Assembly: GCA_021815445.1 (NCBI GenBank) | Contig: JAKAGM010000001.1 | Span: forward strand, 235,527-299,526 | Origin: a bacterium | GTDB taxonomy: Bacteria; Patescibacteriota; Patescibacteriia; UBA10025 | Length of the DNA stretch: 64,000 nucleotides | Reading direction: 5' to 3' | Shown: positions 1-64,000 of the stretch, in pieces | How the letters are laid out: each line of letters begins with the position of its first letter | Numbering within the stretch: position 1 is the stretch's first letter | Notes under the pieces: generated by a model | What the model was told of the DNA's origin: nothing | Seen by the model: only the letters and a program-made list of their open reading frames with translations | Databases searched by the model: none | Program-made: the position numbers and the translations under genes

Positions 1-264
1 TCCGAGTAGTCGCACCTGTTCACGGATAATAAGCTCGGCGAGGGAGGGGTCGAGATGATACGTACGGCAGAGACGCAAGGCCCGCTGAGAAGGCGTGATC
101 GAGCTAAGCCGTACAAGGCGATTTTCGGCGTAGGAAAGAATTTTAGATGTTACGGTTATAACTTCGCCCGTTCTCAGATGCGCTCGTCGAAAGATCCTCA
201 GTAATATCGCCAGAACGTCATCACCAGGTTTAATCTTTGGCGTTGATATCGCAGTAACCAGCAT
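1..264 (-). CDS. Partial CDS running off the 5' window edge. The N-terminus begins MLVTAISTPKIKPGDDVLAILLRIFRRAHLRTGEVITVTSKILSYAENRLVRLSSITPSQRA and resembles the CofE / F420-0:gamma-glutamyl ligase family (PF01996-like).
   Basis: Hand translation of the minus strand from the ATG (revcomp of 262-264) with no stop before position 1. The P-x-IK-x-GDD and TSKI-S-AE-R-V-L motifs recall the CofE N-terminal region. It lies 3 nt downstream of the preceding gene. Confidence 0.4.
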   Translation of the reverse strand, partial: MLVTAISTPKIKPGDDVLAILLRIFRRAHLRTGEVITVTSKILSYAENRLVRLSSITPSQRALRLCRTYHLDPSLAELIIREQVRLLG

Positions 265-267
265 GTG

Positions 268-1065
268 TCAATTGTTGATCGCGTAATTGACCGTCAGGTA
301 TCCGACGCCAAATGGCGCTTCGTAGGAAAGCACCTGCGCCCTTACCCTCATGCTGTTGAGAATTCCGAGGAGAATGACGATAGACCTTAAACCGCACTCG
401 CCGGCGGCTTCGATAAGTCCGCGATCCATTTTTAATATTTTTTCAGTTTTTCCCTCGAAGATGAATGACGTCAACTGAGCATCAAAGTCCTTCGCCTTCG
501 GATTGAACCCGGCCGGCGAGTTCTTGGTCAAACGATGAGAAAGATCGCCCGAAGCAATCACTGCAACCCTCCTGGTATCATTAAGTAACTCCCCTTGAAG
601 TTTTCTGCCGAAAGAAAAATGAGTTTCCAAGTCGAGAAGTGAAAAAGAAATTGGGATGAGCTTCGTTTTTTTTCTGTCGAGGTTCTCTGTTAAAAAATAC
701 AGAGGGACGCCGATGCCATGATCAAGACGCTCATGCGAAGTGAGTGCGACAGGTATTTTTGTCTCCAACCCCTCTTTCAAGTGATGGCTAAATCCGATGT
801 CCCCAGAAATAGTAAATTTTGTAAGAAGATCCCCAAACTCCTCAAAATCAATTGAGAACGCAGGAACCACATTAATTATAAACGAATTCTGGAGCATGGT
901 CCCGTGGGGGGAGATAACGACAATAGTATCCGGAGAGGAGGCATAGATATCTTCAGCAAGCTGGCCGTATGCATTCGCTGTTTTGGCAAGAAACTTCACA
1001 TTATCCCTTCCTATGCTGGGAATAAGGATCGGAGGGTGTGGTGTTATCGCCGCAAAAACAATCAT
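268..1065 (-). CDS. LigB-type class III extradiol dioxygenase-family protein (MEMO1 / AmmeMemoRadiSam protein B-like)
   Basis: 265 aa. ITPHPP, SPHG, LDHGIGVPLYF and ASGDLSH motifs are typical of the LigB/YgiD/Memo superfamily. Confidence 0.55.
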   Translation of the reverse strand: MIVFAAITPHPPILIPSIGRDNVKFLAKTANAYGQLAEDIYASSPDTIVVISPHGTMLQNSFIINVVPAFSIDFEEFGDLLTKFTISGDIGFSHHLKEGLETKIPVALTSHERLDHGIGVPLYFLTENLDRKKTKLIPISFSLLDLETHFSFGRKLQGELLNDTRRVAVIASGDLSHRLTKNSPAGFNPKAKDFDAQLTSFIFEGKTEKILKMDRGLIEAAGECGLRSIVILLGILNSMRVRAQVLSYEAPFGVGYLTVNYAINN

Positions 1066-1072
1066 GGAGTTA

Positions 1073-2452
1073 TTATCCTGCCGTTATCGGGTCGCCCAAG
1101 GGGATGATATCAAGCGACTTTTGATTCGTCCAGATAACATTTTTCCATTTAAATCCGAGGATGGTAAAAGTATTCGATGTTGATATTGGACGCTTAGTGC
1201 CGTTAGATATGAAATAAATCTTTGGATTTCCTTTTGTCGCCACAAGTTCGCCCTCATTAAAGATGATCGGGTCTCCAGGAGCGTACTTTTGGATTGTCGC
1301 GTCATCAACGACAGTGAGAACGCGAGTGCTAAATCGGGACTTGAGTATTTCCTTTGAAACAATGGCGTGCCTGACGCCATTTTGGATAAATGAAATGGCG
1401 CCTGTCGCATTCGAACGGAACAAGATGCCTGCGGGGAAAGAACTTTGGAGTGAAATCGGTTCGGCATCGGCATAGCCGGCGAGGTCAGCGGCTGTTACGA
1501 CGATAATTTCTTCCGGATTAAAGCCCAGCTCCCTAAAAACATCGGGCGAGAGGATCCGGCGTTTCGTGTCCCCGTCGAGGAGGTAGGTATGCGATCCTGG
1601 AACGCGTACAAGCGCGTAATTGGGGAACTGGATTGGTGAACCTACGTCGTAAGCATCAATGACGTTTCTCGAAACCTGGATGACTTGGGATAATGAGTAC
1701 CGGGACAGGAATGAAGACTTACTTTTGAATAATCGCCGGTTGCCGTTCTCAATCTTCCATATCGCTCCCGACTCATCTTGCAGTATTGACCCGTCGGGAT
1801 ACTGAGGGATAAACCAGCGGTTCCACACTGTCCAGACCAGGTAGTTTCCGTGTACATGGGGGGTGTACGTGTACATAGCAGCTGTGGCATCGTTCAGGGG
1901 AGTCACAACATCACCTTCGCTTGTCGTCTTTGTTATACCCGGTCCCCACCCGGACAGCGTCATCCCATTGGATTCCAGTCCGGGAAGATATGTTTGGCGA
2001 ATCCTCCGCGCCGCCCAGTTGACTTGGTTAAAAAATCCTTTGTATGGCTGGATACTGGGGTCGTCGGTCGAGCAGGAATCGCAGACGGCGTATCCGGTTG
2101 CCCAATCAAGCTGGCGCGTCGTCGGTGAGGTCGAGGTAATCAAACTCTGCTCAACCTGCATGCGGGTAATCAAATACTTCGGGCTTATCTTCCAGTACTG
2201 TGCGGCGTCAAAAATGATGTCTGAAGCCCGTTTCGTAGTTCCGCCAAGAGCATTGGTTGTATATGTCGCCAAAGCGCTGTTTTGGGATTCCAGGAACTGC
2301 TGCACGCGTGATAAAGACATCGCGTCCTTATCCGTAAGGTCGTTATCGGATAGAATATAATTCTGATTGAATGCTGCCTGTGACAAAGCCGGAAAAAGCA
2401 CGATGGATATCGTGCAGAGGGCTATAAGCTTTTTCAGAATGCGCAAACTCAT
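1073..2452 (-). CDS. Secreted protein with four tandem ~60-aa repeats (possible cell-wall/glycan-binding repeats); function unknown
   Basis: N-terminal signal peptide (MSLRILKKLIALCTISIVLFPALSQA). The C-terminal half repeats the motif [YF][LF]x[ND]Gx[KR][RH]x[IF]xSxxxFxxxGF four times. Confidence 0.6.
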   Translation of the reverse strand: MSLRILKKLIALCTISIVLFPALSQAAFNQNYILSDNDLTDKDAMSLSRVQQFLESQNSALATYTTNALGGTTKRASDIIFDAAQYWKISPKYLITRMQVEQSLITSTSPTTRQLDWATGYAVCDSCSTDDPSIQPYKGFFNQVNWAARRIRQTYLPGLESNGMTLSGWGPGITKTTSEGDVVTPLNDATAAMYTYTPHVHGNYLVWTVWNRWFIPQYPDGSILQDESGAIWKIENGNRRLFKSKSSFLSRYSLSQVIQVSRNVIDAYDVGSPIQFPNYALVRVPGSHTYLLDGDTKRRILSPDVFRELGFNPEEIIVVTAADLAGYADAEPISLQSSFPAGILFRSNATGAISFIQNGVRHAIVSKEILKSRFSTRVLTVVDDATIQKYAPGDPIIFNEGELVATKGNPKIYFISNGTKRPISTSNTFTILGFKWKNVIWTNQKSLDIIPLGDPITAG

Positions 2453-2495
2453 GTAATTTAGTCTTCACAGCATACCACGGCGCCCTGTTTTTGTC

Positions 2496-2530
2496 TAGGA
2501 GATGAATTTCTCGTGAACTTTTGGTATACT
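2496..2530 (+). promoter_or_regulatory. Putative sigma70 promoter with extended -10 (TGgTATACT at 2522-2530) in the divergent intergenic region, oriented toward the WecB/TagA-family glycosyltransferase gene at 2634-3398
   Basis: TATACT hexamer 2525-2530 preceded by TG at 2522-2523. The -35 is weak. Confidence 0.35.
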
Positions 2531-2633
2531 GACACCCGTGAGTAACAATGTCTTTATTATCTTTTAAGCGATCGAACCAATACCTAAAAAAAGTTAAGCG
2601 CCGCGAGGTGTCCATTCATGAGCGCCCGTAAGC

Positions 2634-3398
2634 ATGCAAACTATGAAAAGCGTTGATATTCTCGGTGTTCGGGTCCATTCATTATCGTCTGCGGACAAAG
2701 CTTTTGTTTTACATAGTCTTTTGGTAAAAAAACAAAGTCATGTAGTGGTAACAGTTAATCCGGAGATTGTCATGTGGGCCCAGAAAGACCGGGGGTATAG
2801 AGACATGATTAATGCGGCTGATCTTTCCATTGCAGACGGTGTTGGCCTCACATTTGCATCGCGGCATGCAGGTCAGCGGCTTCACCGCTGGACAGGGTAT
2901 GATTTTGTCCTTGACTTGATGGGCACCGCAGCAAAGGAAAACAGGTCGGTTTTTCTACTGGGGGGAAAGCCATTGGCTGCCCATAAATCGGCGCTCACAC
3001 TCAGGAAGCTTTATCCGACACTCCGCATCGCAGGGGCTGAGCAGGGGCCGCCAATTGGAATGTCAGGGCGGGAAATACGCGTTGATGAATCGGATCAAAA
3101 GTATCTCATCGAGCACCTCAGGCTCCTCGAGCCCGATATTCTCCTTGTGGCTTTCGGCCATCCCAAACAGGAAAAATGGATTGCGCGATCCCTCCATTTA
3201 TTGCCATCAGTCCGCGTCGCCGTCGGTGTCGGCGGAGTGTTTGAATACCTTTCGGGCAGTGTGTACAGAGCACCGTGGGCAATGCGGGTCCTTGGGCTCG
3301 AATGGCTTTTTCGAGTAGTGCGCCAGCCATGGAGACTGCCGCGGATTATCACCGCCGTCGTGCGATTTACTTTGGCCATTTGGAGGGAGAAAAAATGA
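2634..3398 (+). CDS. WecB/TagA/CpsF-family glycosyltransferase (N-acetylmannosaminyltransferase-like)
   Basis: 254 aa. The C-terminal GLEWLFRVVRQPWRLPR motif and overall conservation are typical of the WecG/TagA family. Confidence 0.75.
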   Translation: MQTMKSVDILGVRVHSLSSADKAFVLHSLLVKKQSHVVVTVNPEIVMWAQKDRGYRDMINAADLSIADGVGLTFASRHAGQRLHRWTGYDFVLDLMGTAAKENRSVFLLGGKPLAAHKSALTLRKLYPTLRIAGAEQGPPIGMSGREIRVDESDQKYLIEHLRLLEPDILLVAFGHPKQEKWIARSLHLLPSVRVAVGVGGVFEYLSGSVYRAPWAMRVLGLEWLFRVVRQPWRLPRIITAVVRFTLAIWREKK

Positions 3399-4102
3399 AG
3401 TACAAGTATTTTGATGTCATCCTCGGTCTTTTTGTTGCCGTCGTGCTTATTTCGAATGTTGCGTCGGCTAAAATTGTCTCGATTGGACCGTTAACATTCG
3501 ATGGAGGGACAATTCTTTTTCCAGTCGCGTATATATTCGGAGATATCCTTACGGAAGTGTATGGTTACGCCGCATCGCGGAGGGTCATTTGGACCGGTTT
3601 TGTGAGCGCACTGCTCATGTCGCTGGTTTTTATTATTGTAGGGAAATTGCCGGCTGCCTCGGGCTGGGCGAATCAGGAGGCATATGACACAATCCTCGGT
3701 CTTACACCGCGGTTGGTTGTCGCGTCGCTTATTGCCTACTTTTCAGGTGAGTTTTCCAATTCATATACACTCGCAAAAATGAAAGTTGCAACAAAAGGGC
3801 GTTGGCTGTGGACACGTACTATCGGCTCCACCATTATCGGGGAGGGGGTAGACTCGTCACTTTTTGTCGTTATAGCCTTCGCCGGCGTCTTACCTTGGCC
3901 GCTGGTCTGGTCGGTGATTGTTTCAAATTACCTATTCAAGGTCGGATTTGAAGCAATCGCGACTCCGTTGACGTACATGATTGTAGGCCGCCTCAAAAAT
4001 CGTGAAAGTATCGATTTCTACGATTACCGCACGCGCTTTAACCCATTCCATCTCCGCCAGGATAGTTCAATGCAGAGAAGCCACACTGAGATCGTTAGCT
4101 AG
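3395..4102 (+). CDS. Queuosine-precursor transporter family protein (YhhQ / DUF165, VUT family)
   Basis: Polytopic membrane protein. MKYKYFDVILGLFVAVVLISNVASAKI...FPVAYIFGDILTEVYGY is typical of YhhQ. The ATG at 3395 overlaps the upstream stop (ATGA) and follows a GGAGGGAG ribosome-binding site. Confidence 0.65.
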   Translation: MKYKYFDVILGLFVAVVLISNVASAKIVSIGPLTFDGGTILFPVAYIFGDILTEVYGYAASRRVIWTGFVSALLMSLVFIIVGKLPAASGWANQEAYDTILGLTPRLVVASLIAYFSGEFSNSYTLAKMKVATKGRWLWTRTIGSTIIGEGVDSSLFVVIAFAGVLPWPLVWSVIVSNYLFKVGFEAIATPLTYMIVGRLKNRESIDFYDYRTRFNPFHLRQDSSMQRSHTEIVS

Positions 4103-4150
4103 CGGCATTGACGAACAAAGGTGCTGCGATGACTTATGAGTGATTCAGCG

Positions 4151-4179
4151 TGACCTGCCAGGCGGAAGCGGTGTATACT
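4151..4179 (+). promoter_or_regulatory. Putative promoter: TGACCT (4151-4156), 17 nt spacer, TATACT (4174-4179) with TG immediately upstream
   Basis: Hexamer spacing read directly. Lies upstream of the DUF2207 gene. Confidence 0.4.
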
Positions 4180-4195
4180 TAACCCATACGTTTTT

Positions 4196-5905
4196 ATGTT
4201 AACGCTCATGACAAAAAGAGTATCTTTTCTTCTCTGCCTCCTTTTTTTACTTCCTTTTGCAGTCCACAGCCAGGGAAGCGATACTTCAATCGAGAAGGTA
4301 GACGCCTTTAATGCACAAGTGACGCTGAGTGCCCAAGGCAGCATGACGGTGGTTGAGACGATTCAGTATGATTTCGGTACGAATGACCGTCACGGTATTT
4401 TTCGTTATTTACCCTACAAGTATACTAGGAACGGGTATGCTTACAATTTAAGGTACACAGTAAATTCCGTCACTGACGAGAATGGTGTGGCGTACGAGTA
4501 TACAGAAAAGAAATCTAATGGGAATGTTGTTTTAACTATAGGCGATCCCAACAGTCTCGTCTTTGGCAAAAAGACATATGTGTTGCGATATACGGTCGAT
4601 AGGGCTGTAAATTTCTTCAGCGACCATGATGAACTGTACTGGAACGCTACAGGAAACGGGTGGCAAGTCCCCATCGATCGTGTGTCAGTAAAGGTAATCT
4701 TCCCGTCAACAGAAAGGTCAACAATCAAGCACGTTTGTTACACGGGCGCTTTAGGGTCTGTAGCAAGTAACTGTATCGCAACAGTGGTGTCGGATCAGGA
4801 AATTTCTGTGGAATCACAGTCAGCTCTGGGATATGGGGAAGGCCTGAGTTTTGTCCTAGGTTTGCCTCCGGGGACAATAGCCCGCCCCTCGACTTTTCAG
4901 AACGCCCGGCTGTTTTTAATTGATAATTGGGTCTTTGCTCTACCAATCGTCGCGTTTATTTTTCTTCACATTCTCTGGCTCAAGAAAGGGCGCGATCCTA
5001 AGGTGCCCGGCACAATTGTTCCCCAGTACGAACCGCCGGATAACATGCCCCCTGCGGTTATGGGTACATTATGGGATGAAAAAGCTGATACAAGGGATGT
5101 ATCTGCCGAGATCATCTATCTCGCTACCCGCGGCTATATCAAAATAAAGGATATCGGTGACAAAGATTACCAGCTAACCCTCCTTAACAATGACACGTCA
5201 GGACTCGATTCTATTGATAGAGGGCTCATTGAAGCAATGTTTTCATCGGAAGGCGGGGTTGTAAAACTTTCTAGTCTGAAAAATAAATTCTATACCGATT
5301 TAGCCGTGATTCAAAAAAAGATATATGACACCCTCGTGACAAGCGGGTATTACGCGCAGAATCCGCATACTGTGCGTGCCAAATACATCGGAGTGGGCAT
5401 CGTACTGGCGGCAATTCTTTTTTCGCTCGGCGGCGGATTCGGCTCAATCGCGTGGATAGCCGGGGTACTAACCGCCATACTCATCATCGTTTATGGCTTA
5501 ATTATGCCAAAAAAAACGCTGCACGGCGCTCAGGTGAAAGAGAATATCCAAGGGTTCAAATGGTTTTTGTCGGTAACCGAGGAAGAACGAATTAAATTCC
5601 ATAACGCACCGGAAAAGAAACCTGAACAATTTGAAAAATTTCTCCCATATGCGATGGTTTTAGGTGTTGAAAAGCAATGGGCAGGCCAGTTTGCGGATCT
5701 CTACCGCCAGCCGCCCGGCTGGTATGAAGGAAATTTTTCTACATTTTCAGCACTTGTTTTTGTGTCTGCTCTATCTAATATGAATACGAATATGACATCA
5801 ACGCTTTCATCGCGCCCGTCGAGTGCTGGCGGAGGAAGCTCGGGATTCGGCGGCGGAGGATTTTCCGGCGGAGGTTTCGGCGGCGGCGGAGGGGGAAGCT
5901 GGTAA
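4196..5905 (+). CDS. DUF2207-family membrane protein with a glycine-rich C-terminal tail
   Basis: 569 aa. Signal peptide, a beta-rich N-terminal ectodomain, two central TM helices, and a C-terminal SSAGGGSSGFGGGGFSGGGFGGGGGGSW. This architecture is typical of DUF2207. Confidence 0.6.
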   Translation: MLTLMTKRVSFLLCLLFLLPFAVHSQGSDTSIEKVDAFNAQVTLSAQGSMTVVETIQYDFGTNDRHGIFRYLPYKYTRNGYAYNLRYTVNSVTDENGVAYEYTEKKSNGNVVLTIGDPNSLVFGKKTYVLRYTVDRAVNFFSDHDELYWNATGNGWQVPIDRVSVKVIFPSTERSTIKHVCYTGALGSVASNCIATVVSDQEISVESQSALGYGEGLSFVLGLPPGTIARPSTFQNARLFLIDNWVFALPIVAFIFLHILWLKKGRDPKVPGTIVPQYEPPDNMPPAVMGTLWDEKADTRDVSAEIIYLATRGYIKIKDIGDKDYQLTLLNNDTSGLDSIDRGLIEAMFSSEGGVVKLSSLKNKFYTDLAVIQKKIYDTLVTSGYYAQNPHTVRAKYIGVGIVLAAILFSLGGGFGSIAWIAGVLTAILIIVYGLIMPKKTLHGAQVKENIQGFKWFLSVTEEERIKFHNAPEKKPEQFEKFLPYAMVLGVEKQWAGQFADLYRQPPGWYEGNFSTFSALVFVSALSNMNTNMTSTLSSRPSSAGGGSSGFGGGGFSGGGFGGGGGGSW

Positions 5906-5918
5906 TGCAAGAAATCGC

Positions 5919-7148
5919 ATGAAGGTATACTCCGTTTCAGAATTTGTTACCAGTATCCAGCGGTATCTCGAAGATGGTCTCGGCGAAGTGGCCGTACAGG
6001 GCGAGATCGCAGACTTCAGGAAGGCCCAGGACCGTCTTATTTTTTTCGAACTTAAGGATAAAATCTCCCGCGTTTCTTGTTTTATGATGGCATGGGAACT
6101 CAAGACGATCCTTGAAGAGGGGATGGAGATCAGGGTCTACGGCAAACCATCACTTTTCAAAACTTCAGGAAGATTCCATGTCAGGGTGAGGGAAATAGAG
6201 CTTGTCGGAGCGGGAGCGCTGCATAAGTCACTGATGGTATTAAAGGAAAAGTTGGATAAAGAAGGACTTTTTTCGGAGGAGCGCAAGCGCCCGCTTCCGC
6301 GTTTTCCGGAAAAAGTGGGCCTGATTACCTCGCCTGATGCAGCAGCATATTCGGATGTCCTTCGGGTGATGAAAAACAGATGGTCAGGCGTCACGGTACG
6401 CTTCGTAGCTTGCGGCGTCCAAGGCGTTGGGTCAATATCTCAGCTGGTGTCGGCATTTAAATATTTCAATTCTGAGGAGCATGTTGACGTCATTATCTTG
6501 ACTCGTGGCGGCGGTTCGCTCGAGGACCTGCAAGCATTTAATTCAGAGGATGTCGCCCGGGCCATCTTTTCTTCACGAAGCCCCGTAGTAACTGGGGTTG
6601 GGCATGAGCGTGATTGGACGGTTGCTGATCTTGTGGCGGATCATCGGGCATCCACGCCTTCAAACGCTGCCGAGGTAGTCGTTCCTGAACGAAGAGAGAT
6701 TCTTTTTCAGATTGAACGTATGGCTCTCGATGTTGAAAAGAATTTTTTTGACCAGCTTGCTTCGCGCAGAGATGTAATCAATGAAGCTATGACGAGCATA
6801 GAACAGTACTTCCAACATCAGGCACTGCGTACAAGGGAGGCCTCGCTGCGGTTCGCTCATGCGTTCAGACAATACGAGTACGCCGTATCGACGAAACGCG
6901 ATTCTCTTGCTATGCTTACCATGCAGCTGTCGGACCGCATAAGGTTCAGTGTTCAGCGTTATTCAGCGCTACTCGCGCATCAGTATAAACTTCTTTCGTC
7001 GCTTTCACCGCAGGCGACTCTTAATCGGGGGTATAGTGTTACTTACAAGAACACTTCGGTAGTGAAGAGATCCGAGGACGTCCGGGCGGGAGACAGCCTT
7101 ACAACACGTCTTGCATCGGGAAAAATACATTCACGTGTACTACCATGA
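5919..7148 (+). CDS. xseA: Exodeoxyribonuclease VII large subunit
   Basis: MKVYSVSEFVTSIQRYLE... OB-fold N-terminus and a conserved catalytic core. The small-subunit gene follows directly. Confidence 0.85.
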   Translation: MKVYSVSEFVTSIQRYLEDGLGEVAVQGEIADFRKAQDRLIFFELKDKISRVSCFMMAWELKTILEEGMEIRVYGKPSLFKTSGRFHVRVREIELVGAGALHKSLMVLKEKLDKEGLFSEERKRPLPRFPEKVGLITSPDAAAYSDVLRVMKNRWSGVTVRFVACGVQGVGSISQLVSAFKYFNSEEHVDVIILTRGGGSLEDLQAFNSEDVARAIFSSRSPVVTGVGHERDWTVADLVADHRASTPSNAAEVVVPERREILFQIERMALDVEKNFFDQLASRRDVINEAMTSIEQYFQHQALRTREASLRFAHAFRQYEYAVSTKRDSLAMLTMQLSDRIRFSVQRYSALLAHQYKLLSSLSPQATLNRGYSVTYKNTSVVKRSEDVRAGDSLTTRLASGKIHSRVLP

Positions 7149-7161
7149 TTTACGATAGCGT

Positions 7162-7386
7162 ATGAAAAAAGAGCAATCATCGTTCAATTTCGCAAAAGCA
7201 TTTGAAGAGCTTGAAAAAATTACACGTGAGTTCGAGTCAGAAACTCTTGATATCGATGAGGGATTAAAGAAATTCGAACGCGGGCTCGAACTAGCTCGAA
7301 AATTAAAATCAAAACTGCAAGATATTGAAAATAAAGTCGAAAAAATAAAAAAGAAGTTCGATGCAGAGGATAGTAGCGGGAAGTAA
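7162..7386 (+). CDS. xseB: Exodeoxyribonuclease VII small subunit
   Basis: 74-aa coiled-coil protein (FEELEKITREFESETLDIDEGLKKFERGLELARKLK) immediately after xseA. Confidence 0.85.
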   Translation: MKKEQSSFNFAKAFEELEKITREFESETLDIDEGLKKFERGLELARKLKSKLQDIENKVEKIKKKFDAEDSSGK

Positions 7387-7417
7387 AATACCTTATCATA
7401 GTTTTATCTAGAAATTT

Positions 7418-7672
7418 ATGGACGGCACCCCCACATTACTCGGAGAGATTTTTGCCAGCGTTCAACATCGGATGAAAGAGGACAATCTCGCATCATACGA
7501 AGAATACATGGAGCTTGTTGACGGGGTCATTATCGAATTCGTCGATGCGGGGAAAATGACGGAAGACGAGGATACCCCCGCCTTGCGCGAGGGACTGGAG
7601 AAAATGTATTGGCAGCAGGAGTCTGAACGAGGGGAGGAAGACTCGGAGATCAAAGACAACCACCATGAGTAA
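7418..7672 (+). CDS. Small acidic hypothetical protein (84 aa)
   Basis: ORF co-oriented with xseAB. It overlaps the next gene by 8 nt. No recognisable motif. Confidence 0.4.
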   Translation: MDGTPTLLGEIFASVQHRMKEDNLASYEEYMELVDGVIIEFVDAGKMTEDEDTPALREGLEKMYWQQESERGEEDSEIKDNHHE

Positions 7673-8231
7673 GCATATATTGCGAAAACTTCAGCAATCA
7701 TACGCTGAACTCCAGACGGCTCGCCAGGAGGCGTATGTATTTTCTCAGGAGGCGCTTCGGCTTTCTAAACAGGCGATATTTTATCTGCACGAAAACAAAC
7801 ATAAAGAGGCCAGCCATGCTCTGCGGGATGCGGAAAAGAGACTGAAAAAGTTACAGAAAATTTGGCGCACGTTTGACAGAATCCGGTATGAAGGCAGTAC
7901 GCACGCGGCGCTCGAAGAGTATGCGGAGGCAAAGACCTACTATGTATTCGTTGAAAAAGGGCGAATCAACGAAGTGAAAGATTTCGAAGTATCCGACGAA
8001 GAATATATCGGCGGACTAGCCGATGTGACCGGCGAACTAGTCCGTCGTGTCGTCATGCTGGCCACCAATCACGATGGAGCGGGAGTGGATTTTATTCATG
8101 GTACCGTTGAAACTATCGTTGAGCATCTTCTCGGATTCCATCTCACAGGGCATTTGCGGCAGAAGTTTGACGATGCAAAACGCAATCTGCACAAGATAGA
8201 AGATATCAGATACCAGCTCAAGCGACAATAG
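7665..8231 (+). CDS. Translin-family protein (putative)
   Basis: 188 aa. EEYIGGLADVTGELVRRVVMLA resembles the translin/TRAX signature (EDYLxGxADLTGELMR). All-helical composition. Confidence 0.45.
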   Translation: MSKHILRKLQQSYAELQTARQEAYVFSQEALRLSKQAIFYLHENKHKEASHALRDAEKRLKKLQKIWRTFDRIRYEGSTHAALEEYAEAKTYYVFVEKGRINEVKDFEVSDEEYIGGLADVTGELVRRVVMLATNHDGAGVDFIHGTVETIVEHLLGFHLTGHLRQKFDDAKRNLHKIEDIRYQLKRQ

Positions 8232-8255
8232 GGTTTTAATTATTGGCAATCGATA

Positions 8256-8285
8256 CCCCGGAGTACCGGGGGGCTTTATTTTATT
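8256..8285 (+). terminator. Rho-independent terminator: CCCCGG-AGTA-CCGGGG stem-loop followed by GGCTTTATTTTATT
   Basis: GC stem plus T-run read directly, 25 nt after the translin-like stop. Confidence 0.6.
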
Positions 8286-8303
8286 ACTCACCTATGGTAT
8301 ACT
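8275..8303 (+). promoter_or_regulatory. Putative promoter for the pilin operon with extended -10 TGgTATACT (8295-8303)
   Basis: TATACT at 8298-8303 with TG at 8295-8296. The first pilin ATG is at 8327. Confidence 0.45.
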
Positions 8304-8326
8304 ACGTGTGAAACCCAACGCAAAAA

Positions 8327-10759
8327 ATGGAGGAAAGAGGGAAACAAACACGTCATCGAAACATCGCCATCCTGCTTCTTGCGGGTATTTTGATAGTGGG
8401 AGCTGTTTTCGTTATGAGCCTGCTTGAACTATGGAAAGCTGCGCACGACGTCGGGGCATCCCAATCATTTATGTTACCGACTGCTTCACTCACGGCGTCT
8501 TTTACATTTGTTGTTGCGGTTGCGATTTTTTTTAGACTTCGTCTTGGCATAGTCCGATCTGCACGGTGGCACGGTAATGGTGCAGGTGCTTCAGGAAAGA
8601 GGGGATTAAGTCTGGTAGAGACACTCATCACCGTAGGCATACTTGCAACGGTAGGCGTTGCACTTCTCGGCACCCTGGTCTCAAGCTTTACGCTTTTGGG
8701 ACGGGCGAAATTGCGCGTGTTAGCGACGGCTGTAGCGACGCGGCAAATGGAGATTCTCCGAAATATGCCCTATGCAAGCCTTGGCACCACGACAGGATGG
8801 CCGAGTGGAAATATTTCTTCTACGCAGACTGTGAGTGAGGGTACCAACAGTTTCACCGTAAAGACCCGCGTGGATTATATTGACGACCCTTTCGACGGGA
8901 ACGCCCAGGGGACGATTCCCGGTAAGCCACGCGACACCGCCCCGACTGATTACAAGCGGGCAGAAGTAACCATACAGTGGGGTAAAAATGAAAGTGTCCA
9001 ACTTTCATCCCGTTTTGCTCCTCCCGGGGTCGAAGCTGACACGGGCACCGGTTCACTTTTTATTCACGTCTTTGGCGCCTACTCTCAGCCGATTCCAAAT
9101 GCAGATGTGCACATTACGAATACAGCGCTGACCCCGCACATTGATATTGCTAATATTACAGATCTGAATGGCGACCTGCAGATTGTCGGTCTTCCCCCGA
9201 GCCAGGGTAGCTATCATATTGTAGTGTCAAAACCCGGGTACTCAACCGATCAAACGTATCCGCCGTCGGCCCAGCTCCCAAATCCCATGCTTGCTGACGT
9301 GTCGGTGAATGCCGGCGATGTTACTCCACTTAGCTTTTCGATTGACGTGACAAGCACGTTGTCAGTACAGACTCTCGCTCAGGATTGTTCAAATGAGGCG
9401 CTTGTCAATTTCAGCCTTCAGGGCACGACGAAGCTCATGGGCACGAATCCCGATACGCCGAAATATTCTCAGACGCTTCAAACTGACGCAAATGGATTAA
9501 AAAATATCACTGACCTAGAATGGGATACTTACACGCTTCTTCTTCAGGAACCGTCTAAGGATATCGCTGGTTATATCCCATATGGTCCGTTGAATATCCT
9601 GCCGAACACGCAGACGACCCTGACGCTCATCCTTGCTCCGAATTCTGCAAACTCCCTACTCGCTACGGTTCGTGACGCAAGTACGAAGCAAACTATTAAT
9701 GACGCCCAAGTTCGACTCACTAAAACCGGATTTGATCAGACGAAGGTTACCGGGAGGGGGTTTTTTACCCAGACGGATTGGTCGGGTGGTCAGGGGCAAA
9801 GCGATTTTACCGATGCGACAAAATATTCTGCTCAAGACGGAAATATTGACGGGACATCAACGACAGGGCAGATTTCACTTTCCACAACGTCAACAACTCC
9901 TGCATTTACTGAAGATTTCGCCTCTGCTGCAAATAAAGATGCCAGCGCGACGACGGCGCGCTGGGACGGCGATGGCATTCTTGAGATTGCCAAAAGCGGT
10001 TCCGATTATCTGGCAAACGGCACGGCTCAGTCAATAAAACTGAATCCTACGAGCGGGTCAGTAATGTCCGCCACGCTCACCGCATCTGAGCAACTTCATG
10101 GACAGACTATTATTTACTCGCTTTCAAATGATGGGGGGAGCACCTTTACCCAAGTGACACCTGGCGTGGAATTGACTTTTCCTCTCGCGGGAAATGATCT
10201 TCGTTTTCGCGGCGACCTGTCTACTAGTGATCCATCTACTACTCCTCAGATTACACAAATACACATCGCATACACAGTCATTGCATATCAGCCGAGCGGA
10301 AACCTTGAATCATCAACATTTGACACAGGATCAGCGAGTGACTTTTCTATACTTTCATGGAACCCTGCTTCCGCACCGCCGGAAACTGGAGCGGGTGCGC
10401 TTCGTTTTCAAATTGCGGCGAATAATGACAAAACAACCTGGAACTATATCGGTCCTGACGGCACCTCGTCAACGTACTTTACGGCAAGCGGGGCTGATGT
10501 TCCCGCCATTCTCGACGGGAATAGGTACATCCGTTATCGGATATTGCTCGGAACGGTAGACAGTTTTTATACGCCTGTCGTCAGCAACATCTCAATCGGG
10601 TACACGTCTGGATGCACGCCCCCGGGGCAGGCGTTTTTTTCCGGCCTTGATGCCGCGACTTATACCATTGATGTCACTCAGCCATCCTATCAGCCTCTGA
10701 CTACTACAGCTGTCGTCAATGGGGACACGATACAGAGTATTTCACTTACGCACTTATAG
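8327..10759 (+). CDS. Giant pilin-like protein (810 aa). A 93-aa hydrophobic N-terminal region is followed by a class III (prepilin) signal G|LSLVE and at least three CarboxypepD_reg/PEGA-like beta-sandwich domains.
   Basis: KRG-LSLVETLITVGILATVGVALL has a Gly at -1 and a Glu at +5. SKPGYSTDQTY and SQPSYQPLTTTAVVNGD are beta-sandwich signatures. Confidence 0.6.
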   Translation: MEERGKQTRHRNIAILLLAGILIVGAVFVMSLLELWKAAHDVGASQSFMLPTASLTASFTFVVAVAIFFRLRLGIVRSARWHGNGAGASGKRGLSLVETLITVGILATVGVALLGTLVSSFTLLGRAKLRVLATAVATRQMEILRNMPYASLGTTTGWPSGNISSTQTVSEGTNSFTVKTRVDYIDDPFDGNAQGTIPGKPRDTAPTDYKRAEVTIQWGKNESVQLSSRFAPPGVEADTGTGSLFIHVFGAYSQPIPNADVHITNTALTPHIDIANITDLNGDLQIVGLPPSQGSYHIVVSKPGYSTDQTYPPSAQLPNPMLADVSVNAGDVTPLSFSIDVTSTLSVQTLAQDCSNEALVNFSLQGTTKLMGTNPDTPKYSQTLQTDANGLKNITDLEWDTYTLLLQEPSKDIAGYIPYGPLNILPNTQTTLTLILAPNSANSLLATVRDASTKQTINDAQVRLTKTGFDQTKVTGRGFFTQTDWSGGQGQSDFTDATKYSAQDGNIDGTSTTGQISLSTTSTTPAFTEDFASAANKDASATTARWDGDGILEIAKSGSDYLANGTAQSIKLNPTSGSVMSATLTASEQLHGQTIIYSLSNDGGSTFTQVTPGVELTFPLAGNDLRFRGDLSTSDPSTTPQITQIHIAYTVIAYQPSGNLESSTFDTGSASDFSILSWNPASAPPETGAGALRFQIAANNDKTTWNYIGPDGTSSTYFTASGADVPAILDGNRYIRYRILLGTVDSFYTPVVSNISIGYTSGCTPPGQAFFSGLDAATYTIDVTQPSYQPLTTTAVVNGDTIQSISLTHL

Positions 10760-10762
10760 CAT

Positions 10763-11365
10763 ATGAAAAGCGCACATCGGGGATTTACATTTATTGAAAT
10801 CATGATTACGCTGGCCATCGCTTCAATTGTCGCGGTAATGGTTTCTTCGTTCTACTCCGAAGGCTTGAGGATATGGAGAATGAACAAGTCGCAGATTGAT
10901 GCCCAAAACCAGGCTCGCGCGGCGCTTAACACACTGGTTACCGAGCTGAGGGAAATGGCACGCGCTGATAATGGCGCGTATCCGTTGGAGTCTGCACAGC
11001 AGAATTCGGTCATTTTTTACAGTAATGTCGATGCTGACTCCGCTAATGAACGTGTGAGGTACTTTTTGAGCGGGACTGATCTAAGAAAAGGGATTATCAA
11101 TCCAGTCGGAACTCCCGCTACGTATCCTGCCGCAAATGAGACTGTAACTGTCGTCGCAAAAGATATTGTCAACACGACTCCAATTTTCTATTACCACCCA
11201 GATACCTACACTGGAAGTGAGGCGCCGATGACATACCCGATTTCTCTCGCCGATGTTCGACTTATACGCATCAACCTATCCGTTGACACAAACGTCAATG
11301 AACTGCCTGCGTCAACAGTAATTGAAACAGCGGTCTCATTGAGAAACCTAAAAGATAATTTATGA
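10763..11365 (+). CDS. Prepilin-type N-terminal cleavage/methylation domain protein (type IV minor pilin/pseudopilin)
   Basis: MKSAHRG|FTFIEIMITLAIASIVAVMV is a canonical class III signal with F+1 and E+5. 200 aa. Confidence 0.75.
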   Translation: MKSAHRGFTFIEIMITLAIASIVAVMVSSFYSEGLRIWRMNKSQIDAQNQARAALNTLVTELREMARADNGAYPLESAQQNSVIFYSNVDADSANERVRYFLSGTDLRKGIINPVGTPATYPAANETVTVVAKDIVNTTPIFYYHPDTYTGSEAPMTYPISLADVRLIRINLSVDTNVNELPASTVIETAVSLRNLKDNL

Positions 11366-12843
11366 TATCGCTAGTTTGCCGTTATTTCAGGAAAAAATCG
11401 TATCCGCGGGGCGTCCAACTCATTACGGCGCTGATGATTGTTTTCGTTATTGGTGTCTTTGGCGTGGCGACCGCGCAATATATCACGAATGAATTTCACC
11501 TTGCCAGTTATAAAATTGATCGTGACACCGCAATGGAGATTGCTGAGTCGGGTGCGGAATATTACCGCTGGCATCTTGCGCACGTTCAGGATGATTTCAA
11601 AGATGGTACGGGGGTTACAGGCCCGTATGTTCATGATTACTATAACGCCCAGGGGGTGCGTATCGGCCAGTTTAGTCTCACTATTACCCCGCCGCCGACA
11701 GGTTCAACTGTTGTAACCATTGCCTCTACGGGATATTTAATTAAAAGCCCGGACCTAAAGCGCACGGTCACTATCCAAATGGGTATTCCGTCATTCAGCC
11801 AATACGCTGTTGTGGCGAATGATGTTATGCGTTTTGGAACGGGAACAGAGGTGTTCGGACCGATACATTCTAACTTTGGAATTCGTTTTGACGGGTTAGC
11901 CCATAACCTTGTGACAAGCTATGTTGCTCAATATCAGGATCCTGACCATGTCGGAGGTCCGGAATTTGGCGTACACACACATATTTCTCCTGTTGACCCA
12001 TACCCCCCGGCGGCGGCCCCAAATAGGCCGGATGTGTTTGCCGCAGGCAGATCATTCCCAGCTTCTTATGTCAATTTTACCGGGATAACAGTCGATTTGG
12101 GCAGAATGCAGACTGACGCTACTGCAAGTGGGATAGCATTGCCGCTTTCAGGCGTTAATGGATACCATGTCAAGATAAATCCCAACGACACCGTTGATAT
12201 TACGATGGTAAGCACATTGGCAACTTGCCAATACAGAACGGGCGGCAGATGGTATTCGGTAGCTGATATTAATTCCATCGGCTCTGAAACATCATTCACT
12301 TATAAAGGACGTTCTTCGCTGGGTATTCCCTTTCCCGCAAATGGCATTATCTTCCTGAGTGATGACGCATGGGTAGATGGGAACATGAACGGTGGACATC
12401 TAACGATTGTGGCGGCCAAGGACCCGCTGGCTTCCGGAACGGCGAATATTTTTATCAATAATAATCTTACGTACACGAACTATGATGGATCCGATACCCT
12501 GGGCTTAATAGCTCAACAAAATATTGGCGTGGGGTATTACAGTGCCGATATATTAAGAATAGATGCTGCGGTAATCGCGCAGAAAGGATGGGTTCGAAGA
12601 TATTATTACCCGCCGCGCACAGCGAGTACATGGAATCCGGCGAACTGCAACCAGTACGTTTATCGTAACACTATCACAACCTTCGGTTCGATCGCCACAA
12701 ACCAACGCTATGGTTTTGCATACACTGACGGAACGGGGTATCAAATACGAAATCTTACTTTTGACGAGAAGCTTCGCTTTGCTCCGCCGCCCTCATTTCC
12801 CACCACCGGCAAATATTCCATTATTTCCTGGCAGGAAAAGTAA
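11362..12843 (+). CDS. PilX/GspK-like minor pilin (493 aa)
   Basis: N-terminal ...YPRG|VQLITALMIVFVIGVFGVATAQY is a pilin-like hydrophobic segment without E+5, as in GspK/PilX. The start overlaps the preceding stop by 4 nt. Confidence 0.5.
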   Translation: MISLVCRYFRKKSYPRGVQLITALMIVFVIGVFGVATAQYITNEFHLASYKIDRDTAMEIAESGAEYYRWHLAHVQDDFKDGTGVTGPYVHDYYNAQGVRIGQFSLTITPPPTGSTVVTIASTGYLIKSPDLKRTVTIQMGIPSFSQYAVVANDVMRFGTGTEVFGPIHSNFGIRFDGLAHNLVTSYVAQYQDPDHVGGPEFGVHTHISPVDPYPPAAAPNRPDVFAAGRSFPASYVNFTGITVDLGRMQTDATASGIALPLSGVNGYHVKINPNDTVDITMVSTLATCQYRTGGRWYSVADINSIGSETSFTYKGRSSLGIPFPANGIIFLSDDAWVDGNMNGGHLTIVAAKDPLASGTANIFINNNLTYTNYDGSDTLGLIAQQNIGVGYYSADILRIDAAVIAQKGWVRRYYYPPRTASTWNPANCNQYVYRNTITTFGSIATNQRYGFAYTDGTGYQIRNLTFDEKLRFAPPPSFPTTGKYSIISWQEK

Positions 12844-13246
12844 GAGCGTGGAACTATAATTTACTGGCTATCACAACGTCATGCGTTGTGGGTAGTTTGT
12901 GTTGACAAAAATATCTGCAGGAGCTACGCTGCCATGTCGGGAAATAGTTCTTTACCAACGAGGGGAATCGAGCGGTTCTAAACAAGGCTCTTCAAAAAAG
13001 AGACTTATCATTAACGGACCACTCATATGTCGCACAATGAGATGGTCCTGGCAGGCGCGCTACTTGTCCTTCTTGTAGCACGACGACCCAGGACACACAC
13101 CAAGAGATCCAAGGGGTTTCTGAGTGTTGCGGCGATAGTGATCGAGTCTGCCTTTTTCTTCGGCGGTCTCATACTTGTTCTCCTCGGACTACGGTAACGG
13201 ATGGGCTCTCATACACGGGTATGGGAGCTTTCTTGTTTCTTGACAC

Positions 13247-13275
13247 TTGACTTTTAATCCTGACCTGCGTACACT
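13247..13275 (+). promoter_or_regulatory. Putative promoter TTGACT (13247-13252), 17 nt spacer, TACACT (13270-13275)
   Basis: Hexamers and spacing read directly. The ATG of the permease gene is at 13291. Confidence 0.4.
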
Positions 13276-13290
13276 GATTTTCTACAAGGT

Positions 13291-14214
13291 ATGTACGGAT
13301 CATTTTTCATCATGTTTGCGGCGCTGCTATGGAGTCTTGACACACTACTCCGCAAACCGCTGACTGACCATCTCATGAGCTCGACGATAGTATTCTACGA
13401 GCATCTTTTCGGGTTCATCCTGCTTTTACCCTTTCTCATCCGCTCGGCGCGAAAGTTTCTCCAACTCAGTAGACGAGAGTGGTTTAGCGTTCTTTTTATA
13501 GCTGTAGGTGGGTCTGCTCTGGCAACGTACTTTTTTACCGCTTCATTCCAATTCGTGTCACCCTCGGTCTCCATCCTTTTACAGAAAGTCCAGCCGATCA
13601 TCGCTATAGTGATGGCGTCGATGCTCCTCAAGGAAAAGATGGCTAAATCATTTTGGGTGTGGGCCCTTGTTTCTCTCATCGGGGGTTACTTTATCTCATT
13701 CCCTAATGGTATACACGATCTTACCGTCCATCAGGCAAAAGGCATCTTCTTCGCTCTTATTGCGGCATTTCTTTGGGGGGGATCAACGGTGATGGGCAGG
13801 CATCTTATTCGTAAGCTGACATTTCCGACAGTCACTGCCCTCCGTATTAGCGTCGCACTTGTTTTTCTCGCTTTTTTTGTCACAGCGCAAAGAACACTCG
13901 GCGAGCTTGCAAAAATCTCGGGGAGAGATGTGCTTTCTCTCGTTTTGATTACGCTTTTTACCGGAACAGGGGCCCTGTTGATTTACTACTATGGACTTAA
14001 GTCGACAAAAGCTTCCGTTGCAACTATTGCTGAGCTTTTCTTTCCGTTATCCGCAGTGGTCGTCAATTGGATTTTCCTTCATGAGACATTGGTCACCATG
14101 CAGATATTGGGGGGCGTCATTCTGCTCCTCGGCATGTACATGGTGCAAAAGACAGGGCGGCGCCCGGTGAAAGATACTCCGCAAGCTCATGAACCGTCAC
14201 CGGTATCCCACTAG
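13291..14214 (+). CDS. EamA/DMT-family transporter
   Basis: 307 aa, 10 predicted TM helices and an EamA-like duplicated architecture. Confidence 0.7.
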   Translation: MYGSFFIMFAALLWSLDTLLRKPLTDHLMSSTIVFYEHLFGFILLLPFLIRSARKFLQLSRREWFSVLFIAVGGSALATYFFTASFQFVSPSVSILLQKVQPIIAIVMASMLLKEKMAKSFWVWALVSLIGGYFISFPNGIHDLTVHQAKGIFFALIAAFLWGGSTVMGRHLIRKLTFPTVTALRISVALVFLAFFVTAQRTLGELAKISGRDVLSLVLITLFTGTGALLIYYYGLKSTKASVATIAELFFPLSAVVVNWIFLHETLVTMQILGGVILLLGMYMVQKTGRRPVKDTPQAHEPSPVSH

Positions 14215-14415
14215 AGGCCATTTACACCTTCCTATGATTTGTGGATTGAGTGTATCCACACTATTTTGGGTAGTTACTCTCATGGAGAAAAGGGGATCTC
14301 TCACTGTTGCGCGAAGGGGTTCTTCGGCTTCGCGTTGCTCGTCTTCAGGACGAAAATCAACCCGTTAGGAGTAATTGCATAAACCTAGGAGGTCTCTCGC
14401 TTTTCGCTCGAGATT

Positions 14416-14460
14416 GAAGGTCAAGTTTGCTTCGCTCACTTGACCTTCGGTTTTTATTCG
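14416..14460 (+). terminator. Rho-independent terminator: 11-bp stem GAAGGTCAAGT / ACTTGACCTTC (14416-14426 and 14438-14448) followed by GGTTTTTATT
   Basis: Perfect 11-bp inverted repeat with an 11-nt loop and a T-run, read directly. Confidence 0.65.
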
Positions 14461-14468
14461 GGTATACT
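14440..14468 (+). promoter_or_regulatory. Promoter TTGACC (14440-14445), 17 nt spacer, TATACT (14463-14468). The -35 lies inside the terminator stem.
   Basis: Hexamers and spacing read directly. Lies upstream of the small ORF and dinB. Confidence 0.5.
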
Positions 14469-14526
14469 GATATTAGGGGGTTTAAGACTGAAAAGAGGGG
14501 ATTTCCGACCCCCTAGAACGCACTAT

Positions 14527-14778
14527 ATGCTCGTAGAAACGCTTCAAGAGCCTATCCGCGTGGTTTGCGACTTTGATAAGGAAAAAGTCCGTCCTTTAGC
14601 GTTTTTACGGGCTGGAAGACGGTATGATATCAAAAGGGTGAACTTGATATACCGGAAACGGTTGGGGACGCGGTTCGTTTGGTGTTTTGCGGTATCCGAC
14701 GGCGCCAACACATACGGATTGACCTACGACCCTGAGACGCTCCTATGGAGCTTGACCGAGATACAAGTAGAGGGGTAA
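14527..14778 (+). CDS. Small hypothetical protein (83 aa) immediately upstream of and co-oriented with dinB
   Basis: ORF MLVETLQEPIRVVCDFDKEKVRPLAFLRAGRRYDIKRVNLIYRKRLGTRFVWCFAVSDGANTYGLTYDPETLLWSLTEIQVEG. The annotated 5' extension (14440-14526) overlaps the terminator and promoter. Confidence 0.4.
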   Translation: MLVETLQEPIRVVCDFDKEKVRPLAFLRAGRRYDIKRVNLIYRKRLGTRFVWCFAVSDGANTYGLTYDPETLLWSLTEIQVEG

Positions 14779-14792
14779 TACCGTAACTGCCA

Positions 14793-16097
14793 ATGGGTAT
14801 GTCATTCCCGCGCATCATCATGCATATAGATATGAATTCATACTTCGCCTCTGTCGAACAGCAGGCGAATCCTGCGCTGCGCGGAAAACCCGTGGGTGTC
14901 GTTGCAACCATGACGCCTCACGGGTGCATTATTGCATCATCGAAAGAGGCAAAGGCCGTCGGTATTAAAACTGGCTGCCGAGTGGATGAAGCGTTTTTTC
15001 TTTACCCGGCAGTCAGACTAGTTCAGGTAGACCCGCCGAAGTACCGTTCGACAACTGAGAAAATTTTCTCCATCCTCCAAAGATACTCGGAGGATATAGA
15101 GCCGTATTCCATCGATGAAGCATTTGTCAACCTCACCGGCTATGCAAAGTCGTTTAACGAAGCGGTAAGGATCGGCCATGAGATCAAGCGGCAGATTTTT
15201 ACTGAGGCGGGGGAATGGCTGACCAATTCTATCGGCATCGCGCCGACGCGGTGGCTGGCAAAATTCGGGTCTGACATTTGTGAGAAAGGCGGGATTATTG
15301 TACTGCACAAAGAAGACGTACGCAGATATCTAGCCGGGCGTGAACTTACCGAAGCATGGGGGATTGCTGAACGGACGGCGTATAAACTTAACTGTCTCGG
15401 CATCACCACTCTTGACGAGCTTGCGGCGTACTCCCCATACGAATTGCAAAGGGTTTTCGGTATACGCGGGTACGAGCTTTGGGCGAATGTTAACGGTGTT
15501 GAGGTATCGAGCCTTCGCTTAGCAGATAATGGTTATCAGGTACCTAAATCCATCGGGCATTCACATGTACTCCGTAAACAAACTCGCAATATCACATTTC
15601 ATCGCGCTGTGATGATGCGTCTTGCAGAACGTACGGGCCGGAAGCTTCGATCACTTGGTCTCCGCGCAAACGGCATCTTTGCCCACGCGGGACTCCATGA
15701 AGGCGGGCATACGGGTGAAAGTCGCAAGCTCGACAGGCCTATCGAAGGTGGGGAGGAAATTTTTCGACTTTCCTGGGGCATGGTAGAAAAAAGCATCCGC
15801 CTGTCAGCGCCATCATTCCTGAGTCTTGGCGTTTTTCGCTTGTCACCGGATACCGGGCAGCGGTCTCTTTTGCCCACCGTAGAGAACACGGTCCTCTCTC
15901 GGGCGCTCGACGCTATCAATGACCGTTTTGGAGAAGAAACAATAGTGCGGGGGACATTGTTCGGTCTTGAAGGCGACCATGCCCCTGACCGTGTCGGGTT
16001 TCGAAAGACGGTTGAACCAGATAGCCGCGGATTGCTTGCTGCATACAAAGAAGAGCAGCGGGAAAGTCGAGATATTTCCTATGAAAAAAGCGAGTAG
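14793..16097 (+). CDS. dinB: DNA polymerase IV (Y-family)
   Basis: IMHIDMNSYFASVEQQANPALRGKPVGVV... and SIDEAFVNLTGY motifs. The start may be at 14820 (MHIDMNSYF). Confidence 0.85.
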   Translation: MGMSFPRIIMHIDMNSYFASVEQQANPALRGKPVGVVATMTPHGCIIASSKEAKAVGIKTGCRVDEAFFLYPAVRLVQVDPPKYRSTTEKIFSILQRYSEDIEPYSIDEAFVNLTGYAKSFNEAVRIGHEIKRQIFTEAGEWLTNSIGIAPTRWLAKFGSDICEKGGIIVLHKEDVRRYLAGRELTEAWGIAERTAYKLNCLGITTLDELAAYSPYELQRVFGIRGYELWANVNGVEVSSLRLADNGYQVPKSIGHSHVLRKQTRNITFHRAVMMRLAERTGRKLRSLGLRANGIFAHAGLHEGGHTGESRKLDRPIEGGEEIFRLSWGMVEKSIRLSAPSFLSLGVFRLSPDTGQRSLLPTVENTVLSRALDAINDRFGEETIVRGTLFGLEGDHAPDRVGFRKTVEPDSRGLLAAYKEEQRESRDISYEKSE

Positions 16098-16099
16098 GT

Positions 16100-17263
16100 G
16101 TGATATACTTAAGTAGGTTAGCTGACATAAATTTTTTCATGACCGAACGGAAATCATTTTACTACGGACTGGCTCTCTTTCTGGGGACCGTGTTCGGAGT
16201 CGGTATTTTTGGATTACCATACGCGGCGAGACAAGCGGGGTTCTGGATTGTTGTTGGCTACTGCGCACTCTTTGCTGGAATCGTATACCTTGTGCACAGG
16301 TACTACGCTGAAATTATCCTCGCGACTCCCGGAAAACACCGGTTTCCGGGATATACGGGCTACTGGCTCGGCGGGCGCTGGAAAGCTGTAGCGGTGATTA
16401 CGACCCTGGTAGGCTTCTACGGAACGCTTCTCGCGTACATTATTGTCGGCGGGACCTTCCTGTCATCATTAATTCATGTATCCCAAAATGTAGGCGTAGG
16501 TCTTTTTTTCGTACTCGGGTCAGGGCTCATTTTCCTCGGGCGCAAATCGATCGGCAAAATCGACCTCGTCCTTCTTAGCATCCTCGTTCTTGTTGTTATT
16601 GCCGGGAGCATACTTGGCTGGGGCAACCTTCACCTGCAGAACCTGTCCCCGGTCCATCTGCAACAGATCATGTTTCCCTATGGTTTGGTCTTTTTCGCTT
16701 TTTGGGGAGGTTCAATCATCCCGGAACTTCGCGACATAACCCAGTCGAGAACCGTTTTTATGAAAGTTCTCCTCGTAGGAGCCGTCGTTTCATTTTGTGT
16801 GTATGTATTTTTCACTTTTTTTATTTTTAGCATCACGGGTTCGTCGACGAGCGAAGAGGGCCTCAAGAGTTTGGAGCTCTTTCTGGGCCACCGCGCTGTT
16901 GTCGTAGGATATATCATCGGCTGTATTACGACATTTACTTCTTTCCTTTCACTCGGGTACGTCCTTAAGAAAATTTACTCACATGACTTTCATCTGTCAA
17001 AAACAGGATCGTGGGCTCTGGTGTGTGCTGTTCCGCTGGTGCTACTTTTTATCGGCTTGCATCAGTTTCTGGGTATCATTGCGTTTATCGGGACAATTGT
17101 CCTTGGAATTGACGCCATGCTACTCTTACTCATGTACAGACGTTATCAGCAGCGGAGAGATGGCGATCGCGGGCCTTCGCTGATTATGTACATTACAGCT
17201 GCGCTTTTAGCCATAGGCGTTGCGAGCGAGATTATCTCCTCTGTCATCAAATTGAAATTATGA
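16100..17263 (+). CDS. Amino-acid permease-like transporter (HAAAP/aromatic amino acid permease-type)
   Basis: About 11 TM helices. N-terminal GVGIFGLPYA motif. The likely true start is MTERKSF at 16139. Confidence 0.45.
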   Translation: MIYLSRLADINFFMTERKSFYYGLALFLGTVFGVGIFGLPYAARQAGFWIVVGYCALFAGIVYLVHRYYAEIILATPGKHRFPGYTGYWLGGRWKAVAVITTLVGFYGTLLAYIIVGGTFLSSLIHVSQNVGVGLFFVLGSGLIFLGRKSIGKIDLVLLSILVLVVIAGSILGWGNLHLQNLSPVHLQQIMFPYGLVFFAFWGGSIIPELRDITQSRTVFMKVLLVGAVVSFCVYVFFTFFIFSITGSSTSEEGLKSLELFLGHRAVVVGYIIGCITTFTSFLSLGYVLKKIYSHDFHLSKTGSWALVCAVPLVLLFIGLHQFLGIIAFIGTIVLGIDAMLLLLMYRRYQQRRDGDRGPSLIMYITAALLAIGVASEIISSVIKLKL

Positions 17264-18780
17264 GCGACATCATACGAGTTCGTTTTGCACCGTCGCCGAC
17301 GGGCCTCATGCACATCGGCAATTTACGGGCTGCATTATTTAACTTCCTTTTTGCTCGTCACGGGAAAGGAACCTTTATTTTACGCATTGAAGACACTGAC
17401 AAGACTCGATACGTTCCCGAATCACTGCCTAATATTCTTGAAGCCCTCGATTGGTATGGGCTGAATGTTGATGAGGGACCGTTCATGGATTCGAATGGCA
17501 AAGTTGCAGAAAGAGGGGACAGTGGCCCCTACACCCAGTCAAAAAGACTACCTATATACCGACGTTATGCAAATGAACTCGTAGAGAAAAAAGTTGCGTA
17601 TCCGTGTTTCTGCACGCCTGAACGTCTCGAGCAAGTGAGACATGAGCAGTCGAAAAGGAAAGAGGCGCCGAGGTATGACAAACGTTGCCGTGTGATGGAC
17701 CTAGTTGAACGGGAACGTAACATAAAAAGCGGAATTCCAATGGTTATCCGACTCGCGATGCCGACCTCCGGTATTACCGAGTTCAACGATCTCATCAGGG
17801 GTACCGTGAAGTTCGAGAACTCATCCATTGACGACCAGGTGCTGCTCAAGTCAGACGGCTATCCGACATACCATCTTGCCAACGTTGTCGATGACCATCT
17901 GATGCGCATTTCCCATGTGATACGCGCCGAGGAGTGGTTGCCGTCGACTCCCAAACACCTCGTACTCTTTAAAGCGTTCGGTTGGAATCCGCCGCACTAC
18001 GCCCATTTGCCCATGATACTCGGTAATGACCGGACAAAGCTTTCTAAACGGCATGGGGCTGTGCCGGCGCTTAATTACCGTGATTTAGGGTTTCTGCCCC
18101 AGGCCGTTGTTAATTATATCGCACTTCTTGGGTGGAACCCAGGCGGAGAGCGGGAATCTTATTCAGTCAGCGAACTTGTTGATTTATTTTCGCTTAATAA
18201 GGTAAACAAAGCTCCCTCAATATTCGACCTGCAAAAACTCATATGGATGAATGGCATCCACATCAGGAGCATGTCGCCCGAACAACTAGTTCCATATGTG
18301 CGCTGGTTCTTGTCAAAGCTCCCATCTGATGAGTATGATGTTGACGATGCGACAGTCGCAAAGGTATTGACTGTCATCCAGGACAGAATCCCTACACTTG
18401 CCGATATAGCACAATGGGGAAGTTTCTATTTTAAGCGTAAAATATCATACACAAAAGGGGAATTGGCCAACCTGGGGAAGGAACCCGTCAGAAGCTCAAG
18501 TCCAACCGACAGTACCAAGAAGACCGAGGAGGCTCTTAAGTTTGCGTTAAATGTACTTGAGGGGGTGTCTAACCTAACTTTCACCCCGTTGGAATTGCGC
18601 GAAAACTTCATGAAGATGATGCAGGCAGAAGGTAAGGTAAATAAAGACGTTCTTCCTTTCTTACGGTACACGATATCAGGCAGTACTGTGAGTGCGGATG
18701 TCTTTGACATGATGGCATGCCTGGGAAAGGAGAGGACGCTTAAAAGGGTGGAGGAAGCGCTCATGATCCTTAGGACTTGA
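17260..18780 (+). CDS. gltX: Glutamate--tRNA ligase
   Basis: RFAPSPTGLMHIGNLRAALFNFLFARH (HIGH region) and KLSKRHG (KMSKS). Confidence 0.9.
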   Translation: MSDIIRVRFAPSPTGLMHIGNLRAALFNFLFARHGKGTFILRIEDTDKTRYVPESLPNILEALDWYGLNVDEGPFMDSNGKVAERGDSGPYTQSKRLPIYRRYANELVEKKVAYPCFCTPERLEQVRHEQSKRKEAPRYDKRCRVMDLVERERNIKSGIPMVIRLAMPTSGITEFNDLIRGTVKFENSSIDDQVLLKSDGYPTYHLANVVDDHLMRISHVIRAEEWLPSTPKHLVLFKAFGWNPPHYAHLPMILGNDRTKLSKRHGAVPALNYRDLGFLPQAVVNYIALLGWNPGGERESYSVSELVDLFSLNKVNKAPSIFDLQKLIWMNGIHIRSMSPEQLVPYVRWFLSKLPSDEYDVDDATVAKVLTVIQDRIPTLADIAQWGSFYFKRKISYTKGELANLGKEPVRSSSPTDSTKKTEEALKFALNVLEGVSNLTFTPLELRENFMKMMQAEGKVNKDVLPFLRYTISGSTVSADVFDMMACLGKERTLKRVEEALMILRT

Positions 18781-18805
18781 AAAAAAGCGCGAAGTGTGCT
18801 ACAAT
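18777..18805 (+). promoter_or_regulatory. Strong sigma70-type promoter: TTGAAA (18777-18782), 17 nt spacer, TGcTACAAT extended -10 (18797-18805)
   Basis: Read directly. The -35 overlaps the gltX stop codon. Confidence 0.6.
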
Positions 18806-18838
18806 ATGACCGTTCGAAGATTTGATGCTGTATGCACA

Positions 18839-20104
18839 ATGATTTCCAAATATAAACAAAAACGAGTTATAACACTGGGGGTATGCCTGACGTTATTGAT
18901 AGTCGGGTCTGTTGTGTTTGCAATCCGGAGCAGCGCGCAGGAAGCTTCAAACCCGCCAGATACCTCGGCGAAGGCCCAATACGACCAGCTTAATCAGCAA
19001 ATCGAGGAAAAAAAGCTACAGCTTCAGGATCTCAACAACAAGATTAATCAGTACCAGGATAGCATTAAGGTGAAACAGCAAGAGGCGCTTTCACTTCAGG
19101 GTGAGATTGCGCTCATAGACGACCAGGTCAGTCAAACAAACACGGATATTGACCGGATTAAAGTGGAGCTGGAACGTACAGATCTTGAAATAAAGCAACT
19201 CGCACTCCAAGTCGAACAAAAAAAACAGCAAGTCACCGTGCTCAATGAAAGGCTAGGGGATTACATCCGGCTCCTCAACCAGTACGACGGGGAGAGTGGG
19301 CTTCGAATACTGCTCAGTGAGGGTTCAATTTCGGATTTTTTTGACCGTGTTCAATACTCCGAAGATGTACAACAAAAGATAAAAGACAATCTGGTAGACG
19401 TGAGAAAGGGGAAAGAGGCTTTACAGGAAGAGCAAAGCGCCCAGGAAGCTAAAAAAGGCGAGCTTGCTTCGTTAAACGATCATTTGACGCAAAGTATTCA
19501 GAACCTCAAAGACCAGCAGTCGTATAAGACCGATCTCCTGAATAAAACAAAGGATAACCAAAGTGTCTTCGAGGATTTGCTGACACAAGCGCAGGTTGAA
19601 CAAAAGCAAGTTGATGCGGAAATTTCATCAACAGAGGAGCGTGCGCGCCAAAAACTTGCCCAGGAAGGGTCTAAGTTATTGGATTCGGTCGCGGCGCTGT
19701 CATGGCCCGTCAGCCCGCGCAATGGAATCAGTGCGTACTTTCATGACCCAACCTACATTTTTCGAAGGTACTTTGAGCATCCGGCTATCGACATTCCTAC
19801 ACCGCAGGGAACTCCTATCCTTGCACCGGCGGACGGGTATGTATCACGAGCCAAGAATGCTGGGATGGGATACAGTTTTATCATGATAATCCATAATAAC
19901 CAAATCTCCACGGTATACGGCCACGTCAGCAAGATTGAGGTTACTGAGGACCAATACGTCAGACGCGGAGACGAAATAGGCCTCAGCGGGGGGATGCCGG
20001 GTACTCCTGGAGCTGGCCAAATGACCACCGGGTCACATTTGCATTTTGAGGTGCGCCTCAATGGTCTTCCTGTAAATCCGCTGGATTATCTTCCAAAGAT
20101 TTAA
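18839..20104 (+). CDS. M23-family metallopeptidase with an N-terminal TM segment and a long coiled-coil (EnvC/murein-hydrolase-activator-like)
   Basis: Coiled-coil heptads. The C-terminal LytM domain has HPAIDI...GYVS...GHVS...GSHLHFEV. The start is moved to ATG 18839 because 18794 lies inside the promoter. Confidence 0.75.
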   Translation: MISKYKQKRVITLGVCLTLLIVGSVVFAIRSSAQEASNPPDTSAKAQYDQLNQQIEEKKLQLQDLNNKINQYQDSIKVKQQEALSLQGEIALIDDQVSQTNTDIDRIKVELERTDLEIKQLALQVEQKKQQVTVLNERLGDYIRLLNQYDGESGLRILLSEGSISDFFDRVQYSEDVQQKIKDNLVDVRKGKEALQEEQSAQEAKKGELASLNDHLTQSIQNLKDQQSYKTDLLNKTKDNQSVFEDLLTQAQVEQKQVDAEISSTEERARQKLAQEGSKLLDSVAALSWPVSPRNGISAYFHDPTYIFRRYFEHPAIDIPTPQGTPILAPADGYVSRAKNAGMGYSFIMIIHNNQISTVYGHVSKIEVTEDQYVRRGDEIGLSGGMPGTPGAGQMTTGSHLHFEVRLNGLPVNPLDYLPKI

Positions 20105-20221
20105 TTGGAGTGTCTTTCTAAGTACGTTGCGGGGGACTGAACGTTGCTAGTTTTGACTATAATAGTATGTGTCGCACAATATATCTTAGACGTCACTTGA
20201 GATTGCGGTAAATAATAGTCG

Positions 20222-20653
20222 CTAAAGTCTCAATAAAGCGAGCAGTACCAGCATGTACGCTATTTGGACTAGCACGCCGGGCGTAAAAGGTATCTCGTGC
20301 TGGATTTTCTCGTGAAACTTCCGGAAAGGCGCGAAAATTCTTTTGAGTGAGACATGATGCCTGGTGAGCGTGAGAATATCTGGGAGTATGGATCCAGTAA
20401 CTCCGAAACAGATTGCTAACAGGGCTGATGGATGGAGCGCTATAAATGCCAACACAAGAAGCGCTGGGGCGGTGAGATCGGGCCAGAAAACGATGAAATC
20501 CCTAATATGTATTCTCTGCGGAACCGGATAGTTCCAATGTGGTATTGCGTCGAGCAGAAAATGGCTTGTGAACCCTAACGCAAAAGATAACCACGGTGAG
20601 CTGACCTTCGCTCCTATTACGGCACCTGTAAGCGTATGGGCAAGGAGCAGCAT
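20222..20653 (-). CDS. Small polytopic membrane protein, possibly DUF457/YdjM-like membrane-bound metal-dependent hydrolase
   Basis: 143 aa with 4 TM helices. Histidine-rich motifs SHFLLDAIPHW and LPDILTLTRHH. Confidence 0.35.
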   Translation of the reverse strand: MLLLAHTLTGAVIGAKVSSPWLSFALGFTSHFLLDAIPHWNYPVPQRIHIRDFIVFWPDLTAPALLVLAFIALHPSALLAICFGVTGSILPDILTLTRHHVSLKRIFAPFRKFHEKIQHEIPFTPGVLVQIAYMLVLLALLRL

Positions 20654-20656
20654 ATG

Positions 20657-21508
20657 CTATTTGTAATATACCCTGTCGAGAATACGGACGTCTATGTACT
20701 CACGAGGAGGACTTGCCTTAAAGCGTTCGTTCCAAATCTTGACGAAGTTACTATATTGAGATGCGAGATCGTTTTCCATTGAAAAATATATTTGCCAACC
20801 GTCCTTTGTTTTAAGGTGGATTTCAAAAGGTATGCCCGTGGGAAGTACCCACTGACTGATTTGAATGCCAGTCTGTTGGGGCAACTTCTGTGATGTATCG
20901 ATCACGAAGCGCATTGTGCCGGGTGTCACGAGACTATCCCCTACCCTCATAGCACGAGACGTGTCTTCCTGGACAATGTTAATAAGGGCTGGATCGGTTG
21001 ATTCTGATAATCGTTCCTCAGATAACTGGCCATTTTCCTCAATAAAGAAATAACGGCCGTCAATTTGAAGTACACCAACTGGTTTTTTTTCGGTGTAAGA
21101 AACTTCGAGAGTATGCAGTAGCTTTTTTCGAATTGTAAGTTTTTGAAAGCTATATTGCTCGGATAGCTTGTTGCGCAACTCATTCGTAGAAAAAGAAAAA
21201 AGATTGTTCTGCCTCAAAACAATCAAATGCCGCGAATTAACTTGATTTAATACGATTTGCCTAATTTTGTTATTAGACTCAGGAGTGCCGCCATTAATAT
21301 CGATAGTTGTGACCGTGAATAGCGGAGAATAGAGCAAGCCATACAGCACTCCAAGGGCAACTACTGTGAAAATCAGAAAAAATAAACTAAGGTTACCGGC
21401 AATTAGTGATGTAAACGAGCCTCTTTGAAAAAGCGGGTTTCGATACATTGGACTGCGAGTTTCCGTCCTCTGCGTAATAAGAGCTTTGTTTCTGAAATCC
21501 CAACGCAT
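20657..21508 (-). CDS. ftsQ: Cell division protein FtsQ/DivIB-like (POTRA domain)
   Basis: Single N-terminal TM helix, a POTRA-like domain, and a position directly downstream of ddl. Confidence 0.6.
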   Translation of the reverse strand: MRWDFRNKALITQRTETRSPMYRNPLFQRGSFTSLIAGNLSLFFLIFTVVALGVLYGLLYSPLFTVTTIDINGGTPESNNKIRQIVLNQVNSRHLIVLRQNNLFSFSTNELRNKLSEQYSFQKLTIRKKLLHTLEVSYTEKKPVGVLQIDGRYFFIEENGQLSEERLSESTDPALINIVQEDTSRAMRVGDSLVTPGTMRFVIDTSQKLPQQTGIQISQWVLPTGIPFEIHLKTKDGWQIYFSMENDLASQYSNFVKIWNERFKASPPREYIDVRILDRVYYK

Positions 21509-21550
21509 ACTGCGTTTATCTGTTTATGGATGGAGCGCGCGGTTCCGCCA

Positions 21551-22681
21551 TTACCGCTTATGCCACTCCTCACTAGGCCTGTATTGGCGGGTAAGCTTGC
21601 TTTTTTCGCGGTGTCGCTCAATTGCGTGAGTTATCAGCTCGTCGAGCAAGTCAGAATATGAAACGCCTGTAGCTTCCCAAAGTTTTGGATACATGCTGAT
21701 GTCGGTAAACCCAGGGATAGTATTTGCCTCATTGACCCATATGCGGCGTCCGCGGACAAGGAAATCAACACGCGCCATGCCGCAAAGATCCAAGGCCTTA
21801 AACGCTCGTATCGCCATTTCACGTACAATTTTGCTTTGCTTTCGAGAGAGTTTTGCGGGGATAGTTGCTTGAGATTTCCCGTCGACATATTTTGCGTCAT
21901 AATCATAGAACTCATTTGATGAAATTATTTCTCCGGGTACGGACGAACGTGGGGCGTTATTTCCAAGCACGGAACACTCAATGTCGCGCGCATTTTCAAT
22001 ACTTTTTTCAACTACTACTTTGCGATCATAAGCAAAGGCCTTTTTGATCGCACTATTTATTTGTTTTACGGTATGCACTTTTGAAATCCCGACAGATGAA
22101 CCCATATTTGCCGGTTTTACAAAGAGTGGGTAGCCGATCTTTTTCATTTCACGCAAAATATATTTTTTTTGATGTCGCCATTCCCAAAAGGTAAAGGAGA
22201 TGAACTGAACTATGGGAAGTCCAGCCACCAAAAATAGGCGCTTCATGATGTCTTTATCCATAGCTACCGCAGACCCTAGCACTCCCGCCCCTACATAAGG
22301 GATGTCGGCAAGCTCGAAGAGGCCCTGTATAGTTCCATCTTCACCAAGCGGCCCATGGAGCACGGGGAAAATAACGTCAAGTTTCCTGGTAGACGGTTTT
22401 TTTCCTGAAGCCGTTGGAACAAGCGTTCGTATTTTTGGATCCGGGACGAGAGTCAGCTCTGGTCGAATATCCGTATCATAAGCATGTGTCGTGAGGAGAG
22501 GAAGCGCGTCGGTCGAGGAAAGCCATTTACCTTCTTTCGTGATGCCAATAGGTACGATGGTATATTTTCTCTTGTCAAGAGATTTAATGACTGACCTCGC
22601 GGAAACCAAAGACACCTCATGTTCTCCCGACCTGCCACCAAAGATGACTCCTACAGTAATTTTTTCTCTTCGTTTGGACAT
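21551..22681 (-). CDS. ddl: D-alanine--D-alanine ligase
   Basis: ITVGVIFGGRSGEHEVSLVSARSV... and an ATP-grasp C-terminus. 376 aa. Confidence 0.9.
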   Translation of the reverse strand: MSKRREKITVGVIFGGRSGEHEVSLVSARSVIKSLDKRKYTIVPIGITKEGKWLSSTDALPLLTTHAYDTDIRPELTLVPDPKIRTLVPTASGKKPSTRKLDVIFPVLHGPLGEDGTIQGLFELADIPYVGAGVLGSAVAMDKDIMKRLFLVAGLPIVQFISFTFWEWRHQKKYILREMKKIGYPLFVKPANMGSSVGISKVHTVKQINSAIKKAFAYDRKVVVEKSIENARDIECSVLGNNAPRSSVPGEIISSNEFYDYDAKYVDGKSQATIPAKLSRKQSKIVREMAIRAFKALDLCGMARVDFLVRGRRIWVNEANTIPGFTDISMYPKLWEATGVSYSDLLDELITHAIERHREKSKLTRQYRPSEEWHKR

Positions 22682-22684
22682 AGG

Positions 22685-23845
22685 TTATACGATTACCCTC
22701 GGCAGCAAGGGATTTATTCTGGTTACCACCTCATAATTTATTGTTTGGATTTGATTTGCCATCATATCAGCAGAAACGAGCTTCCCAGATTGAACGCCAA
22801 TAATTACGGCTGGGTCCCCTTCCTTTACGCTGGTAGCATGAGAAACGTCCACCATCATCATGTTCATACATACACGACCGAGAACCTTTGCTATGCGCCC
22901 GTGAATGAGCACATACCCGCCATGAGAGAATTTACGGTCAACTCCGTCCCAGTAGCCGACAGGCAAAACAGCGATACGCATCCTTTTTTTTGATCTGTAG
23001 TCGCAACCATACCCGACACAGGTATTCTGTGGTATTGATTTTACCTGGATTATCGTCGTTTTCCAAGAGAGGACGGGGATAAGTGAGCACCAAGGATAGC
23101 GTCGGTGTATTAATCCGTCAGTACGCGATACCGAAGTAAGCCCGTAGAGTGAGATGCCGATACGCGCCATTGAGAAATGACTTTGCTGATTCAGGATGGT
23201 TGACGCGCTGCAGCCGGCGTGACAGATTGGAATAATGATCCCATGCTTTTTGCAATGATTCAAAATAAGTCCGAGGGATTTGATCTGAGCATTTGTAAAA
23301 GATTGGTTGACATTTTCCGAATCCGCAAAATGGGTATACAGCCCCTCTAATTCAACATATGGGAGCTTGTGCACCGAGCGGATAAATTTGAGACTGTCCT
23401 CAGGTCTTACGCCAAGGCGTGTAGTCCCGGTATCTATTTTTACATGAACAATTGCGCGTGTTTTGAGTTTTTGTGCAATTTTGGATATGCGGCGGGCAGC
23501 TGCAAGATTGTATACTGGCAAAGCAATTTTTTTACGTATACTATCAGGAATGTGATCAATTTGACTGATATAGCTTAAGACAAGGATTCTCGACCATATC
23601 CCCTGCTTGCGCAAATCAAGCGCTTCCTGACTGCTTGCTACTCCGAACCACCTAACGCCAGCATCTTGTGCGATATGCGCGACGATTCTCATGTCATGGC
23701 CGTAGGCATTTGATTTTACCACAGCCATCAGTGACGATGTACTTGAGCGCAAAATTCGCTGGAACATGCCGATGTTGTGTTTGAGGGCGCTCTGAGATAT
23801 CTCGATCCAGGTCAGAGCATGCTGTGCAGCACTTCGAGGTTTCAT
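22685..23845 (-). CDS. alr: Alanine racemase
   Basis: LMAVVKSNAYGHDM pyridoxal-phosphate-lysine motif. 386 aa. Confidence 0.85.
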   Translation of the reverse strand: MKPRSAAQHALTWIEISQSALKHNIGMFQRILRSSTSSLMAVVKSNAYGHDMRIVAHIAQDAGVRWFGVASSQEALDLRKQGIWSRILVLSYISQIDHIPDSIRKKIALPVYNLAAARRISKIAQKLKTRAIVHVKIDTGTTRLGVRPEDSLKFIRSVHKLPYVELEGLYTHFADSENVNQSFTNAQIKSLGLILNHCKKHGIIIPICHAGCSASTILNQQSHFSMARIGISLYGLTSVSRTDGLIHRRYPWCSLIPVLSWKTTIIQVKSIPQNTCVGYGCDYRSKKRMRIAVLPVGYWDGVDRKFSHGGYVLIHGRIAKVLGRVCMNMMMVDVSHATSVKEGDPAVIIGVQSGKLVSADMMANQIQTINYEVVTRINPLLPRVIV

Positions 23846-25113
23846 GTAGGCTTAGAAATAGATTTTTTTGACCCCATATAAGGCCTAAGCACCTCTGGTA
23901 CTGCGATTGTTCCATCTTTTTGTTGGTAATTTTCCAGAATGCTAATCAGTGTGCGCGGTGTCATCGCTGTTGCATTTAAAATATACGGGAAGACGGTGGC
24001 GTTTTCTTTGTTTCGAAATTTGATATTGTTCCTCCTGGCCTGATAATCGGTACAGTTAGAAGCAGAATGGGTTTCGCGGTATGTCTGCTCAGACGGCAGC
24101 CAGCATTCAAGATCGATGACCTTAGCGGACGGCTTCGGCAGGTCACCCGTACATACTGAGAGCAGATGGTACGGGAGGCCTAGCGATTTGACCAGCCGTT
24201 CTTGTATGCTGACCAGCCGCTCGAATTGATCCCACGACGAATCTGGTGCCGAAAGTACCACCATTTCAAGCTTATCGAACTGATGGACTCGAAGGATCCC
24301 TTTAGTGTCTTTTCCGTAACTTCCCGCTTCGCGCCTGAAACACGTAGAATATGCAGCATACGACAAAGGGATGGATTCTGCAGGAAGTATTTCCCCGCTA
24401 TGATAAGGAACCAGTGCGTGTTCACCTGTGCCGACGAGGAAGAGGTCGTCGTCGGGAAGATAATACGCCTCCCCACCGGCAGTATATGAGTCATAGCCAG
24501 TATTTTCCATTGTTTGGCGTTTTACCAGCACCGGTGGTATGAATAAAGTAAATCCTTCATTTGTCAGCTGTTCGATCGCATAGTGTAGTAACGCAAACCA
24601 AAGAAGTGCGCCGTCCCCCTTGAGATAACCAAATCTTGTTCCGCTAACTTTTGCAGCGCGTACAGTATCGATAATGTCCAGACGCTGGGCAAGCGTCATG
24701 TAATCCAGGGGCTGGAAGGCGAAGGAAGTTTTTTTACCAACTGTCTTGATGACAACGTTATCACGATCTGATTTTCCTACAGGGACATGATCAGCGGGAA
24801 TATTTGGAAGACCGTATAACAGCAATTTGCGCTTATTCGCCAACTGTTCGAGTTTTTTATCCTCCATTTTTTCTTTTGCAGACCACTTAGCAATCTCTTT
24901 CAGCTTGGTCGATTTCTCCTTTGGCGTAAGATTTTTAATTGTCTTGTTGAATGTGTTCTTTTTGGACTGTAATTCCTCCAATGACTGCAGAACCTTCCTG
25001 TATTCCTTATCAATACTTATAATATCCGCCACAACGGTCTTATCAACGTTTCTCAATTGAAGCTTCTCCATCGCCTCTTTTAGGTTTGCGCGCAAGTATG
25101 CAATATCGATCAT
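23842..25113 (-). CDS. serS: Serine--tRNA ligase
   Basis: N-terminal coiled-coil arm and a class II core (...TCFRREAGSYGKDTKGILRVHQF...). Confidence 0.9.
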   Translation of the reverse strand: MIDIAYLRANLKEAMEKLQLRNVDKTVVADIISIDKEYRKVLQSLEELQSKKNTFNKTIKNLTPKEKSTKLKEIAKWSAKEKMEDKKLEQLANKRKLLLYGLPNIPADHVPVGKSDRDNVVIKTVGKKTSFAFQPLDYMTLAQRLDIIDTVRAAKVSGTRFGYLKGDGALLWFALLHYAIEQLTNEGFTLFIPPVLVKRQTMENTGYDSYTAGGEAYYLPDDDLFLVGTGEHALVPYHSGEILPAESIPLSYAAYSTCFRREAGSYGKDTKGILRVHQFDKLEMVVLSAPDSSWDQFERLVSIQERLVKSLGLPYHLLSVCTGDLPKPSAKVIDLECWLPSEQTYRETHSASNCTDYQARRNNIKFRNKENATVFPYILNATAMTPRTLISILENYQQKDGTIAVPEVLRPYMGSKKSISKPT

Positions 25114-25120
25114 ACGCTAT

Positions 25121-25555
25121 TTATTGAATTGGAGGCGGGCTATGATGCTCGGCCCGACCTAGAAAATACAGCGTAATAAGGGCTACAGAAGTCGCTATAA
25201 TTGCCGCTGTATAATATCCGATACCTACCGCGAGCCCTATAGCGGCAACAACCCAAATAGTGGCGGCGGTTGTCAGCCCAAAAACCGAATTACGACCTTG
25301 GAATATAGCGCCTGCCCCCAAAAACCCCACCCCCGTAATGGCTTGGCTTGCTATCCTGCTTACTGCCGATGGATCAGAAAATGAGCTTAGCTTGATCGCG
25401 ATAATCATCATTAGCGTCGTACCGAGACCTACCAGAATATTCGTCCTTAGCCCTGCCGGCTTGTGGATATGTTCGCGCTCAAGCCCTATGAGGCCCGCGC
25501 ATACAACTATAGTAATTATCCTTATAAGAATCACCATGGTTGTCAGTTCGCCCAT
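25121..25555 (-). CDS. MgtC/SapB-family membrane protein
   Basis: IGLEREHIHKPAGLRTNILVGLGTTL is the MgtC signature. Confidence 0.7.
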   Translation of the reverse strand: MGELTTMVILIRIITIVVCAGLIGLEREHIHKPAGLRTNILVGLGTTLMMIIAIKLSSFSDPSAVSRIASQAITGVGFLGAGAIFQGRNSVFGLTTAATIWVVAAIGLAVGIGYYTAAIIATSVALITLYFLGRAEHHSPPPIQ

Positions 25556-25588
25556 ATATTATTGTACTGGTTAATTGAATTGAATGTT

Positions 25589-26146
25589 TTAGAGTTCGAG
25601 TTGCCCGGATATAGTCTGCAGGGCTTGAAGTACGTTAGCAACATGTTCGTCGATAGACAATCCAAGCTCGACGGCTCCCTGTTGAATCTCGGAACGATTT
25701 ATCTGTCGTGCGAATGACTTGCTCTTCAGCTTCTTTTTCACAGATCGAACATCGACTTCGGATAGCTTTTTATTCGGTTGTATGAGAGCTATCGCAATGA
25801 TAAAACCACAAAGCTCGTCGACGGCGAATATGACTTTTTTCGCCCGAGTGTCGCGAGGTTCACACGTATGAGGCGCGTGAGCACGTATTGTAGAAATAAT
25901 TTCGTCAGGATAACCGCGTTGTCGGAGGATCTCGGATCCCCGGAAGGGATGATCATCAAGACTGGGAAACTTTTCATAGTCAAAGTCATGCAAAAGCCCG
26001 ACAATCCCCCACCATTCCTGATCCTCTCCATACATACCCGCATAGTACTTCATTGCCGCCTCAACAGCGAGCATGTGCTTTACCAATTGAGGGTTCCCGA
26101 CAAACTCGCCAAGCAGTTTCCAGGCTTCTTCGCGCGATACTGTCAT
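25589..26146 (-). CDS. HD-domain phosphohydrolase
   Basis: H...HD motif (LLHDFDYEKF) and an HDIG-like organisation. Confidence 0.6.
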   Translation of the reverse strand: MTVSREEAWKLLGEFVGNPQLVKHMLAVEAAMKYYAGMYGEDQEWWGIVGLLHDFDYEKFPSLDDHPFRGSEILRQRGYPDEIISTIRAHAPHTCEPRDTRAKKVIFAVDELCGFIIAIALIQPNKKLSEVDVRSVKKKLKSKSFARQINRSEIQQGAVELGLSIDEHVANVLQALQTISGQLEL

Positions 26147-27651
26147 TGTGTTTGAGGTTTTAACGTGGGAAACAGTATAACTTCCTTAATACTATGGGTG
26201 TCGGTGAGAATATTGGTAAGGCGGTCAATGCCCATTCCGAGACCGGCAGTCGGGGGCATTCCATACGTCAGCGCCTCAATAAAGTCAGCATCACTATGAT
26301 GTGCCTCATTGTCGCCGCGTTTCCTGTTTTTTTCCTGGTCGTCAAAACGATCTTGTTGATCAGTCGGATCGTTGATCTCTGAAAAGGCGTTGGCAAGCTC
26401 CTTGCCGCCCGCAAAAAGTTGAAACCGTTCGACGTAACGCGTGTCATTTTCAGTTTTCTTCGCAAGCGGAGAAAGTTCGATAGGATACCTGTAGAGGAAT
26501 GCAGGCTGGATAAGGTATGGCCGAACAAAATTTTTAATTGCTTCATCGAGCATCTTGGCTCTATTCCATTTCTTCTCAGTAACAATATTGCGTTTTGACA
26601 GCTCACTCGCTAATTTTTTTTCATTTGGGTAGTTATCGATGTCAAACTTGGCGTACTCAAGTATGGCATCACGGAAGGTAAGCCGGCGGTACGGAGGGGT
26701 GAAATTGAGCTGATTCCCTTCATAAGGGACCATGAAATCGCCGCGGACTGAATGAACGAGAGCAACCATCATGCGCTCGGTAAACGCCATGAGCTCAAAA
26801 TAGTCCATGTACGCGGCATACAGTTCGACCTGGGTGAACTCGGGATTATGTAAATGATCGATGCCTTCGTTTCGAAAACAACGAGCTATTTCAAAGACGC
26901 GCTCGAATCCTCCGATGATAAGCCTTTTAAGAAAAAGCTCCGGCGCTACACGGAGAAATAAATCCGCACCGAGTGCGTTATGATGAGTAATAAATGGTTC
27001 GGCTAACGCCCCGCCCGCCATCGTTTGCAGGATAGGAGTCTCAACTTCGATGAAACGTTCGTCTTCCAGGAAGGAGCGCAGAGTTCTGATGAGCGCATGA
27101 CGCTTGAGAAAAATAGACTTCACCTCAGGATTTGAAAGCAGATCGAGATATCTTTTTCTATAACGGATTTCAACATCGCTTAATCCATGCCATTTCTCTG
27201 GCAGAGGATTTAATGACTTAGAGATAAGTCGAAAACGCTCGACAAGAAGGGATTTCTCCCCTCTTTTTGTCAGATAGGGTTTACCTGCGGCTTCCAAAAA
27301 ATCTCCAACATCCAGTGTTTTGATGAATGTGTCATACTGCTCTTCTCCCAGTCCATCCCGCTGCAGAAAGATTTGCACCTTGTCGGTGCCGTCTTGAATA
27401 TGCGCAAAACATGACCCGCCGTGCAGCCTGATGGATCTCACTCTGCCTACGAGTGTTATAAGCTGACCGTCCGAAAGTAGCTTCTCAAAGTCTGCAAGAA
27501 ACGCCCGGCAACTGTGCGAACGGACGATTCGCGCAGGATAGGGATCAATGCCTTTTTTTATAACATTCTTTCTCCGTAGTAGGCGTGTTGCTTGTTCGTT
27601 GTCCATGTCTGCCATATGCGATACTATATCATTTTTTTTTCGTAAAAGCAA
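26143..27651 (-). CDS. lysS: Lysine--tRNA ligase (class II)
   Basis: OB-fold anticodon-binding N-terminus, class II motifs (FRNEGIDHLHNPEFT) and a C-terminal GMGIDRL. Confidence 0.9.
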   Translation of the reverse strand: MLLRKKNDIVSHMADMDNEQATRLLRRKNVIKKGIDPYPARIVRSHSCRAFLADFEKLLSDGQLITLVGRVRSIRLHGGSCFAHIQDGTDKVQIFLQRDGLGEEQYDTFIKTLDVGDFLEAAGKPYLTKRGEKSLLVERFRLISKSLNPLPEKWHGLSDVEIRYRKRYLDLLSNPEVKSIFLKRHALIRTLRSFLEDERFIEVETPILQTMAGGALAEPFITHHNALGADLFLRVAPELFLKRLIIGGFERVFEIARCFRNEGIDHLHNPEFTQVELYAAYMDYFELMAFTERMMVALVHSVRGDFMVPYEGNQLNFTPPYRRLTFRDAILEYAKFDIDNYPNEKKLASELSKRNIVTEKKWNRAKMLDEAIKNFVRPYLIQPAFLYRYPIELSPLAKKTENDTRYVERFQLFAGGKELANAFSEINDPTDQQDRFDDQEKNRKRGDNEAHHSDADFIEALTYGMPPTAGLGMGIDRLTNILTDTHSIKEVILFPTLKPQTQ

Positions 27652-27690
27652 AAAACAGCCCTTCTTGATATCCCCTTAACTTAAAAAGGC

Positions 27691-28155
27691 CTACTCAATC
27701 TCCAATACCTCTATGGTTTGCTCGCCTTTTGGGGTATTCATCTTAATGACATCGCCGACTCGCTTCATTATGAGAGCTTGTCCCAGAGGAGATTCATTCG
27801 AAATAAAACCCCGTGAGGGATCAGCCTCATTAGAACCCACAATATGGTATTTATGACTTGCATCACTGTTTTTAACTGTGATAAGAGAACCGACCTGCAC
27901 TGTCGAACCAGATTGCTGGCTTTTTTCTATAATGACGGCGTTTTTTACAATCGATTCAAGTTCCGCTATCCTGCCCTCGGTGAAAGATTGCTCATTTTTT
28001 GCCTCAGCATACTCGGCATTTTCCGATAAATCGCCAAGTTCTTTTGCCTCTTGAATGCGCGACGCAATTTCTTTACGCTTTACGTTTCTTAATTCGTCAA
28101 GCTCTTTGGTAATCTTTTCTAGTCCCTCTTTCGTTATGTATGTTTGCTTTTGCAT
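27691..28155 (-). CDS. greA: Transcription elongation factor GreA
   Basis: MQKQTYITKEGLEKITKELDELR...GDLSENAEYAEAK. The start is trimmed to ATG 28155. Confidence 0.9.
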   Translation of the reverse strand: MQKQTYITKEGLEKITKELDELRNVKRKEIASRIQEAKELGDLSENAEYAEAKNEQSFTEGRIAELESIVKNAVIIEKSQQSGSTVQVGSLITVKNSDASHKYHIVGSNEADPSRGFISNESPLGQALIMKRVGDVIKMNTPKGEQTIEVLEIE

Positions 28156-28286
28156 AGATCGAGAAGTAATTAAAAAATGATGAGTGTAGAGCAACCTAAT
28201 GCATTGCCCTCATACTATTTTTATGGGCACGGATACGATGATAAAGGTTCGATAATGCCATGTCAAGGCAGTTATCCACACTCGCG

Positions 28287-30224
28287 CTATGCAGGGTGGT
28301 CGTGCCACCAGGACAGGATGTCGCGTGCGACAGGCAGCGCCACGTCGTTCCCCTGGCCGCCGCCCTCAATAAGGACGGTAACCACAATTTCAGGATTTTC
28401 ATAGGGCGCAAAAGACGTGAACCATCCGTGGGTTCGATCACCGTCAAATTGTGCCGTGCCTGTTTTCGCAGCACTGGTTATGGGCAGACTGAGTAACCCG
28501 CGAGAACTGCCGGTCAATACGCCTTCCCTCATCCCCTGCTTAACTATGTGTATATTTTCCGGAGATATAAACCCAGACCTGATAACCGCTGGGTTACTGC
28601 GGGTTTCTGTGCTACCATCGTGGCTGATAATATCTTTCACAATAAATGGTCTGTACAGAGTACCACCGTTTGCGATAGCTGAGGTATATGTAGCGACCTG
28701 AAGAGGCGTGACAAGCAAATCACCTTGTCCGATTGATAAGTGGTAAGTGTCCCCGATGTACCACGGCTCCTTTTTTACACGCTCCTTCCATTCTTTGGTA
28801 GGCAAAAAACCCGGACGTTCACCAGGGAGGTCTATCCCTAGTAGGGCATTGAGTCCGAAGAGCTCGGCGTATTTCCGTATCCTGTCTACGCCGAGACCGG
28901 TGAATGTTTGGTTGTCACCGCCGCCGGTATAGTAAAAGAACGTGTTCACAGACTGTGCCAAAGCTTTGTAGACGTCAGTTACACCATGACCGCCTGCCTT
29001 CCAGTCGGGGAAAAACCAGTCGCCGATACGAACTCCCCCTGTGCTTAGGTATGTCGTCTGGGGAGTGATCACGTGCTCCTGGAGCCCCGCTGCGGCAATA
29101 ACAGGCTTTATCACCGATCCAGAGGGGTACTCGCCGGATATGGCTCTATTGAAGAGCGGGAGTTTGGGGTCAGTGGAAAGTTTTCGATATTCTTCAGGAC
29201 TTATCCCTTGGGCAAAGCTGTTCGATGAAAACGTTGGCGATGAGACCATAGCAAGTACTTCTCCTGTCCTCGGATCAAGAACGACTGCTGTGGCGCCTGT
29301 CGAGGTATGGTCATCTTTTAATGCCTGCGCCAGCCGCTCCGTAACCATTTGTTGGAGACCGGCGCGAACCGTTAACACAAGATTACTACCGGGTACAGGC
29401 GGAGATTCAGCGATTACTTTTTGTTCATTTCCAAGAGCATCGACCTCGATTTCCTTCTTTCCCATGATGCCGCGGAGAGTGTCCTCGTACATGCTTTCGA
29501 TTCCTGTTTTTCCAATCACGTCATTGAACTGGTATACTTTTCCAGCCTTTTTTTCCGCATCATACTCTGATTGGGTTAATTTCCCCGTGTACCCGAGTAT
29601 ATGCGAGTAGGAAGTATCGTCGCTGTAATGCCTGAGTGAAGAAACTGACATTTCAATACCGGGCAGCTTTTTTACCTCAATCTCAAGGACAACTGAAAGG
29701 TCATGAGGAATTTGATCCGCAATGACTAGGGGTTCGTAGGAATATCGTGACACAGATGAGACTTTTTTTTCCACCTCTTCATATTTGATGTTGAGGAGTG
29801 ATGATACTTTTTCAAGTACCTTCGTTTTTTCACCTTGATCCTTAGGAAGATCAGCTGGGACGACAGACAACAGGAAGTCCGGGGTGTTTGTAGCTAATTG
29901 CTCCCGTGATCGGTCCATGACAATGCCTCGGGGGGGTGGAATATCTATAATGCGGATTCTGTTTTCTTCTGCCGATGATCTATATTCATCACCATGCACA
30001 ATCTGAATGCCAGATACTCTAATAATAAAGACTGCAAAAATGCAACACATAATGACAAACGCCCATCGCAGACGGCGCAAATCTGTGCCTACGTGGATTG
30101 TGTCATGGCCGGGAAAAAGCCATGTCGCTTCGGTTCCCTGCTCCCGCGATTGTGAAAAATGACTCAGGGATCTTCTTTTTACATCATCACGCGAGGATGA
30201 CTCGATAAGAAAAGGATCTCTCAT
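28287..30224 (-). CDS. mrdA: Penicillin-binding protein 2 (peptidoglycan D,D-transpeptidase)
   Basis: SGSVIKPV (SxxK), SSN and KTGTA motifs. It follows mreBCD. Confidence 0.8.
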   Translation of the reverse strand: MRDPFLIESSSRDDVKRRSLSHFSQSREQGTEATWLFPGHDTIHVGTDLRRLRWAFVIMCCIFAVFIIRVSGIQIVHGDEYRSSAEENRIRIIDIPPPRGIVMDRSREQLATNTPDFLLSVVPADLPKDQGEKTKVLEKVSSLLNIKYEEVEKKVSSVSRYSYEPLVIADQIPHDLSVVLEIEVKKLPGIEMSVSSLRHYSDDTSYSHILGYTGKLTQSEYDAEKKAGKVYQFNDVIGKTGIESMYEDTLRGIMGKKEIEVDALGNEQKVIAESPPVPGSNLVLTVRAGLQQMVTERLAQALKDDHTSTGATAVVLDPRTGEVLAMVSSPTFSSNSFAQGISPEEYRKLSTDPKLPLFNRAISGEYPSGSVIKPVIAAAGLQEHVITPQTTYLSTGGVRIGDWFFPDWKAGGHGVTDVYKALAQSVNTFFYYTGGGDNQTFTGLGVDRIRKYAELFGLNALLGIDLPGERPGFLPTKEWKERVKKEPWYIGDTYHLSIGQGDLLVTPLQVATYTSAIANGGTLYRPFIVKDIISHDGSTETRSNPAVIRSGFISPENIHIVKQGMREGVLTGSSRGLLSLPITSAAKTGTAQFDGDRTHGWFTSFAPYENPEIVVTVLIEGGGQGNDVALPVARDILSWWHDHPA

Positions 30225-30766
30225 GCGCGTGACTTAAGGAAAAATTGTTTTTGAAAAACCGATGAAAAAATCTTTGCACACGCCAGACACAAAATCCCAA
30301 TGGTAACATTCCCGAGGGAAATCAGTAGGGAAAACTTAAATGTTTGCAGATCAATAGTTTGTGACGTATGCAGTTTCAAAAATTCAATTAAAGGGATTAA
30401 CAACCACATAGTAACTAAAAATACCTGCGGAGAAATAATGAGAGATAAGATAAAATTAACATTCTTTTTTCTCGTAGTATATTCAAAAAGGGAGGGGGTG
30501 ATGACGCACGATACAATCAGAGCGAGTGACTCCAGACCCAGAGATGTCCCGCTTGATATTCCTATGAAGAAGCCGACAACAAGCGCCGCCGTGATGCCGC
30601 GGGCGGGGGTAAGGAAAACGGTTGCGGCACATACGACTAATAAAGTAATATCCAGATAGTTTCGCAAGGAACTATTGAATGACAAAAAACTTACCTGAAA
30701 AATAGTTAAAAATACGAGGAAAAGAAGAAAAAAAAGTGTAGCTCTCATAATGGCACTAGAGAACAA
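30221..30766 (-). CDS. mreD: Rod shape-determining protein MreD-like
   Basis: Small polytopic membrane protein between mreC and mrdA. Confidence 0.5.
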   Translation of the reverse strand: MFSSAIMRATLFFLLFLVFLTIFQVSFLSFNSSLRNYLDITLLVVCAATVFLTPARGITAALVVGFFIGISSGTSLGLESLALIVSCVITPSLFEYTTRKKNVNFILSLIISPQVFLVTMWLLIPLIEFLKLHTSQTIDLQTFKFSLLISLGNVTIGILCLACAKIFSSVFQKQFFLKSRA

Positions 30767-31559
30767 TTGAAACCACAGTCAGATTATCGAGGGAGATCGG
30801 GTACACAACAGCGGAAGATTGGAATAACTCGCCCTCCTTATAGGTAATCTGCCCTACGGATCCTATGATCAAACCTTGGGGTACGCGGTCTTCAGTCCCA
30901 GAGGTAATTATACTCTGTGACTGCGCTATCGGCTCACTCTGGGGAATAAGAGAAAGAGTGAGTGAAAGGCCGTGCGAACCCGTGACAATTCCAAGACTCT
31001 TGGAGTCATTCTGCACTTTGACGGCAAACTCACTTTGCGAGTCGGTGACAAGGTTCATCATGGACGTTGATGAAGTAGTGCTAATAATCTTACCCACAAC
31101 AATGCCCTGTCCGACTACAACAGGCATACCGACGATGACTCCGTTGCTAGTCCCTTTATCTAAAACGACGATGTTGTCGTGCGGAAAAGATGTTCGCGCT
31201 ATAACATGGCTTGGTACGAACGTGTACTTTCTCTCAGTCAGGAACTGCTCCTCATCCCTCAATGTATGTAAATCCTCAAGGGAACTCCGTAACTTTGTGT
31301 TCTCAATAAGTAGGGCTTGAACGCGTTCATTGAGCCGGGTATTTTCATCGGCCTGCTGCTTTCGCGAAGAAAAGAACTCACTAAAGTTTTTTATTCTTCC
31401 CTGAAAATTTGATGAAGCGGTTTCCAACGGCTTTAAGAAGGCAGCCAATCCGTTCTCAATCGGGCCCAAAAGGGAATATCTACCAAAAAGCAACGCAATA
31501 ACCGATATAGCGACTGCAATGCATATAACTCCCCACCGTGATGTAAAAAAACTTTTCAT
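30756..31559 (-). CDS. mreC: Rod shape-determining protein MreC
   Basis: N-terminal TM helix, a coiled-coil (ENTRLNERVQALLIENTKLRSSLEDL) and a beta-barrel C-terminus. Confidence 0.8.
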   Translation of the reverse strand: MKSFFTSRWGVICIAVAISVIALLFGRYSLLGPIENGLAAFLKPLETASSNFQGRIKNFSEFFSSRKQQADENTRLNERVQALLIENTKLRSSLEDLHTLRDEEQFLTERKYTFVPSHVIARTSFPHDNIVVLDKGTSNGVIVGMPVVVGQGIVVGKIISTTSSTSMMNLVTDSQSEFAVKVQNDSKSLGIVTGSHGLSLTLSLIPQSEPIAQSQSIITSGTEDRVPQGLIIGSVGQITYKEGELFQSSAVVYPISLDNLTVVSIVL

Positions 31560-31574
31560 ACACGGGTGAGCGTG

Positions 31575-32630
31575 CTAATTTGTTAGCGTATCCTCCTTGG
31601 TCGAAGGGGAAAGAACGTCTTTTAAGTTTTCGAGGTCCTCGAGAACTATTCCGGTTCCCCTAACCACAGCGGTCAGCGGGTCGTCGGTGATGTGGACAGG
31701 AATTTTCGTTTCATGTGAAATGATCTTGTCGAGGCCCCTTAAAAGTGCTCCCCCGCCTGAGAGCACGATACCGCGTGAGTAAATATCAGAAACCAACTCG
31801 GGGGGCGTATTTTCAATTGTTGATTTGATTCCTTCTATTATCGTGCGCAGAGACCTCGTGATAGCTTCCCGAATTTGGTTGCTATTGACTGATACTTCTT
31901 TCGGTAAACCGGTGATTAGGTCGCGACCTCGAATTTTTGCCTCAAGTGGTTCTTCAAGATCAATCGCGGATCCTATCTTTTTTTTGATACTTTCTGCTGT
32001 CCGTTCACCGAGGAGTAAGTTAAAATGCTCCCGTGAGTACTGAATAATATCCTGATCCATTTTATCTCCTGCCATACGCAGCGATTTCCATGTTACCACG
32101 CCACCGAGGGAAATTACGGCGATTTCAGTTGTTCCGCCGCCGATATCGACAATCATATTTCCTGAGGCGTCTTGAATCGGGAGACGGGCCCCTATTGCAG
32201 CGGCGACTGGCTCTTCAATGAGGAATACTTCTCTCGCTCCTGCAGACAGTGAAGCGTCCTCGACGGCTTTACGTTCTACTTCGGTAACACCCAGAGGAAT
32301 ACCGATAACAATTCGCGGTCGTGGAATAACCGAAAAACCCTCACGATGCACCTTCTCAATAAAATGCTTCAGCATTCGCTCCGTTACCTCAAAGTCCGAG
32401 ATCACGCCGTCGACAAGCGGTCGGGAGACTATGATATGCGCAGGAGACTTCCCTATCATTTTCTGGGCGTCGGCGCCGACTGCGAGTATTTGGTCATTAC
32501 GAGTGTTGATGGCGACGACGGAAGGCTCGTCAATCGTGATGCCCTTATCTTTCACGTACACCAGCGTATTGGCGGTTCCGAGGTCTATACCCATATCCCT
32601 AGATAATGTCCCGAAAAGTCTACTCAGCAT
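31575..32630 (-). CDS. mreB: Rod shape-determining protein MreB
   Basis: Actin-fold ATPase motifs DLGTANTLVY, DIGGGTTE and LSGGGALLRGL. Confidence 0.9.
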   Translation of the reverse strand: MLSRLFGTLSRDMGIDLGTANTLVYVKDKGITIDEPSVVAINTRNDQILAVGADAQKMIGKSPAHIIVSRPLVDGVISDFEVTERMLKHFIEKVHREGFSVIPRPRIVIGIPLGVTEVERKAVEDASLSAGAREVFLIEEPVAAAIGARLPIQDASGNMIVDIGGGTTEIAVISLGGVVTWKSLRMAGDKMDQDIIQYSREHFNLLLGERTAESIKKKIGSAIDLEEPLEAKIRGRDLITGLPKEVSVNSNQIREAITRSLRTIIEGIKSTIENTPPELVSDIYSRGIVLSGGGALLRGLDKIISHETKIPVHITDDPLTAVVRGTGIVLEDLENLKDVLSPSTKEDTLTN

Positions 32631-33882
32631 AGTAGTTTTTCACAAACTCAATCGCCTGCGAAGCATTCATTTTTTTTGAGGCAGATTCATTGCGTATTTT
32701 GACCTCAAGTTGGTTTTCATTGGATGTACTAATTACCATCCTCGCCGTAATACCGACCATATCAGCATCTTTAAACTTAACACCAGCCGATGCCACGCGG
32801 TCATCCAGTAAAATAGTTAACCCCGCATTCAGGCAGTCATGCACGAGTCGCTCTGTCTTCTTTTTCTCCTCCAAGCCTTTAGAAAGCTGCACGAGGTGGA
32901 TTTGGAACGGAGTCACACTCTTAGGCCATATAATGCCCTGCGCATCGTTTGACACCTCAACAATAGTACCGACGAGCCTGCCCGGACCGATGCCGTAGCT
33001 AGCCATAATTAAAGGATGGGTTGAGCCGTCTGATGCGGTGAATGTCGCGCCAATCGAGTCCGAAAATTTCGTACCCAGTTTAAAAATATTGCCGACTTCA
33101 ATCCCCTTTTTTTCGGATAGCGACCCGTGGCACTTCGGACAAGGACCGCCGGCTTTCTGTTCGGCAATCTCAGAATTCTGGGCAAAATGGCATGAAGGGC
33201 AGTAAATTATCCTGTCTTCCCCGGCATCGGAAATAACTTGGAATTCATCCGAAAACCTCTTGGTAAAACTTCCCCCGGCCGCCTCAATCATAAGAGCCTG
33301 CAGACCAAGGCGAGAGAATATGCTCAGATATGACGCAGCAACTCTATTGTAGAAGGAGTCCAGATCCTTCTCATCGGCGTGAAAGCTGTATAAATCCTTC
33401 ATTGAGAATTCGCGTCCGCGGATCAATCCGGATTTAGCGCGCGGCTCATCTCGAAATTTATCCTGAATCTGATACAGGGCAAGGGGAAGATCTTTATACG
33501 AGGTTATACGCTGTTTGACAATGTGCGTAATCACCTCTTCGTGGGTAGCTGCAAGACCGACCTGTCTCCCGGAATGATCAGGAAACTGGTACATAATGTC
33601 GGAAAGGTCTTTCCATCTGCCCGTTTTTTCCCAAATTTCTTTTGGCTGAAGCGCGGGCATATAAAATTCCTGTGCGCCAAGTGCATCCATCTCGCGACGA
33701 ATGACGTCCTTGACTGCATTAAGGACGCGGAGTCCGAGCGGGAGATACGTATACACCCCAGCCATCAATTTTGAGATGAAACCTGCCTGCTCAAGAAGCT
33801 GGGCATTTCGTGAAGATTCGTCCTTCGGGGGCTGTCGGAATGTCTTTCCGAATAGCTCTGAATATCTTACAAATGATTTCAT
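32620..33882 (-). CDS. proS: Proline--tRNA ligase (short form, 420 aa). It lacks an INS editing domain and carries a CxxC...CxxC zinc-ribbon insert.
   Basis: Class II motifs. CPSCHF...CPKCHG sits where the bacterial INS domain normally is. Confidence 0.8.
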   Translation of the reverse strand: MKSFVRYSELFGKTFRQPPKDESSRNAQLLEQAGFISKLMAGVYTYLPLGLRVLNAVKDVIRREMDALGAQEFYMPALQPKEIWEKTGRWKDLSDIMYQFPDHSGRQVGLAATHEEVITHIVKQRITSYKDLPLALYQIQDKFRDEPRAKSGLIRGREFSMKDLYSFHADEKDLDSFYNRVAASYLSIFSRLGLQALMIEAAGGSFTKRFSDEFQVISDAGEDRIIYCPSCHFAQNSEIAEQKAGGPCPKCHGSLSEKKGIEVGNIFKLGTKFSDSIGATFTASDGSTHPLIMASYGIGPGRLVGTIVEVSNDAQGIIWPKSVTPFQIHLVQLSKGLEEKKKTERLVHDCLNAGLTILLDDRVASAGVKFKDADMVGITARMVISTSNENQLEVKIRNESASKKMNASQAIEFVKNYYAE

Positions 33883-34982
33883 GTGCCAAACACTCCTTTC
33901 ACAAATGATGAGATGGCCCCTGACAATCTCGTGACGTCTTTGATAGTGACCAGGAGGACTAAAACCATCAGGAGTGCGAAGCCGACGTTATGAATGATGC
34001 TCTCTACTTTGCGGCTTACCGGTTTCCTTCTAAGTTTTTCGATCAAAAGGAAGAAGAGTCGCCCTCCGTCAAGCGCAGGAAAAGGCAAGATATTAATGAA
34101 CGCAAGATTAAGCGATAAAAGTGCCGCAAATTGTAAAAGGTAAATAAAACCGAGTCGAGCGACTTGGCCGGTCAGAACGGCTATTCCCACCGGTCCGGCA
34201 ACGTCGAGCTGGACGGCATGTCCAATAAAAAGATTTCGCACCAAAGTATACACAGCAACAAGTATCTGCCAAAAGACAATTCCGGTAGTTTTAGCTCCCT
34301 CCCAAAAAGCACTGAAAAAAGGATAGCGAACTACACCTGTTTCATACAATCCTGCTCCGATAATCCCCTTGCCGCTTGAATCAGCTACTGGTGTAAGCGC
34401 AAAAGAAAGTTGCGTATTTGCCCGAAGGACGCGGAGATATACTTCTTTCCCGCCGAGGGGCTGAATTAACTGACGAAACTGGGAAATAGTCGATACGTGT
34501 TGATTGTCCACATCCGTAATGATGTCACCAGGTTTTAATGAGGCTTTTTCGGCTGGTGATGACGCGACGACCTCGACGATTTGGATGCGTTGGTCGCTGA
34601 TAATCGCGCGTGGTCCGACTCCTTCCGTTGCGCTCGGTATCCCAAATGTATAGCCGACTGTGAATAAAATGAATGCAAGAACTATATTCATTAAAACACC
34701 GGCACAGAGGATCAATGAACGCTGCCAGATTTTTTTTTGAACGAAACTATCCGGATCCTGAGAATGGTCGCCCTGCTCGCCTTTGATTTTAACGAACCCG
34801 CCTAGTGGTATCCAATTTATTGAGTATCTGGTCCCCCCTTTTTTAAAGCCGAGAGCTCTGGGTGGAAATCCAACCCCGAACTCTTCAACCGAGACGCGCA
34901 TTTTCCTTGCCATAAAAAAATGACCGCATTCGTGCACAAGGACAAGCAGAGTAAGAATTATTAGAAAATATACTATTGACAT
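33879..34982 (-). CDS. rseP: RIP metalloprotease RseP (site-2 protease)
   Basis: HECGHF (HExxH) in TM1, a PDZ domain, and a C-terminal LDGG motif. Confidence 0.8.
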   Translation of the reverse strand: MSIVYFLIILTLLVLVHECGHFFMARKMRVSVEEFGVGFPPRALGFKKGGTRYSINWIPLGGFVKIKGEQGDHSQDPDSFVQKKIWQRSLILCAGVLMNIVLAFILFTVGYTFGIPSATEGVGPRAIISDQRIQIVEVVASSPAEKASLKPGDIITDVDNQHVSTISQFRQLIQPLGGKEVYLRVLRANTQLSFALTPVADSSGKGIIGAGLYETGVVRYPFFSAFWEGAKTTGIVFWQILVAVYTLVRNLFIGHAVQLDVAGPVGIAVLTGQVARLGFIYLLQFAALLSLNLAFINILPFPALDGGRLFFLLIEKLRRKPVSRKVESIIHNVGFALLMVLVLLVTIKDVTRLSGAISSFVKGVFGT

Positions 34983-34988
34983 GGTAGC

Positions 34989-35537
34989 CTACACAGTTAA
35001 AATTTCTACCTCTTTTTTCTTTACAATATCCTTGACCATGTCGCCGTAGGTGTCAATAGTTTTTTGTAAATCTTTTTGCAACCTGAAAAAATCATCCTCG
35101 GGGAGCAACCCATCCTTTTTTTTCTGTTGAAGATCCTTAAGAATATCCTCCCTAATATTCCTCAAACGTACGCGTGAATCTTCAGATTTTTTACCAATAA
35201 GTCGTACCAACTCTTCTCTTCGCTCCTGGGTAAGCTGAGGAATAACTACACGAATAACCTTGCCCTCATTGACTGGGTGCAATCCGAGGGAAGACAACTG
35301 AATGGCTTTCTCTATGTCCTTCACCGAATTGACGTCCCATGGTTGGATAAGGACGCTCTTTGGGTCCGGGACCGTAATGCTGGCAAGTTGCTGCAGAGGC
35401 GTTTTAGCTCCGTAATAATCGACGGAGATATTTTCAACAAGCGCAGGCGTCGCTCTGCCTGTTCGTATTTGGGCGAGTTCATCCTTGAGATTGTCCAGGG
35501 CGCTATCAAATTGTTCTGTTGGAAAATCGTGGTTCAT
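34989..35537 (-). CDS. frr: Ribosome-recycling factor
   Basis: 182 aa. RRF fold signature ...VVIPQLTQERREELVRLIGKKSEDSRVRLRNIRED... Confidence 0.9.
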   Translation of the reverse strand: MNHDFPTEQFDSALDNLKDELAQIRTGRATPALVENISVDYYGAKTPLQQLASITVPDPKSVLIQPWDVNSVKDIEKAIQLSSLGLHPVNEGKVIRVVIPQLTQERREELVRLIGKKSEDSRVRLRNIREDILKDLQQKKKDGLLPEDDFFRLQKDLQKTIDTYGDMVKDIVKKKEVEILTV

Positions 35538-35546
35538 GGGTGTTAG

Positions 35547-36611
35547 CTATTTGCCTGCGGGGACAGTCCCGGCGAATAGGACGTCCTGCGAAAATGCTGA
35601 GATATAGAGCGATCCTATTGTTCTCGAAGTTGGGACTGTTTTGATCGTTTTCCATGTCACGCCTCCGTCCACAGTCTTGTGAAGTATATTACCTACTGCA
35701 AAAAATATTTCTTTACGGTTTGTCGGATTGACAGCGACAACTCGTATCGGAACAGAGCCAAAAGGAAAGAGCGTAGATATCGGCTGCCATGTTGCTGCAC
35801 CGTCAGAACTTGTTAAAATGCCATACGGTGTTCCGAGAGCCATGAATTCTGTGTCAGAATGGAAATCTATCCAGAGAACCGATTTTGATCCGGTGAATGC
35901 GTTCAGCGCGGCCGAGAGGTCCTGCCAAGTTTCTCCGCCATCTGTAGTCCTGTAAAAACCGTAGTTTGTTGCGTAAAGGTAGAGCGTACGTGAGTCCTTC
36001 GCGCTGATCAGCAACTGCGCCGCTTGCGTCCCTTTCCAATTCAGTGTGCGCCATGTCACGCCAGCGTCTTCACTCTTTAACACCGACGACTGGGTGGTGG
36101 CATATATTTTTGACGGATTAAATGAATCAATAGCTAAGGCGGTGATGGTTTCATGTGGCTGTGACTCTACATAAATTGTCGTCCAGGTTTTCATCCCGTC
36201 AATGCTTTTGCTTATCGTCGTCCCTTGAGCGGCATACAGAACATCTGTGTTGCTTGGATCAACCACTAATGCCAAATATGTGCTTGAACGCAGCGGGGTA
36301 GCTTCCCATTTTTCACCCCGGTCGAGGGTCCGATATACACCATTCGTTCTAGATACAAAATATATCTTTTGAGCGTTTTTGGGATCAAAAACAAGAAATG
36401 AAGCATCAAGTGGGCCAATCGTAATGATTGTTTTGTTTTGTTGTCCTATGAATGTTTTTGCCGACCACGTTTCACCCGAGTTGAGTGAAATAAAAACTCC
36501 GCCGTCCGGGGGAGAGGCTTTTTTTAGACTGAGCGTGCAACCAGTCAAGAGGATGGCTGAGACAATGAGCATCACGAACATTATGGCGTGGTGTTTCTTC
36601 ATACTAGGCAC
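35547..36611 (-). CDS. Lipoprotein with seven BNR/Asp-box repeats (Ycf48/sortilin-like beta-propeller)
   Basis: Lipobox LLTGC. Seven S-x-D-x-G-x-T-W-like motifs (SGETW, RGEKW, GMKTW, AGVTW, GGETW, GAATW, GGVTW). Confidence 0.6.
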   Translation of the reverse strand: MPSMKKHHAIMFVMLIVSAILLTGCTLSLKKASPPDGGVFISLNSGETWSAKTFIGQQNKTIITIGPLDASFLVFDPKNAQKIYFVSRTNGVYRTLDRGEKWEATPLRSSTYLALVVDPSNTDVLYAAQGTTISKSIDGMKTWTTIYVESQPHETITALAIDSFNPSKIYATTQSSVLKSEDAGVTWRTLNWKGTQAAQLLISAKDSRTLYLYATNYGFYRTTDGGETWQDLSAALNAFTGSKSVLWIDFHSDTEFMALGTPYGILTSSDGAATWQPISTLFPFGSVPIRVVAVNPTNRKEIFFAVGNILHKTVDGGVTWKTIKTVPTSRTIGSLYISAFSQDVLFAGTVPAGK

Positions 36612-37611
36612 TTAGTGCAAAAGACTCAAAAATGAGACGAATTTGGACATTCTGTTGGATTAATTTTCTTGCTGAAATGCAAAAACGGAGAAGTGAATTA
36701 AGCTTTGCCGAATTATGCTTCCGCGCAATCGTATCAACGTAGTGTTTCCGCGTAGACGGGAGCGAACGTTTCATGCCGGAGGATACAAGTACGGCATCGC
36801 GTAAAAGCAACGACCAACGGCTGAATGTTTCTTCCGCCCACGCACGGTCTTGTGATGATGACACGGACTTTGGGAGTATTGATTCGATGATCGTAAAACG
36901 ATCCATTGGGGAATCTGTCAGTAATCGAGTAATGACACTAAGAGAATTCTGAAAATCATCGTACGCAGTCTCATCCATCATGCTCAGCGCAACTCCTTGT
37001 CTTCCGCTTGCAACTGCGGCGATCTCAATGGCTCTTTGTTTCGGCGTCCCACGTGCAATGAGACTCTGTACGATATCTTCATCTTTAGCCGGGGAAAAAA
37101 ATAACATCTGGCAGCGCGAGGAGATGGTCCTCATCAATCGATCCGGTGAACTTGATGTAAGAATGAGCGTCGTATGCGGAGACGGTTCTTCGAGAGTTTT
37201 AAGAAGCGCATTTGCAGCACCGGGAGAAAGATATTCTGCTTCTTCGATAATGGCAACCTTTCTATACCCAGCGAGAGGACGGAGTGAAAGAGAAGAACGG
37301 AGACTGCGGAGCTTTTCAATCGGTAGTAATTCGCCCTGCGCACGGTGTAAGGTGTAAAGGTCAGGATGAGTACCGCGGCGGACCTCATTACATGAGCTGC
37401 ATCCATTGCACGGTACATTGGCGTCGCTCTTTGCTCGCTCGCAAAGAAGAGTTTGCGCAAATAGCTTCGCAACGGACATCTTCCCTATTGAGGCAGGACC
37501 AGCAAAGATGTATGCGTGGCCGATCGAACCATTTATGAAAGCTGTTTCAAGGTAACGTACCACCTGTCGATGACCGATAATCGGCCAGTCAAATTTCATC
37601 TTTAGAGCCAT
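36604..37611 (-). CDS. holB: DNA polymerase III subunit delta-prime
   Basis: HAYIFAGPASIGKMSVAKLF... and a zinc module CNGCSSCNEV. The start is probably MALKMKF at 37611. Confidence 0.65.
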   Translation of the reverse strand: MALKMKFDWPIIGHRQVVRYLETAFINGSIGHAYIFAGPASIGKMSVAKLFAQTLLCERAKSDANVPCNGCSSCNEVRRGTHPDLYTLHRAQGELLPIEKLRSLRSSLSLRPLAGYRKVAIIEEAEYLSPGAANALLKTLEEPSPHTTLILTSSSPDRLMRTISSRCQMLFFSPAKDEDIVQSLIARGTPKQRAIEIAAVASGRQGVALSMMDETAYDDFQNSLSVITRLLTDSPMDRFTIIESILPKSVSSSQDRAWAEETFSRWSLLLRDAVLVSSGMKRSLPSTRKHYVDTIARKHNSAKLNSLLRFCISARKLIQQNVQIRLIFESFALSA

Positions 37612-37680
37612 AACGCAGAGCCCGGTAATTTTTCTTTGGTAAAAATGGTGAGCTGAGCATACCACATATGGTCTGTTTTA

Positions 37681-38895
37681 TCAAGGGTCGCGCTTTCCAA
37701 GGACCTCTAGAATAATATCAGCCGTTTTCTGGGCAGTAACATGCCATGAAAATCTTTGCGAGCGGAGAATGCCTTTGCCACGAAGGCGTTCCTGAAGCAC
37801 AGAATCCATTATTATTCTTTCAATTGCTTTACTGAGGGCAGCCTCGGATTTTGGATCTACGTAAAGAGCTGCATCCTCACAGACTTCGGGCATGGAACAT
37901 ATTTTCGAGGTAATAACAGGTATCCCGCAAGCCATAGCCTCAAGAAGAGGGATGCCAAAACCTTCATAGAGTGAGGGGAAAACAAAAGCCTGCGCACCTC
38001 GAAGTAAGTGGACATACGTATGAGTTTCTAACCAACCGGGCATAAAGATTGATCCCACAGGAGCGCTGCGTACGGAATCCAAGACACGGTCATATCCAAA
38101 TCCCGGCTGTCCGACCAGTACGAGAGACAATGTTGACCTTGGAAACTTTTTTCGAAAAGACGAGAAAGCGGAAATAATTCTAGGGGTGTTCTTCTTGGAT
38201 TCGAGCCTGCCGATTGAAATGATATAATTTTTTCCGCATCCGATTTTACTTTGAATCTCTAATTCTTTACCTCTATCCCGAAGGGTGTTAAAAACTCTGG
38301 AATCATGACTATTATGCACAACAGATATCTTATTCGGGTCAATGTGATACGTGTTAATAATTTCATTCCTTGAGAACTGAGAAACGGTGATAATTTTTGT
38401 TGCGCGGCGCACAGCCAGACGCGCTGAGAAACGATGGTAGTCAAGTTCGGTTGCAGCGTACCTGCCCTTCGTGAACGCACTCACTCCCAATGAGATAAGG
38501 TTACGAGCCGGGTTGGACTTTGAGCTGATAGAACGGTTGTCATATAACGATTCTACAGACTCAAATCCTATGTCATGGAGTGTCGTCACGAGCTTATGTG
38601 GATGAATAAATGGAATGGTATGAGCCGGGACAAAAAGAAGTTCTGGCCCGCGAATAAGCATTTCGAGTGAAAGTCTCAGCTGGGTCCACAATAACTTTGG
38701 GGGCCATCGGAGCACGTTGCTCGTGAAATTTTTCGGCAATGGGTGCAAGTCATCCAAGAGGGGCTCACGTGAGTATAGGCGCACTTTAAAATTTCGAGGC
38801 AGAATCGACGCGAGCTCTTTAATTAAAAAATACGTATACCATTCGGTACCCGTGCGAGTTCGCGTATTGGCGCGCGAAGCGTCAATGCCGATCAT
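37681..38895 (-). CDS. Glycosyltransferase family 4
   Basis: C-terminal EGFGIPLLEAMACGIPVITS GT-B motif. Confidence 0.75.
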   Translation of the reverse strand: MIGIDASRANTRTRTGTEWYTYFLIKELASILPRNFKVRLYSREPLLDDLHPLPKNFTSNVLRWPPKLLWTQLRLSLEMLIRGPELLFVPAHTIPFIHPHKLVTTLHDIGFESVESLYDNRSISSKSNPARNLISLGVSAFTKGRYAATELDYHRFSARLAVRRATKIITVSQFSRNEIINTYHIDPNKISVVHNSHDSRVFNTLRDRGKELEIQSKIGCGKNYIISIGRLESKKNTPRIISAFSSFRKKFPRSTLSLVLVGQPGFGYDRVLDSVRSAPVGSIFMPGWLETHTYVHLLRGAQAFVFPSLYEGFGIPLLEAMACGIPVITSKICSMPEVCEDAALYVDPKSEAALSKAIERIIMDSVLQERLRGKGILRSQRFSWHVTAQKTADIILEVLGKRDP

Positions 38896-38896
38896 G

Positions 38897-39910
38897 TTAC
38901 TTGCCAGCTAAAATACTTCTTTTGTAGGAATCCAGGTTCTCCAACGCTATGCCGGTTCCTTTGGCAACGCACAGGAGCGGCTCATCGGCAACATATGCAG
39001 GCACACCCGTCGCTTGAGTGAGCAGATTGTCAATGTTTCTCAGTAGCGAACTTCCGCCAGAAAGCACCATACCCTTATCCATAACATCGGCCGACAGTTC
39101 CGGGGGGGTCTCTTGGAGTACTGATTTTACCGCCTGAATAATTGCCGCAAGTTCGTCTTGGATTGCCTCAGTAACATCATCGCTCGTCACAGTAAGAGTC
39201 TTAGGGAGACCCTGAACGATATCCCTGCCTCGTACATCCATGGACATTTTTTCCTCAAGCGTCAAAGCAGAACCAATGGTAATTTTGAGGTCTTCCGCTG
39301 TGCGATCTCCTATTGCAAGTCCGTATTTTTTTCTGGTAAATTCCTGTATTGCGGTATCGAGTTTATTCCCACCGACACGCGCCGATGTATTCGCCACAAT
39401 ACCGCCGAGGGATATTACGGCAACTTCCGAGGTTCCCCCTCCTATGTCAACAATCATGTGACCAGAGGCCGAACCGATCGGGATATTCGCTCCGATAGCT
39501 GCAGCGATTGGCTCTTTAATAATATATGCGGCCTTAGCGCCAGCCTGGATTGTTGCATCTATCACAGCTCGGCGTTCAGTTGAGGTTATCCCGGCAGGAA
39601 CGGCAATCATGACTTCCGGATGGAAGAAACGAACACCACCGAGCGCTTTATTGATAAAATACCTCAGCATCGCCTCGGTAGTCTTGTAGTCAGCTATGAC
39701 ACCATCTTTCAACGGGCGTGACGCCACAATAGATTCCGGAGTACGGCCGATCATTTCCTTTGCTTCTTCACCAACGGCCATGACACGTTTATCGAGGAGG
39801 GATATCGCAACGACAGACGGTTCGTTGATTACAATCCCACGCCCGGGGATGTACACGAGTGAGTAAGTGGTTCCCAGATCAATGCCGAGTTTTTTATTCC
39901 ACATTGACAT
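38897..39910 (-). CDS. MreB/Mbl-like actin homolog (second paralog)
   Basis: DLGTTYSLVY, DIGGGTSE and LSGGSSLLRN motifs. 337 aa. Confidence 0.8.
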   Translation of the reverse strand: MSMWNKKLGIDLGTTYSLVYIPGRGIVINEPSVVAISLLDKRVMAVGEEAKEMIGRTPESIVASRPLKDGVIADYKTTEAMLRYFINKALGGVRFFHPEVMIAVPAGITSTERRAVIDATIQAGAKAAYIIKEPIAAAIGANIPIGSASGHMIVDIGGGTSEVAVISLGGIVANTSARVGGNKLDTAIQEFTRKKYGLAIGDRTAEDLKITIGSALTLEEKMSMDVRGRDIVQGLPKTLTVTSDDVTEAIQDELAAIIQAVKSVLQETPPELSADVMDKGMVLSGGSSLLRNIDNLLTQATGVPAYVADEPLLCVAKGTGIALENLDSYKRSILAGK

Positions 39911-41896
39911 TTATTTGTGCTGGATGAGTATATGCCTGTCTTGCCGAAGGGGCAATACGAAAGAGGCATCAGTATGATTCGAGACTTGCGCTTTGTCAAG
40001 CGGCTCCACGTAGGTTATTGAAGCAGGAAGCTTCAAATGCACACTGAGAATGTTATCGATAGTACCGGGTTGTTTTTGAGCAAGGAGAGTATAGGTTTTG
40101 CCATTTACCACATTTTTAGGAAGATCGTATGATAGACGAAGAGTTTTTGTTTCCCCAATCTCTGTGCATACGAATGCACCAAAAGATGTCTTACCGGATT
40201 CTTCGGTAACCTCTACTGAGCCTTTTGTGGAAAGCTTGCAGTCAACCATGGATCCGTCAGACGAAGTCAATTGGGATCCCGCAGGTACAAGTACCCTTAC
40301 ATAGGTTCGATACCTAGTCGTCTTCCACGAGAGTTTGCCGGTATTGGAGTATGCTATTGTCACAGTCGCGTGCGCCGTATCGCCGCTCGCATCAAGACTG
40401 TAATCAATCGTGCGCTTGACGGCGGGGTCGGATTTAAGACTTGCTAGATTCGCGTCAACAACCATCAAGAAGTCTCCTGTTGTCGATTGGATGGCGCCGT
40501 CCCAATTTTGAGCTCTAACACGGTCCTGAAGCGTCGGTTCTTTTTCATAAATGAGCATTTGTTTTTCGGCAAGATTGATTGCAATTGTTGACCAGAGTTT
40601 TTGCCACTGACTGCGCGGTAATGAGAGAAGTCTCTGCATCAGGACCTTCGAGAGCGAGCCGATAACTTCTTTCCTTTGTTCGGCAGGAACACCCTGGCGG
40701 AGATAACCTTGCTCAACCTGGTATTCGAGGGTTGACACAAAATTCTCCTGGGTAAAAAGCACTCCGTCCACCTCCACATCCCCTACCAAGCCAAGAAGTG
40801 ATTCTATGAGTGATGGTGTGATTGCGATGGCACCGTCGACTTTTTCTTTTCCTCCTTCGTGCTCATAAAACCAAATCGCCTGTTCCGCCGACGTCGGAAA
40901 GTCGGGGGACCAGTTCGCGTCTCTCAAATACCAATTTTTAACGTCGTTATATCGTGTAAGGGGCCACGGTGGCGTCACAAAGAGCTTGCCCTCCACCTGG
41001 CTGTCCAGATTATAGACATTATCAGTAGTGAAGGAATCAATCTCGCCATCGACTATTTTTAAAATTCCATATGTGCCAATGAAGCCCCCTGTTGGGCGCA
41101 TCTCAGTGTTATTTTGGAGCAGGAACAAATATGTCTTTGGCGACGGATATCCGGCCACCTTCGGAATGAAATCGCTCAAATCAATCGCCTGGTATATCGA
41201 TCGTTCGAAAGTAGGGAACTGCTCCTGTATGGGCTTTACTATTTTGCGGACGGGACCGATAAGTCCTTTGGAAGGCACTTTACGAAGATACTGTGATGCG
41301 GTTGCAATCTGCTGGCGGACATTAATAAGTGTCGGTTGTGCGTCGGCGATTTGCTTGAAAATTTGCTCTTTTTCTTTACGAGAAAGATGCGCAAATTGGA
41401 GGTCGGTTCCTTGCTCAAATGGCTGTAGTATGTCTCTCCCGAGGACACCAACGCTTTCAAGCGCCCTGCCAGTTTGGGATACGGTGAGCAGAATATTTTG
41501 AATTGCCGAAATTTGCTTTCCAATAATGGGAATAAACCTCAAATACCTAATCTTCGAGAACCTTTGCATAGAAAGATCAAATTCGCTATTAGCACTATGG
41601 AGGTAATCGACGGTACTATTAAAATCTTGCTTGGAAAGAGCAGATTGCGCTTTGTCAAAATTTTCTTTTCCACGGAGAGCCGCTTGATACGCATCTCGCC
41701 CAGGGGCATACGAAACGACACCCAGAATACCAAGGAATACAACAATTCCGCCCAGGCTTAAAAGGGTAATTTTCACAATGCGGACATGCCGCTTGCTTTG
41801 CTTTTTAGGGCGTCGGCGCCGCCGAAATACATTTAGGAAATTAATTGGCATGGTTGATATATTATTAAAAGTCAGTCGTATAGGGGTGCGGCGCAC
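39911..41896 (-). CDS. DUF4012-domain protein (N-terminal TM plus a large extracytoplasmic domain)
   Basis: LQNNTEMRPTGGFIGTYG is the DUF4012 signature. The start may be at 41851 (MPINFL), which would remove the 32-nt overlap with the upstream glycosyltransferase. Confidence 0.6.
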   Translation of the reverse strand: MRRTPIRLTFNNISTMPINFLNVFRRRRRPKKQSKRHVRIVKITLLSLGGIVVFLGILGVVSYAPGRDAYQAALRGKENFDKAQSALSKQDFNSTVDYLHSANSEFDLSMQRFSKIRYLRFIPIIGKQISAIQNILLTVSQTGRALESVGVLGRDILQPFEQGTDLQFAHLSRKEKEQIFKQIADAQPTLINVRQQIATASQYLRKVPSKGLIGPVRKIVKPIQEQFPTFERSIYQAIDLSDFIPKVAGYPSPKTYLFLLQNNTEMRPTGGFIGTYGILKIVDGEIDSFTTDNVYNLDSQVEGKLFVTPPWPLTRYNDVKNWYLRDANWSPDFPTSAEQAIWFYEHEGGKEKVDGAIAITPSLIESLLGLVGDVEVDGVLFTQENFVSTLEYQVEQGYLRQGVPAEQRKEVIGSLSKVLMQRLLSLPRSQWQKLWSTIAINLAEKQMLIYEKEPTLQDRVRAQNWDGAIQSTTGDFLMVVDANLASLKSDPAVKRTIDYSLDASGDTAHATVTIAYSNTGKLSWKTTRYRTYVRVLVPAGSQLTSSDGSMVDCKLSTKGSVEVTEESGKTSFGAFVCTEIGETKTLRLSYDLPKNVVNGKTYTLLAQKQPGTIDNILSVHLKLPASITYVEPLDKAQVSNHTDASFVLPLRQDRHILIQHK

Positions 41897-42683
41897 GCCT
41901 TCCAGAGTACTTGAGAAAATATTTTATCCACGAAGCAATATGAACCCTTGTCGCGTACGTAAATACCCCGCTGAGTCCCGGGTTTTCTGCGGACTGACGA
42001 CTATGATAGTGGACAATCTCCGCATCACTCACATAGTGCACTTCCCACCCAGACTCCCAGAACCTCCTGCACCAGTCCGTGTCTTCGACGTAGAGAAAGA
42101 AACGCTCATCAAAGAGACCGACATCCTGAATCGCCTTAGTCCGAACCAACATGCATGCTCCGAGTATCCAATCGACGGGCCTACTCGTTTTGTGGTCAAA
42201 ATCAAGCATGAGATATCGTCTAAGAAACTTGCGGACCGGACTAAGGTTCCCGAAAGGGCTTCGTCTCCATAACGCCGTCCAGAAAGTCGGAAAACGGTAG
42301 CATGAGAGCTGGACACTTCCGTCAGGATTAACAAGCCGCGGACCCACAATACCGACTTTCGGGTGAGATTCCATATATGAAAATAGGGTAGGTATCGCCT
42401 TATCGAAGATTGCGATATCGGTGTTGAGAAGGAGCAGATATTTCCCTTTTGCCACGCGAATACCCGCATTCATTCCGGACCCGAACCCCAAATTTCTTTT
42501 GGTCTCGATAAACTCTATCGAGGGGAATTCCATCTTCATCATTTCACGGGTTCCGTCCTGAGAGAAGTTGTCAACGACGATGATTTCAGTCTGAAACGCG
42601 AGGTTGAACATTCTTACACCCCGAATGCACTGCCTGAGGAGCCCCTTGGTTTTATAATTGAGAATGACGATTGAAAGGTCCAT
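41865..42683 (-). CDS. Glycosyltransferase family 2
   Basis: LSIVILNYKT...VVDNFSQDGT...LLLNTDI GT-A motifs. Confidence 0.75.
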   Translation of the reverse strand: MDLSIVILNYKTKGLLRQCIRGVRMFNLAFQTEIIVVDNFSQDGTREMMKMEFPSIEFIETKRNLGFGSGMNAGIRVAKGKYLLLLNTDIAIFDKAIPTLFSYMESHPKVGIVGPRLVNPDGSVQLSCYRFPTFWTALWRRSPFGNLSPVRKFLRRYLMLDFDHKTSRPVDWILGACMLVRTKAIQDVGLFDERFFLYVEDTDWCRRFWESGWEVHYVSDAEIVHYHSRQSAENPGLSGVFTYATRVHIASWIKYFLKYSGRRAPHPYTTDF

Positions 42684-42689
42684 AACTAG

Positions 42690-43634
42690 CTAGACATGAT
42701 AGATGAGGCGATTATTCAGTACTTTTCTTTTCTGTAAAATATGAGGAAGCTGCTTAAAAAACTCAGGAAGTACGGCGAGCGATCTCGGCTCGAAGAAAAG
42801 GAGGTAAAGAAATTTCTTCAGTTCATAGGTGATAATCCACGGAGAGTTGAAGAAAAGATGATGCAGTGATTCGTTTTTGAAAATAAGGAGAAGGTGATTT
42901 TTATAGGAGAGTTGACGGATGCGTACGCTCCTCATCTTTCGTGCAGACGCTTTAACCGCTCTCATGTGATATGCCACCGCTTGAGGATCATAGTACGCGG
43001 GATATCCAGCTGTTTGCAATCTCCATGCGAAATCGGCGTCCTCCTTGTATGCGAAAAAATCCTCATCGAAATATTCGCTCCCTATGGCTACCGTCTTCAA
43101 GGCTTTGCGTTTCAGAAGCACAAGCGCTCCGCTGTGGCCAAATACTTTTCCTGCAATGCCAAACTGACCAGTATCTATCTCTCCTTCACCGCGATTAGTG
43201 ACCTGCAGATTTCTCGACAAGATCAAACCTGTGGTGTCTACTATACCACCTTTCATCGTTTCACTCAAGGATTCGGGGCGAAGCAGTTTGCCGCCAAAAC
43301 TCCCACCATCATTATGCTTTTCGGCAAACCCGACAAGAGTTTCGAGAAAGGTAGGCGGGAGGAAAACGTCAGGGTTCATAATAAGCGCATAGTCTGCCGT
43401 GCTTTGATGTATCACCTGGTTGTGAGCTTTACTGAAGCCCACATTTGTCGGATTGACAACGAGGGAAATGGGATGAAAATTCCTTATTGCCTCCACTGTC
43501 CGGTCACTTGAACCATTATCGGTAATCCGTATTTCGTAGTTATGGTACGTCTGCTTTACAATCGACTCAATGCACTGAGTTATCGAAGACTCGTGGTTCC
43601 ATGTGACAATAGAGATAGTGATTCGTGGCTCCAT
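42690..43634 (-). CDS. Glycosyltransferase family 2
   Basis: ISIVTWNHES...ITDNGSSDRT...MNPDV GT-A motifs. Confidence 0.75.
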   Translation of the reverse strand: MEPRITISIVTWNHESSITQCIESIVKQTYHNYEIRITDNGSSDRTVEAIRNFHPISLVVNPTNVGFSKAHNQVIHQSTADYALIMNPDVFLPPTFLETLVGFAEKHNDGGSFGGKLLRPESLSETMKGGIVDTTGLILSRNLQVTNRGEGEIDTGQFGIAGKVFGHSGALVLLKRKALKTVAIGSEYFDEDFFAYKEDADFAWRLQTAGYPAYYDPQAVAYHMRAVKASARKMRSVRIRQLSYKNHLLLIFKNESLHHLFFNSPWIITYELKKFLYLLFFEPRSLAVLPEFFKQLPHILQKRKVLNNRLIYHV

Positions 43635-43643
43635 AGAGAGAGT

Positions 43644-45182
43644 CTATGACATGGATGGGTGTCTGTGGTAAAGAGCGAATATTGATGCTATCACAAGACT
43701 ATAGCCGATGCCGAGCGGGTGGTTAAGATATGGAGTTGTCGCATGCGTGAAAAGCAAGGCAATAAAGGACAGAATAAGTCCAAAGATTATCGCCTGATCT
43801 TCCGGGTTTACTGCTGAACGAAATACGTGAAAACCGGTTTTAAGTATTTTGAAAGAAAAAAAGAGGTACGCAGCCGCTCCAATAAGACCTAGTTTGGCCA
43901 GAAGATCCAGGTACCCCCATTCAAACGCATACGTGGTGTAATTTCCTCCGGAAGCGGCACTGGCGCGTGGGTCTTTGGTTTTATATGTTACAGTAGTGCC
44001 GAAACCTGAACCGAAAAGAGGGTTCTTCATGATCTGCAACGCGAGCGGCTTTAAGAGCTGAATTCGGGAGGAGACTGCTGATTCGCTCGTCCCGGATTCC
44101 AGCCTTTCTCGAACTAGAGAAGCAGTCGTCACATTCCCGCTACTATGTCCCGGAATGGGAAAATTTACAAGGGCAGTGAGAAATACTAATTCAGCGATGA
44201 CCCCAAGCGCGAGGATACTAGAAAGTTTCGCAACTTGTAAAAAATTCCTGTGCCATTTTTTGACCAGAAAAATAAAGAACAGAATCAGTGTTCCCGCCGC
44301 AGCTAGCCAGAAGCTTCGCGAAAAATTAACTACAATGACTGCTCCGGACACAAATGAAGAGAGCATGAGAATTCGATACGTGCCTGGTGAGAAAAATTTC
44401 TTTCCTACGATGATGAGCAGGCTTAAAGAAAAAAAGAAGATAAAAAGGAGAAAAATGTGACTCTGGAAAAAGACCCTAAAAAAATAATGCCCCAGGTCAG
44501 TCATCTCCCCCACCCCGGTATTTCGTATCCACGTATACACTGCCCGTTGCGCTTCAGCAGAAGGCGAATGAGCAAAGTAAGAAAGAATAAAAAGAGTTTT
44601 TAGTGAAACGGCTAAGCTTGCCCCGTACATTACTTGGAGTAAACGTTCAACGGTAGGCAAGGACGAGATGGTGATAAAAAATACAAGCGCCGTAGCGGTA
44701 TAAAAATAGCCATTCGCATCAAAAAAAATATTTACCAATGCATTACCATGAAAATATCCGCGGACAAGTCCATAGACTACCGCAAGCAGGGCGACAAGTA
44801 TTGCGGAGAAAAAAACATTATTTCTGGGGAAAGTTCCTTTTTTTCTCGCAAGCTGAATAATGGTTGCCGCAATGATGGCAATAAAAAGTCCGATGCGTAT
44901 CGATAGCGTTCTATGCCCGAAATCAAGCGAAAACAAGTACCCTTTACCGCCGATAATCAATTCTGTCAGTAAAATATAGGCACCGATATCGAGACGAAAC
45001 AGGCTGATAACAAACGCGGCAACAACGATCAAAATGAAGAGCGCCTGATTTAGCGGAGAAAAAGTAAATGCCAAAAATGAAAGGCATTCAAATATGATGA
45101 TAACCAAAAAACTTATTTTAAGGTACTGACCGTTGAGATTAAACCTTGCGATGCCTGAAGTCATAAAGATACTGAATAACAC
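43644..45182 (-). CDS. O-antigen ligase / Wzy-like polymerase family membrane protein
   Basis: 512 aa and 11 or more TM helices with a large periplasmic loop. It sits inside the glycosyltransferase cluster. Confidence 0.5.
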   Translation of the reverse strand: MLFSIFMTSGIARFNLNGQYLKISFLVIIIFECLSFLAFTFSPLNQALFILIVVAAFVISLFRLDIGAYILLTELIIGGKGYLFSLDFGHRTLSIRIGLFIAIIAATIIQLARKKGTFPRNNVFFSAILVALLAVVYGLVRGYFHGNALVNIFFDANGYFYTATALVFFITISSLPTVERLLQVMYGASLAVSLKTLFILSYFAHSPSAEAQRAVYTWIRNTGVGEMTDLGHYFFRVFFQSHIFLLFIFFFSLSLLIIVGKKFFSPGTYRILMLSSFVSGAVIVVNFSRSFWLAAAGTLILFFIFLVKKWHRNFLQVAKLSSILALGVIAELVFLTALVNFPIPGHSSGNVTTASLVRERLESGTSESAVSSRIQLLKPLALQIMKNPLFGSGFGTTVTYKTKDPRASAASGGNYTTYAFEWGYLDLLAKLGLIGAAAYLFFSFKILKTGFHVFRSAVNPEDQAIIFGLILSFIALLFTHATTPYLNHPLGIGYSLVIASIFALYHRHPSMS

Positions 45183-46011
45183 CTATAGCCATACTGAGCG
45201 GCGCTAATACCGTCAAGATTGTGCACGCGGCAAAACCGAGATGCTTCCTGGCATAGTGACGGGCACTCAAGGCAAAACGGGCCTGTTTCCTCACTGCACT
45301 TACTTTACCGAAACTTTGAGAGAGGTGGTGGATCAGGTACGAAGCAGGAGTATACCACACTCCCCAACCGTCCTCGCGGGCACGATAACAAAAATCGACC
45401 TCTTCAAACCAAACAAAGAATTTCTCGTCAAGGAACCCTACTTCATCAATAGTTTTTTTTCGAATCATCATGCATGCGCCCATAACCTGATCGACCCCTT
45501 GCTCCTTTGTGTAATCAAAATCTTGGGCAAGGTAGCGCTTTATGGAGGGTAACCCGGGGAAGAGCCTGTGGAGTTTGAGAAGGTAAAGACAGAGCACGGC
45601 AAGCGTCGGAAAACGGCGCACCGAGGGCTGAAGTGTCTGGTCGCTATTCAACAGTTTGCATCCGGCTATTCCGGCAGTGGGATGATTTTGCATCCACGCA
45701 AACAGCGAATCGACCATACCACGATCCACCTCCGTATCTGGATTAAGCAAGAGAAGGTACTCCCCTTTAGCTTGCCGGATACCTTGATTATTTGCAGCGG
45801 CAAATCCCCTGTTGGCGTCGTTGGCAATTACAACTGCCTGTGGAAATTCCTTGCGTACCATGTCCAAAGAACCATCCGTGGAAGCGTTATCAACGACGAT
45901 TATCTCCATTGATGCTCTGTGTGATGTTTTTGCGAGTGACGAAAGACACCGCAAAAGATATTCCCGGACATTCCAGCTTACAATGATGATAGAGAGATCC
46001 ATACGGTACAA
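45139..46011 (-). CDS. Glycosyltransferase family 2
   Basis: LSIIIVSWNV...VVDNASTDGS...LLLNPDTEV GT-A motifs. Confidence 0.75.
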   Translation of the reverse strand: MYRMDLSIIIVSWNVREYLLRCLSSLAKTSHRASMEIIVVDNASTDGSLDMVRKEFPQAVVIANDANRGFAAANNQGIRQAKGEYLLLLNPDTEVDRGMVDSLFAWMQNHPTAGIAGCKLLNSDQTLQPSVRRFPTLAVLCLYLLKLHRLFPGLPSIKRYLAQDFDYTKEQGVDQVMGACMMIRKKTIDEVGFLDEKFFVWFEEVDFCYRAREDGWGVWYTPASYLIHHLSQSFGKVSAVRKQARFALSARHYARKHLGFAACTILTVLAPLSMAIGVIQYLYDFRHRKV

Positions 46012-46097
46012 AAAATGCTGAGGCCTAATTGCGTATAGAATACCAAAAAAACAGTCCTATGGAAAGACAGCAGTATTTTAGCGGCCGTCGCGGTAGA

Positions 46098-47264
46098 TTA
46101 CTTTATTGCCCCAAAGATGAACCCCAGCATGTCCTCCACCCTCTTTTCCCAGGAATGAGGCTTTACAGCTTCTTGCCTCATTCGATGCAGTTCAGGTGTG
46201 TCGCCCTTGAGCATTGAAGAACAAAGATTGCTGAATTGGTCCTGTGAATGCGCTACACTAATGTATTCTGAGAATTGTTCAATTCCGGATACTGGGGTCG
46301 TGATGACGGGTTTTCCGCAAGCAAGATATTCGTAAAGTTTCAACGGGTTCATGGACTTTACAAAAGCATCTATACGGTGCGGGATGATGCCAACGTCGAA
46401 GTGCTGGATGTAACTTGGTAATTGCTCGTAAGATTTTTGTCCGAGGAAGTAAACATTCTTCAAATGCTGAACCTTCTCGATATGTGCGTCTTTCCAAATC
46501 GGGCCGACGAAAATGAAACTGCTTGTAGGATTGTTTATTGCGGCAAACTGAACCATGTCAAAATCTACACGCTGCTGGATGACGCCCACATACCCAAAGC
46601 GCGGATGAGGAATGTTTGCGAGGTCAGCTGGTTCTTGACCGGGAGTCCCAAATAGGTCGGTATCGACGCCGTTAGGTACATAGTGAACTTTTGGTGCACC
46701 GTGAAAGAGACTTTGCGCCAAATGGTCTGTCACAGTAAATATTACGTCCGCATGACCAAGCAAAAAAGAATAATTATCCCTGAGTCTTTCCGCATATGGA
46801 GCATACGAAGGATGCTCAGCCCAGTTATCTACAGTATCAAACACCGAAAGACGTTCGGAAAGTTTCCCAAAATACTTCACAAAATAAGGCAAGTATGACC
46901 AAAGAAGAATATCTTTAAATCCCAGAATTTTAACTGCCTTTTTTATGTTTCGTAAAAGCCTTTTTTCCGATATGACGGAATCAACTGTTTCATAGACATA
47001 AAGTTTTTTGCTGACTTGTAGTAATCGAGAAGTCAGGTTGCGTGAAATTGTCCGTCCTGCATGCAAATGCATTTGCTCCTGGAACCAAAGCTTCGCCGCT
47101 CGGCGGAAAGTAAATGGGAGGAAATCGATGGTCAAAATTGAGCGTATACGGGAATCATTCGTCAAACGGGTGAGTATATGGTAATTTCTGTTTGCCTTGT
47201 GACTTCGGACCCATTCCGAATACGGAGACATTGAAAACATGACGATGTCGAACTTCTCATTCAT
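46098..47264 (-). CDS. Glycosyltransferase (GT4/GT-B-like)
   Basis: C-terminal YEYLACGKPVITTPVSG GT-B nucleotide-sugar-binding motif. Confidence 0.6.
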   Translation of the reverse strand: MNEKFDIVMFSMSPYSEWVRSHKANRNYHILTRLTNDSRIRSILTIDFLPFTFRRAAKLWFQEQMHLHAGRTISRNLTSRLLQVSKKLYVYETVDSVISEKRLLRNIKKAVKILGFKDILLWSYLPYFVKYFGKLSERLSVFDTVDNWAEHPSYAPYAERLRDNYSFLLGHADVIFTVTDHLAQSLFHGAPKVHYVPNGVDTDLFGTPGQEPADLANIPHPRFGYVGVIQQRVDFDMVQFAAINNPTSSFIFVGPIWKDAHIEKVQHLKNVYFLGQKSYEQLPSYIQHFDVGIIPHRIDAFVKSMNPLKLYEYLACGKPVITTPVSGIEQFSEYISVAHSQDQFSNLCSSMLKGDTPELHRMRQEAVKPHSWEKRVEDMLGFIFGAIK

Positions 47265-47267
47265 GGT

Positions 47268-48392
47268 TTATTCGGCAAGTAAATTAACCAATGGCGCTAT
47301 TTCATTTTTCCACGTCATCGTGGAAACCCTTATAAAGCCGCGCTCTCCTAATGCCCGCGATTCGTCTGGATCGGCGAGAAGATTAGTAATGGCTTGCGCT
47401 AAAGCGCCGGAGTTGTTTTGTTCTACAATGGTGGCACAACCCGTCCCCCCTGCTCCTTCGTCCGCACCCCCGCTCCTGGAGGCAATGACGGGCTTCCGAT
47501 GCGCCTGCGCCTCCAGATAAACTATTCCGAATCCCTCGATATCGTGCTCATCGACATCGTTTGTCGGAGTGAGCGCAAATACATCACATGATTCATAAAG
47601 ACAGTGGAGGGTAAGGTCATCCACCTCGCCTGTCATGACCACAGATGAGGATACTCCTTCATTGGCTGCGATTTTTTTGATGTTCTCCTGTTCGGGACCG
47701 TCGCCGACTATTACGTACACCGCGTTTGGAAATCGTTTAAGTACTTGTTTCATCGCGTGCACAACTACGGCGTGTCCTTTTCGAGGTACGAGGCGGGCTA
47801 CTGTGAGAATGACTGGCTTACCCTGAGGTATATAGCGGTTTTTAACAGCGTCAATATTCCCTTGGTTGATACGGGGCAAACTTTTTAATTCAACTACAGG
47901 GTGGATAAAGTCAATTTTACTATCAGGCACATTCAGCTCCATAATTTTATCCTTCGTATACGAGCTGATGGTAAAGATTTTATCTGCAGTCGCAAGAATT
48001 CTTTTTAGGAGTGCGGTTTTTCTGAAGGACAACCGGGGTAAAGTGATGTCCATCCCATACGTGAAAACGGCGTACGGTACACCCCAAAAGGCATATAAAA
48101 TTTTTGCTACCATCCCCAGAGGAAGAACCTCGCCGACAAGTAGAGTATCAAACCGGCCGAGAGCATACATACGCCGGAGCGTGTTAACCAACGGCAGCCA
48201 TCGCGGCCAGAAAAATCGCGAATAAAATTTTACTTGAAGCGTATTGATATTATTGCCGATATACGCCTCTCCGAATGGGGTCACGACAGTGATCTGGCTT
48301 TTGGGCAAATGCCCGCATATTTCATAAAGATACCGCTGTACGCCTCCATTTGCAGGGGGGAATTCAAGCGTAATAAGTAACGCGCGCTTCAT
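47268..48392 (-). CDS. Glycosyltransferase family 4
   Basis: MKRALLITLEFPPANGGVQRY... and C-terminal GFGIVYLEAQAHRKPVIASRSGG. Confidence 0.75.
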   Translation of the reverse strand: MKRALLITLEFPPANGGVQRYLYEICGHLPKSQITVVTPFGEAYIGNNINTLQVKFYSRFFWPRWLPLVNTLRRMYALGRFDTLLVGEVLPLGMVAKILYAFWGVPYAVFTYGMDITLPRLSFRKTALLKRILATADKIFTISSYTKDKIMELNVPDSKIDFIHPVVELKSLPRINQGNIDAVKNRYIPQGKPVILTVARLVPRKGHAVVVHAMKQVLKRFPNAVYVIVGDGPEQENIKKIAANEGVSSSVVMTGEVDDLTLHCLYESCDVFALTPTNDVDEHDIEGFGIVYLEAQAHRKPVIASRSGGADEGAGGTGCATIVEQNNSGALAQAITNLLADPDESRALGERGFIRVSTMTWKNEIAPLVNLLAE

Positions 48393-49918
48393 GATACTTT
48401 TTTTGCAAGCGAGTGGTAGAGTGAGCGAATTTCCTGGATCGAAATGGCTTTGAGCCCCACTGATAAACCTCCGTAAATTGAAGCGCCTATAACGCCCAAA
48501 AGTCCGTAATAGAGGAGAATCTGAATGTAACTTCCAAAGTTCTTAATATACGGGGTGACGTTAAATGTAATGTGCGGAGCAATCATATAGAGAATACCCG
48601 ACATGATCAGCGAGCAAAAGATTGATTTTAACAAAAGATTTAAAAGATGCTTCATCCTATATGGAACAACCTTAGCCGCCTGGTACATGCCGAGGGAGAA
48701 AAGCAAAAGCATCGAAATGAGGGTGGAGACTGCAGCGCCGATAAATGTAAACCGAGGGATAAGGAGGATGTCGAGGATGATGTTCACAGTTACTGTGATG
48801 CCCATGTTTATCGTATTCTTAGTCTGCCTGTTGGTAGCATTGAGAAGGGCGCCGACAGGATAATTAAGAAATACCGCAAAAAGCCCCAGTATCATGATAC
48901 GAAGCGGGGTGACAGAAGGATTGAACACCGACGTATAAAGCTGTACAATGAGTCGATGTGACAGCGTGAAGACGGCCAGTGAGAGCGGGATGGCTATAAT
49001 AAGGAGATACTGCATTGATTTTTCAAAAGTTCGCGCGAGCTGTTCTTTCGATGTTACATATAATGCGCTCATAGCCGGGTATACGCTCGCGGCGAATGCG
49101 GAGGGAATAAACTCGAGCGCAAATGTCAATTTGTTGGCTGTAATATACCACCCTACATACTGCTTTCCCGCCAAGCTTAACAGCATATAACGATCGGTAT
49201 ACGTAAAAACTTTCGCTAAAATCGCAGCGAGTGCGAACGGCAGAGCCATTTTGAGAAAGGAGCCAATAATGCGCCTGTCCCACGAGGGCATGGGGTTAAT
49301 GCCCACCTTCCTTTTTAAGACAAAAAAAGCGAAGGTAAAATTAAATACGCTCCCTAAGAGCGTTGCGAGAAAAAGTCCCTTTAATCCGAACCCCATCAAC
49401 AGCGCCGCGCCGCCGGCAGAAATAGTCAGTACCTGGTTGATAATAATAGCTACCGACTCATACAGAAGGTTCTGAAGACCTCGAAAGACCGCAAAAAAGG
49501 TCAGGGTAAACGTGTCGAGGACAACAATCATTCCTACAATATACAAGAGCGTCCGAGTCACTGAATCAAAATTACCCAAAGTCGTGGCGAGCCCTGCTAT
49601 AAACATGACAACTAATCCGAAGAGAATCTTGATCCCCAGGATATTACTGACATATTCTTTTTTTCTTTCTGGGGCACGGGCGATTTCTCGCGTCACTACG
49701 GCGCTCAAGCTAAAATCTATAAGTATCAGCGTTATTGGTATGAGGGACTTGATGGGATCATAGAGTCCCAGGTCGACGGGACCTACGCGCCGCGCAATGA
49801 AAATGAAATACAGAAAAGAAATGACCTTCTGTACAACAAACGCTCCAGTGAGAAAAGATGTATTCTTAAGTATCTTCTCCTGGCTGTCACCATTATCATT
49901 TACCTTTATGCTCGGCAC
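48389..49918 (-). CDS. Polysaccharide flippase (Wzx / MOP superfamily)
   Basis: 509 aa, about 14 TM helices, and the typical Wzx N-terminus. Confidence 0.6.
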   Translation of the reverse strand: MPSIKVNDNGDSQEKILKNTSFLTGAFVVQKVISFLYFIFIARRVGPVDLGLYDPIKSLIPITLILIDFSLSAVVTREIARAPERKKEYVSNILGIKILFGLVVMFIAGLATTLGNFDSVTRTLLYIVGMIVVLDTFTLTFFAVFRGLQNLLYESVAIIINQVLTISAGGAALLMGFGLKGLFLATLLGSVFNFTFAFFVLKRKVGINPMPSWDRRIIGSFLKMALPFALAAILAKVFTYTDRYMLLSLAGKQYVGWYITANKLTFALEFIPSAFAASVYPAMSALYVTSKEQLARTFEKSMQYLLIIAIPLSLAVFTLSHRLIVQLYTSVFNPSVTPLRIMILGLFAVFLNYPVGALLNATNRQTKNTINMGITVTVNIILDILLIPRFTFIGAAVSTLISMLLLFSLGMYQAAKVVPYRMKHLLNLLLKSIFCSLIMSGILYMIAPHITFNVTPYIKNFGSYIQILLYYGLLGVIGASIYGGLSVGLKAISIQEIRSLYHSLAKKVS

Positions 49919-49936
49919 AGGACGATAGGCAACAAA

Positions 49937-50464
49937 TTACCTCTTTTGCCACTGAGGCGCGCGTCTTGCGCGTCGTAATCCGTATTTCTTCCTTTCCTTC
50001 ATTCGTGAGTCTCTAGTGAGAAACCCGACCTTCTTCAAAGCTGGACGGAAGCCGTTGTCAATTTGAATAAGGACTCTTGATACTCCCAATCTGATACTTT
50101 CAGCCTGACTTCGTTTCCCACCGCCAGTAACCCTGACGGCGATACTCCCCTTTAACGTAGCGCCAAGCTGTGTTACGGGACTTTGCACGATCATCTGGAG
50201 AACCCGGGAAGGAAAATACACTTGGAGAGGTTTATTATTAATCACAAGCTCCCCCCCTTGCGTAGGAATGTATCGAACCCGTGCGATTGAGGTTTTACGT
50301 CTGCCAACAGCGTACAGATACGCAGGCCGTTCCTTCACAGTCTCCTTTTTTGGCTCTTGCGGAACTTGGGGGATTTTTTCTGCTGTCTTGGGTTTGCGTT
50401 TCGCCGCAGCCTTCTTTTTTGACTTAATGACCGGCTTGGGTTTCTTCTTTTCTGGAGGTGTCAT
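49937..50464 (-). CDS. rpsI: 30S ribosomal protein S9 with an approximately 45-aa lysine-rich N-terminal extension
   Basis: ...GRRKTSIARVRYIPTQGG...GGGKRSQAESIRLGVSRVL...RDSRMKERKKYGLRRARRAPQWQKR. Confidence 0.9.
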   Translation of the reverse strand: MTPPEKKKPKPVIKSKKKAAAKRKPKTAEKIPQVPQEPKKETVKERPAYLYAVGRRKTSIARVRYIPTQGGELVINNKPLQVYFPSRVLQMIVQSPVTQLGATLKGSIAVRVTGGGKRSQAESIRLGVSRVLIQIDNGFRPALKKVGFLTRDSRMKERKKYGLRRARRAPQWQKR

Positions 50465-50823
50465 ACTATTATAAGATGCTTAAGCAGAACATTCCGAAGT
50501 TTATTTTGAGGAAGCATATGAAACACAGCTTTTCGAAAAGTTTGTTCTGGATTTTTTTCAAATTTTTCCCGAAACGTCATTTCTTTAAGACCGCCGGGCC
50601 TCATAGTTGACCATTTGTATACTTTCTGCTCAATGAGTGGCCGTGTAAGATGAATTTGGCGGATGTTCTGAACCTTTACAATAACTTCCGCGGGGGTATG
50701 GCGTTTGTATGGGGCGAGATGCTTACCTTGGAGATACCCGGCAACCACAGATGCCAATCTACCGAACGACCCGTCTTTTGCTTCAACGATAACCGTTTCG
50801 ATTTTTTTTGCTTTAGGCGCCAT
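50461..50823 (-). CDS. rplM: 50S ribosomal protein L13
   Basis: 120 aa. L13 signature ...GRLASVVAGYLQGKH... Confidence 0.85.
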   Translation of the reverse strand: MAPKAKKIETVIVEAKDGSFGRLASVVAGYLQGKHLAPYKRHTPAEVIVKVQNIRQIHLTRPLIEQKVYKWSTMRPGGLKEMTFREKFEKNPEQTFRKAVFHMLPQNKLRNVLLKHLIIV

Positions 50824-50825
50824 AT

Positions 50826-51176
50826 TTATATCAATTCTATGCGGACCATTGAGGCCCTATCGCCTTGCCTTGAGTTGATCTTATATCTTCGCGTATAGCC
50901 TCCATGCCTTTCCTTGTAACGGGGAGCTATTTTTTCAATTATACGGTTGGCGACATCTACTGACCCCGTCCTCTGGATAATCATTCTTCGGTGATGCAAG
51001 GATTGATCCTTGGCGAGAGTGATAAGACGCTCCGTAACGCTTCGGACTGCTCTTCCCCTAGCATCGGTCGTATCGATTTTACCGTGAATGATAAATGCGC
51101 GTACTAAAGATCGTATTAGCGCAATTCGCGGTGCACGTTTTCTGTCAAGTATTATCTGTTTCTTTCTATGTCGCAT
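50826..51176 (-). CDS. rplQ: 50S ribosomal protein L17
   Basis: MRHRKKQIILDRKRAPRIALIRSLVRAFIIHGKIDTT. Confidence 0.9.
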   Translation of the reverse strand: MRHRKKQIILDRKRAPRIALIRSLVRAFIIHGKIDTTDARGRAVRSVTERLITLAKDQSLHHRRMIIQRTGSVDVANRIIEKIAPRYKERHGGYTRRYKINSRQGDRASMVRIELI

Positions 51177-51190
51177 ACCGGCTTCAGGAC

Positions 51191-52003
51191 TTATTTTTCT
51201 TTTTTACTTTTAGTTGCCTTCTTTTTTTCCTTCTTCGGTTCTGAAGAATCCTGTGCTTTTACTTTAACTTTATCAGCGGGCTGGTCGGCCTCATCAATTT
51301 TTTTATTCGCCGGCTCATTCATGCTGGTTGAAATAAACTGAAAATGCTCCACTAGGATCTGTGCCGATTGCTGCAATGCTTCAAGGGGCGTAATGGATCC
51401 GTCTGTCGTAACCATCATCGTCAACTTATCATAGTTGGTCATTTGCCCGACACGGACGTTCTCAACTGAAAAGTTTGCGTTTCGGACTGGCGAGTAGATC
51501 GCATCAAGAGAGATTGTACCATGTTCATAGGAGCGCTTTTCAGCTGCCTCAATTGGCACATACCCTCTTCCCTCTTCAATAACTATCTCCATTTCGAGTT
51601 CAGCTGTTTTGTCCGTAAGAGTTGCTATCCGAAGCGCAGGGGTCGTTACCTCCACATCACTGGGACAGTTTATATCCTTGCCTGTAACAGTTTTTTCACC
51701 TTTTACTTTTAATGTTACTTTCGATTGGGCGACATTATGCAGTTTGAAACGTAGACTTTTGACGTTTAAAATGATCTCCACAATATCCTCCTTAACCCCT
51801 GGCAATGTGGAAAACTCATGAGTAACACCTTTAATTTTTACCGAGGTGGCAGCTGCTCCCGGCAGTGAAGACAGCAGTACACGGCGAAGGGCATTACCCA
51901 GAGTAGTTCCGTACCCGGGAGCGCAAGGTTCTATAATAATCAGGGCCTGATTCTTGTCCTTCGATTGTTTCTCTACTCTTGTTGGCAGTGGCAATGGTTG
52001 CAT
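51191..52003 (-). CDS. rpoA: DNA-directed RNA polymerase subunit alpha. Only the N-terminal domain is present and the alpha-CTD is replaced by a lysine-rich tail.
   Basis: Alpha-NTD motifs (IEPCAPGYGTTLGNALRRVLLSS). The protein is 270 aa and ends ...AQDSSEPKKEKKKATKSKKEK. Confidence 0.85.
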   Translation of the reverse strand: MQPLPLPTRVEKQSKDKNQALIIIEPCAPGYGTTLGNALRRVLLSSLPGAAATSVKIKGVTHEFSTLPGVKEDIVEIILNVKSLRFKLHNVAQSKVTLKVKGEKTVTGKDINCPSDVEVTTPALRIATLTDKTAELEMEIVIEEGRGYVPIEAAEKRSYEHGTISLDAIYSPVRNANFSVENVRVGQMTNYDKLTMMVTTDGSITPLEALQQSAQILVEHFQFISTSMNEPANKKIDEADQPADKVKVKAQDSSEPKKEKKKATKSKKEK

Positions 52004-52022
52004 ATGGGTGGGTTAATTTTTT

Positions 52023-52637
52023 TTACCGCGAATAATACTCAACAATAAGTGCGGGGTCAACTCCGACAGCAAGTTCGTTCTCTTCCGGCTGCCCAGTAAC
52101 CTCAATGCCGATCCTGTCAGCGTTGCGTAAAGTTATCCATGACGGGGGTTTATGTTTTGTAAGTCTTTTCTTGACATCCCGTATCATGAGCATATTCTCA
52201 CTTTTTTCGAGGAGCCGGATAGTATCACCTTTTTTACATTGATATGACGGTATATTAGTCTTTCTGCCATTAATGGTTACATGGCCGTGCGAAACGAGCT
52301 GGCGAGCCGACCTTCTAGTGGGACAAAGTCCGGATCTGTATAAAACATTATCAAGGCGCATTTCAAGCAGTCGAAATAAATTCTCCCCCGTATCGCCGGT
52401 CTGAGCGGTGGCATGTTTGTAGTAATTGACAAATTGCCTCTCCAAAACTCCATAAATAAACTTTGCTTTCTGCTTCTCTGAGAGCTGAAGACCGTATTCA
52501 GTGCTGCGCGAAGCCCCCTTGGGTCCATGCTGACCGGGTTTGTACGGCCGCCGCGTGATTGGGCATTTGAGCGAATCGCAAAGCTTGATCCCAAATCGTC
52601 GGCACAGCTTGTGTTTTGGTCCTAGATATCTAGCCAT
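52023..52637 (-). CDS. rpsD: 30S ribosomal protein S4
   Basis: MARYLGPKHKLCRRFG... and an S4 domain. Confidence 0.9.
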   Translation of the reverse strand: MARYLGPKHKLCRRFGIKLCDSLKCPITRRPYKPGQHGPKGASRSTEYGLQLSEKQKAKFIYGVLERQFVNYYKHATAQTGDTGENLFRLLEMRLDNVLYRSGLCPTRRSARQLVSHGHVTINGRKTNIPSYQCKKGDTIRLLEKSENMLMIRDVKKRLTKHKPPSWITLRNADRIGIEVTGQPEENELAVGVDPALIVEYYSR

Positions 52638-52640
52638 AAT

Positions 52641-53051
52641 TTAAACGCGTCGGACTTTAGGCGGACGGCACCCGTTATGGGGAATCGGGGTAATGTCCTT
52701 AATTGAGAGGATCGTGAGTCCCTGCGTGCCAAGCGCGCGTATTGCAGATTCTCTGCCGCTGCCGACTCCTTTGACAAATACATCTATCTGCTGGAGACCG
52801 GTGTCCTGGACCTTCGATAGAGCATCTTTTACTGTTAAACTCGCTGCATAGGGCGTTGACTTTTTCGGCCCTTTAAAGCCGATATGGCCTGCGGATGACC
52901 AACCGAGCACATTTCCTGACTGATCAGTAATGCTTATCATCGTATTGTTATACGTTGCTTGCACGTAAGCGCGACCCATAAGCACTGAGCGCTTTTTCCT
53001 TCTCCGCGACGGCTGAGGTGCAGCTGGTTGTTGTGGTGTGGGAGTGGCCAT
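52641..53051 (-). CDS. rpsK: 30S ribosomal protein S11
   Basis: ...GRAYVQATYNNTMISITDQSGNVLGWSSAG... Confidence 0.9.
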   Translation of the reverse strand: MATPTPQQPAAPQPSRRRKKRSVLMGRAYVQATYNNTMISITDQSGNVLGWSSAGHIGFKGPKKSTPYAASLTVKDALSKVQDTGLQQIDVFVKGVGSGRESAIRALGTQGLTILSIKDITPIPHNGCRPPKVRRV

Positions 53052-53054
53052 AGG

Positions 53055-53447
53055 TTATGTTTTTTCGGCAGAGGCTTTCCTGCCGCTTCCCATAGTTCGA
53101 CGCACATTGCCCCGAACCGTTCGTGAATTTGTTCGTGTCCGCTGACCGCGCACGGGCAGTCCCCTAATATGGCGCAGACCTCGGTAACTGCCTATCTCCT
53201 TTAGCCGCTTAATATTACTTATGACCTCTCTTTTTAAGTCACCCTCAACACTGTAATCCTTTTCAATTATATCCCGCAGGCGCGCCACTTCCGCTTCAGT
53301 GAGACTTTGGGACCTGGTATTGAGATCAATGTTCGCTGACTGCAGGATTCTGCGTGAAAGCGCCTGCCCAATTCCAAAAATGTAGGTTAATGCGACCTCG
53401 ATTCGCTTGTTCTGTGGGAGTGTAATGCCTGCGATTCTTGTTGCCAT
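53055..53447 (-). CDS. rpsM: 30S ribosomal protein S13
   Basis: [27 protein letters not shown]... Confidence 0.9.
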
Positions 53448-53455
53448 AAATATAT

Positions 53456-53570
53456 TTAACCTTGTCTCTGCTTGTGTTTAGGGTTTGAGCAGATAACGTA
53501 AATACGCTTCCCTCGACGGATTATTTTACAATTCTTGCATAATGCTTTGACTGACGCCCTGACTTTCATA
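53456..53570 (-). pseudogene. rpmJ: 50S ribosomal protein L36 gene with an apparent +1 frameshift (one extra T within AATT near 53520)
   Basis: Hand translation of the minus strand gives [17 protein letters not shown]. After one base is skipped the -1 frame gives [20 protein letters not shown] (a complete L36 with its C-x2-C...C-x4-H motif). The unshifted frame ends ...[15 protein letters not shown]. Confidence 0.5.
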
Positions 53571-53572
53571 CT

Positions 53573-53863
53573 TTAATGTCGGTAAATGATGCGACCCTTA
53601 GTGAGATCGTAGGGGGTCATTTGAAGCGTGATGACATCGCCGGGGAGTATCCGTATCCGATACATTCTCATCTTGCCGGAAAGATGCGCGAGTACTTCGT
53701 GGCCATTCTCGAGTTTCACCCGGAACATTGCTGCAGGAAGCAGCTCCTCGACTGTCCCGTTCATTTCTATAAACTCACTTTTCTTTTTTTTATCAGAAAT
53801 CTCTTCGTGCAGTCTCTCCTGGTTTGTTTTGAGCTTTTTTCGTGACCTCCGCGTGACAATCAT
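53573..53863 (-). CDS. infA: Translation initiation factor IF-1 with a lysine-rich N-terminal extension (start uncertain)
   Basis: ...[65 protein letters not shown]. Confidence 0.8.
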
Positions 53864-54069
53864 ATGTTAATAAAAAATTCTTGTGGCTATCCGCAAGAAC
53901 AAAATATACTCAAACCGTTGGGTCGGGCTTAAAGAAGGACCCCCCTAAGGTCACTTTCTTCGCTAATTCTAGCCATGTTCTTGCTTCACCGAACCTTATG
54001 TTTTGTGTACTGCACATTGTACCTGACGACGAGCTACGTTGTCAAGGACGGCTCCAGCAACAGAAATAT

Positions 54070-55899
54070 CTACGATGTGACAACGGCTTTGATTCTCCTG
54101 ACTCCGGCACTGGAGGACTTCTCTGAAATTATTTGAAACGCGCCGAGCTGGTTTGTATGTTGGACATGGGGTCCACCGCAAATTTCCCTGCTGAAATCCC
54201 CCACCGAGTAAACTGTGACTACAGGCGGGTACTTCTCACGAAAAAAAGACAATGCGCCGCTTTTTATTGCATCGTCGAGCGGCATTGATTGAGAAGTGAC
54301 GGGCAAATCTGACAAAATCACCTGATTCACCATTTCTTGCACCTTCGCGAGTTGCTCCTTGGTAAGCATGCTAGGATGCTCAAAGTCGAAGCGGAGTCTC
54401 TCTGAATTTATATCTGATCCTTGCTGGCGGACATGATCTCCAAGCACCGAGCGCAGGGCCTGATGGAGGAGATGAGTAGCGGTATGAAGCTTTGTCATAC
54501 TCCATCGGGCCTGCGGATCAAGATCCCGGGACGGAGCCCCTTGTAGCCCGTGGCCGCCAAATTTCTTTTCCGACATAGCACGCGACTTTTCCTGGTGGGC
54601 ACGAACCGCCTCATCAAACTCTGTTAATGAAAATTCATAGCCAGCGCGCTTTATGCGGTCAGGCGATATTCCGTACGTAGAGTAAAGAGTAAATGCATCT
54701 TGAGCTGATATGTCACGAACTGAAGGCCTGCCATGGCCAGGTTCAGAAGTTGTTTTTTTATGTTTTAAAAACTTCGATATGACTTCATCGACCTCAAGCG
54801 CAAGAATTTTTTTGTATGACTCATCCTCGCGTCGCACGGATGCACCGTAGACTTCAAGAGAGTTCGGCAGCTCAGGATAGAACGATTGATACATCAAAGC
54901 GACAGAGGTCAGCAATGCGTCAAATGAAAAATGAGGGAAAAGATATTGGTCTGATGCTCGCCGAAATATCCTCCGCAGGATATACCCCTGCTCTTTATTC
55001 GAGAAAGCGACTCCATCGGATAGTAAAAAAAGAACACCTTTTATATGGTCTGCCACTATCCTTTTCCTTTTCTCATCCTCATTCGGATTCAAAGATCCAA
55101 AATTCTTATCCGCACTGATATTGCGAAGCAGCTCCCGAAACAGATCAGTCTCAAAGACATTTGACACATTCTGTGAGACCATAGCCAGGCGCTCGATTCC
55201 CATTCCCGTATCGATATTTTTTGCCGGGAGACTCGTAAGAGTGCCCTTTTCCGATTGGTGAAACTCGGTAAATACGAGATTCCAGATTTCAACAAACCTC
55301 CCGCACGAACAGTTCGGCAAGCACAAGGATCCTTTCTCGCAGGGAATCTCCGTAAGGTCATAATGGATCTCCGCACACGGACCGCATGGGCCTGACGCAC
55401 CAGTTGGACCCCACCAATTATCCTCGCGACCAAATGACGCTATAGAGCTTTTTGGAAGATATGTACTGAGGAGTTGGAAGGCCTCAGTGTCAGGAGATGT
55501 ATCTTTATCACCTTTATAGTAGGTAGCAAATAACCTTTTTTTGTTCAGGTGAATCTCTTTGGTGAGAAACTCAAACGCAAATCCAATGGACTCTTTCTTG
55601 AAGTAGTCACCGACAGAAAAATTTCCGAGCATTTCAAAAAAAGTCAGATGAGTGGAGTCGCCGACTGATTCAATATCGGATGTCCTAAAAACACGCTGGA
55701 TGGAGACAAGGCGTTTTGCCCCGAAATCTTTGGCAGGGTCTTTGCTCCCGGAAAAATAGGGCTTCAATTGCTGCATCCCTGCAGATGTAAGGAGCACGCT
55801 CCTGTCATCTGCCGGCACCAGACTAGATGGCGGTATGACCCTGTGCTGTTGCTTCATGAAAAACGCGAGGAATTTTTTTCGTAGTTCTCCGGAAGTCAT
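54070..55899 (-). CDS. alaS: Alanine--tRNA ligase (short form lacking the C-terminal C-Ala domain)
   Basis: Catalytic core plus an editing domain (HTATHLL...H). About 609 aa measured from MTSGELRKKF. Confidence 0.85.
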   Translation of the reverse strand: MTSGELRKKFLAFFMKQQHRVIPPSSLVPADDRSVLLTSAGMQQLKPYFSGSKDPAKDFGAKRLVSIQRVFRTSDIESVGDSTHLTFFEMLGNFSVGDYFKKESIGFAFEFLTKEIHLNKKRLFATYYKGDKDTSPDTEAFQLLSTYLPKSSIASFGREDNWWGPTGASGPCGPCAEIHYDLTEIPCEKGSLCLPNCSCGRFVEIWNLVFTEFHQSEKGTLTSLPAKNIDTGMGIERLAMVSQNVSNVFETDLFRELLRNISADKNFGSLNPNEDEKRKRIVADHIKGVLFLLSDGVAFSNKEQGYILRRIFRRASDQYLFPHFSFDALLTSVALMYQSFYPELPNSLEVYGASVRREDESYKKILALEVDEVISKFLKHKKTTSEPGHGRPSVRDISAQDAFTLYSTYGISPDRIKRAGYEFSLTEFDEAVRAHQEKSRAMSEKKFGGHGLQGAPSRDLDPQARWSMTKLHTATHLLHQALRSVLGDHVRQQGSDINSERLRFDFEHPSMLTKEQLAKVQEMVNQVILSDLPVTSQSMPLDDAIKSGALSFFREKYPPVVTVYSVGDFSREICGGPHVQHTNQLGAFQIISEKSSSAGVRRIKAVVTS

Positions 55900-55940
55900 A
55901 GGTGTAGTGTAGCAGAAAAGCTCTGATAGCACTATTACCG

Positions 55941-57005
55941 TCAGTATATTGTTCCCCCGCCGAGAACAACGTTACCATGATAGAACACAATGGATTGGCC
56001 GGGCGTAACCGCGCGCTGTTTAAGCCTAAAGGAAGCATGCCAACCATCGGCATCCTTGACGATAGTGCATGATTGATCGGGCTGTCGATACCGTATTTTA
56101 GCGTGACAAGATAAGTGAGCAGTGGGCTCACCTGCAATCCAATGGGGGTTACGAAAATATACCTTCTGCTTATACAAGAGGTCGTCATCCTCCCTGGTTA
56201 TAACAATCGTGTTTGTTTTTCCGTCTTTTTGTGCGACATAGTAAGGCGTTCCTCCGCCGATGCCGATCCCCTTCCTCTGCCCTATGGTAAAAAAAGCCTG
56301 ACCCTGGTGGTACCCGGCGAATACGCCGTCCGAGGTTATCAGCTTTCCCTGCTTGCCTTTGATGCGCTGCTTGAGAAATTCGTCAATGTCAACCTTACCG
56401 ATGAAACAAATCCCCTGACTGTCTTTTCGGTCAGCATTCGGTAAATTGAAAGAACGGGCAAGTGACCGTACCTGAGATTTCGTGTATTTGCCGAGTGGGA
56501 AAACTGTATGGGAAAGCTGTCCCTGGTTTAATACATACAAAAAATATGACTGGTCCTTATCCTTGTCTGCCCCTTTCACAAGATGATACTTACCGTCGCG
56601 ATAGACATTTTGCGCGTAATGCCCCGTCGCTATGCTCTGTGCGCCCTTTTGCATCGCAAGTTTTAAAAACGCTTTAAATTTAATTTCCTTGTTGCACACA
56701 ATATCCGGGTTCGGTGTATTTCCTTTTTCATATTCGCGAAAAAAGTATTCAAGCACCTTATCACCGTACTCCTTACTCAGGTTCAATGTTTCCCAGGGGA
56801 TGCTCAAATGCATGCAAACTTTTTCTACCATCTCCTGATCATCTTTCCATGGACAGGCACCATCAAGATCATCGGTATTTTCCCAAGCTTTTATAAAGAC
56901 GCCTTGAACCTCATACCCTTGTTTCTGTAAAAGCGCCGCACAAACTGAGGAGTCTACTCCGCCTGACATACCGACTATTATCTTTCCTTTTGTATGTAGT
57001 CCCAT
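55941..57005 (-). CDS. mnmA: tRNA-specific 2-thiouridylase
   Basis: IIVGMSGGVDSSV PP-loop and conserved catalytic cysteines. Confidence 0.85.
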   Translation of the reverse strand: MGLHTKGKIIVGMSGGVDSSVCAALLQKQGYEVQGVFIKAWENTDDLDGACPWKDDQEMVEKVCMHLSIPWETLNLSKEYGDKVLEYFFREYEKGNTPNPDIVCNKEIKFKAFLKLAMQKGAQSIATGHYAQNVYRDGKYHLVKGADKDKDQSYFLYVLNQGQLSHTVFPLGKYTKSQVRSLARSFNLPNADRKDSQGICFIGKVDIDEFLKQRIKGKQGKLITSDGVFAGYHQGQAFFTIGQRKGIGIGGGTPYYVAQKDGKTNTIVITREDDDLLYKQKVYFRNPHWIAGEPTAHLSCHAKIRYRQPDQSCTIVKDADGWHASFRLKQRAVTPGQSIVFYHGNVVLGGGTIY

Positions 57006-57066
57006 AACGATAGCATTGATTTTCTATAAAAAACGACAGCTAATGGGGCTGTCGTGCACGAAGGAG

Positions 57067-57279
57067 TTAATCCGCGACAATGTGGTAGTGCTCCAGCGTG
57101 AAAGGCGGATCGAGAACAGGACGTTTTGAACCGACATCGATGACCGTCCCATCATCCATAACTACAATGAAGTAGGGATCGCATCCTGCTCCACCCTCAA
57201 CCGGGTGAATCCCAACCCCGAGTTTTCGGAATAGATCCGCGTCATTGCCCGCAACAATAGTTCCCGTAATATTCCGCAT
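57067..57279 (-). CDS. Small hypothetical protein (70 aa)
   Basis: ORF only. No recognisable motif. Confidence 0.3.
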   Translation of the reverse strand: MRNITGTIVAGNDADLFRKLGVGIHPVEGGAGCDPYFIVVMDDGTVIDVGSKRPVLDPPFTLEHYHIVAD

Positions 57280-57367
57280 GGCACTCCTCTCGAGAAAATG
57301 AAAGAGCTGATTGTGTGTTAAGAGAGTTTATACCAACTCTGAAAGATGCGCAAGTTGAGACAACGGG

Positions 57368-57844
57368 TTACCTCTGGTCTGGCTCTGCTCGTTTGCGGGG
57401 CGAATACAGCAACCAAAGTCCGACTCCTACCAAAAGCAGAGGCCACAAGCTTAGCTGGCTGAAAGTAGATAAAAAGATTATGGCTGAAGTGAATGTAAAT
57501 ATCCATGCTGGGATGAGCAAACCGGTAATTTTTTTGCCAATAAAATAGGTAACGAAAAAGCCGATTGCGATAAAGAATGTATATACAAACGACGTTTCAT
57601 TGGCATAACGCCAACTAACAAGCACCATCGCAAAGAAGTAAAGGCCTAATAGCAGAAAGAATGTCGCTGGGAGCAGAAATCCCCATGCGCCTTTAGATTT
57701 CCATAAAGAAACGAAAAAAAGTCCGAGGATAATGAAAATAATCGGCCAAAGATCAATATGTATCCTGAATCCAATCTGGTTAAGGAGAAGCAATGCACCG
57801 ATCAGGATTATGAAAAGACCGGCAAGGTTTCTGTTTGAAGTCAT
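57368..57844 (-). CDS. Small polytopic membrane protein (about 5 TM helices)
   Basis: 158 aa, strongly hydrophobic. It lies 15 nt downstream of the ATPase gene. Confidence 0.45.
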   Translation of the reverse strand: MTSNRNLAGLFIILIGALLLLNQIGFRIHIDLWPIIFIILGLFFVSLWKSKGAWGFLLPATFFLLLGLYFFAMVLVSWRYANETSFVYTFFIAIGFFVTYFIGKKITGLLIPAWIFTFTSAIIFLSTFSQLSLWPLLLVGVGLWLLYSPRKRAEPDQR

Positions 57845-57859
57845 AAAAATTTCAAGATA

Positions 57860-59524
57860 CTAAGAATTATTAGGCCGTTCAACCCTCCCTTGAAAAAGAG
57901 GTTTAGTAGGAGGCTGCGGAGGCAAATTCTGATGGCGTTCTTTTTTACCAGGATCAGTCTGTGCGTGCCGTTGATGAAATGGGGTCGGTTTTCTCGCAAG
58001 AGCTTCCTTGAGAGAAATAGCCGGCTCTGTCGGCTTAACCTCTACAGGAGCTGCGTGAAACGACTGTGGAGAACGCTGCGGGGGCTTTGCAGGCCGCTGA
58101 TGCTCATCATGACGCGGGGTTTGCTCGTTCTGCCCCCGTGGTGGAAACCGATGAATATTCTTCTTTCCCGACGGTGAATAGGCCGTCTCAATATCTCTTG
58201 AAGCGATATTTTCCTCTTCGGCGGTAGCACGGTACACTTCATCCACCCCGCTCCAGCGTAAAATCTTTTCTTCTACTACACTCCTTGGCTTACCATAACG
58301 TTCACGAGAAACCTGAACCACTTTTTCACGGTTGCTCGTTTTTCCGGAAAGCGGGGGCAATGTGGTTGCAGAAAAAGGTTCCGAAGCAACCCCATCAATC
58401 ATCAATTTCATATACACGTTATACTTCGTGAGATTAAGCAGATCTTCCTCCACAAATGTAGGAAAGAACTCTTTTGCCAAAAACTCAGCATCGGCTGCCC
58501 CAATTCTAAAGCACATAATAGTGCCTACATTGCCGAAAACCGCTGGACGAACTTCTTCACTGAGTTGCTCGATATACTGATGCGCAAGTATCAAGTCCAG
58601 ACGGTATTTTCTCGCTTCAGATAATATATTTGCAAAGCTTTCAGTGGCAAAATTTTGAAACTCATCAACATAAAGAAAGAAATCTTTCCGCTCCTCTTCA
58701 GGAATGTCGACACGACTCATCGCGGCAAGCTGTAGGCGGGTAACCATCATGGCTCCCAAAAGGGATGAACTGTCCTCCCCGATTCTGCCCTTCGCCAGAT
58801 TGAGCAAAACAATTTTCTCGTTGTCCATCAGACTGCGGAGGTCTATAGTGCTGTTCGGCTGGCCTACGATATTGCGTATCAGCGCGCTCGAAAGAAACTG
58901 GCCTACTTTGTTTTGGATTGGCGCTATTGCTTCATTTCTGAACTTATCATTATACGCTTCATACTCGTCCATCCAAAATCCCTTAACGATGGGGTCAGTT
59001 ACTTTATCGATAACCTTGCGGCGATATTTCTTATCCACTAGGATACGCGCGACACCAAGCATTGTAGAGCCCGGATATTCAAGAAGTGCAAGTATGCAGT
59101 TATTTAGAATGTACTCCATGCGTGCGCTCCATACTCCCTCCCAAATTTTTGTGAATACTCCCATGAGGCCCGATGCTACGAGATGCCGTTGCGTCGCGTC
59201 CACACTTTCCAAAACATTAAATCCGATAGGATATTCCACATCCGCCGGGTTGAAGTAGACAACGTCATTAATGCGGTAGGACGGAATGTACTCGACAATC
59301 TTTTCGACAAGATCTCCATGGGGATCGACCACGGCCAGACCGCGTCCCGCACGAATATCAGCGATGATCATATTTTCCAGAACTGTGGTTTTTCCCATGC
59401 CGGTCTTTCCTATTAAATACATATGCCTTCGTCTATCGTCAATTTTTATGCCAAAACGCCGCTCCTGATTACGGTAGTTTGTCATTCCAACCAAAGTTAT
59501 TTGGTTTGTAGCGTCGTCTGCCAT
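57860..59524 (-). CDS. FtsK/HerA/TrwB-superfamily P-loop ATPase of the VirD4/TraD (type IV coupling protein)-like type. It has no TM segment and carries a long Pro/Gln/Arg-rich C-terminal tail.
   Basis: Walker A YLIGKTGMGKTT, Walker B DFFLYVDEFQNF, and LILAHQYIEQL. The last ~130 aa are low-complexity. Confidence 0.55.
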   Translation of the reverse strand: MADDATNQITLVGMTNYRNQERRFGIKIDDRRRHMYLIGKTGMGKTTVLENMIIADIRAGRGLAVVDPHGDLVEKIVEYIPSYRINDVVYFNPADVEYPIGFNVLESVDATQRHLVASGLMGVFTKIWEGVWSARMEYILNNCILALLEYPGSTMLGVARILVDKKYRRKVIDKVTDPIVKGFWMDEYEAYNDKFRNEAIAPIQNKVGQFLSSALIRNIVGQPNSTIDLRSLMDNEKIVLLNLAKGRIGEDSSSLLGAMMVTRLQLAAMSRVDIPEEERKDFFLYVDEFQNFATESFANILSEARKYRLDLILAHQYIEQLSEEVRPAVFGNVGTIMCFRIGAADAEFLAKEFFPTFVEEDLLNLTKYNVYMKLMIDGVASEPFSATTLPPLSGKTSNREKVVQVSRERYGKPRSVVEEKILRWSGVDEVYRATAEEENIASRDIETAYSPSGKKNIHRFPPRGQNEQTPRHDEHQRPAKPPQRSPQSFHAAPVEVKPTEPAISLKEALARKPTPFHQRHAQTDPGKKERHQNLPPQPPTKPLFQGRVERPNNS

Positions 59525-59527
59525 AGT

Positions 59528-60913
59528 TTAAACAACAGGTAAATTTGCCGGTGGGCCTCCTCTTTTCTCAGGAGGTACTTCGCGATCCTTTGGATGCTTT
59601 ACCGACGGATACAGCGTTTCTGTTGGAAGCTTTGACGGGGGTTCGCCTTTCTTTGTCTCAGCTTTTTGGATTTGGGGAGCTTTTACTGTGAGTACAGGGA
59701 AATGAAACAGACTGGCAAGCTCCTCAGTGTTCAGGACGTACCTATTTCTCCCCCTCTTGAGGCTCCGATATCTATACCCCCAAAGAATCCTGCGTTTTCT
59801 CCACAGGAGCCTTCGCCGAACATTGATGTAATGCACCTTCGTCCGGACTCTTTTGTCTATTTTGAACCCGTTGAGGTCAAGGGTATTGAACTGCATAATT
59901 GCCCCTGCCACAGCGTCGACACCCTTCGGGGAGTTGTAAACCTCTTTCTTTGCCGTGTAGATCATGCGAATCTTGGAGGTAAAAGCGATCTTCGATATTT
60001 TCAACCCCACTGACTCGACAACGGAGCGTTCGTCAGGTGATAAGTGCTGCATCAGGGAAGGCCATTCACGGTCTTTTGTTTTCTTTTCAGCCTCAGGGCT
60101 CGCCAGTATACCTGCGGTAAAAGACTCAGAGAGTCCTTTGGTAATCTCGCGGGGGAAATACATCCAATCCGACTTCTTTTCTTCGGACTTTTTTCCGATA
60201 AGTTTCCTTATTGCGTGCAAACCCCGTTCCCGCCACTCAGCGTTTGCAGGGGTGATAACTATTTGGAGCCAAAGTTGCTCTCCCGGACCAAATCGAGACA
60301 TTATTTCAAGAAGCGAAGCCATCGGATCAAGAAATGTCTGTGTCAGCGGATGTTCAAAAAAGGGATACGTTCTAATTGGGTAAATATCCTTTCGTAACAT
60401 CTTGAACTCCGTCCCATAAAGATTGTACTCAGTATTTTTAGGGTAGTCGAGAGGTTTTGGCACGCTATCAATATAATCCTCGACTTCGGTGATTTCTGAA
60501 TCCGGGTACTGAGCATATATCGCGGCCTCGACTAAATCACGGAAACGCACGGGAGTACGAATAAGAAATTGGACGTACCCCTCGATACTCACTATCTCAA
60601 GACTGAACGAAGGCTGTGAAAAACCTTCAATATAGCGCGCGTGGAGTGTCCCTTTTTTCTGTACGGCGCTGAGATGAGCGAAAATATGCTCAACAGCTTT
60701 TGGGCTTTGCTCATTATTCTTCGGCACATCAATCGCCAAAAGAGCATACTCGATTTTCGCGTCGTACATGTTGCGTATATATTCCAGCCAGCCCTGCCAT
60801 ATCCCATTGATGACGGTAATCACTAAAATAACCCATCCACCATGCTGGATGAGAAAAAGCATTGCCTGAAAAGGATTGTTAATATCAGCAAGCGCTGATA
60901 AATCAAAATTCAT
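59528..60913 (-). CDS. Hypothetical protein with one N-terminal TM helix and a basic Pro-rich C-terminal tail; partner of the ATPase
   Basis: 461 aa. The TM helix is WVILVITVINGIW. It lies 3 nt upstream of the ATPase gene. Confidence 0.5.
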   Translation of the reverse strand: MNFDLSALADINNPFQAMLFLIQHGGWVILVITVINGIWQGWLEYIRNMYDAKIEYALLAIDVPKNNEQSPKAVEHIFAHLSAVQKKGTLHARYIEGFSQPSFSLEIVSIEGYVQFLIRTPVRFRDLVEAAIYAQYPDSEITEVEDYIDSVPKPLDYPKNTEYNLYGTEFKMLRKDIYPIRTYPFFEHPLTQTFLDPMASLLEIMSRFGPGEQLWLQIVITPANAEWRERGLHAIRKLIGKKSEEKKSDWMYFPREITKGLSESFTAGILASPEAEKKTKDREWPSLMQHLSPDERSVVESVGLKISKIAFTSKIRMIYTAKKEVYNSPKGVDAVAGAIMQFNTLDLNGFKIDKRVRTKVHYINVRRRLLWRKRRILWGYRYRSLKRGRNRYVLNTEELASLFHFPVLTVKAPQIQKAETKKGEPPSKLPTETLYPSVKHPKDREVPPEKRGGPPANLPVV

Positions 60914-60937
60914 TTTTTAAAAAAAAGAACTATGCTC

Positions 60938-62065
60938 TTAGTGTGGCTGCGCGAGTATGTAGGTACCATCCTGTTGCTTGTGAAAACGGGACTTGTCGGT
61001 TAAAGCGAGATAGACGGTATTCTTTTTTACTACACGTTGCTTCAGCACCAGTTCGACAATCTCATGCCGGCTCAATGGTCTCTGTTCCTTTTGCAGAACA
61101 TCAACAATGACATCGGCAACAACGCCAGGTCTGTACCCCCATTCACGAAGAGCGTAGATGCCCCGTCCGATTAATACATACTGCTTATTGAGTATAAGCT
61201 CATTGTGGACAGTCGGCGGATAAGCTTTTCTATCATCAAATCCCATTTGATTAATAAGTTCAGTGATTTCAGAAAAATGCATTGGCTTTCCTCGTTTTTT
61301 GAGCACAAGGCTGATTTTATCGTTCATTCGCTTCGGGGTGATACTCCCCCAGTCTACCAGCCCGTACTCGTTGTAAGGGTTTTTGCCAATCTTTTTACTT
61401 ACCTCAATATATGAGCGGATAGCATCATCATTAAGCTGACTCTCGTGTTGTTGAAACAGCGTTCTTGATCTCGTCTGTGAAAGAAGCTCATGAAAAGACA
61501 TGGGCTTACCATTTTTTGTAATGATATCAAGCAGTTCCAATACCACAGTATCAAGAAGATAGAGAGTAAAAGACCGAAGCTGCCACGAAGGTCTATAAAC
61601 AGCTGACTCACGGATTCTCTTGAACTTAGGATCAAGAAGCTCCTGAAGAATAAAAACAACCGCGCGCCTGTTTTGCACCGTCTCACCTGCAGTTTGTAGA
61701 ATATGCCCGAGCAACGATTGTTCAGACATCACTCCTCCATACTGTTCAAGAACTGAAGTAATCGTGTCTTCAACGGGTTTGATAAGAGCTCCGAAATTCT
61801 TCAAATTTTTTATTTTTTTAATGGCGGTGCTTTCTATCTGTCGGATACGTTCACGCGTTACCTTGTAAGCGAAACCTATTTGCTCGAGGGTCTCACTATT
61901 TCCCCCATTAAGCCCGAACCTTCGACGCAAAACGTCCTCTTCTCGGTTTAGAAGATTTTTTAGCAACACCGAAACCGCGTCAGCAGGATGAAACTGCTCA
62001 ATTTCAAGGGTCTTTTTGCTCGAAATCACTTTATCGAGTATCGATGGAGAGTTATCGTCTGTCAT
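60938..62065 (-). CDS. Sigma-70 region 4 domain protein (no region 2) fused to an approximately 270-aa C-terminal helical domain
   Basis: LNREEDVLRRRFGLNGGNSETLEQIGFAYKVTRERIRQIESTAIKKIKN is a region-4-type HTH. The ATG is at 62065; the ORF track starts at TTG 62071. Confidence 0.55.
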   Translation of the reverse strand: MTDDNSPSILDKVISSKKTLEIEQFHPADAVSVLLKNLLNREEDVLRRRFGLNGGNSETLEQIGFAYKVTRERIRQIESTAIKKIKNLKNFGALIKPVEDTITSVLEQYGGVMSEQSLLGHILQTAGETVQNRRAVVFILQELLDPKFKRIRESAVYRPSWQLRSFTLYLLDTVVLELLDIITKNGKPMSFHELLSQTRSRTLFQQHESQLNDDAIRSYIEVSKKIGKNPYNEYGLVDWGSITPKRMNDKISLVLKKRGKPMHFSEITELINQMGFDDRKAYPPTVHNELILNKQYVLIGRGIYALREWGYRPGVVADVIVDVLQKEQRPLSRHEIVELVLKQRVVKKNTVYLALTDKSRFHKQQDGTYILAQPH

Positions 62066-62078
62066 ACTCAATGTGTTT

Positions 62079-62107
62079 AGTATAGCATAATGTCATACGT
62101 GTGTCAA
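62079..62107 (-). promoter_or_regulatory. Consensus promoter on the minus strand: TTGACA (62107-62102), 17 nt spacer, TATACT (62084-62079), then 13 nt to the ATG at 62065
   Basis: Read directly from the reverse complement. Confidence 0.6.
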
Positions 62108-62170
62108 GTTGTTTAACATAGACCTTATCATATTTGGCCTTATATGGCAAGTACCCATCTTCTGCATACC

Positions 62171-62192
62171 AAAAAATGGCCAATATTGGCCA
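62171..62192 (-). terminator. Perfect 16-bp palindrome TGGCCAATATTGGCCA (62177-62192) followed on the minus strand by TTTTTT; likely the secDF terminator
   Basis: Palindrome and T-run read directly, 25 nt after the secF stop. Confidence 0.5.
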
Positions 62193-62216
62193 TCGCTTCG
62201 TCTTTGCGACTAACTT

Positions 62217-63113
62217 CTACTTGCGCGACGTAAATTTCTCCCATGTCACAAGCAAAGGACTTGCGACAAAAATAGACGAATATGTCCCTACGGAAATACC
62301 GAGAATAAGCGCGAGCACGAAATTACGAATAGTGTCGCCACCAAAAAAGTATAAACTAATGAGAACCAGAAGAGTGATAAGGGATGTATTCAGGGATCTC
62401 ACGAGAGTCTGATTTATACTTTCATTCACTGTCATTTCATAAGTCTCCGCAGGATTTGTTCGAAGTCGTTCGCGAATTCTGTCAAATACAACGATAGTGT
62501 CATGTACAGAGAAACCGAGGGTTGTGAGCAGTGCGGTAACAAAAAGGGAATCTATCTCAAATTTGAAAAAATATCCCATGATGGCAAACGCACCGACGAC
62601 AAAAAGCACATCGTGAATAAGCGCGAGCACCGCCATAACACCATATGTCCATGGTCGAACTGGGCCGATCGAAACTTTGCGAAAAGCAAAGGATATATAC
62701 AAAATAATGAAAAAAAGCACCACAACCATTGCTGTAATCGATTTCTGGCGCAGTTCTTTCCCAACAGTAGGACCTATGGATTCAAAACTTACTTCATGGG
62801 CACCGCCAAAGTCACCAGATAGCTTTTCTACTACTTTTGCCTGATCAACTTCGCTGATGTCCTGTCCACGAATCACAATATCTTGTTTTTCGATCGGCTG
62901 GGCAAAGAAGTCGCCGCTAAGGATACCCTGTAAAGACTTTGTGACATCCTGAGCTGTCGGACGAATGCCGGTAAATCCTACCCTGAGAAGACTGCCACCC
63001 GTGAAATCTATGCCCGGCCTGAGACCGCCCATCATAAGCATAATAAATCCGGGAATAAGCGCAGCTAAGGAAATTCCGTACCACCACTTCCTTTTTTGTA
63101 TGATATTAAACAT
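62217..63113 (-). CDS. secF: Protein translocase subunit SecF
   Basis: ...GIDFTGGSLL... and the C-terminal TM bundle. Confidence 0.85.
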   Translation of the reverse strand: MFNIIQKRKWWYGISLAALIPGFIMLMMGGLRPGIDFTGGSLLRVGFTGIRPTAQDVTKSLQGILSGDFFAQPIEKQDIVIRGQDISEVDQAKVVEKLSGDFGGAHEVSFESIGPTVGKELRQKSITAMVVVLFFIILYISFAFRKVSIGPVRPWTYGVMAVLALIHDVLFVVGAFAIMGYFFKFEIDSLFVTALLTTLGFSVHDTIVVFDRIRERLRTNPAETYEMTVNESINQTLVRSLNTSLITLLVLISLYFFGGDTIRNFVLALILGISVGTYSSIFVASPLLVTWEKFTSRK

Positions 63114-64000
63114 TCTGTTGGTTCTTAACTATTTCACCCTTTTTCACTCCGACAAGCCAGGGACGGGATTCGAGCCATGAGCCGCCAAAGATGCGAAGAA
63201 AAGTCCGCGTGATGGTTATGGCGGAAAACATGCTGACAACAATGCCGATACCGAGGGTAATCGCGAAACCTTTCACAATACTCGTCCCCAACCAGCCCAG
63301 GATAAAAACAGTAATCAGGCTTGAAACATTGGAATCGCGTATCGAAAGCCATGCGCGTTTGAAGCCTTCCTCAATAGAAAAGTTCATCGGCTTGCCGAGG
63401 CGCAATTCTTCTTTCGTCCTTTCGAAAATAAGCACATTGGCGTCGACTGCCATCCCTATCGATAAAATGAAACCAGCCACGCCGGCGAGCGTCAGGGTAA
63501 CCGGCAGAAGCTTAAAAATCGCCAATACAAGCAGGGTATAAATAAGCAATGAACATACGGCAAGAACCCCGGGGAAACGGTAATAAATAATCATGAACAC
63601 CGAAACCAAGAGAACGCCGAGCAAACCCGCGAAAAGGCTCCTGTCGACTGATTCTTGGCCCAGCGTTGCGCCGACGGTTTGCTGGGAAACGAGGGTTATT
63701 GGAATCGGCAGCGCTCCGGCATTCAAACGCCGTACAAGCTGCTTTGCCTCGTCAAGAGTAAAATTGCCCTCAATACTTGCAAGCCCACCGGTAATTTTTT
63801 GTTGAACAACGGGCGTCGATATGGGAGATCCGTCAAGATAAATTGCTAAGGGCTTTCCGACATTGCGGCCAGTGATGTCCTCAAAAAGTTTTGCGCCTTC
63901 TGTATTAAACTGGAGCGAGACGTAGGGTTTGCCGGTATTTTTGTCGAAAGCAACGTCGGCACGCTTCAGTTGTTTACCCGTCAGTCCGGTCTGAATAAAT
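63106..64000 (-). CDS. secD: Protein translocase subunit SecD (C-terminal part; the gene continues past the window end)
   Basis: ...NVGKPLAIYLDGSPISTPVVQQKITGG... can be read upstream of the annotated M in the same frame with no stop before 64000. Confidence 0.8.
   Translation of the reverse strand, partial: FIQTGLTGKQLKRADVAFDKNTGKPYVSLQFNTEGAKLFEDITGRNVGKPLAIYLDGSPISTPVVQQKITGGLASIEGNFTLDEAKQLVRRLNAGALPIPITLVSQQTVGATLGQESVDRSLFAGLLGVLLVSVFMIIYYRFPGVLAVCSLLIYTLLVLAIFKLLPVTLTLAGVAGFILSIGMAVDANVLIFERTKEELRLGKPMNFSIEEGFKRAWLSIRDSNVSSLITVFILGWLGTSIVKGFAITLGIGIVVSMFSAITITRTFLRIFGGSWLESRPWLVGVKKGEIVKNQQNV

Follow-up and report, generated by a model that had tools for sequence, protein, structure and literature searches.

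A complete open reading frame on the + strand of the 64,000-nucleotide stretch of DNA analyzed here (hereafter the window) spans positions 8327 to 10759, begins with ATG, and encodes an 810-residue type IV prepilin in which a 92/93-residue leader precedes a 717-residue mature modular pilin. We conclude that this Patescibacteria protein is probably a minor type IV pilin of modular design that has gained a removable membrane-hairpin leader, from which a prepilin peptidase would still release the pilin.

The initial annotation of this gene placed the prepilin motif at KRG93↓LSLVE98, and this is indeed what the sequence holds. The glycine is residue 93 and is followed by L94-S-L-V-E98, with Glu at +5, and then by the hydrophobic stretch TLITVGILATVGVALLGTLV. 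The region thus has the features of a class III signal, wherein Gly or Ala at -1 is followed by a hydrophobic run of ~20 residues that has Glu at +5. The same annotation described the leader as unusual in both length and hydrophobicity, which also holds. Pilin leaders described to date are 6 to 26 residues long, are composed of hydrophilic and neutral residues, and are located at the extreme N-terminus (PMC4471445, PMC10191384), whereas the 92 to 93 residues observed here lie far beyond this range (PMC4471445) and include two hydrophobic helices. No membrane-embedded or membrane-helix leader appears in the descriptions of pilin signal peptides and prepilin peptidase substrates given in these sources (PMC4471445, PMC10191384).

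The leader can be divided into five parts, all encoded on the + strand. A basic N-tail (residues 1–12, positions 8327 to 8362) contains 4 K/R and 2 D/E residues by charge count and is predicted to be cytoplasmic. It is followed by leader helix TM1 (residues 13–33, IAILLLAGILIVGAVFVMSLL, positions 8363 to 8425), which is strongly hydrophobic (KD19 maximum 2.93; rough Hessa sum -4.4), and by a short loop with a net charge of -1 (residues 34–47, positions 8426 to 8467) that is predicted to be extracellular. Leader helix TM2 (residues 48–69, positions 8468 to 8533) is marginally hydrophobic (KD19 ~1.9; rough Hessa sum -0.2). The final part is a basic linker (residues 70–93, positions 8534 to 8605; 6 K/R and 0 D/E by charge count) that ends in GKRG, is disordered in the AlphaFold2 model, and in its basic and disordered character resembles an ordinary leader peptide. 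The two hydrophobic stretches quoted previously map to these helices, with AILLLAGILIVGAVFVM residing within residues 13–33 and FTFVVAVAIFF within residues 59–69. In a Kyte-Doolittle plot with a 19-residue window, three regions score above 1.6 (~15–33, ~50–70, and the pilin helix at ~99–120), and AlphaFold2 models helices at residues 9–42 and 53–76, disorder at 77–95, and the alpha1 helix at 96–145. An ortholog of the protein, called P0002, has two hydrophobic leader helices and a matching charge pattern. The same positive-inside distribution is evident in both orthologs, with 4 to 6 K/R residues in the N-tail, one in the loop, and 5 to 6 in the linker. TM2 of the ortholog is strongly hydrophobic (rough Hessa sum -4.7), but each of the two proteins has one leader helix that is only marginally hydrophobic (rough insertion sum ~0), such that the hairpin topology is insecure. 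A known domain in the leader was rejected, as membrane-protein models (ETR1_N, DUF805, SLATT_1) gave only sub-threshold noise. The pilin helix was also considered as a source of the leader helices through duplication within the gene, as was a paralog elsewhere in the window, but matches were at noise level only.

We propose that ~74 extra codons were added 5′ of the apparent old leader in a common ancestor of the window genome and the P0002 lineage. Translation from the ATG at 8327 would then produce the basic N-tail and the two helices TM1 and TM2, joined by the extracellular loop, and after them a basic linker of 23 residues ending in GKRG. Prepilin peptidases cleave at the cytoplasmic face of the membrane (PMC10191384). 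Because an even number of helices (two) precedes the class III motif, the Gly93-Leu94 bond is predicted to be cytoplasmic, where these enzymes act, and the N-in/C-in helical hairpin together with the linker would hold the cleavage site at this face. Cleavage between Gly93 and Leu94 would leave the 93-residue hairpin in the membrane and free a normal 717-residue pilin. The freed protein could join a pilus, probably near its tip, along with two partners encoded beside it, and might function there as an adhesin; the tip location and the adhesive role are suggested by analogy with modular pilins.

The start site has a direct bearing on this proposal. The ATG at 8327 is the first start codon past an in-frame stop at 8309, and therefore the ORF cannot extend further upstream. 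The original statement that no in-frame ATG, GTG, or TTG lies between the second hydrophobic stretch and the motif holds for the whole interval between ATG codon 49 and Gly93, in which the only near-start codons are ATT (67) and ATA (75). Directly 5′ of KRG, where an internal start had been named as the threat to the long leader, there is no canonical start and no conserved near-cognate codon. Translation might nevertheless begin at a non-canonical codon (ATA 75, or GTG 71 or ATT 76 in the ortholog), which would yield a leader of 18 to 23 residues and leave 74 codons untranslated or present only in a minor isoform. The sequence I75-V76-R77 (ATA GTC CGA) is reminiscent of M-V-R (ATG GTA CGG) in the nearest short-leader relative, the distances to the glycine are similar (19 codons from ATA 75 vs 18 from the relative's ATG), and weak -10-like hexamers (TAGACT; TATCAT in the ortholog's locus, L001) reside directly 5′ of the candidate codons. 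However, T-rich codons for hydrophobic residues yield such hexamers by chance, ATA and ATT initiate translation very inefficiently, and the candidate codons are misaligned between the two orthologs, which share no conserved internal start codon. Moreover, the leaderless or near-leaderless mRNAs of relatives use a true ATG, and in each of the two genomes the upstream frame has stayed open, has coding-like composition, and specifies hydrophobic residues. We consider an internal start unlikely. It is possible that ATA codon 75 (positions 8549 to 8551), which falls within the linker, is a fossil of an ancestral ATG.

The extension has the character of coding sequence. Under base shuffles, the chance that its 91 leader codons remain free of stops is 0.9% for the window gene and 0.4% for the ortholog, and the remaining two forward frames across the leader region contain 2 to 5 stops. 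Codon usage gives a log-likelihood of +15 bits in the annotated leader frame and negative values in the other five, with a similar outcome for the mature region.

Upstream of the gene, a terminator-like hairpin found by sequence scan (positions 8256 to 8281, + strand; CCCCGG-AGTA-CCGGGG and a T-run) closes a Translin-like gene, and thus the pilin gene appears to begin its own transcription unit. An extended -10-like box, TGGTATACT, was recognized by reading the sequence at positions 8295 to 8303 (+ strand) and ends 23 nt before the ATG at 8327. The same TGGTATACT box is located 20 nt 5′ of the ATG in L001, where a promoter candidate (TTGATA-17-TATACT with TG) has 10/12 matches; a two-hexamer promoter scan of the window itself found no site. 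That this conserved box precedes the long reading frame in the window gene and in the ortholog alike is a further argument against a start just before KRG. TATACT was rejected as a general promoter mark because its overall count equals expectation, and so only the position of the box and its conservation in the ortholog serve as evidence. In short-leader orthologs the ATG lies 6 to 10 nt past a -10 box, consistent with leaderless mRNAs, whereas the ATG of the window gene is 92 codons further up and 23 nt past its box. The genome barely uses Shine-Dalgarno sites, and the absence of one before the ATG at 8327 is therefore normal. For the same reason, Shine-Dalgarno strength was uninformative as an arbiter among start codons.

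We identified 294 homologs and surveyed the leaders of the best 120, among which those with a named source come from Patescibacteria. The source contig of the window, ~0.88 Mb in length, has the same affiliation. Nearly all of these best 120 of 294 homologs (>100 relatives) have leaders of ~6 to 18 residues, and those annotated with longer leaders have an internal Met directly before the motif. P0002, from the fully syntenic locus L001, differs from them in that it begins with MEE, has its Gly at position 93, and exhibits three hydrophobic peaks; it is 57% identical to the window protein. In a phylogenetic tree, the two proteins group as sisters on a branch that arises from within the short-leader relatives, and the extension is therefore a derived feature. 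Over-extended starts do occur in the family (the annotated leaders of P0014, P0060, P0088, and P0100 are long and contain an internal Met just before the motif), which raises the prospect that the long leader reflects an over-extended gene call or an assembly or frameshift error. This is exceedingly improbable, given that no internal start is on offer here, that an identical protein sequence is present on 10 contigs (ENA, Logan, NCBI), and that the contigs of the ortholog, which shares the structure, come from two separate metagenome samples. As far as sequence data go, we reject an artefact.

As judged from the databases searched, the long leader is confined to this two-genome clade. When 1.84 billion representative proteins were searched with a profile, there were 0 matches to additional long-leader members, and scans of genomes and metagenomes recovered only the P0002 contigs. 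A word-index lookup with the N-terminus missed the query's own protein, and its empty outcome is given no weight. A leader-only global alignment of the two orthologs, which is the one comparison (two lineages) that speaks to conservation of the extension, scored z = 6.3 relative to shuffled sequences and z = 3.5 relative to segment-keeping shuffles. The leaders are 33% identical, whereas the pilin helix, in which conservation is highest, is 74% identical, indicating that constraint on the leader is weak.

These values bear on whether the hairpin itself does anything. The precursor could be a two-part protein, wherein the peptidase separates a two-helix membrane protein from the pilin, and we consider this doubtful, as we do its specific versions: an accessory to the machinery, a gate on pilin release, or a device that retains the tip pilin in the membrane pending a signal for its processing. 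The hairpin has been kept across deep divergence (neighboring proteins are 47–67% identical), its length is exactly conserved, and the similarity exceeds that of a hydropathy pattern. Yet leader identity is low, searches found no related protein or domain, the trait is limited to two lineages, and no stand-alone gene of this sort was seen beside the cassette in relatives. A fusion with a separate two-helix gene was dismissed as an origin because none was found upstream of the cassettes of short-leader relatives, where the neighbors are either divergently oriented genes (an ABC transporter or an aminotransferase) or a 93-aa ORF for a soluble protein. Most likely, the fast-evolving hairpin is a tolerated, removable pro-segment that is constrained mainly to stay a membrane hairpin rather than to perform a specific function.

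The assignment of the mature protein to the pilin family rests on several observations. Its alpha1 helix (residues 94–145, positions 8606 to 8761, + strand; Glu98 at +5) is defined by alignment, by AlphaFold2, and by a match to PF07963 of 17.5 bits, which is below threshold. Among 70 relatives, the Gly at -1 is at least 90% conserved and the Glu at +5 is invariant, and a profile of the family finds the N-terminal regions of type IV pilins of known structure (PDB, E = 2e-4). In addition, the gene heads a conserved minor-pilin cassette (large pilin of ~730 aa, N_methyl protein of ~200 aa, PilX_N-like protein of ~490 aa) that occupies positions 8327 to 12843 of the window. The second gene (10763 to 11365, + strand) encodes a pseudopilin of 200 aa whose 7-aa leader is of the ordinary kind (MKSAHRG↓FTFIE; PF07963 31.5 bits, TIGR02532 29.9 bits). 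The product of the third (11362 to 12843, + strand) is 493 aa long, begins with a PilX_N/GspK-like helix, and lacks Glu5 (PilX_N 22.1 bits, below threshold). The gene order is the same in L001, L003, and L004, and the L004 cassette adjoins T2SSE-T2SSF-PilM-PilN-PilO. A looser version is present in L006 (220 + 705 aa, with a Pfam record lacking matches).

The protein could also be translated with its extension and never processed, becoming a pilin-derived adhesin held at the surface by three helices and residing outside any pilus. This is improbable in our estimation. The prepilin motif is weaker than that of relatives, as the PF07963 N_methyl model, whose curated cutoff is 21.2, gives it 17.5 bits in the window protein and 11.4 bits in the ortholog, and the +1 residue is Leu or Ile, not Phe. 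Many relatives carry PF07963. The ORFs scanned across the 64-kb window yielded no PilB, PilC, PilD (Peptidase_A24), or other pilus machinery, and, as noted above, a membrane-embedded leader is undescribed for peptidase substrates. Nevertheless, both orthologs retain the Gly at -1 and the Glu at +5, the strongest conservation in the protein falls on alpha1, the two minor-pilin partners are retained in unchanged order, and the linker before Gly93 is still basic and disordered like a normal leader.

The closest known proteins are the modular type IV pilins that combine IPR012902 with PF13620, including representatives from Candidatus Magasanikbacteria and Streptococcus sanguinis PilB/PilC (PMC8179133). 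The combination of a pilin module with PF13620 is among the commonest modular pilin architectures (Raynaud et al. 2021, PMC8179133), and the mature part of the window pilin is an example of this common, already described architecture, as its pilin module is followed by a domain that is non-specific to pilus biology (CarboxypepD_reg, residues 248–338). A Magasanikbacteria protein, P0059, is among its direct relatives. Like these modular pilins, the window pilin has Gly at -1, Glu at +5, a long alpha1 helix and a small beta-sheet head as modeled by AlphaFold2, and added beta-sandwich modules with a carbohydrate-binding-like fold, and it is encoded with other minor pilins. In contrast to them, its PF07963 match is below threshold, and its leader comprises 92 residues with two membrane helices rather than a short hydrophilic peptide (7 aa in PilB). 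Short-leader orthologs of ~730 aa (e.g. P0003, P0004, and P0008) are 46–52% identical to it across the whole mature protein and share the three-gene cassette, two invariant cysteines, and the domain order, but have leaders of 13 to 18 aa vs 92. Leaders above the classical 6 to 7 aa are found in type IVb pilins and Flp (~15–30 aa) and in S. sanguinis PilE1/PilE2 (18 aa). These likewise end in Gly and are removed on the cytoplasmic side, as we infer for the window pilin, but they are hydrophilic or neutral and none has been described with membrane-spanning helices. Saccharibacteria PilX1/PilX2, which are proposed tip adhesins with 'non-canonical' signal peptides (PMC11623550), are also large Patescibacteria minor pilins with extra C-terminal domains, a likeness drawn from their description. 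Their accessory domains are jelly-roll and beta-propeller folds, unlike those of the window pilin, and what sets them apart is that a PilD site is not predicted, whereas the window pilin stands out by an added membrane hairpin.

Class III signal peptides have been defined, and are searched for with PilFind, SignalP, and PF07963, as short hydrophilic N-terminal leaders. If the window protein is processed, then prepilin peptidases accept substrates with membrane-anchored leaders and current pilin-finding rules miss such proteins. Should the hairpin have its own function, no earlier example of a pilin pro-peptide embedded in the membrane would precede it, and it would widen the definition of peptidase substrates. 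The practical reach is limited, as the lineages concerned are two and uncultivated, the segment evolves fast, and the mature protein is of known type. The long-leader and short-leader orthologs nonetheless form a natural pair for assessing how leader length and topology affect processing.

Beyond alpha1, the pilin head (residues 146–240, positions 8762 to 9046) is a four-stranded antiparallel sheet in the AlphaFold2 model, in which the pilin module consists of a 51-residue helix and four strands (pLDDT 87.9). The top Foldseek match to this module is a Thermus competence pilin, which is non-significant (E = 0.4). Past residue 240, the model is an all-beta chain of modules, each encoded on the + strand as is the head. 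The first is a CarboxypepD_reg beta-sandwich (residues 248–338, positions 9068 to 9340; Pfam 51 bits, cutoff 32.3). Further beta-sandwich modules, including the invariant Cys354, follow at residues 343–521 (positions 9353 to 9889; alignment, AlphaFold2, and fold search), and a beta-rich domain of ~129 residues (522–650, positions 9890 to 10276) is present in ~730-aa forms of the family and missing from ~600-aa forms. The C-terminal beta domain (residues 651–810, positions 10277 to 10756; Pfam, alignment, AlphaFold2) contains the invariant Cys763 and has a PEGA-like end. Of the at least three CarboxypepD_reg/PEGA-like modules called initially, one CarboxypepD_reg scores above threshold and PEGA falls just below it (residues 753–807, 19.3 vs 20.8). 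The Thr/Ser-rich linkers of that annotation find no support in the model, as the one clear S/T-rich stretch (residues 507–533) is modeled with high confidence as beta-strands. A fold search with the whole model returned only generic tandem beta-sandwich matches, such as the stalk domains of Gram-positive pilins and adhesins.

The open reading frame at 8327..10759 (+) starts with ATG and encodes an 810-aa product wherein residue 93 is the Gly of a class III motif; LSLVE comes next and puts Glu at +5. Two hydrophobic segments lie N-terminal of Gly93, and Kyte-Doolittle averages over 19 residues rise above 1.6 in three places (about 15-33, about 50-70 and about 99-120). An in-frame stop is present upstream at 8309, the canonical in-frame starts are codons 1, 22, 24, 30 and 49, and the only near-start codons between codon 49 and Gly93 are ATT 67 and ATA 75. 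Because the reading frame, motif, hydrophobic segments and start-codon scan agree, the core of the initial annotation, a long hydrophobic leader before the Gly93 motif, is correct. Reviews describe pilin leaders as cytoplasmic segments of 6-26 aa that are hydrophilic or neutral (PMC4471445; PMC10191384), whereas this one contains two hydrophobic helices and places its Gly at 93. The protein is a clear exception to the textbook definition of a pilin leader and an easy biochemical test case. The most likely product is a pre-pilin whose membrane hairpin can be removed.

An internal start just before the KRG sequence, which would leave an ordinary short leader, finds no support. No canonical codon follows codon 49, and the near-cognate codons do not align between orthologs (ATA 75 in the window versus GTG 71 and ATT 76 in L001, the locus of the long-leader ortholog P0002). 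Upstream, a terminator-like hairpin at 8256-8271 with a T-run ends the preceding gene, and TGGTATACT is located at 8295-8303, 23 nt ahead of the pilin ATG. In the ortholog, TTGATA-17-TATACT with a TG stops 20 nt short of the ATG. In the short-leader genes of this family, a -10 box of the same kind (TGGCATACT, TGGTATAAT or TATACT) ends 6-10 nt before the ATG, so their messages are probably essentially leaderless; these boxes lie at ~4975-5000 in both L003 and L004, ~5095-5120 in L006 (before an internal Met), ~380-400 in L012 and ~370-400 in L013. TATACT also occurs 7-23 nt before several window genes that are apparently first in their transcription units (4196, 8327, 38897-, 54070- and 60938-). 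Shine-Dalgarno sites are very scarce in the genome (predicted median anti-SD pairing of -0.45 kcal/mol for 40 window genes), and thus the lack of a ribosome-binding site before 8327 is normal. We infer that translation of the pilin is expected to begin at the first AUG downstream of the promoter.

The triplet I75-V76-R77 (ATA GTC CGA, 8549-8557) is similar to M-V-R (ATG GTA CGG), with which the nearest short-leader relative begins, and the distances to the cleavage Gly are nearly equal (19 codons from ATA 75, 18 from the short-leader ATG). We therefore speculate that ATA 75 might be a fossil of the ancestral start, in which case the basic linker would be the old leader minus its ATG.

The extension is inherited and coding on several concordant grounds. 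P0002 (809 aa, 57% identical) likewise has its Gly at 93 and two hydrophobic helices ahead of the motif, with MEE at its N-terminus. Its locus is fully syntenic (LigB, WecG, XseA, XseB, an 85-aa gene, Translin, the pilin, a 203-aa gene, a 496-aa gene and EamA), and yet the two genomes are distant, since neighboring proteins are only 47-67% identical. Alignment of the leaders alone gives z = 6.3 versus shuffles and z = 3.5 versus shuffles that preserve the tail/TM/loop/TM/linker segments; by the latter measure, the two sequences share ancestry beyond hydropathy. In a neighbor-joining tree of the mature region, the two proteins are sisters nested within short-leader proteins, and thus the extension is derived. 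Shuffled leader DNA is stop-free in only 0.9% (window) and 0.4% (ortholog) of trials; 2-5 stops occur in the two remaining forward frames. A codon-usage log-likelihood trained on 30 Pfam-supported window genes gives the leader +15 bits in its own frame, a value similar to those of two mature-region stretches; the five remaining frames score negative. Assembly error is excluded, as the exact 810-aa sequence is present on 10 contigs from three sources.

The long leader is narrow in occurrence. A homology search returned 294 relatives, and among the best 120 of these, P0002 alone shares the long form, leaders being typically 6-18 aa. Four relatives (P0014, P0060, P0088 and P0100) have longer annotated leaders with an internal Met just ahead of the motif. 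The annotated 31-aa leader of P0014 is an over-extended gene call, because a -10 box immediately precedes the internal Met; the actual start is the internal MRTPEG. The window leader has 0 matches among 1.84 billion representative proteins, genome and metagenome scans recovered P0002 contigs only, and Pfam and NCBIfam gave noise only. No paralog of the leader is found in the window or the fetched loci, nor does it resemble the pilin helix. A fusion with a separate upstream hairpin gene was also considered, but such a gene is absent upstream of the examined short-leader relatives.

The arrangement of charges in both orthologs fits the positive-inside rule, with K/R counts (window, then ortholog) of 4 and 6 for the N-tail, 1 and 1 for the loop, and 6 and 5 for the linker. 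AlphaFold2 predicts helices at 9-42 and 53-76, disorder at 77-95 and the pilin helix alpha1 at 96-145. As a caveat to the hairpin topology, rough Hessa-scale sums are -4.4 and -0.2 for TM1 and TM2 of the window pilin (8363-8533) and 0.0 and -4.7 for those of L001 (6040-6213), such that each ortholog has one strong and one marginal helix with the roles swapped. The two helices would bring the chain back to the cytoplasm, where prepilin peptidases act (PMC10191384), and the Gly93-Leu94 bond would therefore be within reach of these enzymes. The 717-residue beta-rich part, including an invariant cysteine pair, would be exposed outside. Because the leader diverges rapidly (33% identity versus 74% for alpha1), the hairpin is more plausibly a tolerated feature in the main than a specifically functional one, and there is no sign so far that it has a function of its own.

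Profile comparison links the family to the N-terminal helices of solved type IV pilin structures (Geobacter PilA-N, E = 2e-4; PilA and MshA as well). Among the best 120 of 294 relatives, many are annotated as prepilin-type with PF07963, those with a named source are all Patescibacteria, and forms of ~600 and ~730 aa occur. Both long-leader proteins score below the Pfam threshold for the prepilin motif. Across an alignment of 70 sequences, E98 never varies and G93 hardly does. The only cysteines of the window pilin, Cys354 (9386-9388) and Cys763 (10613-10615), are both invariant across the 70 members, suggesting a long-range disulfide that would join the second beta-sandwich to the C-terminal domain. 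About 129 residues (522-650; 9890-10276) make up a beta-rich domain that the ~730-aa forms have and the ~600-aa forms lack. Additional domains occur in one relative, P0054 (1201 aa).

The AlphaFold2 model (mean pLDDT 87.9) comprises a classical pilin module followed by a chain of all-beta modules. The excised pilin module has a pilin as its top Foldseek match, below significance, and whole-model fold matches are to stalks built of tandem beta-sandwiches in Gram-positive pilins and adhesins. These matches would fit a surface-displayed part that binds or acts as a spacer, but are no proof of such a role. The initial interpretation is supported in part: membership of the pilin family and an out-of-range leader hold, and incorporation into a pilus, a tip location, adhesion and an episymbiotic lifestyle are putative. 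Its proposal of at least three CarboxypepD_reg/PEGA-like modules with Thr/Ser linkers is borne out only in part: Pfam identifies one CarboxypepD_reg domain (248-338), the PEGA match (753-807) is below threshold, and the single S/T-rich stretch (507-533) is modeled as strands rather than linker. The mature protein is a member of an already known kind, since Raynaud et al. count pilin plus PF13620 (CarboxypepD_reg), the same plan, as one of the most widespread modular-pilin architectures, represented by a Magasanikbacteria protein (PMC8179133).

Three genes form a conserved cassette that opens with the pilin gene. Next in line is the gene for a 200-aa pseudopilin whose leader is ordinary, MKSAHRG/FTFIE (PF07963, 31.5 bits; TIGR02532, 29.9 bits), and the third encodes a 493-aa protein with a PilX_N/GspK-like helix. 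This order is repeated in L001, L003 and L004, with a looser version in L006. No gene for PilB, PilC or PilD is found among the ORFs scanned within the 64-kb window; the L004 cassette adjoins T2SSE, T2SSF, PilM, PilN and PilO.

Elsewhere in the window, a 459-aa ORF without a Pfam match (1073-2452, -) has a positional counterpart in the ortholog locus (446 aa, L001 388-1728). The XseA ORF (5823-7148, GTG start, 441 aa) shares 83 nt with the DUF2207 gene ahead of it (4196-5905); its real start is probably an internal Met (MKVYSV...), because the ortholog is 410 aa. A TrwB/VirD4-like coupling ATPase (57860-59524, -; TrwB_AAD_bind, 48.8 bits) lies beside a 461-aa protein without a family match. 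Two full-length MreB paralogs are present (31575-32630, -, and 38897-39910, -), one adjoining MreC and PBP2 and the other a DUF4012 protein and glycosyltransferases.

Follow-up and report, generated by a model that had tools for sequence, protein, structure and literature searches.

We find that two adjacent genes, here called g2 and g3, probably encode one type IV coupling protein of the VirD4/TrwB family that is split into two polypeptides. The genes lie in a minus-strand operon of a 64,000-nt stretch of patescibacterial DNA (the window), downstream of a third gene, g1, that combines a sigma domain 4 with winged helices. The evidence comes from profile and structure matches, from fused relatives in other organisms and from the conservation of the gene order.

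Results

Operon layout

The unit consists of four tightly packed genes and a fifth small ORF on the minus strand, has a consensus promoter and is flanked by two terminators (Table 1). The upstream terminator lies 3′ of secF and sets secF apart from the unit, while the downstream one lies ahead of mnmA. An earlier sequence-only reading of this DNA had described the promoter and the four genes with their coordinates, and our reading of the ORFs and the promoter gave the same picture, including intergenic gaps of 24, 3 and 15 nt (g1/g2, g2/g3 and g3/g4; from ORF coordinates) and a spacing of exactly 13 nt between the promoter and the ATG of g1.

Table 1. Features of the operon and its boundaries, numbered from the first nucleotide of the window.
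Feature	Position	Strand	Details
Terminator-like hairpin with T-run (upstream)	62175..62194	-	8-bp stem, 4 GC pairs, TTTT tail
Promoter TTGACA-17-TATACT, extended -10 TG	62079..62107	-	11/12 consensus positions matched
g1, 375 aa from ATG	60938..62065	-	Sigma domain 4 and four winged helices
g2, 461 aa, Pfam DUF8128	59528..60913	-	TM helix, VirB4-N-terminal-domain-like domain, basic Pro-rich tail
g3, 554 aa, TM-less VirD4/TrwB-type coupling ATPase	57860..59524	-	Pfam, PDB sequence and hhalign matches
g4, 158 aa, LiaF-TM family membrane protein	57368..57844	-	Pfam, hydropathy
70-aa ORF between g4 and terminator	57067..57279	-	Called as a gene in L001
Terminator-like hairpin with T-run (downstream)	57033..57055	-	8-bp stem, 5 GC pairs, TTTTT tail

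Promoter-like sites were not in excess across the region (10 observed, 8.3 expected). The g1 promoter is not a chance occurrence, since the same site, CTTGAC-N15-TGCTATAYT, recurs just 5′ of g1 at 15 or more related loci. In relatives the -10 element lies 13 to ~75 nt ahead of the start codon, and the near-leaderless arrangement is peculiar to this genome.

All three of g1, g2 and g3 have thousands of homologues and are thus real genes. The product of g4 matches the Pfam family LiaF-TM (7e-9) and has 5–6 transmembrane (TM) segments by hydropathy, close to the five proposed earlier. Among 83 loci, g4 was found 3′ of g3 only in this genome (L001) and in one relative (L005). The 70-aa ORF has no family match and was seen in this genome only. 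We conclude that both of these genes are passengers of the operon and specific to their lineage.

g3 is a VirD4/TrwB-type ATPase

The g3 protein has a conserved core (aa 1–425) followed by a variable Pro/Gln/Arg-rich tail (aa 426–554, nt 57863–58249). Residues 421–554 are rich in Pro, Arg, Glu, Ala and Gln, in agreement with the tail composition described before. The Walker A motif GKTGMGKT (G39–T46, nt 59387–59410), the Walker B motif DFFLYVDEFQNF (D281–F292, nt 58649–58684) and the AHQ motif (A314-H315-Q316) are all invariant in alignment A3. Pfam TrwB_AAD_bind matched with an E-value of 6e-13 (48.8 bits against a cut-off of 20.5), and T4SS-DNA_transf (28.3, cut-off 20.1) and TraG-D_C (23.3, cut-off 22) also scored above threshold; DUF87 reached 28.8 bits, below TrwB_AAD_bind. 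NCBIfam matches indicated the same type, and the best PDB sequence matches were TrwB and DotL. When aligned to R388 TrwB using hhalign, g3 gave a probability of 93.6% (E 2e-7, 265 columns), with aa 27–323 running continuously along aa 118–393 of TrwB. This part of TrwB presumably includes the all-alpha domain, which forms an insertion within the nucleotide-binding domain. By these matches g3 is predicted to possess both the all-alpha domain of coupling proteins and the P-loop domain that places their family in the FtsK-HerA superfamily. The VirD4/TrwB-like assignment with its three motifs, as made in the sequence-only reading, is therefore well founded.

Two other assignments were rejected. 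A VirB4-type ATPase is not indicated, as the AAA_10 and CagE_TrbE_VirB models did not match g3 and the hhalign alignment to TrwK/VirB4 was confined to the P-loop (probability 1.9%). FtsK/SpoIIIE or HerA was dismissed on the lack of an FtsK_SpoIIIE match, the subordinate DUF87 score and the lack of a NurA-like neighbour.

In agreement with the earlier claim, hydropathy revealed no hydrophobic or TM segment in g3. The N-terminal TM anchor that belongs to the same chain in coupling proteins is found on g2. The median identity of g3 across loci is 65.6%, far above that of SecF, MnmA and AlaRS in the same loci. Such conservation sets g3 apart from the coupling proteins of plasmids and suggests a core role in the cell.

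g2 is a membrane-anchored DUF8128 protein

One TM segment was detected in g2, at the N-terminus (aa 17–35, nt 60809–60865; hydropathy). It is followed by an alpha/beta domain with the fold of the VirB4 N-terminal domain (aa ~55–405, nt 59699–60751) and by a basic, Pro-rich tail (aa 406–461, with 12 Pro and 8 Lys) in which a C-terminal PxNLP is conserved. The family DUF8128 (PF26449) has a precomputed match on P0121, which is identical to g2, and on its homologues; our local copy of Pfam, which may omit PF26449, gave no match. No P-loop is present, and no similarity between g2 and VirB4 was found by sequence profiles. The single N-terminal TM helix and the composition of the tail agree with the earlier description; what that description took for a plain TM partner contains the DUF8128 fold of roughly 350 aa.

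Fused and split relatives outside Patescibacteria

A single ORF in Priestia (L090:4750-6363) joins DUF8128 (E 3e-17) to the start of a g3-type ATPase, and the two are likewise fused in Pontibacillus. The N-terminal ~400 aa of 812–817-aa coupling proteins from Embleya and Streptomyces aligned with DUF8128 (probability 96.3%, E 1.8e-9, 346 columns), and the Embleya gene sits in a cluster with PrgI/VirB3-like, VirB4-like ATPase, Replic_Relax and NlpC/P60 genes. On haloarchaeal plasmids a g2-g3-like pair is split yet adjacent, as in Halobacterium hubeiense and in Haladaptatus, where the pair lies directly 3′ of a VirB4-like ATPase gene. Association with type IV secretion system (T4SS) genes was thus found for the actinomycete and haloarchaeal relatives and not in the 64-kb window, so the earlier statement that this is not a canonical T4SS holds locally, but not for the fused or adjacent relatives. 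The sequence-only reading had also proposed that a membrane anchor was split off onto g2 and/or g4. Fused homologues elsewhere speak for g2; g4 is not the lost anchor because it is confined to this genome and one relative.

Gene order in Patescibacteria

The g1-g2-g3 order is shared by a wide range of Patescibacteria and in most cases follows secDF. Directly 3′ of g2 lies g3 in 59 of 80 patescibacterial loci, and g1 lies directly 5′ of g2 in 46 of the 80; the g1-g2 adjacency is kept in 21 loci without secF upstream. The full order was also seen in L002, L003, L085, L094 and L095. In 25/80 loci, with Magasanik- or Uhrbacteria-type arrangements, g1 is absent between secF and g2, and ~15 loci have g2 without an adjoining g3. 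The surroundings are of a housekeeping kind, with YkuD, SecD and SecF upstream and tRNA synthetases or MnmA downstream. A scan of 30 further ORFs in the window, each 250 aa or longer (42 in total), turned up no T4SS, pilus, competence or relaxase gene, in line with the earlier observation that T4SS, pilus and relaxase genes are missing nearby; 3 of the 30 had no Pfam match. VirB4/T4SS and relaxase genes were likewise not found in the flanks of related loci. We conclude that g1, g2 and g3 are a highly conserved core set and not part of a mobile element. The conserved module is therefore smaller than the four genes first proposed, as g4 falls outside it. The three findings that the sequence-only reading had named as contrary to it, an FtsK or HerA match of g3, an unconserved gene order and a full sigma factor in g1, did not turn up.

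g1 combines a sigma domain 4 with winged helices

The primary-sigma domain 4 of g1 (aa ~27–87, nt 61805–61987) is 47% identical to that of E. coli sigma70 and keeps the -35 recognition helix VTRERIRQIE intact. After aa 90, the AF2 model contains four tandem winged-helix domains, the third of which (aa ~247–311, nt 61133–61327) is HARE-HTH or RNA polymerase delta-like; the delta-subunit domain TIGR04567 passes its model cut-off. This part had been taken for an unknown helical domain. Region 4 was indeed the only sigma region found: Pfam gives only Sigma70_r4 and no region 2, region 3 is absent from the sequence, and the NCBIfam sigma models matched only aa 6–99 at scores far under their cut-offs. 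No TM segment was detected by hydropathy. A full sigma-70 family factor was rejected, as region 4 occurs without region 2 and winged helices occupy the protein past aa 90. We expect g1 to be co-transcribed with g2-g3 from the conserved promoter. It could bind DNA and act on the motor as its adaptor or regulator, or it could be a factor associated with RNA polymerase that has no more than the operon in common with the motor.

Discussion

The ancestral architecture of the subfamily would have comprised a TM helix, a DUF8128 domain with the VirB4-N-terminal-domain fold, and the nucleotide-binding and all-alpha domains of VirD4. The chain appears to have been broken, in Patescibacteria and on haloarchaeal plasmids, within the linker that connects DUF8128 to the ATPase. 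The g2 protein would then sit in the membrane with its VirB4-like domain facing the cytoplasm and dock a soluble ring of g3, presumably a hexamer. At the expense of ATP, this ring could pass a substrate, either nucleic acid or protein, to a channel in the membrane, for which the simplest candidate is a patescibacterial T4SS with its genes at another site in the genome; most Patescibacteria are reported to carry such a system (Quinonero-Coronel et al., 2025; PMC12102498), and g2-g3 may simply be its coupling protein.

The same authors describe 5,713 homologues of VirD4-type coupling proteins in 2,918 of 3,035 Patescibacteria genomes (96%), with VirB4 in 2,417 (80%), only 148 of the homologues near virB4, and relaxases rare to nearly absent. 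In S. epibionticum they report a dispensable coupling-protein homologue, which may not be the g3 orthologue, while the T4SS was essential (PMC12102498). These observations count against reading g2-g3 as a split coupling protein, as do the lack of a T4SS gene in the window, the high conservation of g3, the loci in which g2 has no adjoining g3 and the resemblance of g2 to VirB4 in structure only.

Unrelated genes share conserved operons among the ribosomal-protein genes, and g1 could stand in such a relation to g2-g3. We regard this as quite plausible, although we lean slightly the other way. It would make g1 a patescibacterial RNA polymerase accessory factor, either a delta-like protein that carries a sigma-4 module or a competitor for the -35 element, which fits the TIGR04567 match, the likeness to sigma70 and the loci that lack g1 between secF and g2. 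A g1-like protein was also not found beside the pair in Actinomycetes, Bacillota and haloarchaea, where ordinary region-2 sigma factors or generic HTH proteins occur instead. However, the g1-g2 adjacency persists despite changed flanks, even with g3 moved (L055, L056, L058, L074, L041), and the conserved promoter precedes g1, not g2.

It is possible, but on balance unlikely, that the g2-g3 motor was exapted as a T4SS-independent core machine that translocates or remodels nucleic acid at the membrane, such as DNA or RNA taken up from the host or the bacterium's own chromosome, with g1 coupling it to DNA or RNA polymerase. Exaptation is raised by Quinonero-Coronel et al. themselves (PMC12102498), and their counts, with coupling homologues more widespread than VirB4 and nearly always far from virB4 and with hardly any relaxases, suit it. 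So do the conservation of g3 above that of housekeeping genes in the same loci, the housekeeping context, and the joining in g1 of two RNA-polymerase/DNA-binding modules with the -35 recognition helix kept. On the other hand, all non-patescibacterial relatives with interpretable context sit in T4SS- or conjugation-type clusters, no second membrane channel component is conserved beside the pair, incomplete genomes could account for part of the gap between 96% and 80%, and the position beside secDF may be no more than an ancestral arrangement that has no bearing on function. More speculative, and rather improbable in our view, is a near-universal, vertically inherited housekeeping nucleic-acid translocase that g1, with its -35 helix and its delta-like domain, directs to DNA resembling promoters or to RNA polymerase. 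It might process or import host-derived nucleic acid or clear DNA or RNA polymerase at the membrane, and the coupling-protein family would then have gained a new role in the cell.

We give very little credence to the pair being an FtsK/SpoIIIE analogue, in which a DNA pump anchored in the membrane would segregate the chromosome during division and the winged helices of g1 would take the role of the FtsK gamma domain. The membrane anchor, FtsK-HerA superfamily, core conservation and winged-helix-rich partner are all compatible with it, but Pfam FtsK_SpoIIIE did not match g3 up to E 0.1 while TrwB-type models did, ftsK is annotated in the patescibacterium TM7x (bioRxiv 10.1101/2022.03.25.485537), and the dispensable homologue noted above, if orthologous to g3, also argues against it. 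Least probable of all is an anti-phage defence system, suggested by PADLOC matches of g3 to MADS mad8 (6e-16) and weakly to HerA-type defence ATPases and of g1 to a region-4 segment of MzaA (2e-12), as these extend over no more than sigma region 4 and the generic core of the ATPase, g2 has no PADLOC match, no methyltransferase, nuclease or other effector lies nearby, and the genes are near-universal and vertically conserved in fixed housekeeping synteny, unlike defence islands.

Comparison with known systems

The operon had been put forward as a candidate undescribed module, which holds only in part: orphan coupling homologues and a two-protein coupling protein have both been published. The orphan homologues of Quinonero-Coronel et al. 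(PMC12102498) very probably belong to the same gene family as g3. In the main text of that paper the word "sigma" does not occur, and its "N-terminal" passages do not mention a TM-less state, a DUF8128 partner or fused relatives; we found no published description of partner proteins of these homologues. The two-protein coupling protein is TraI/TraJ of pIP501, in which TraJ is a TM-less VirD4-like ATPase; the gene directly 5′ of traJ specifies a small membrane protein that is proposed to bring TraJ to the membrane (PMC4981023). Like g3, TrsK of pSK41 begins directly with the ATPase domain. The TraI homologue of pRE25 has 143 aa and no similarity to the g2 family (probability 0.7% against DUF8128), and g3 scored 44.5 against the CD1115 family model NF045973 (cut-off 250). 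Judged from these sequences, the pIP501-type split appears analogous to that of g2/g3, in a different subfamily and with a functional resemblance only.

Compared with the RNA polymerase delta subunit (RpoE), g1 contains a delta-like HARE-HTH domain, lacks an acidic C-terminal tail of the delta type and has four winged helices in tandem. With domain 4 of primary sigma factors it shares the domain and the recognition helix, without region 2 or 3. The g2 protein has the fold of the N-terminal region of VirB4 (TrwK) and no sequence similarity to TrwK or to pSK41 TrsD; like TrsD (PMC12102498), it is a stand-alone protein of this fold encoded beside a T4SS-family ATPase gene, and its partner ATPase is of the VirD4 and not the VirB4 type.

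With TrwB, VirD4, TraD and DotL, g3 shares the P-loop domain, the all-alpha region, the TraG-D_C segment and a variable C-terminal tail. It differs in lacking the N-terminal TM domain, its anchor being the separate g2 with a VirB4-like domain that TrwB does not have, and in being chromosomal, core, unusually conserved and away from T4SS and relaxase genes. The closest architecture is that of the long coupling proteins of actinomycete T4SS-type elements and Bacillota megaplasmids, which have the same module order of TM helix, DUF8128 and g3-type ATPase, with 32–37% identity to g3 in the ATPase. These are one polypeptide, whereas the patescibacterial form is split and detached from T4SS-type clusters.

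Operon organization and conservation

The sequence-only reading had described four tightly packed minus-strand genes, and we recovered the four ORFs with exactly its coordinates and with its gaps of 24, 3 and 15 nt. They encode a sigma-region-4 protein (g1), a membrane-anchored DUF8128 protein (g2), an ATPase (g3) and a LiaF-TM membrane protein (g4). Hydropathy predicts one TM segment in g2 (aa 17–35), none in g1 and g3, and 5–6 in g4, in agreement with the earlier topology, and the Pro-rich tails attributed to g2 and g3 were seen in the hydropathy/composition scan.

Features of the operon and its borders (window coordinates)
Feature	Coordinates	Strand	Description
Terminator-like hairpin	62194-62175	minus	just past secF (sequence scan)
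Promoter TTGACA-17-TATACT	62107-62079	minus	11/12 score, extended -10 TG
g1	60938-62065	minus	375 aa ORF
g2	59528-60913	minus	461 aa ORF
g3	57860-59524	minus	554 aa ORF
g4	57368-57844	minus	158 aa ORF
ORF70	57067-57279	minus	70-aa ORF, between g4 and downstream hairpin
Second terminator-like hairpin	57055-57033	minus	3′ of ORF70 (sequence scan)

The promoter proposed for g1 is present, with 13 nt from its end to the ATG. The almost leaderless transcript inferred from it holds in the window but is a local layout that is not conserved, as the -10 lies anywhere from 13 to ∼75 nt ahead of the start codon across the g1 loci of relatives. At least 15 related loci have the sequence CTTGAC-N15-TGCTATAYT directly 5′ of g1; in the region overall, promoter-like sites are not enriched (10 observed vs 8.3 expected). 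The two hairpins predict a transcription unit g1-g2-g3-g4-ORF70, separate from secDF and mnmA. At 59522-59530, g2 and g3 are in one reading frame (TAA ACT, then the g3 ATG). Programmed read-through from g2 into g3 was unsupported, as this layout is not kept and the ORFs of relatives overlap or use other frames.

A scan with the DUF8128 alignment, using one genome per GTDB species, found at least 582 relatives. The named homologues are Patescibacteria, mostly Kerfeldbacteria. Synteny was counted in the best 80 loci out of these at least 582, and those 80 are patescibacterial by title or gene content. Many loci with clear patescibacterial content are titled “uncultured Gammaproteobacteria” (binchicken co-assemblies), “Candidatus Binatia” or “Acutalibacteraceae”; these labels in public records are probably placeholders or taxonomically wrong.

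Among the best 80 loci, g3 directly follows g2 in 59, g1 directly precedes it in 46, and both flank it in 38. With a looser 900-bp window, 41 of the 80 loci have secF directly 5′ of the module; with a 500-bp window, 40 of the 71 that have enough upstream sequence do. The g1-g2 pair is still adjacent in 21 loci lacking secF upstream and in 5 where g3 lies elsewhere. Five further loci (L002, L003, L085, L094, L095) have the order YkuD-SecD-SecF-g1-g2-g3, and a sixth, shorter contig has SecF-g1-g2 and then a gene that is truncated where the contig ends. Thus, the proposed conservation of gene order applies to g1-g2-g3. It does not extend to g4, which stands 3′ of g3 in this genome and in a single relative only; in other relatives a histidine kinase, an aminotransferase, MnmA or another gene takes this position. 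Median identity to the window's protein, within the same loci, was 65.6% for g3, 46.8% for SecF, 45.5% for MnmA, 42.7% for AlaRS, 41.2% for g2 and 39.8% for g1.

The longer order FG-GAP/YkuD L,D-transpeptidase-SecD-SecF-g1-g2-g3 (window 62217-64000; L001, from the same genome, L002, L003, L085, L094 and L095) is retained across distant Patescibacteria. SecD carries an inserted rotamase (PPIase) domain, and in one relative a heliorhodopsin gene lies just 5′ of secD (L002 1857-2642).

The window has a housekeeping gene content: tRNA synthetases, MreBC, PBP2, Ddl, Alr, a polysaccharide cluster, ribosomal proteins, RpoA, AlaRS, MnmA and SecDF. No T4SS, type IV pilus, competence or relaxase genes were found among 30 further ORFs scanned, out of 42 window ORFs of at least 250 aa; 3 of the 30 had no Pfam match. 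The alanyl-tRNA synthetase (54070-55932, minus strand) is a short form of ∼595–620 aa with only the tRNA-synt_2c and tRNA_SAD domains.

g3 is a coupling-protein ATPase

In the Pfam profile search g3 was above threshold for TrwB_AAD_bind (6e-13), T4SS-DNA_transf and TraG-D_C, while DUF87 matched more weakly than TrwB_AAD_bind and FtsK_SpoIIIE did not match. A g3 profile built from 38 homologues aligned with R388 TrwB over 265 columns (probability 93.6%, E 2e-7), whereas with R388 TrwK/VirB4 the P-loop alone aligned. TrwB and DotL were the sole solved relatives found by sequence. Thus, g3 is a VirD4/TrwB-type ATPase, as had been proposed. Its Walker A motif lies ∼38 residues from the start, and the protein has no TM segment. 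The public gene call for g3 uses another start codon. Conservation is extremely high in the core (aa 1–425); the tail varies and in some homologues carries a zinc-ribbon domain. Two other readings were rejected: a replacement of FtsK, on profiles and literature, and a defence system (PADLOC matches mad8 for g3, MzaA for g1), on gene context.

g2 has a probable VirB4 N-terminal-domain fold

Searches of the Pfam and NCBIfam profile libraries gave no match for g2; in the public precomputed annotation it belongs to DUF8128 (PF26449), a family of which we found no mention in the literature searched. A profile search of 1.84 billion proteins yielded 3,121 DUF8128 representatives at 50% clustering, with no fused or annotated member among the 150 matches listed. 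The AlphaFold2 model of g2, built from 47 homologues, was confident (pLDDT 81, pTM 0.76), and in Foldseek 13 TrwK chains ranked first (E from 1.8e-5). As g2 has no P-loop and the Foldseek matches include no other P-loop ATPase (TrwB and FtsK are missing), we infer that the match, reported without residue ranges, is to the VirB4 N-terminal domain. The link to VirB4 comes from structure comparison only: sequence profiles of g2 gave none with solved structures, TrwK/VirB4, TrsD of pSK41 or the TraI homologue of pRE25.

The membrane anchor is fused to the ATPase in some other phyla

Using tblastn against plasmids, g2 had no match and g3 matched 339 records, mostly from Streptomyces, Bacillus and haloarchaea. 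Fused relatives of g2 were reached through these g3 matches, followed by an HMM scan of their flanks. On megaplasmids of Priestia megaterium and Pontibacillus the two proteins are fused; the Priestia ORF has DUF8128 at aa 26–354 (HMM E 3e-17) and the start of a g3-type ATPase at aa 417–528. On a Halobacterium plasmid a DUF8128-like gene is immediately 5′ of a coupling-protein-like gene, and a Haladaptatus plasmid has the same pair, directly adjacent, after a VirB4-like ATPase. On an Embleya plasmid an 812-aa protein has the g3-like ATPase as its C-terminal half, and its gene clusters with those for PrgI (VirB3-like), a VirB4-like ATPase, Replic_Relax and NlpC/P60. The DUF8128 profile, extended with significant Bacillota and haloarchaeal sequences, aligned with the first ∼400 aa of the proteins from Embleya and Streptomyces over 346 columns that take in the TM helix (probability 96.3%, E 1.8e-9). 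Motifs shared by the g2-type and fused proteins include (V/L)Q(I/V)xxRPA, DP(M/L)xxLL and ELAxxxH(F/L)P, the last immediately N-terminal to the ATPase.

These comparisons show that g2 and g3 are two halves of one coupling-protein architecture. TM-DUF8128-VirD4 ATPase is thus an old architecture, encoded as one polypeptide in Actinomycetes and Bacillota and as two in Patescibacteria and haloarchaea. The split accounts for the “missing” anchor of g3. The idea of an anchor on a separate polypeptide was thus right for g2, but not for g4, which is not conserved with g3.

The fused genes of Priestia (L090 4750-8418) and Pontibacillus (L092 7908-11918) are in 3–5 ORF pieces, 150–940 bp apart, and could be decaying pseudogenes or interrupted by inserted elements. 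A stand-alone 395-aa g3 homologue on a Sulfitobacter mediterraneus plasmid (NZ_CP081110; L086 6992-8179), with 41.6% identity to the patescibacterial protein, adjoins transposases and has no DUF8128 gene nearby; it may reflect horizontal transfer into an alphaproteobacterium.

g1 has a sigma region 4 without region 2

Pfam assigns Sigma70_r4 and HARE-HTH domains to g1, and NCBIfam RpoD-type models match at aa 29–87 only. Residues 30–87 are 47% identical to E. coli sigma70 543–600, including an identical VTRERIRQIE helix that is invariant across 46 homologues. In sigma70 region 4.2 this helix reads the -35 hexamer. Region 2 was not found using Pfam and NCBIfam, and g1 is therefore not a sigma factor, as anticipated. 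The remainder, earlier called an unknown helical domain, has recognizable matches: HARE-HTH and, just above cut-off, the RNA polymerase delta model TIGR04567. The Bacillota homologues also have sigma factors nearby, but a parallel to g1 was rejected because these are ordinary ones with region 2.

The RpoA of the window (51191-52003, minus strand) has only 270 aa, with RNA_pol_L and RNA_pol_A_bac matches and no match for the alpha C-terminal domain, and may be a truncated alpha subunit. This could matter because g1 carries modules of an RNA-polymerase-binding type.

Possible function and relation to known systems

Patescibacteria make up a large share of bacterial diversity, and as epibionts they depend on host material. 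We propose that g2 would anchor and position a g3 ring at the membrane, where ATP hydrolysis by g3 would move nucleic acid or protein towards a channel. The patescibacterial T4SS encoded elsewhere would be the simplest candidate for this channel, since all interpretable relatives outside the phylum are in T4SS-type clusters. In the single species tested this T4SS is essential, and its own cluster has no recognizable coupling protein (Wang et al., PMC10633639).

Alternatively, g2-g3 could have a core function independent of the T4SS. In a published survey of 3,035 Patescibacteria genomes, 2,918 had VirD4-type coupling-protein homologues (5,713 proteins, only 148 of them near virB4), 2,417 had VirB4 and 103 had relaxases; the survey also reports a homologue in S. 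epibionticum that is not essential, and exaptation as a possibility (Quinonero-Coronel et al., PMC12102498). The detachment from virB4, the distribution wider than that of VirB4, the rarity of relaxases, the reported dispensability and, weightiest, the exceptional conservation of g3 all speak against a plain accessory role and keep such a function in play, but the T4SS-type context of the relatives outside the phylum speaks against it, and we consider it rather unlikely.

Relaxosome accessory proteins recruit DNA to plasmid coupling proteins, and by analogy g1 may recruit DNA to the motor. It may instead regulate the operon via the operon's own -35 element, or may be an RNA polymerase factor that only shares the operon.

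Taken together, the operon encodes a coupling protein that is chromosomal, core and split in two, its partner being a VirB4-NTD-like DUF8128 protein and its operon mate a sigma-4/HARE-HTH protein. The observation behind the sequence-only reading was confirmed and its interpretation stands in part. As an “undescribed module” it needs qualification: the survey already reports the ATPase family in the phylum (PMC12102498), but we found no description, in the literature searched, of how the partner folds, of its fused or split relatives outside the phylum, or of the three-gene operon. The main text of the survey does not contain the word “sigma”, and its “N-terminal” passages mention neither a partner protein nor a missing TM domain. 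A widespread “orphan” homologue thereby gains a concrete anatomy. Its partner looks obligate and has a VirB4-NTD fold, other phyla encode fused counterparts within T4SS-type clusters, and the operon also holds a conserved gene for a sigma-4/delta-like DNA-binding protein. Because its conservation exceeds that of SecF and AlaRS within these loci, g3 is a good target for genetics in tractable Saccharibacteria, which could reveal what Patescibacteria move across the membrane.

Our results suggest that the VirB4 layout of two domains persists in one coupling-protein subfamily, a point relevant to the origin of coupling proteins from VirB4. TraI of pIP501 is unrelated to g2, whose profile failed against the TraI homologue of pRE25, but TraI and TraJ of pIP501 form a two-protein coupling protein (PMC4981023) that parallels the g2/g3 split.
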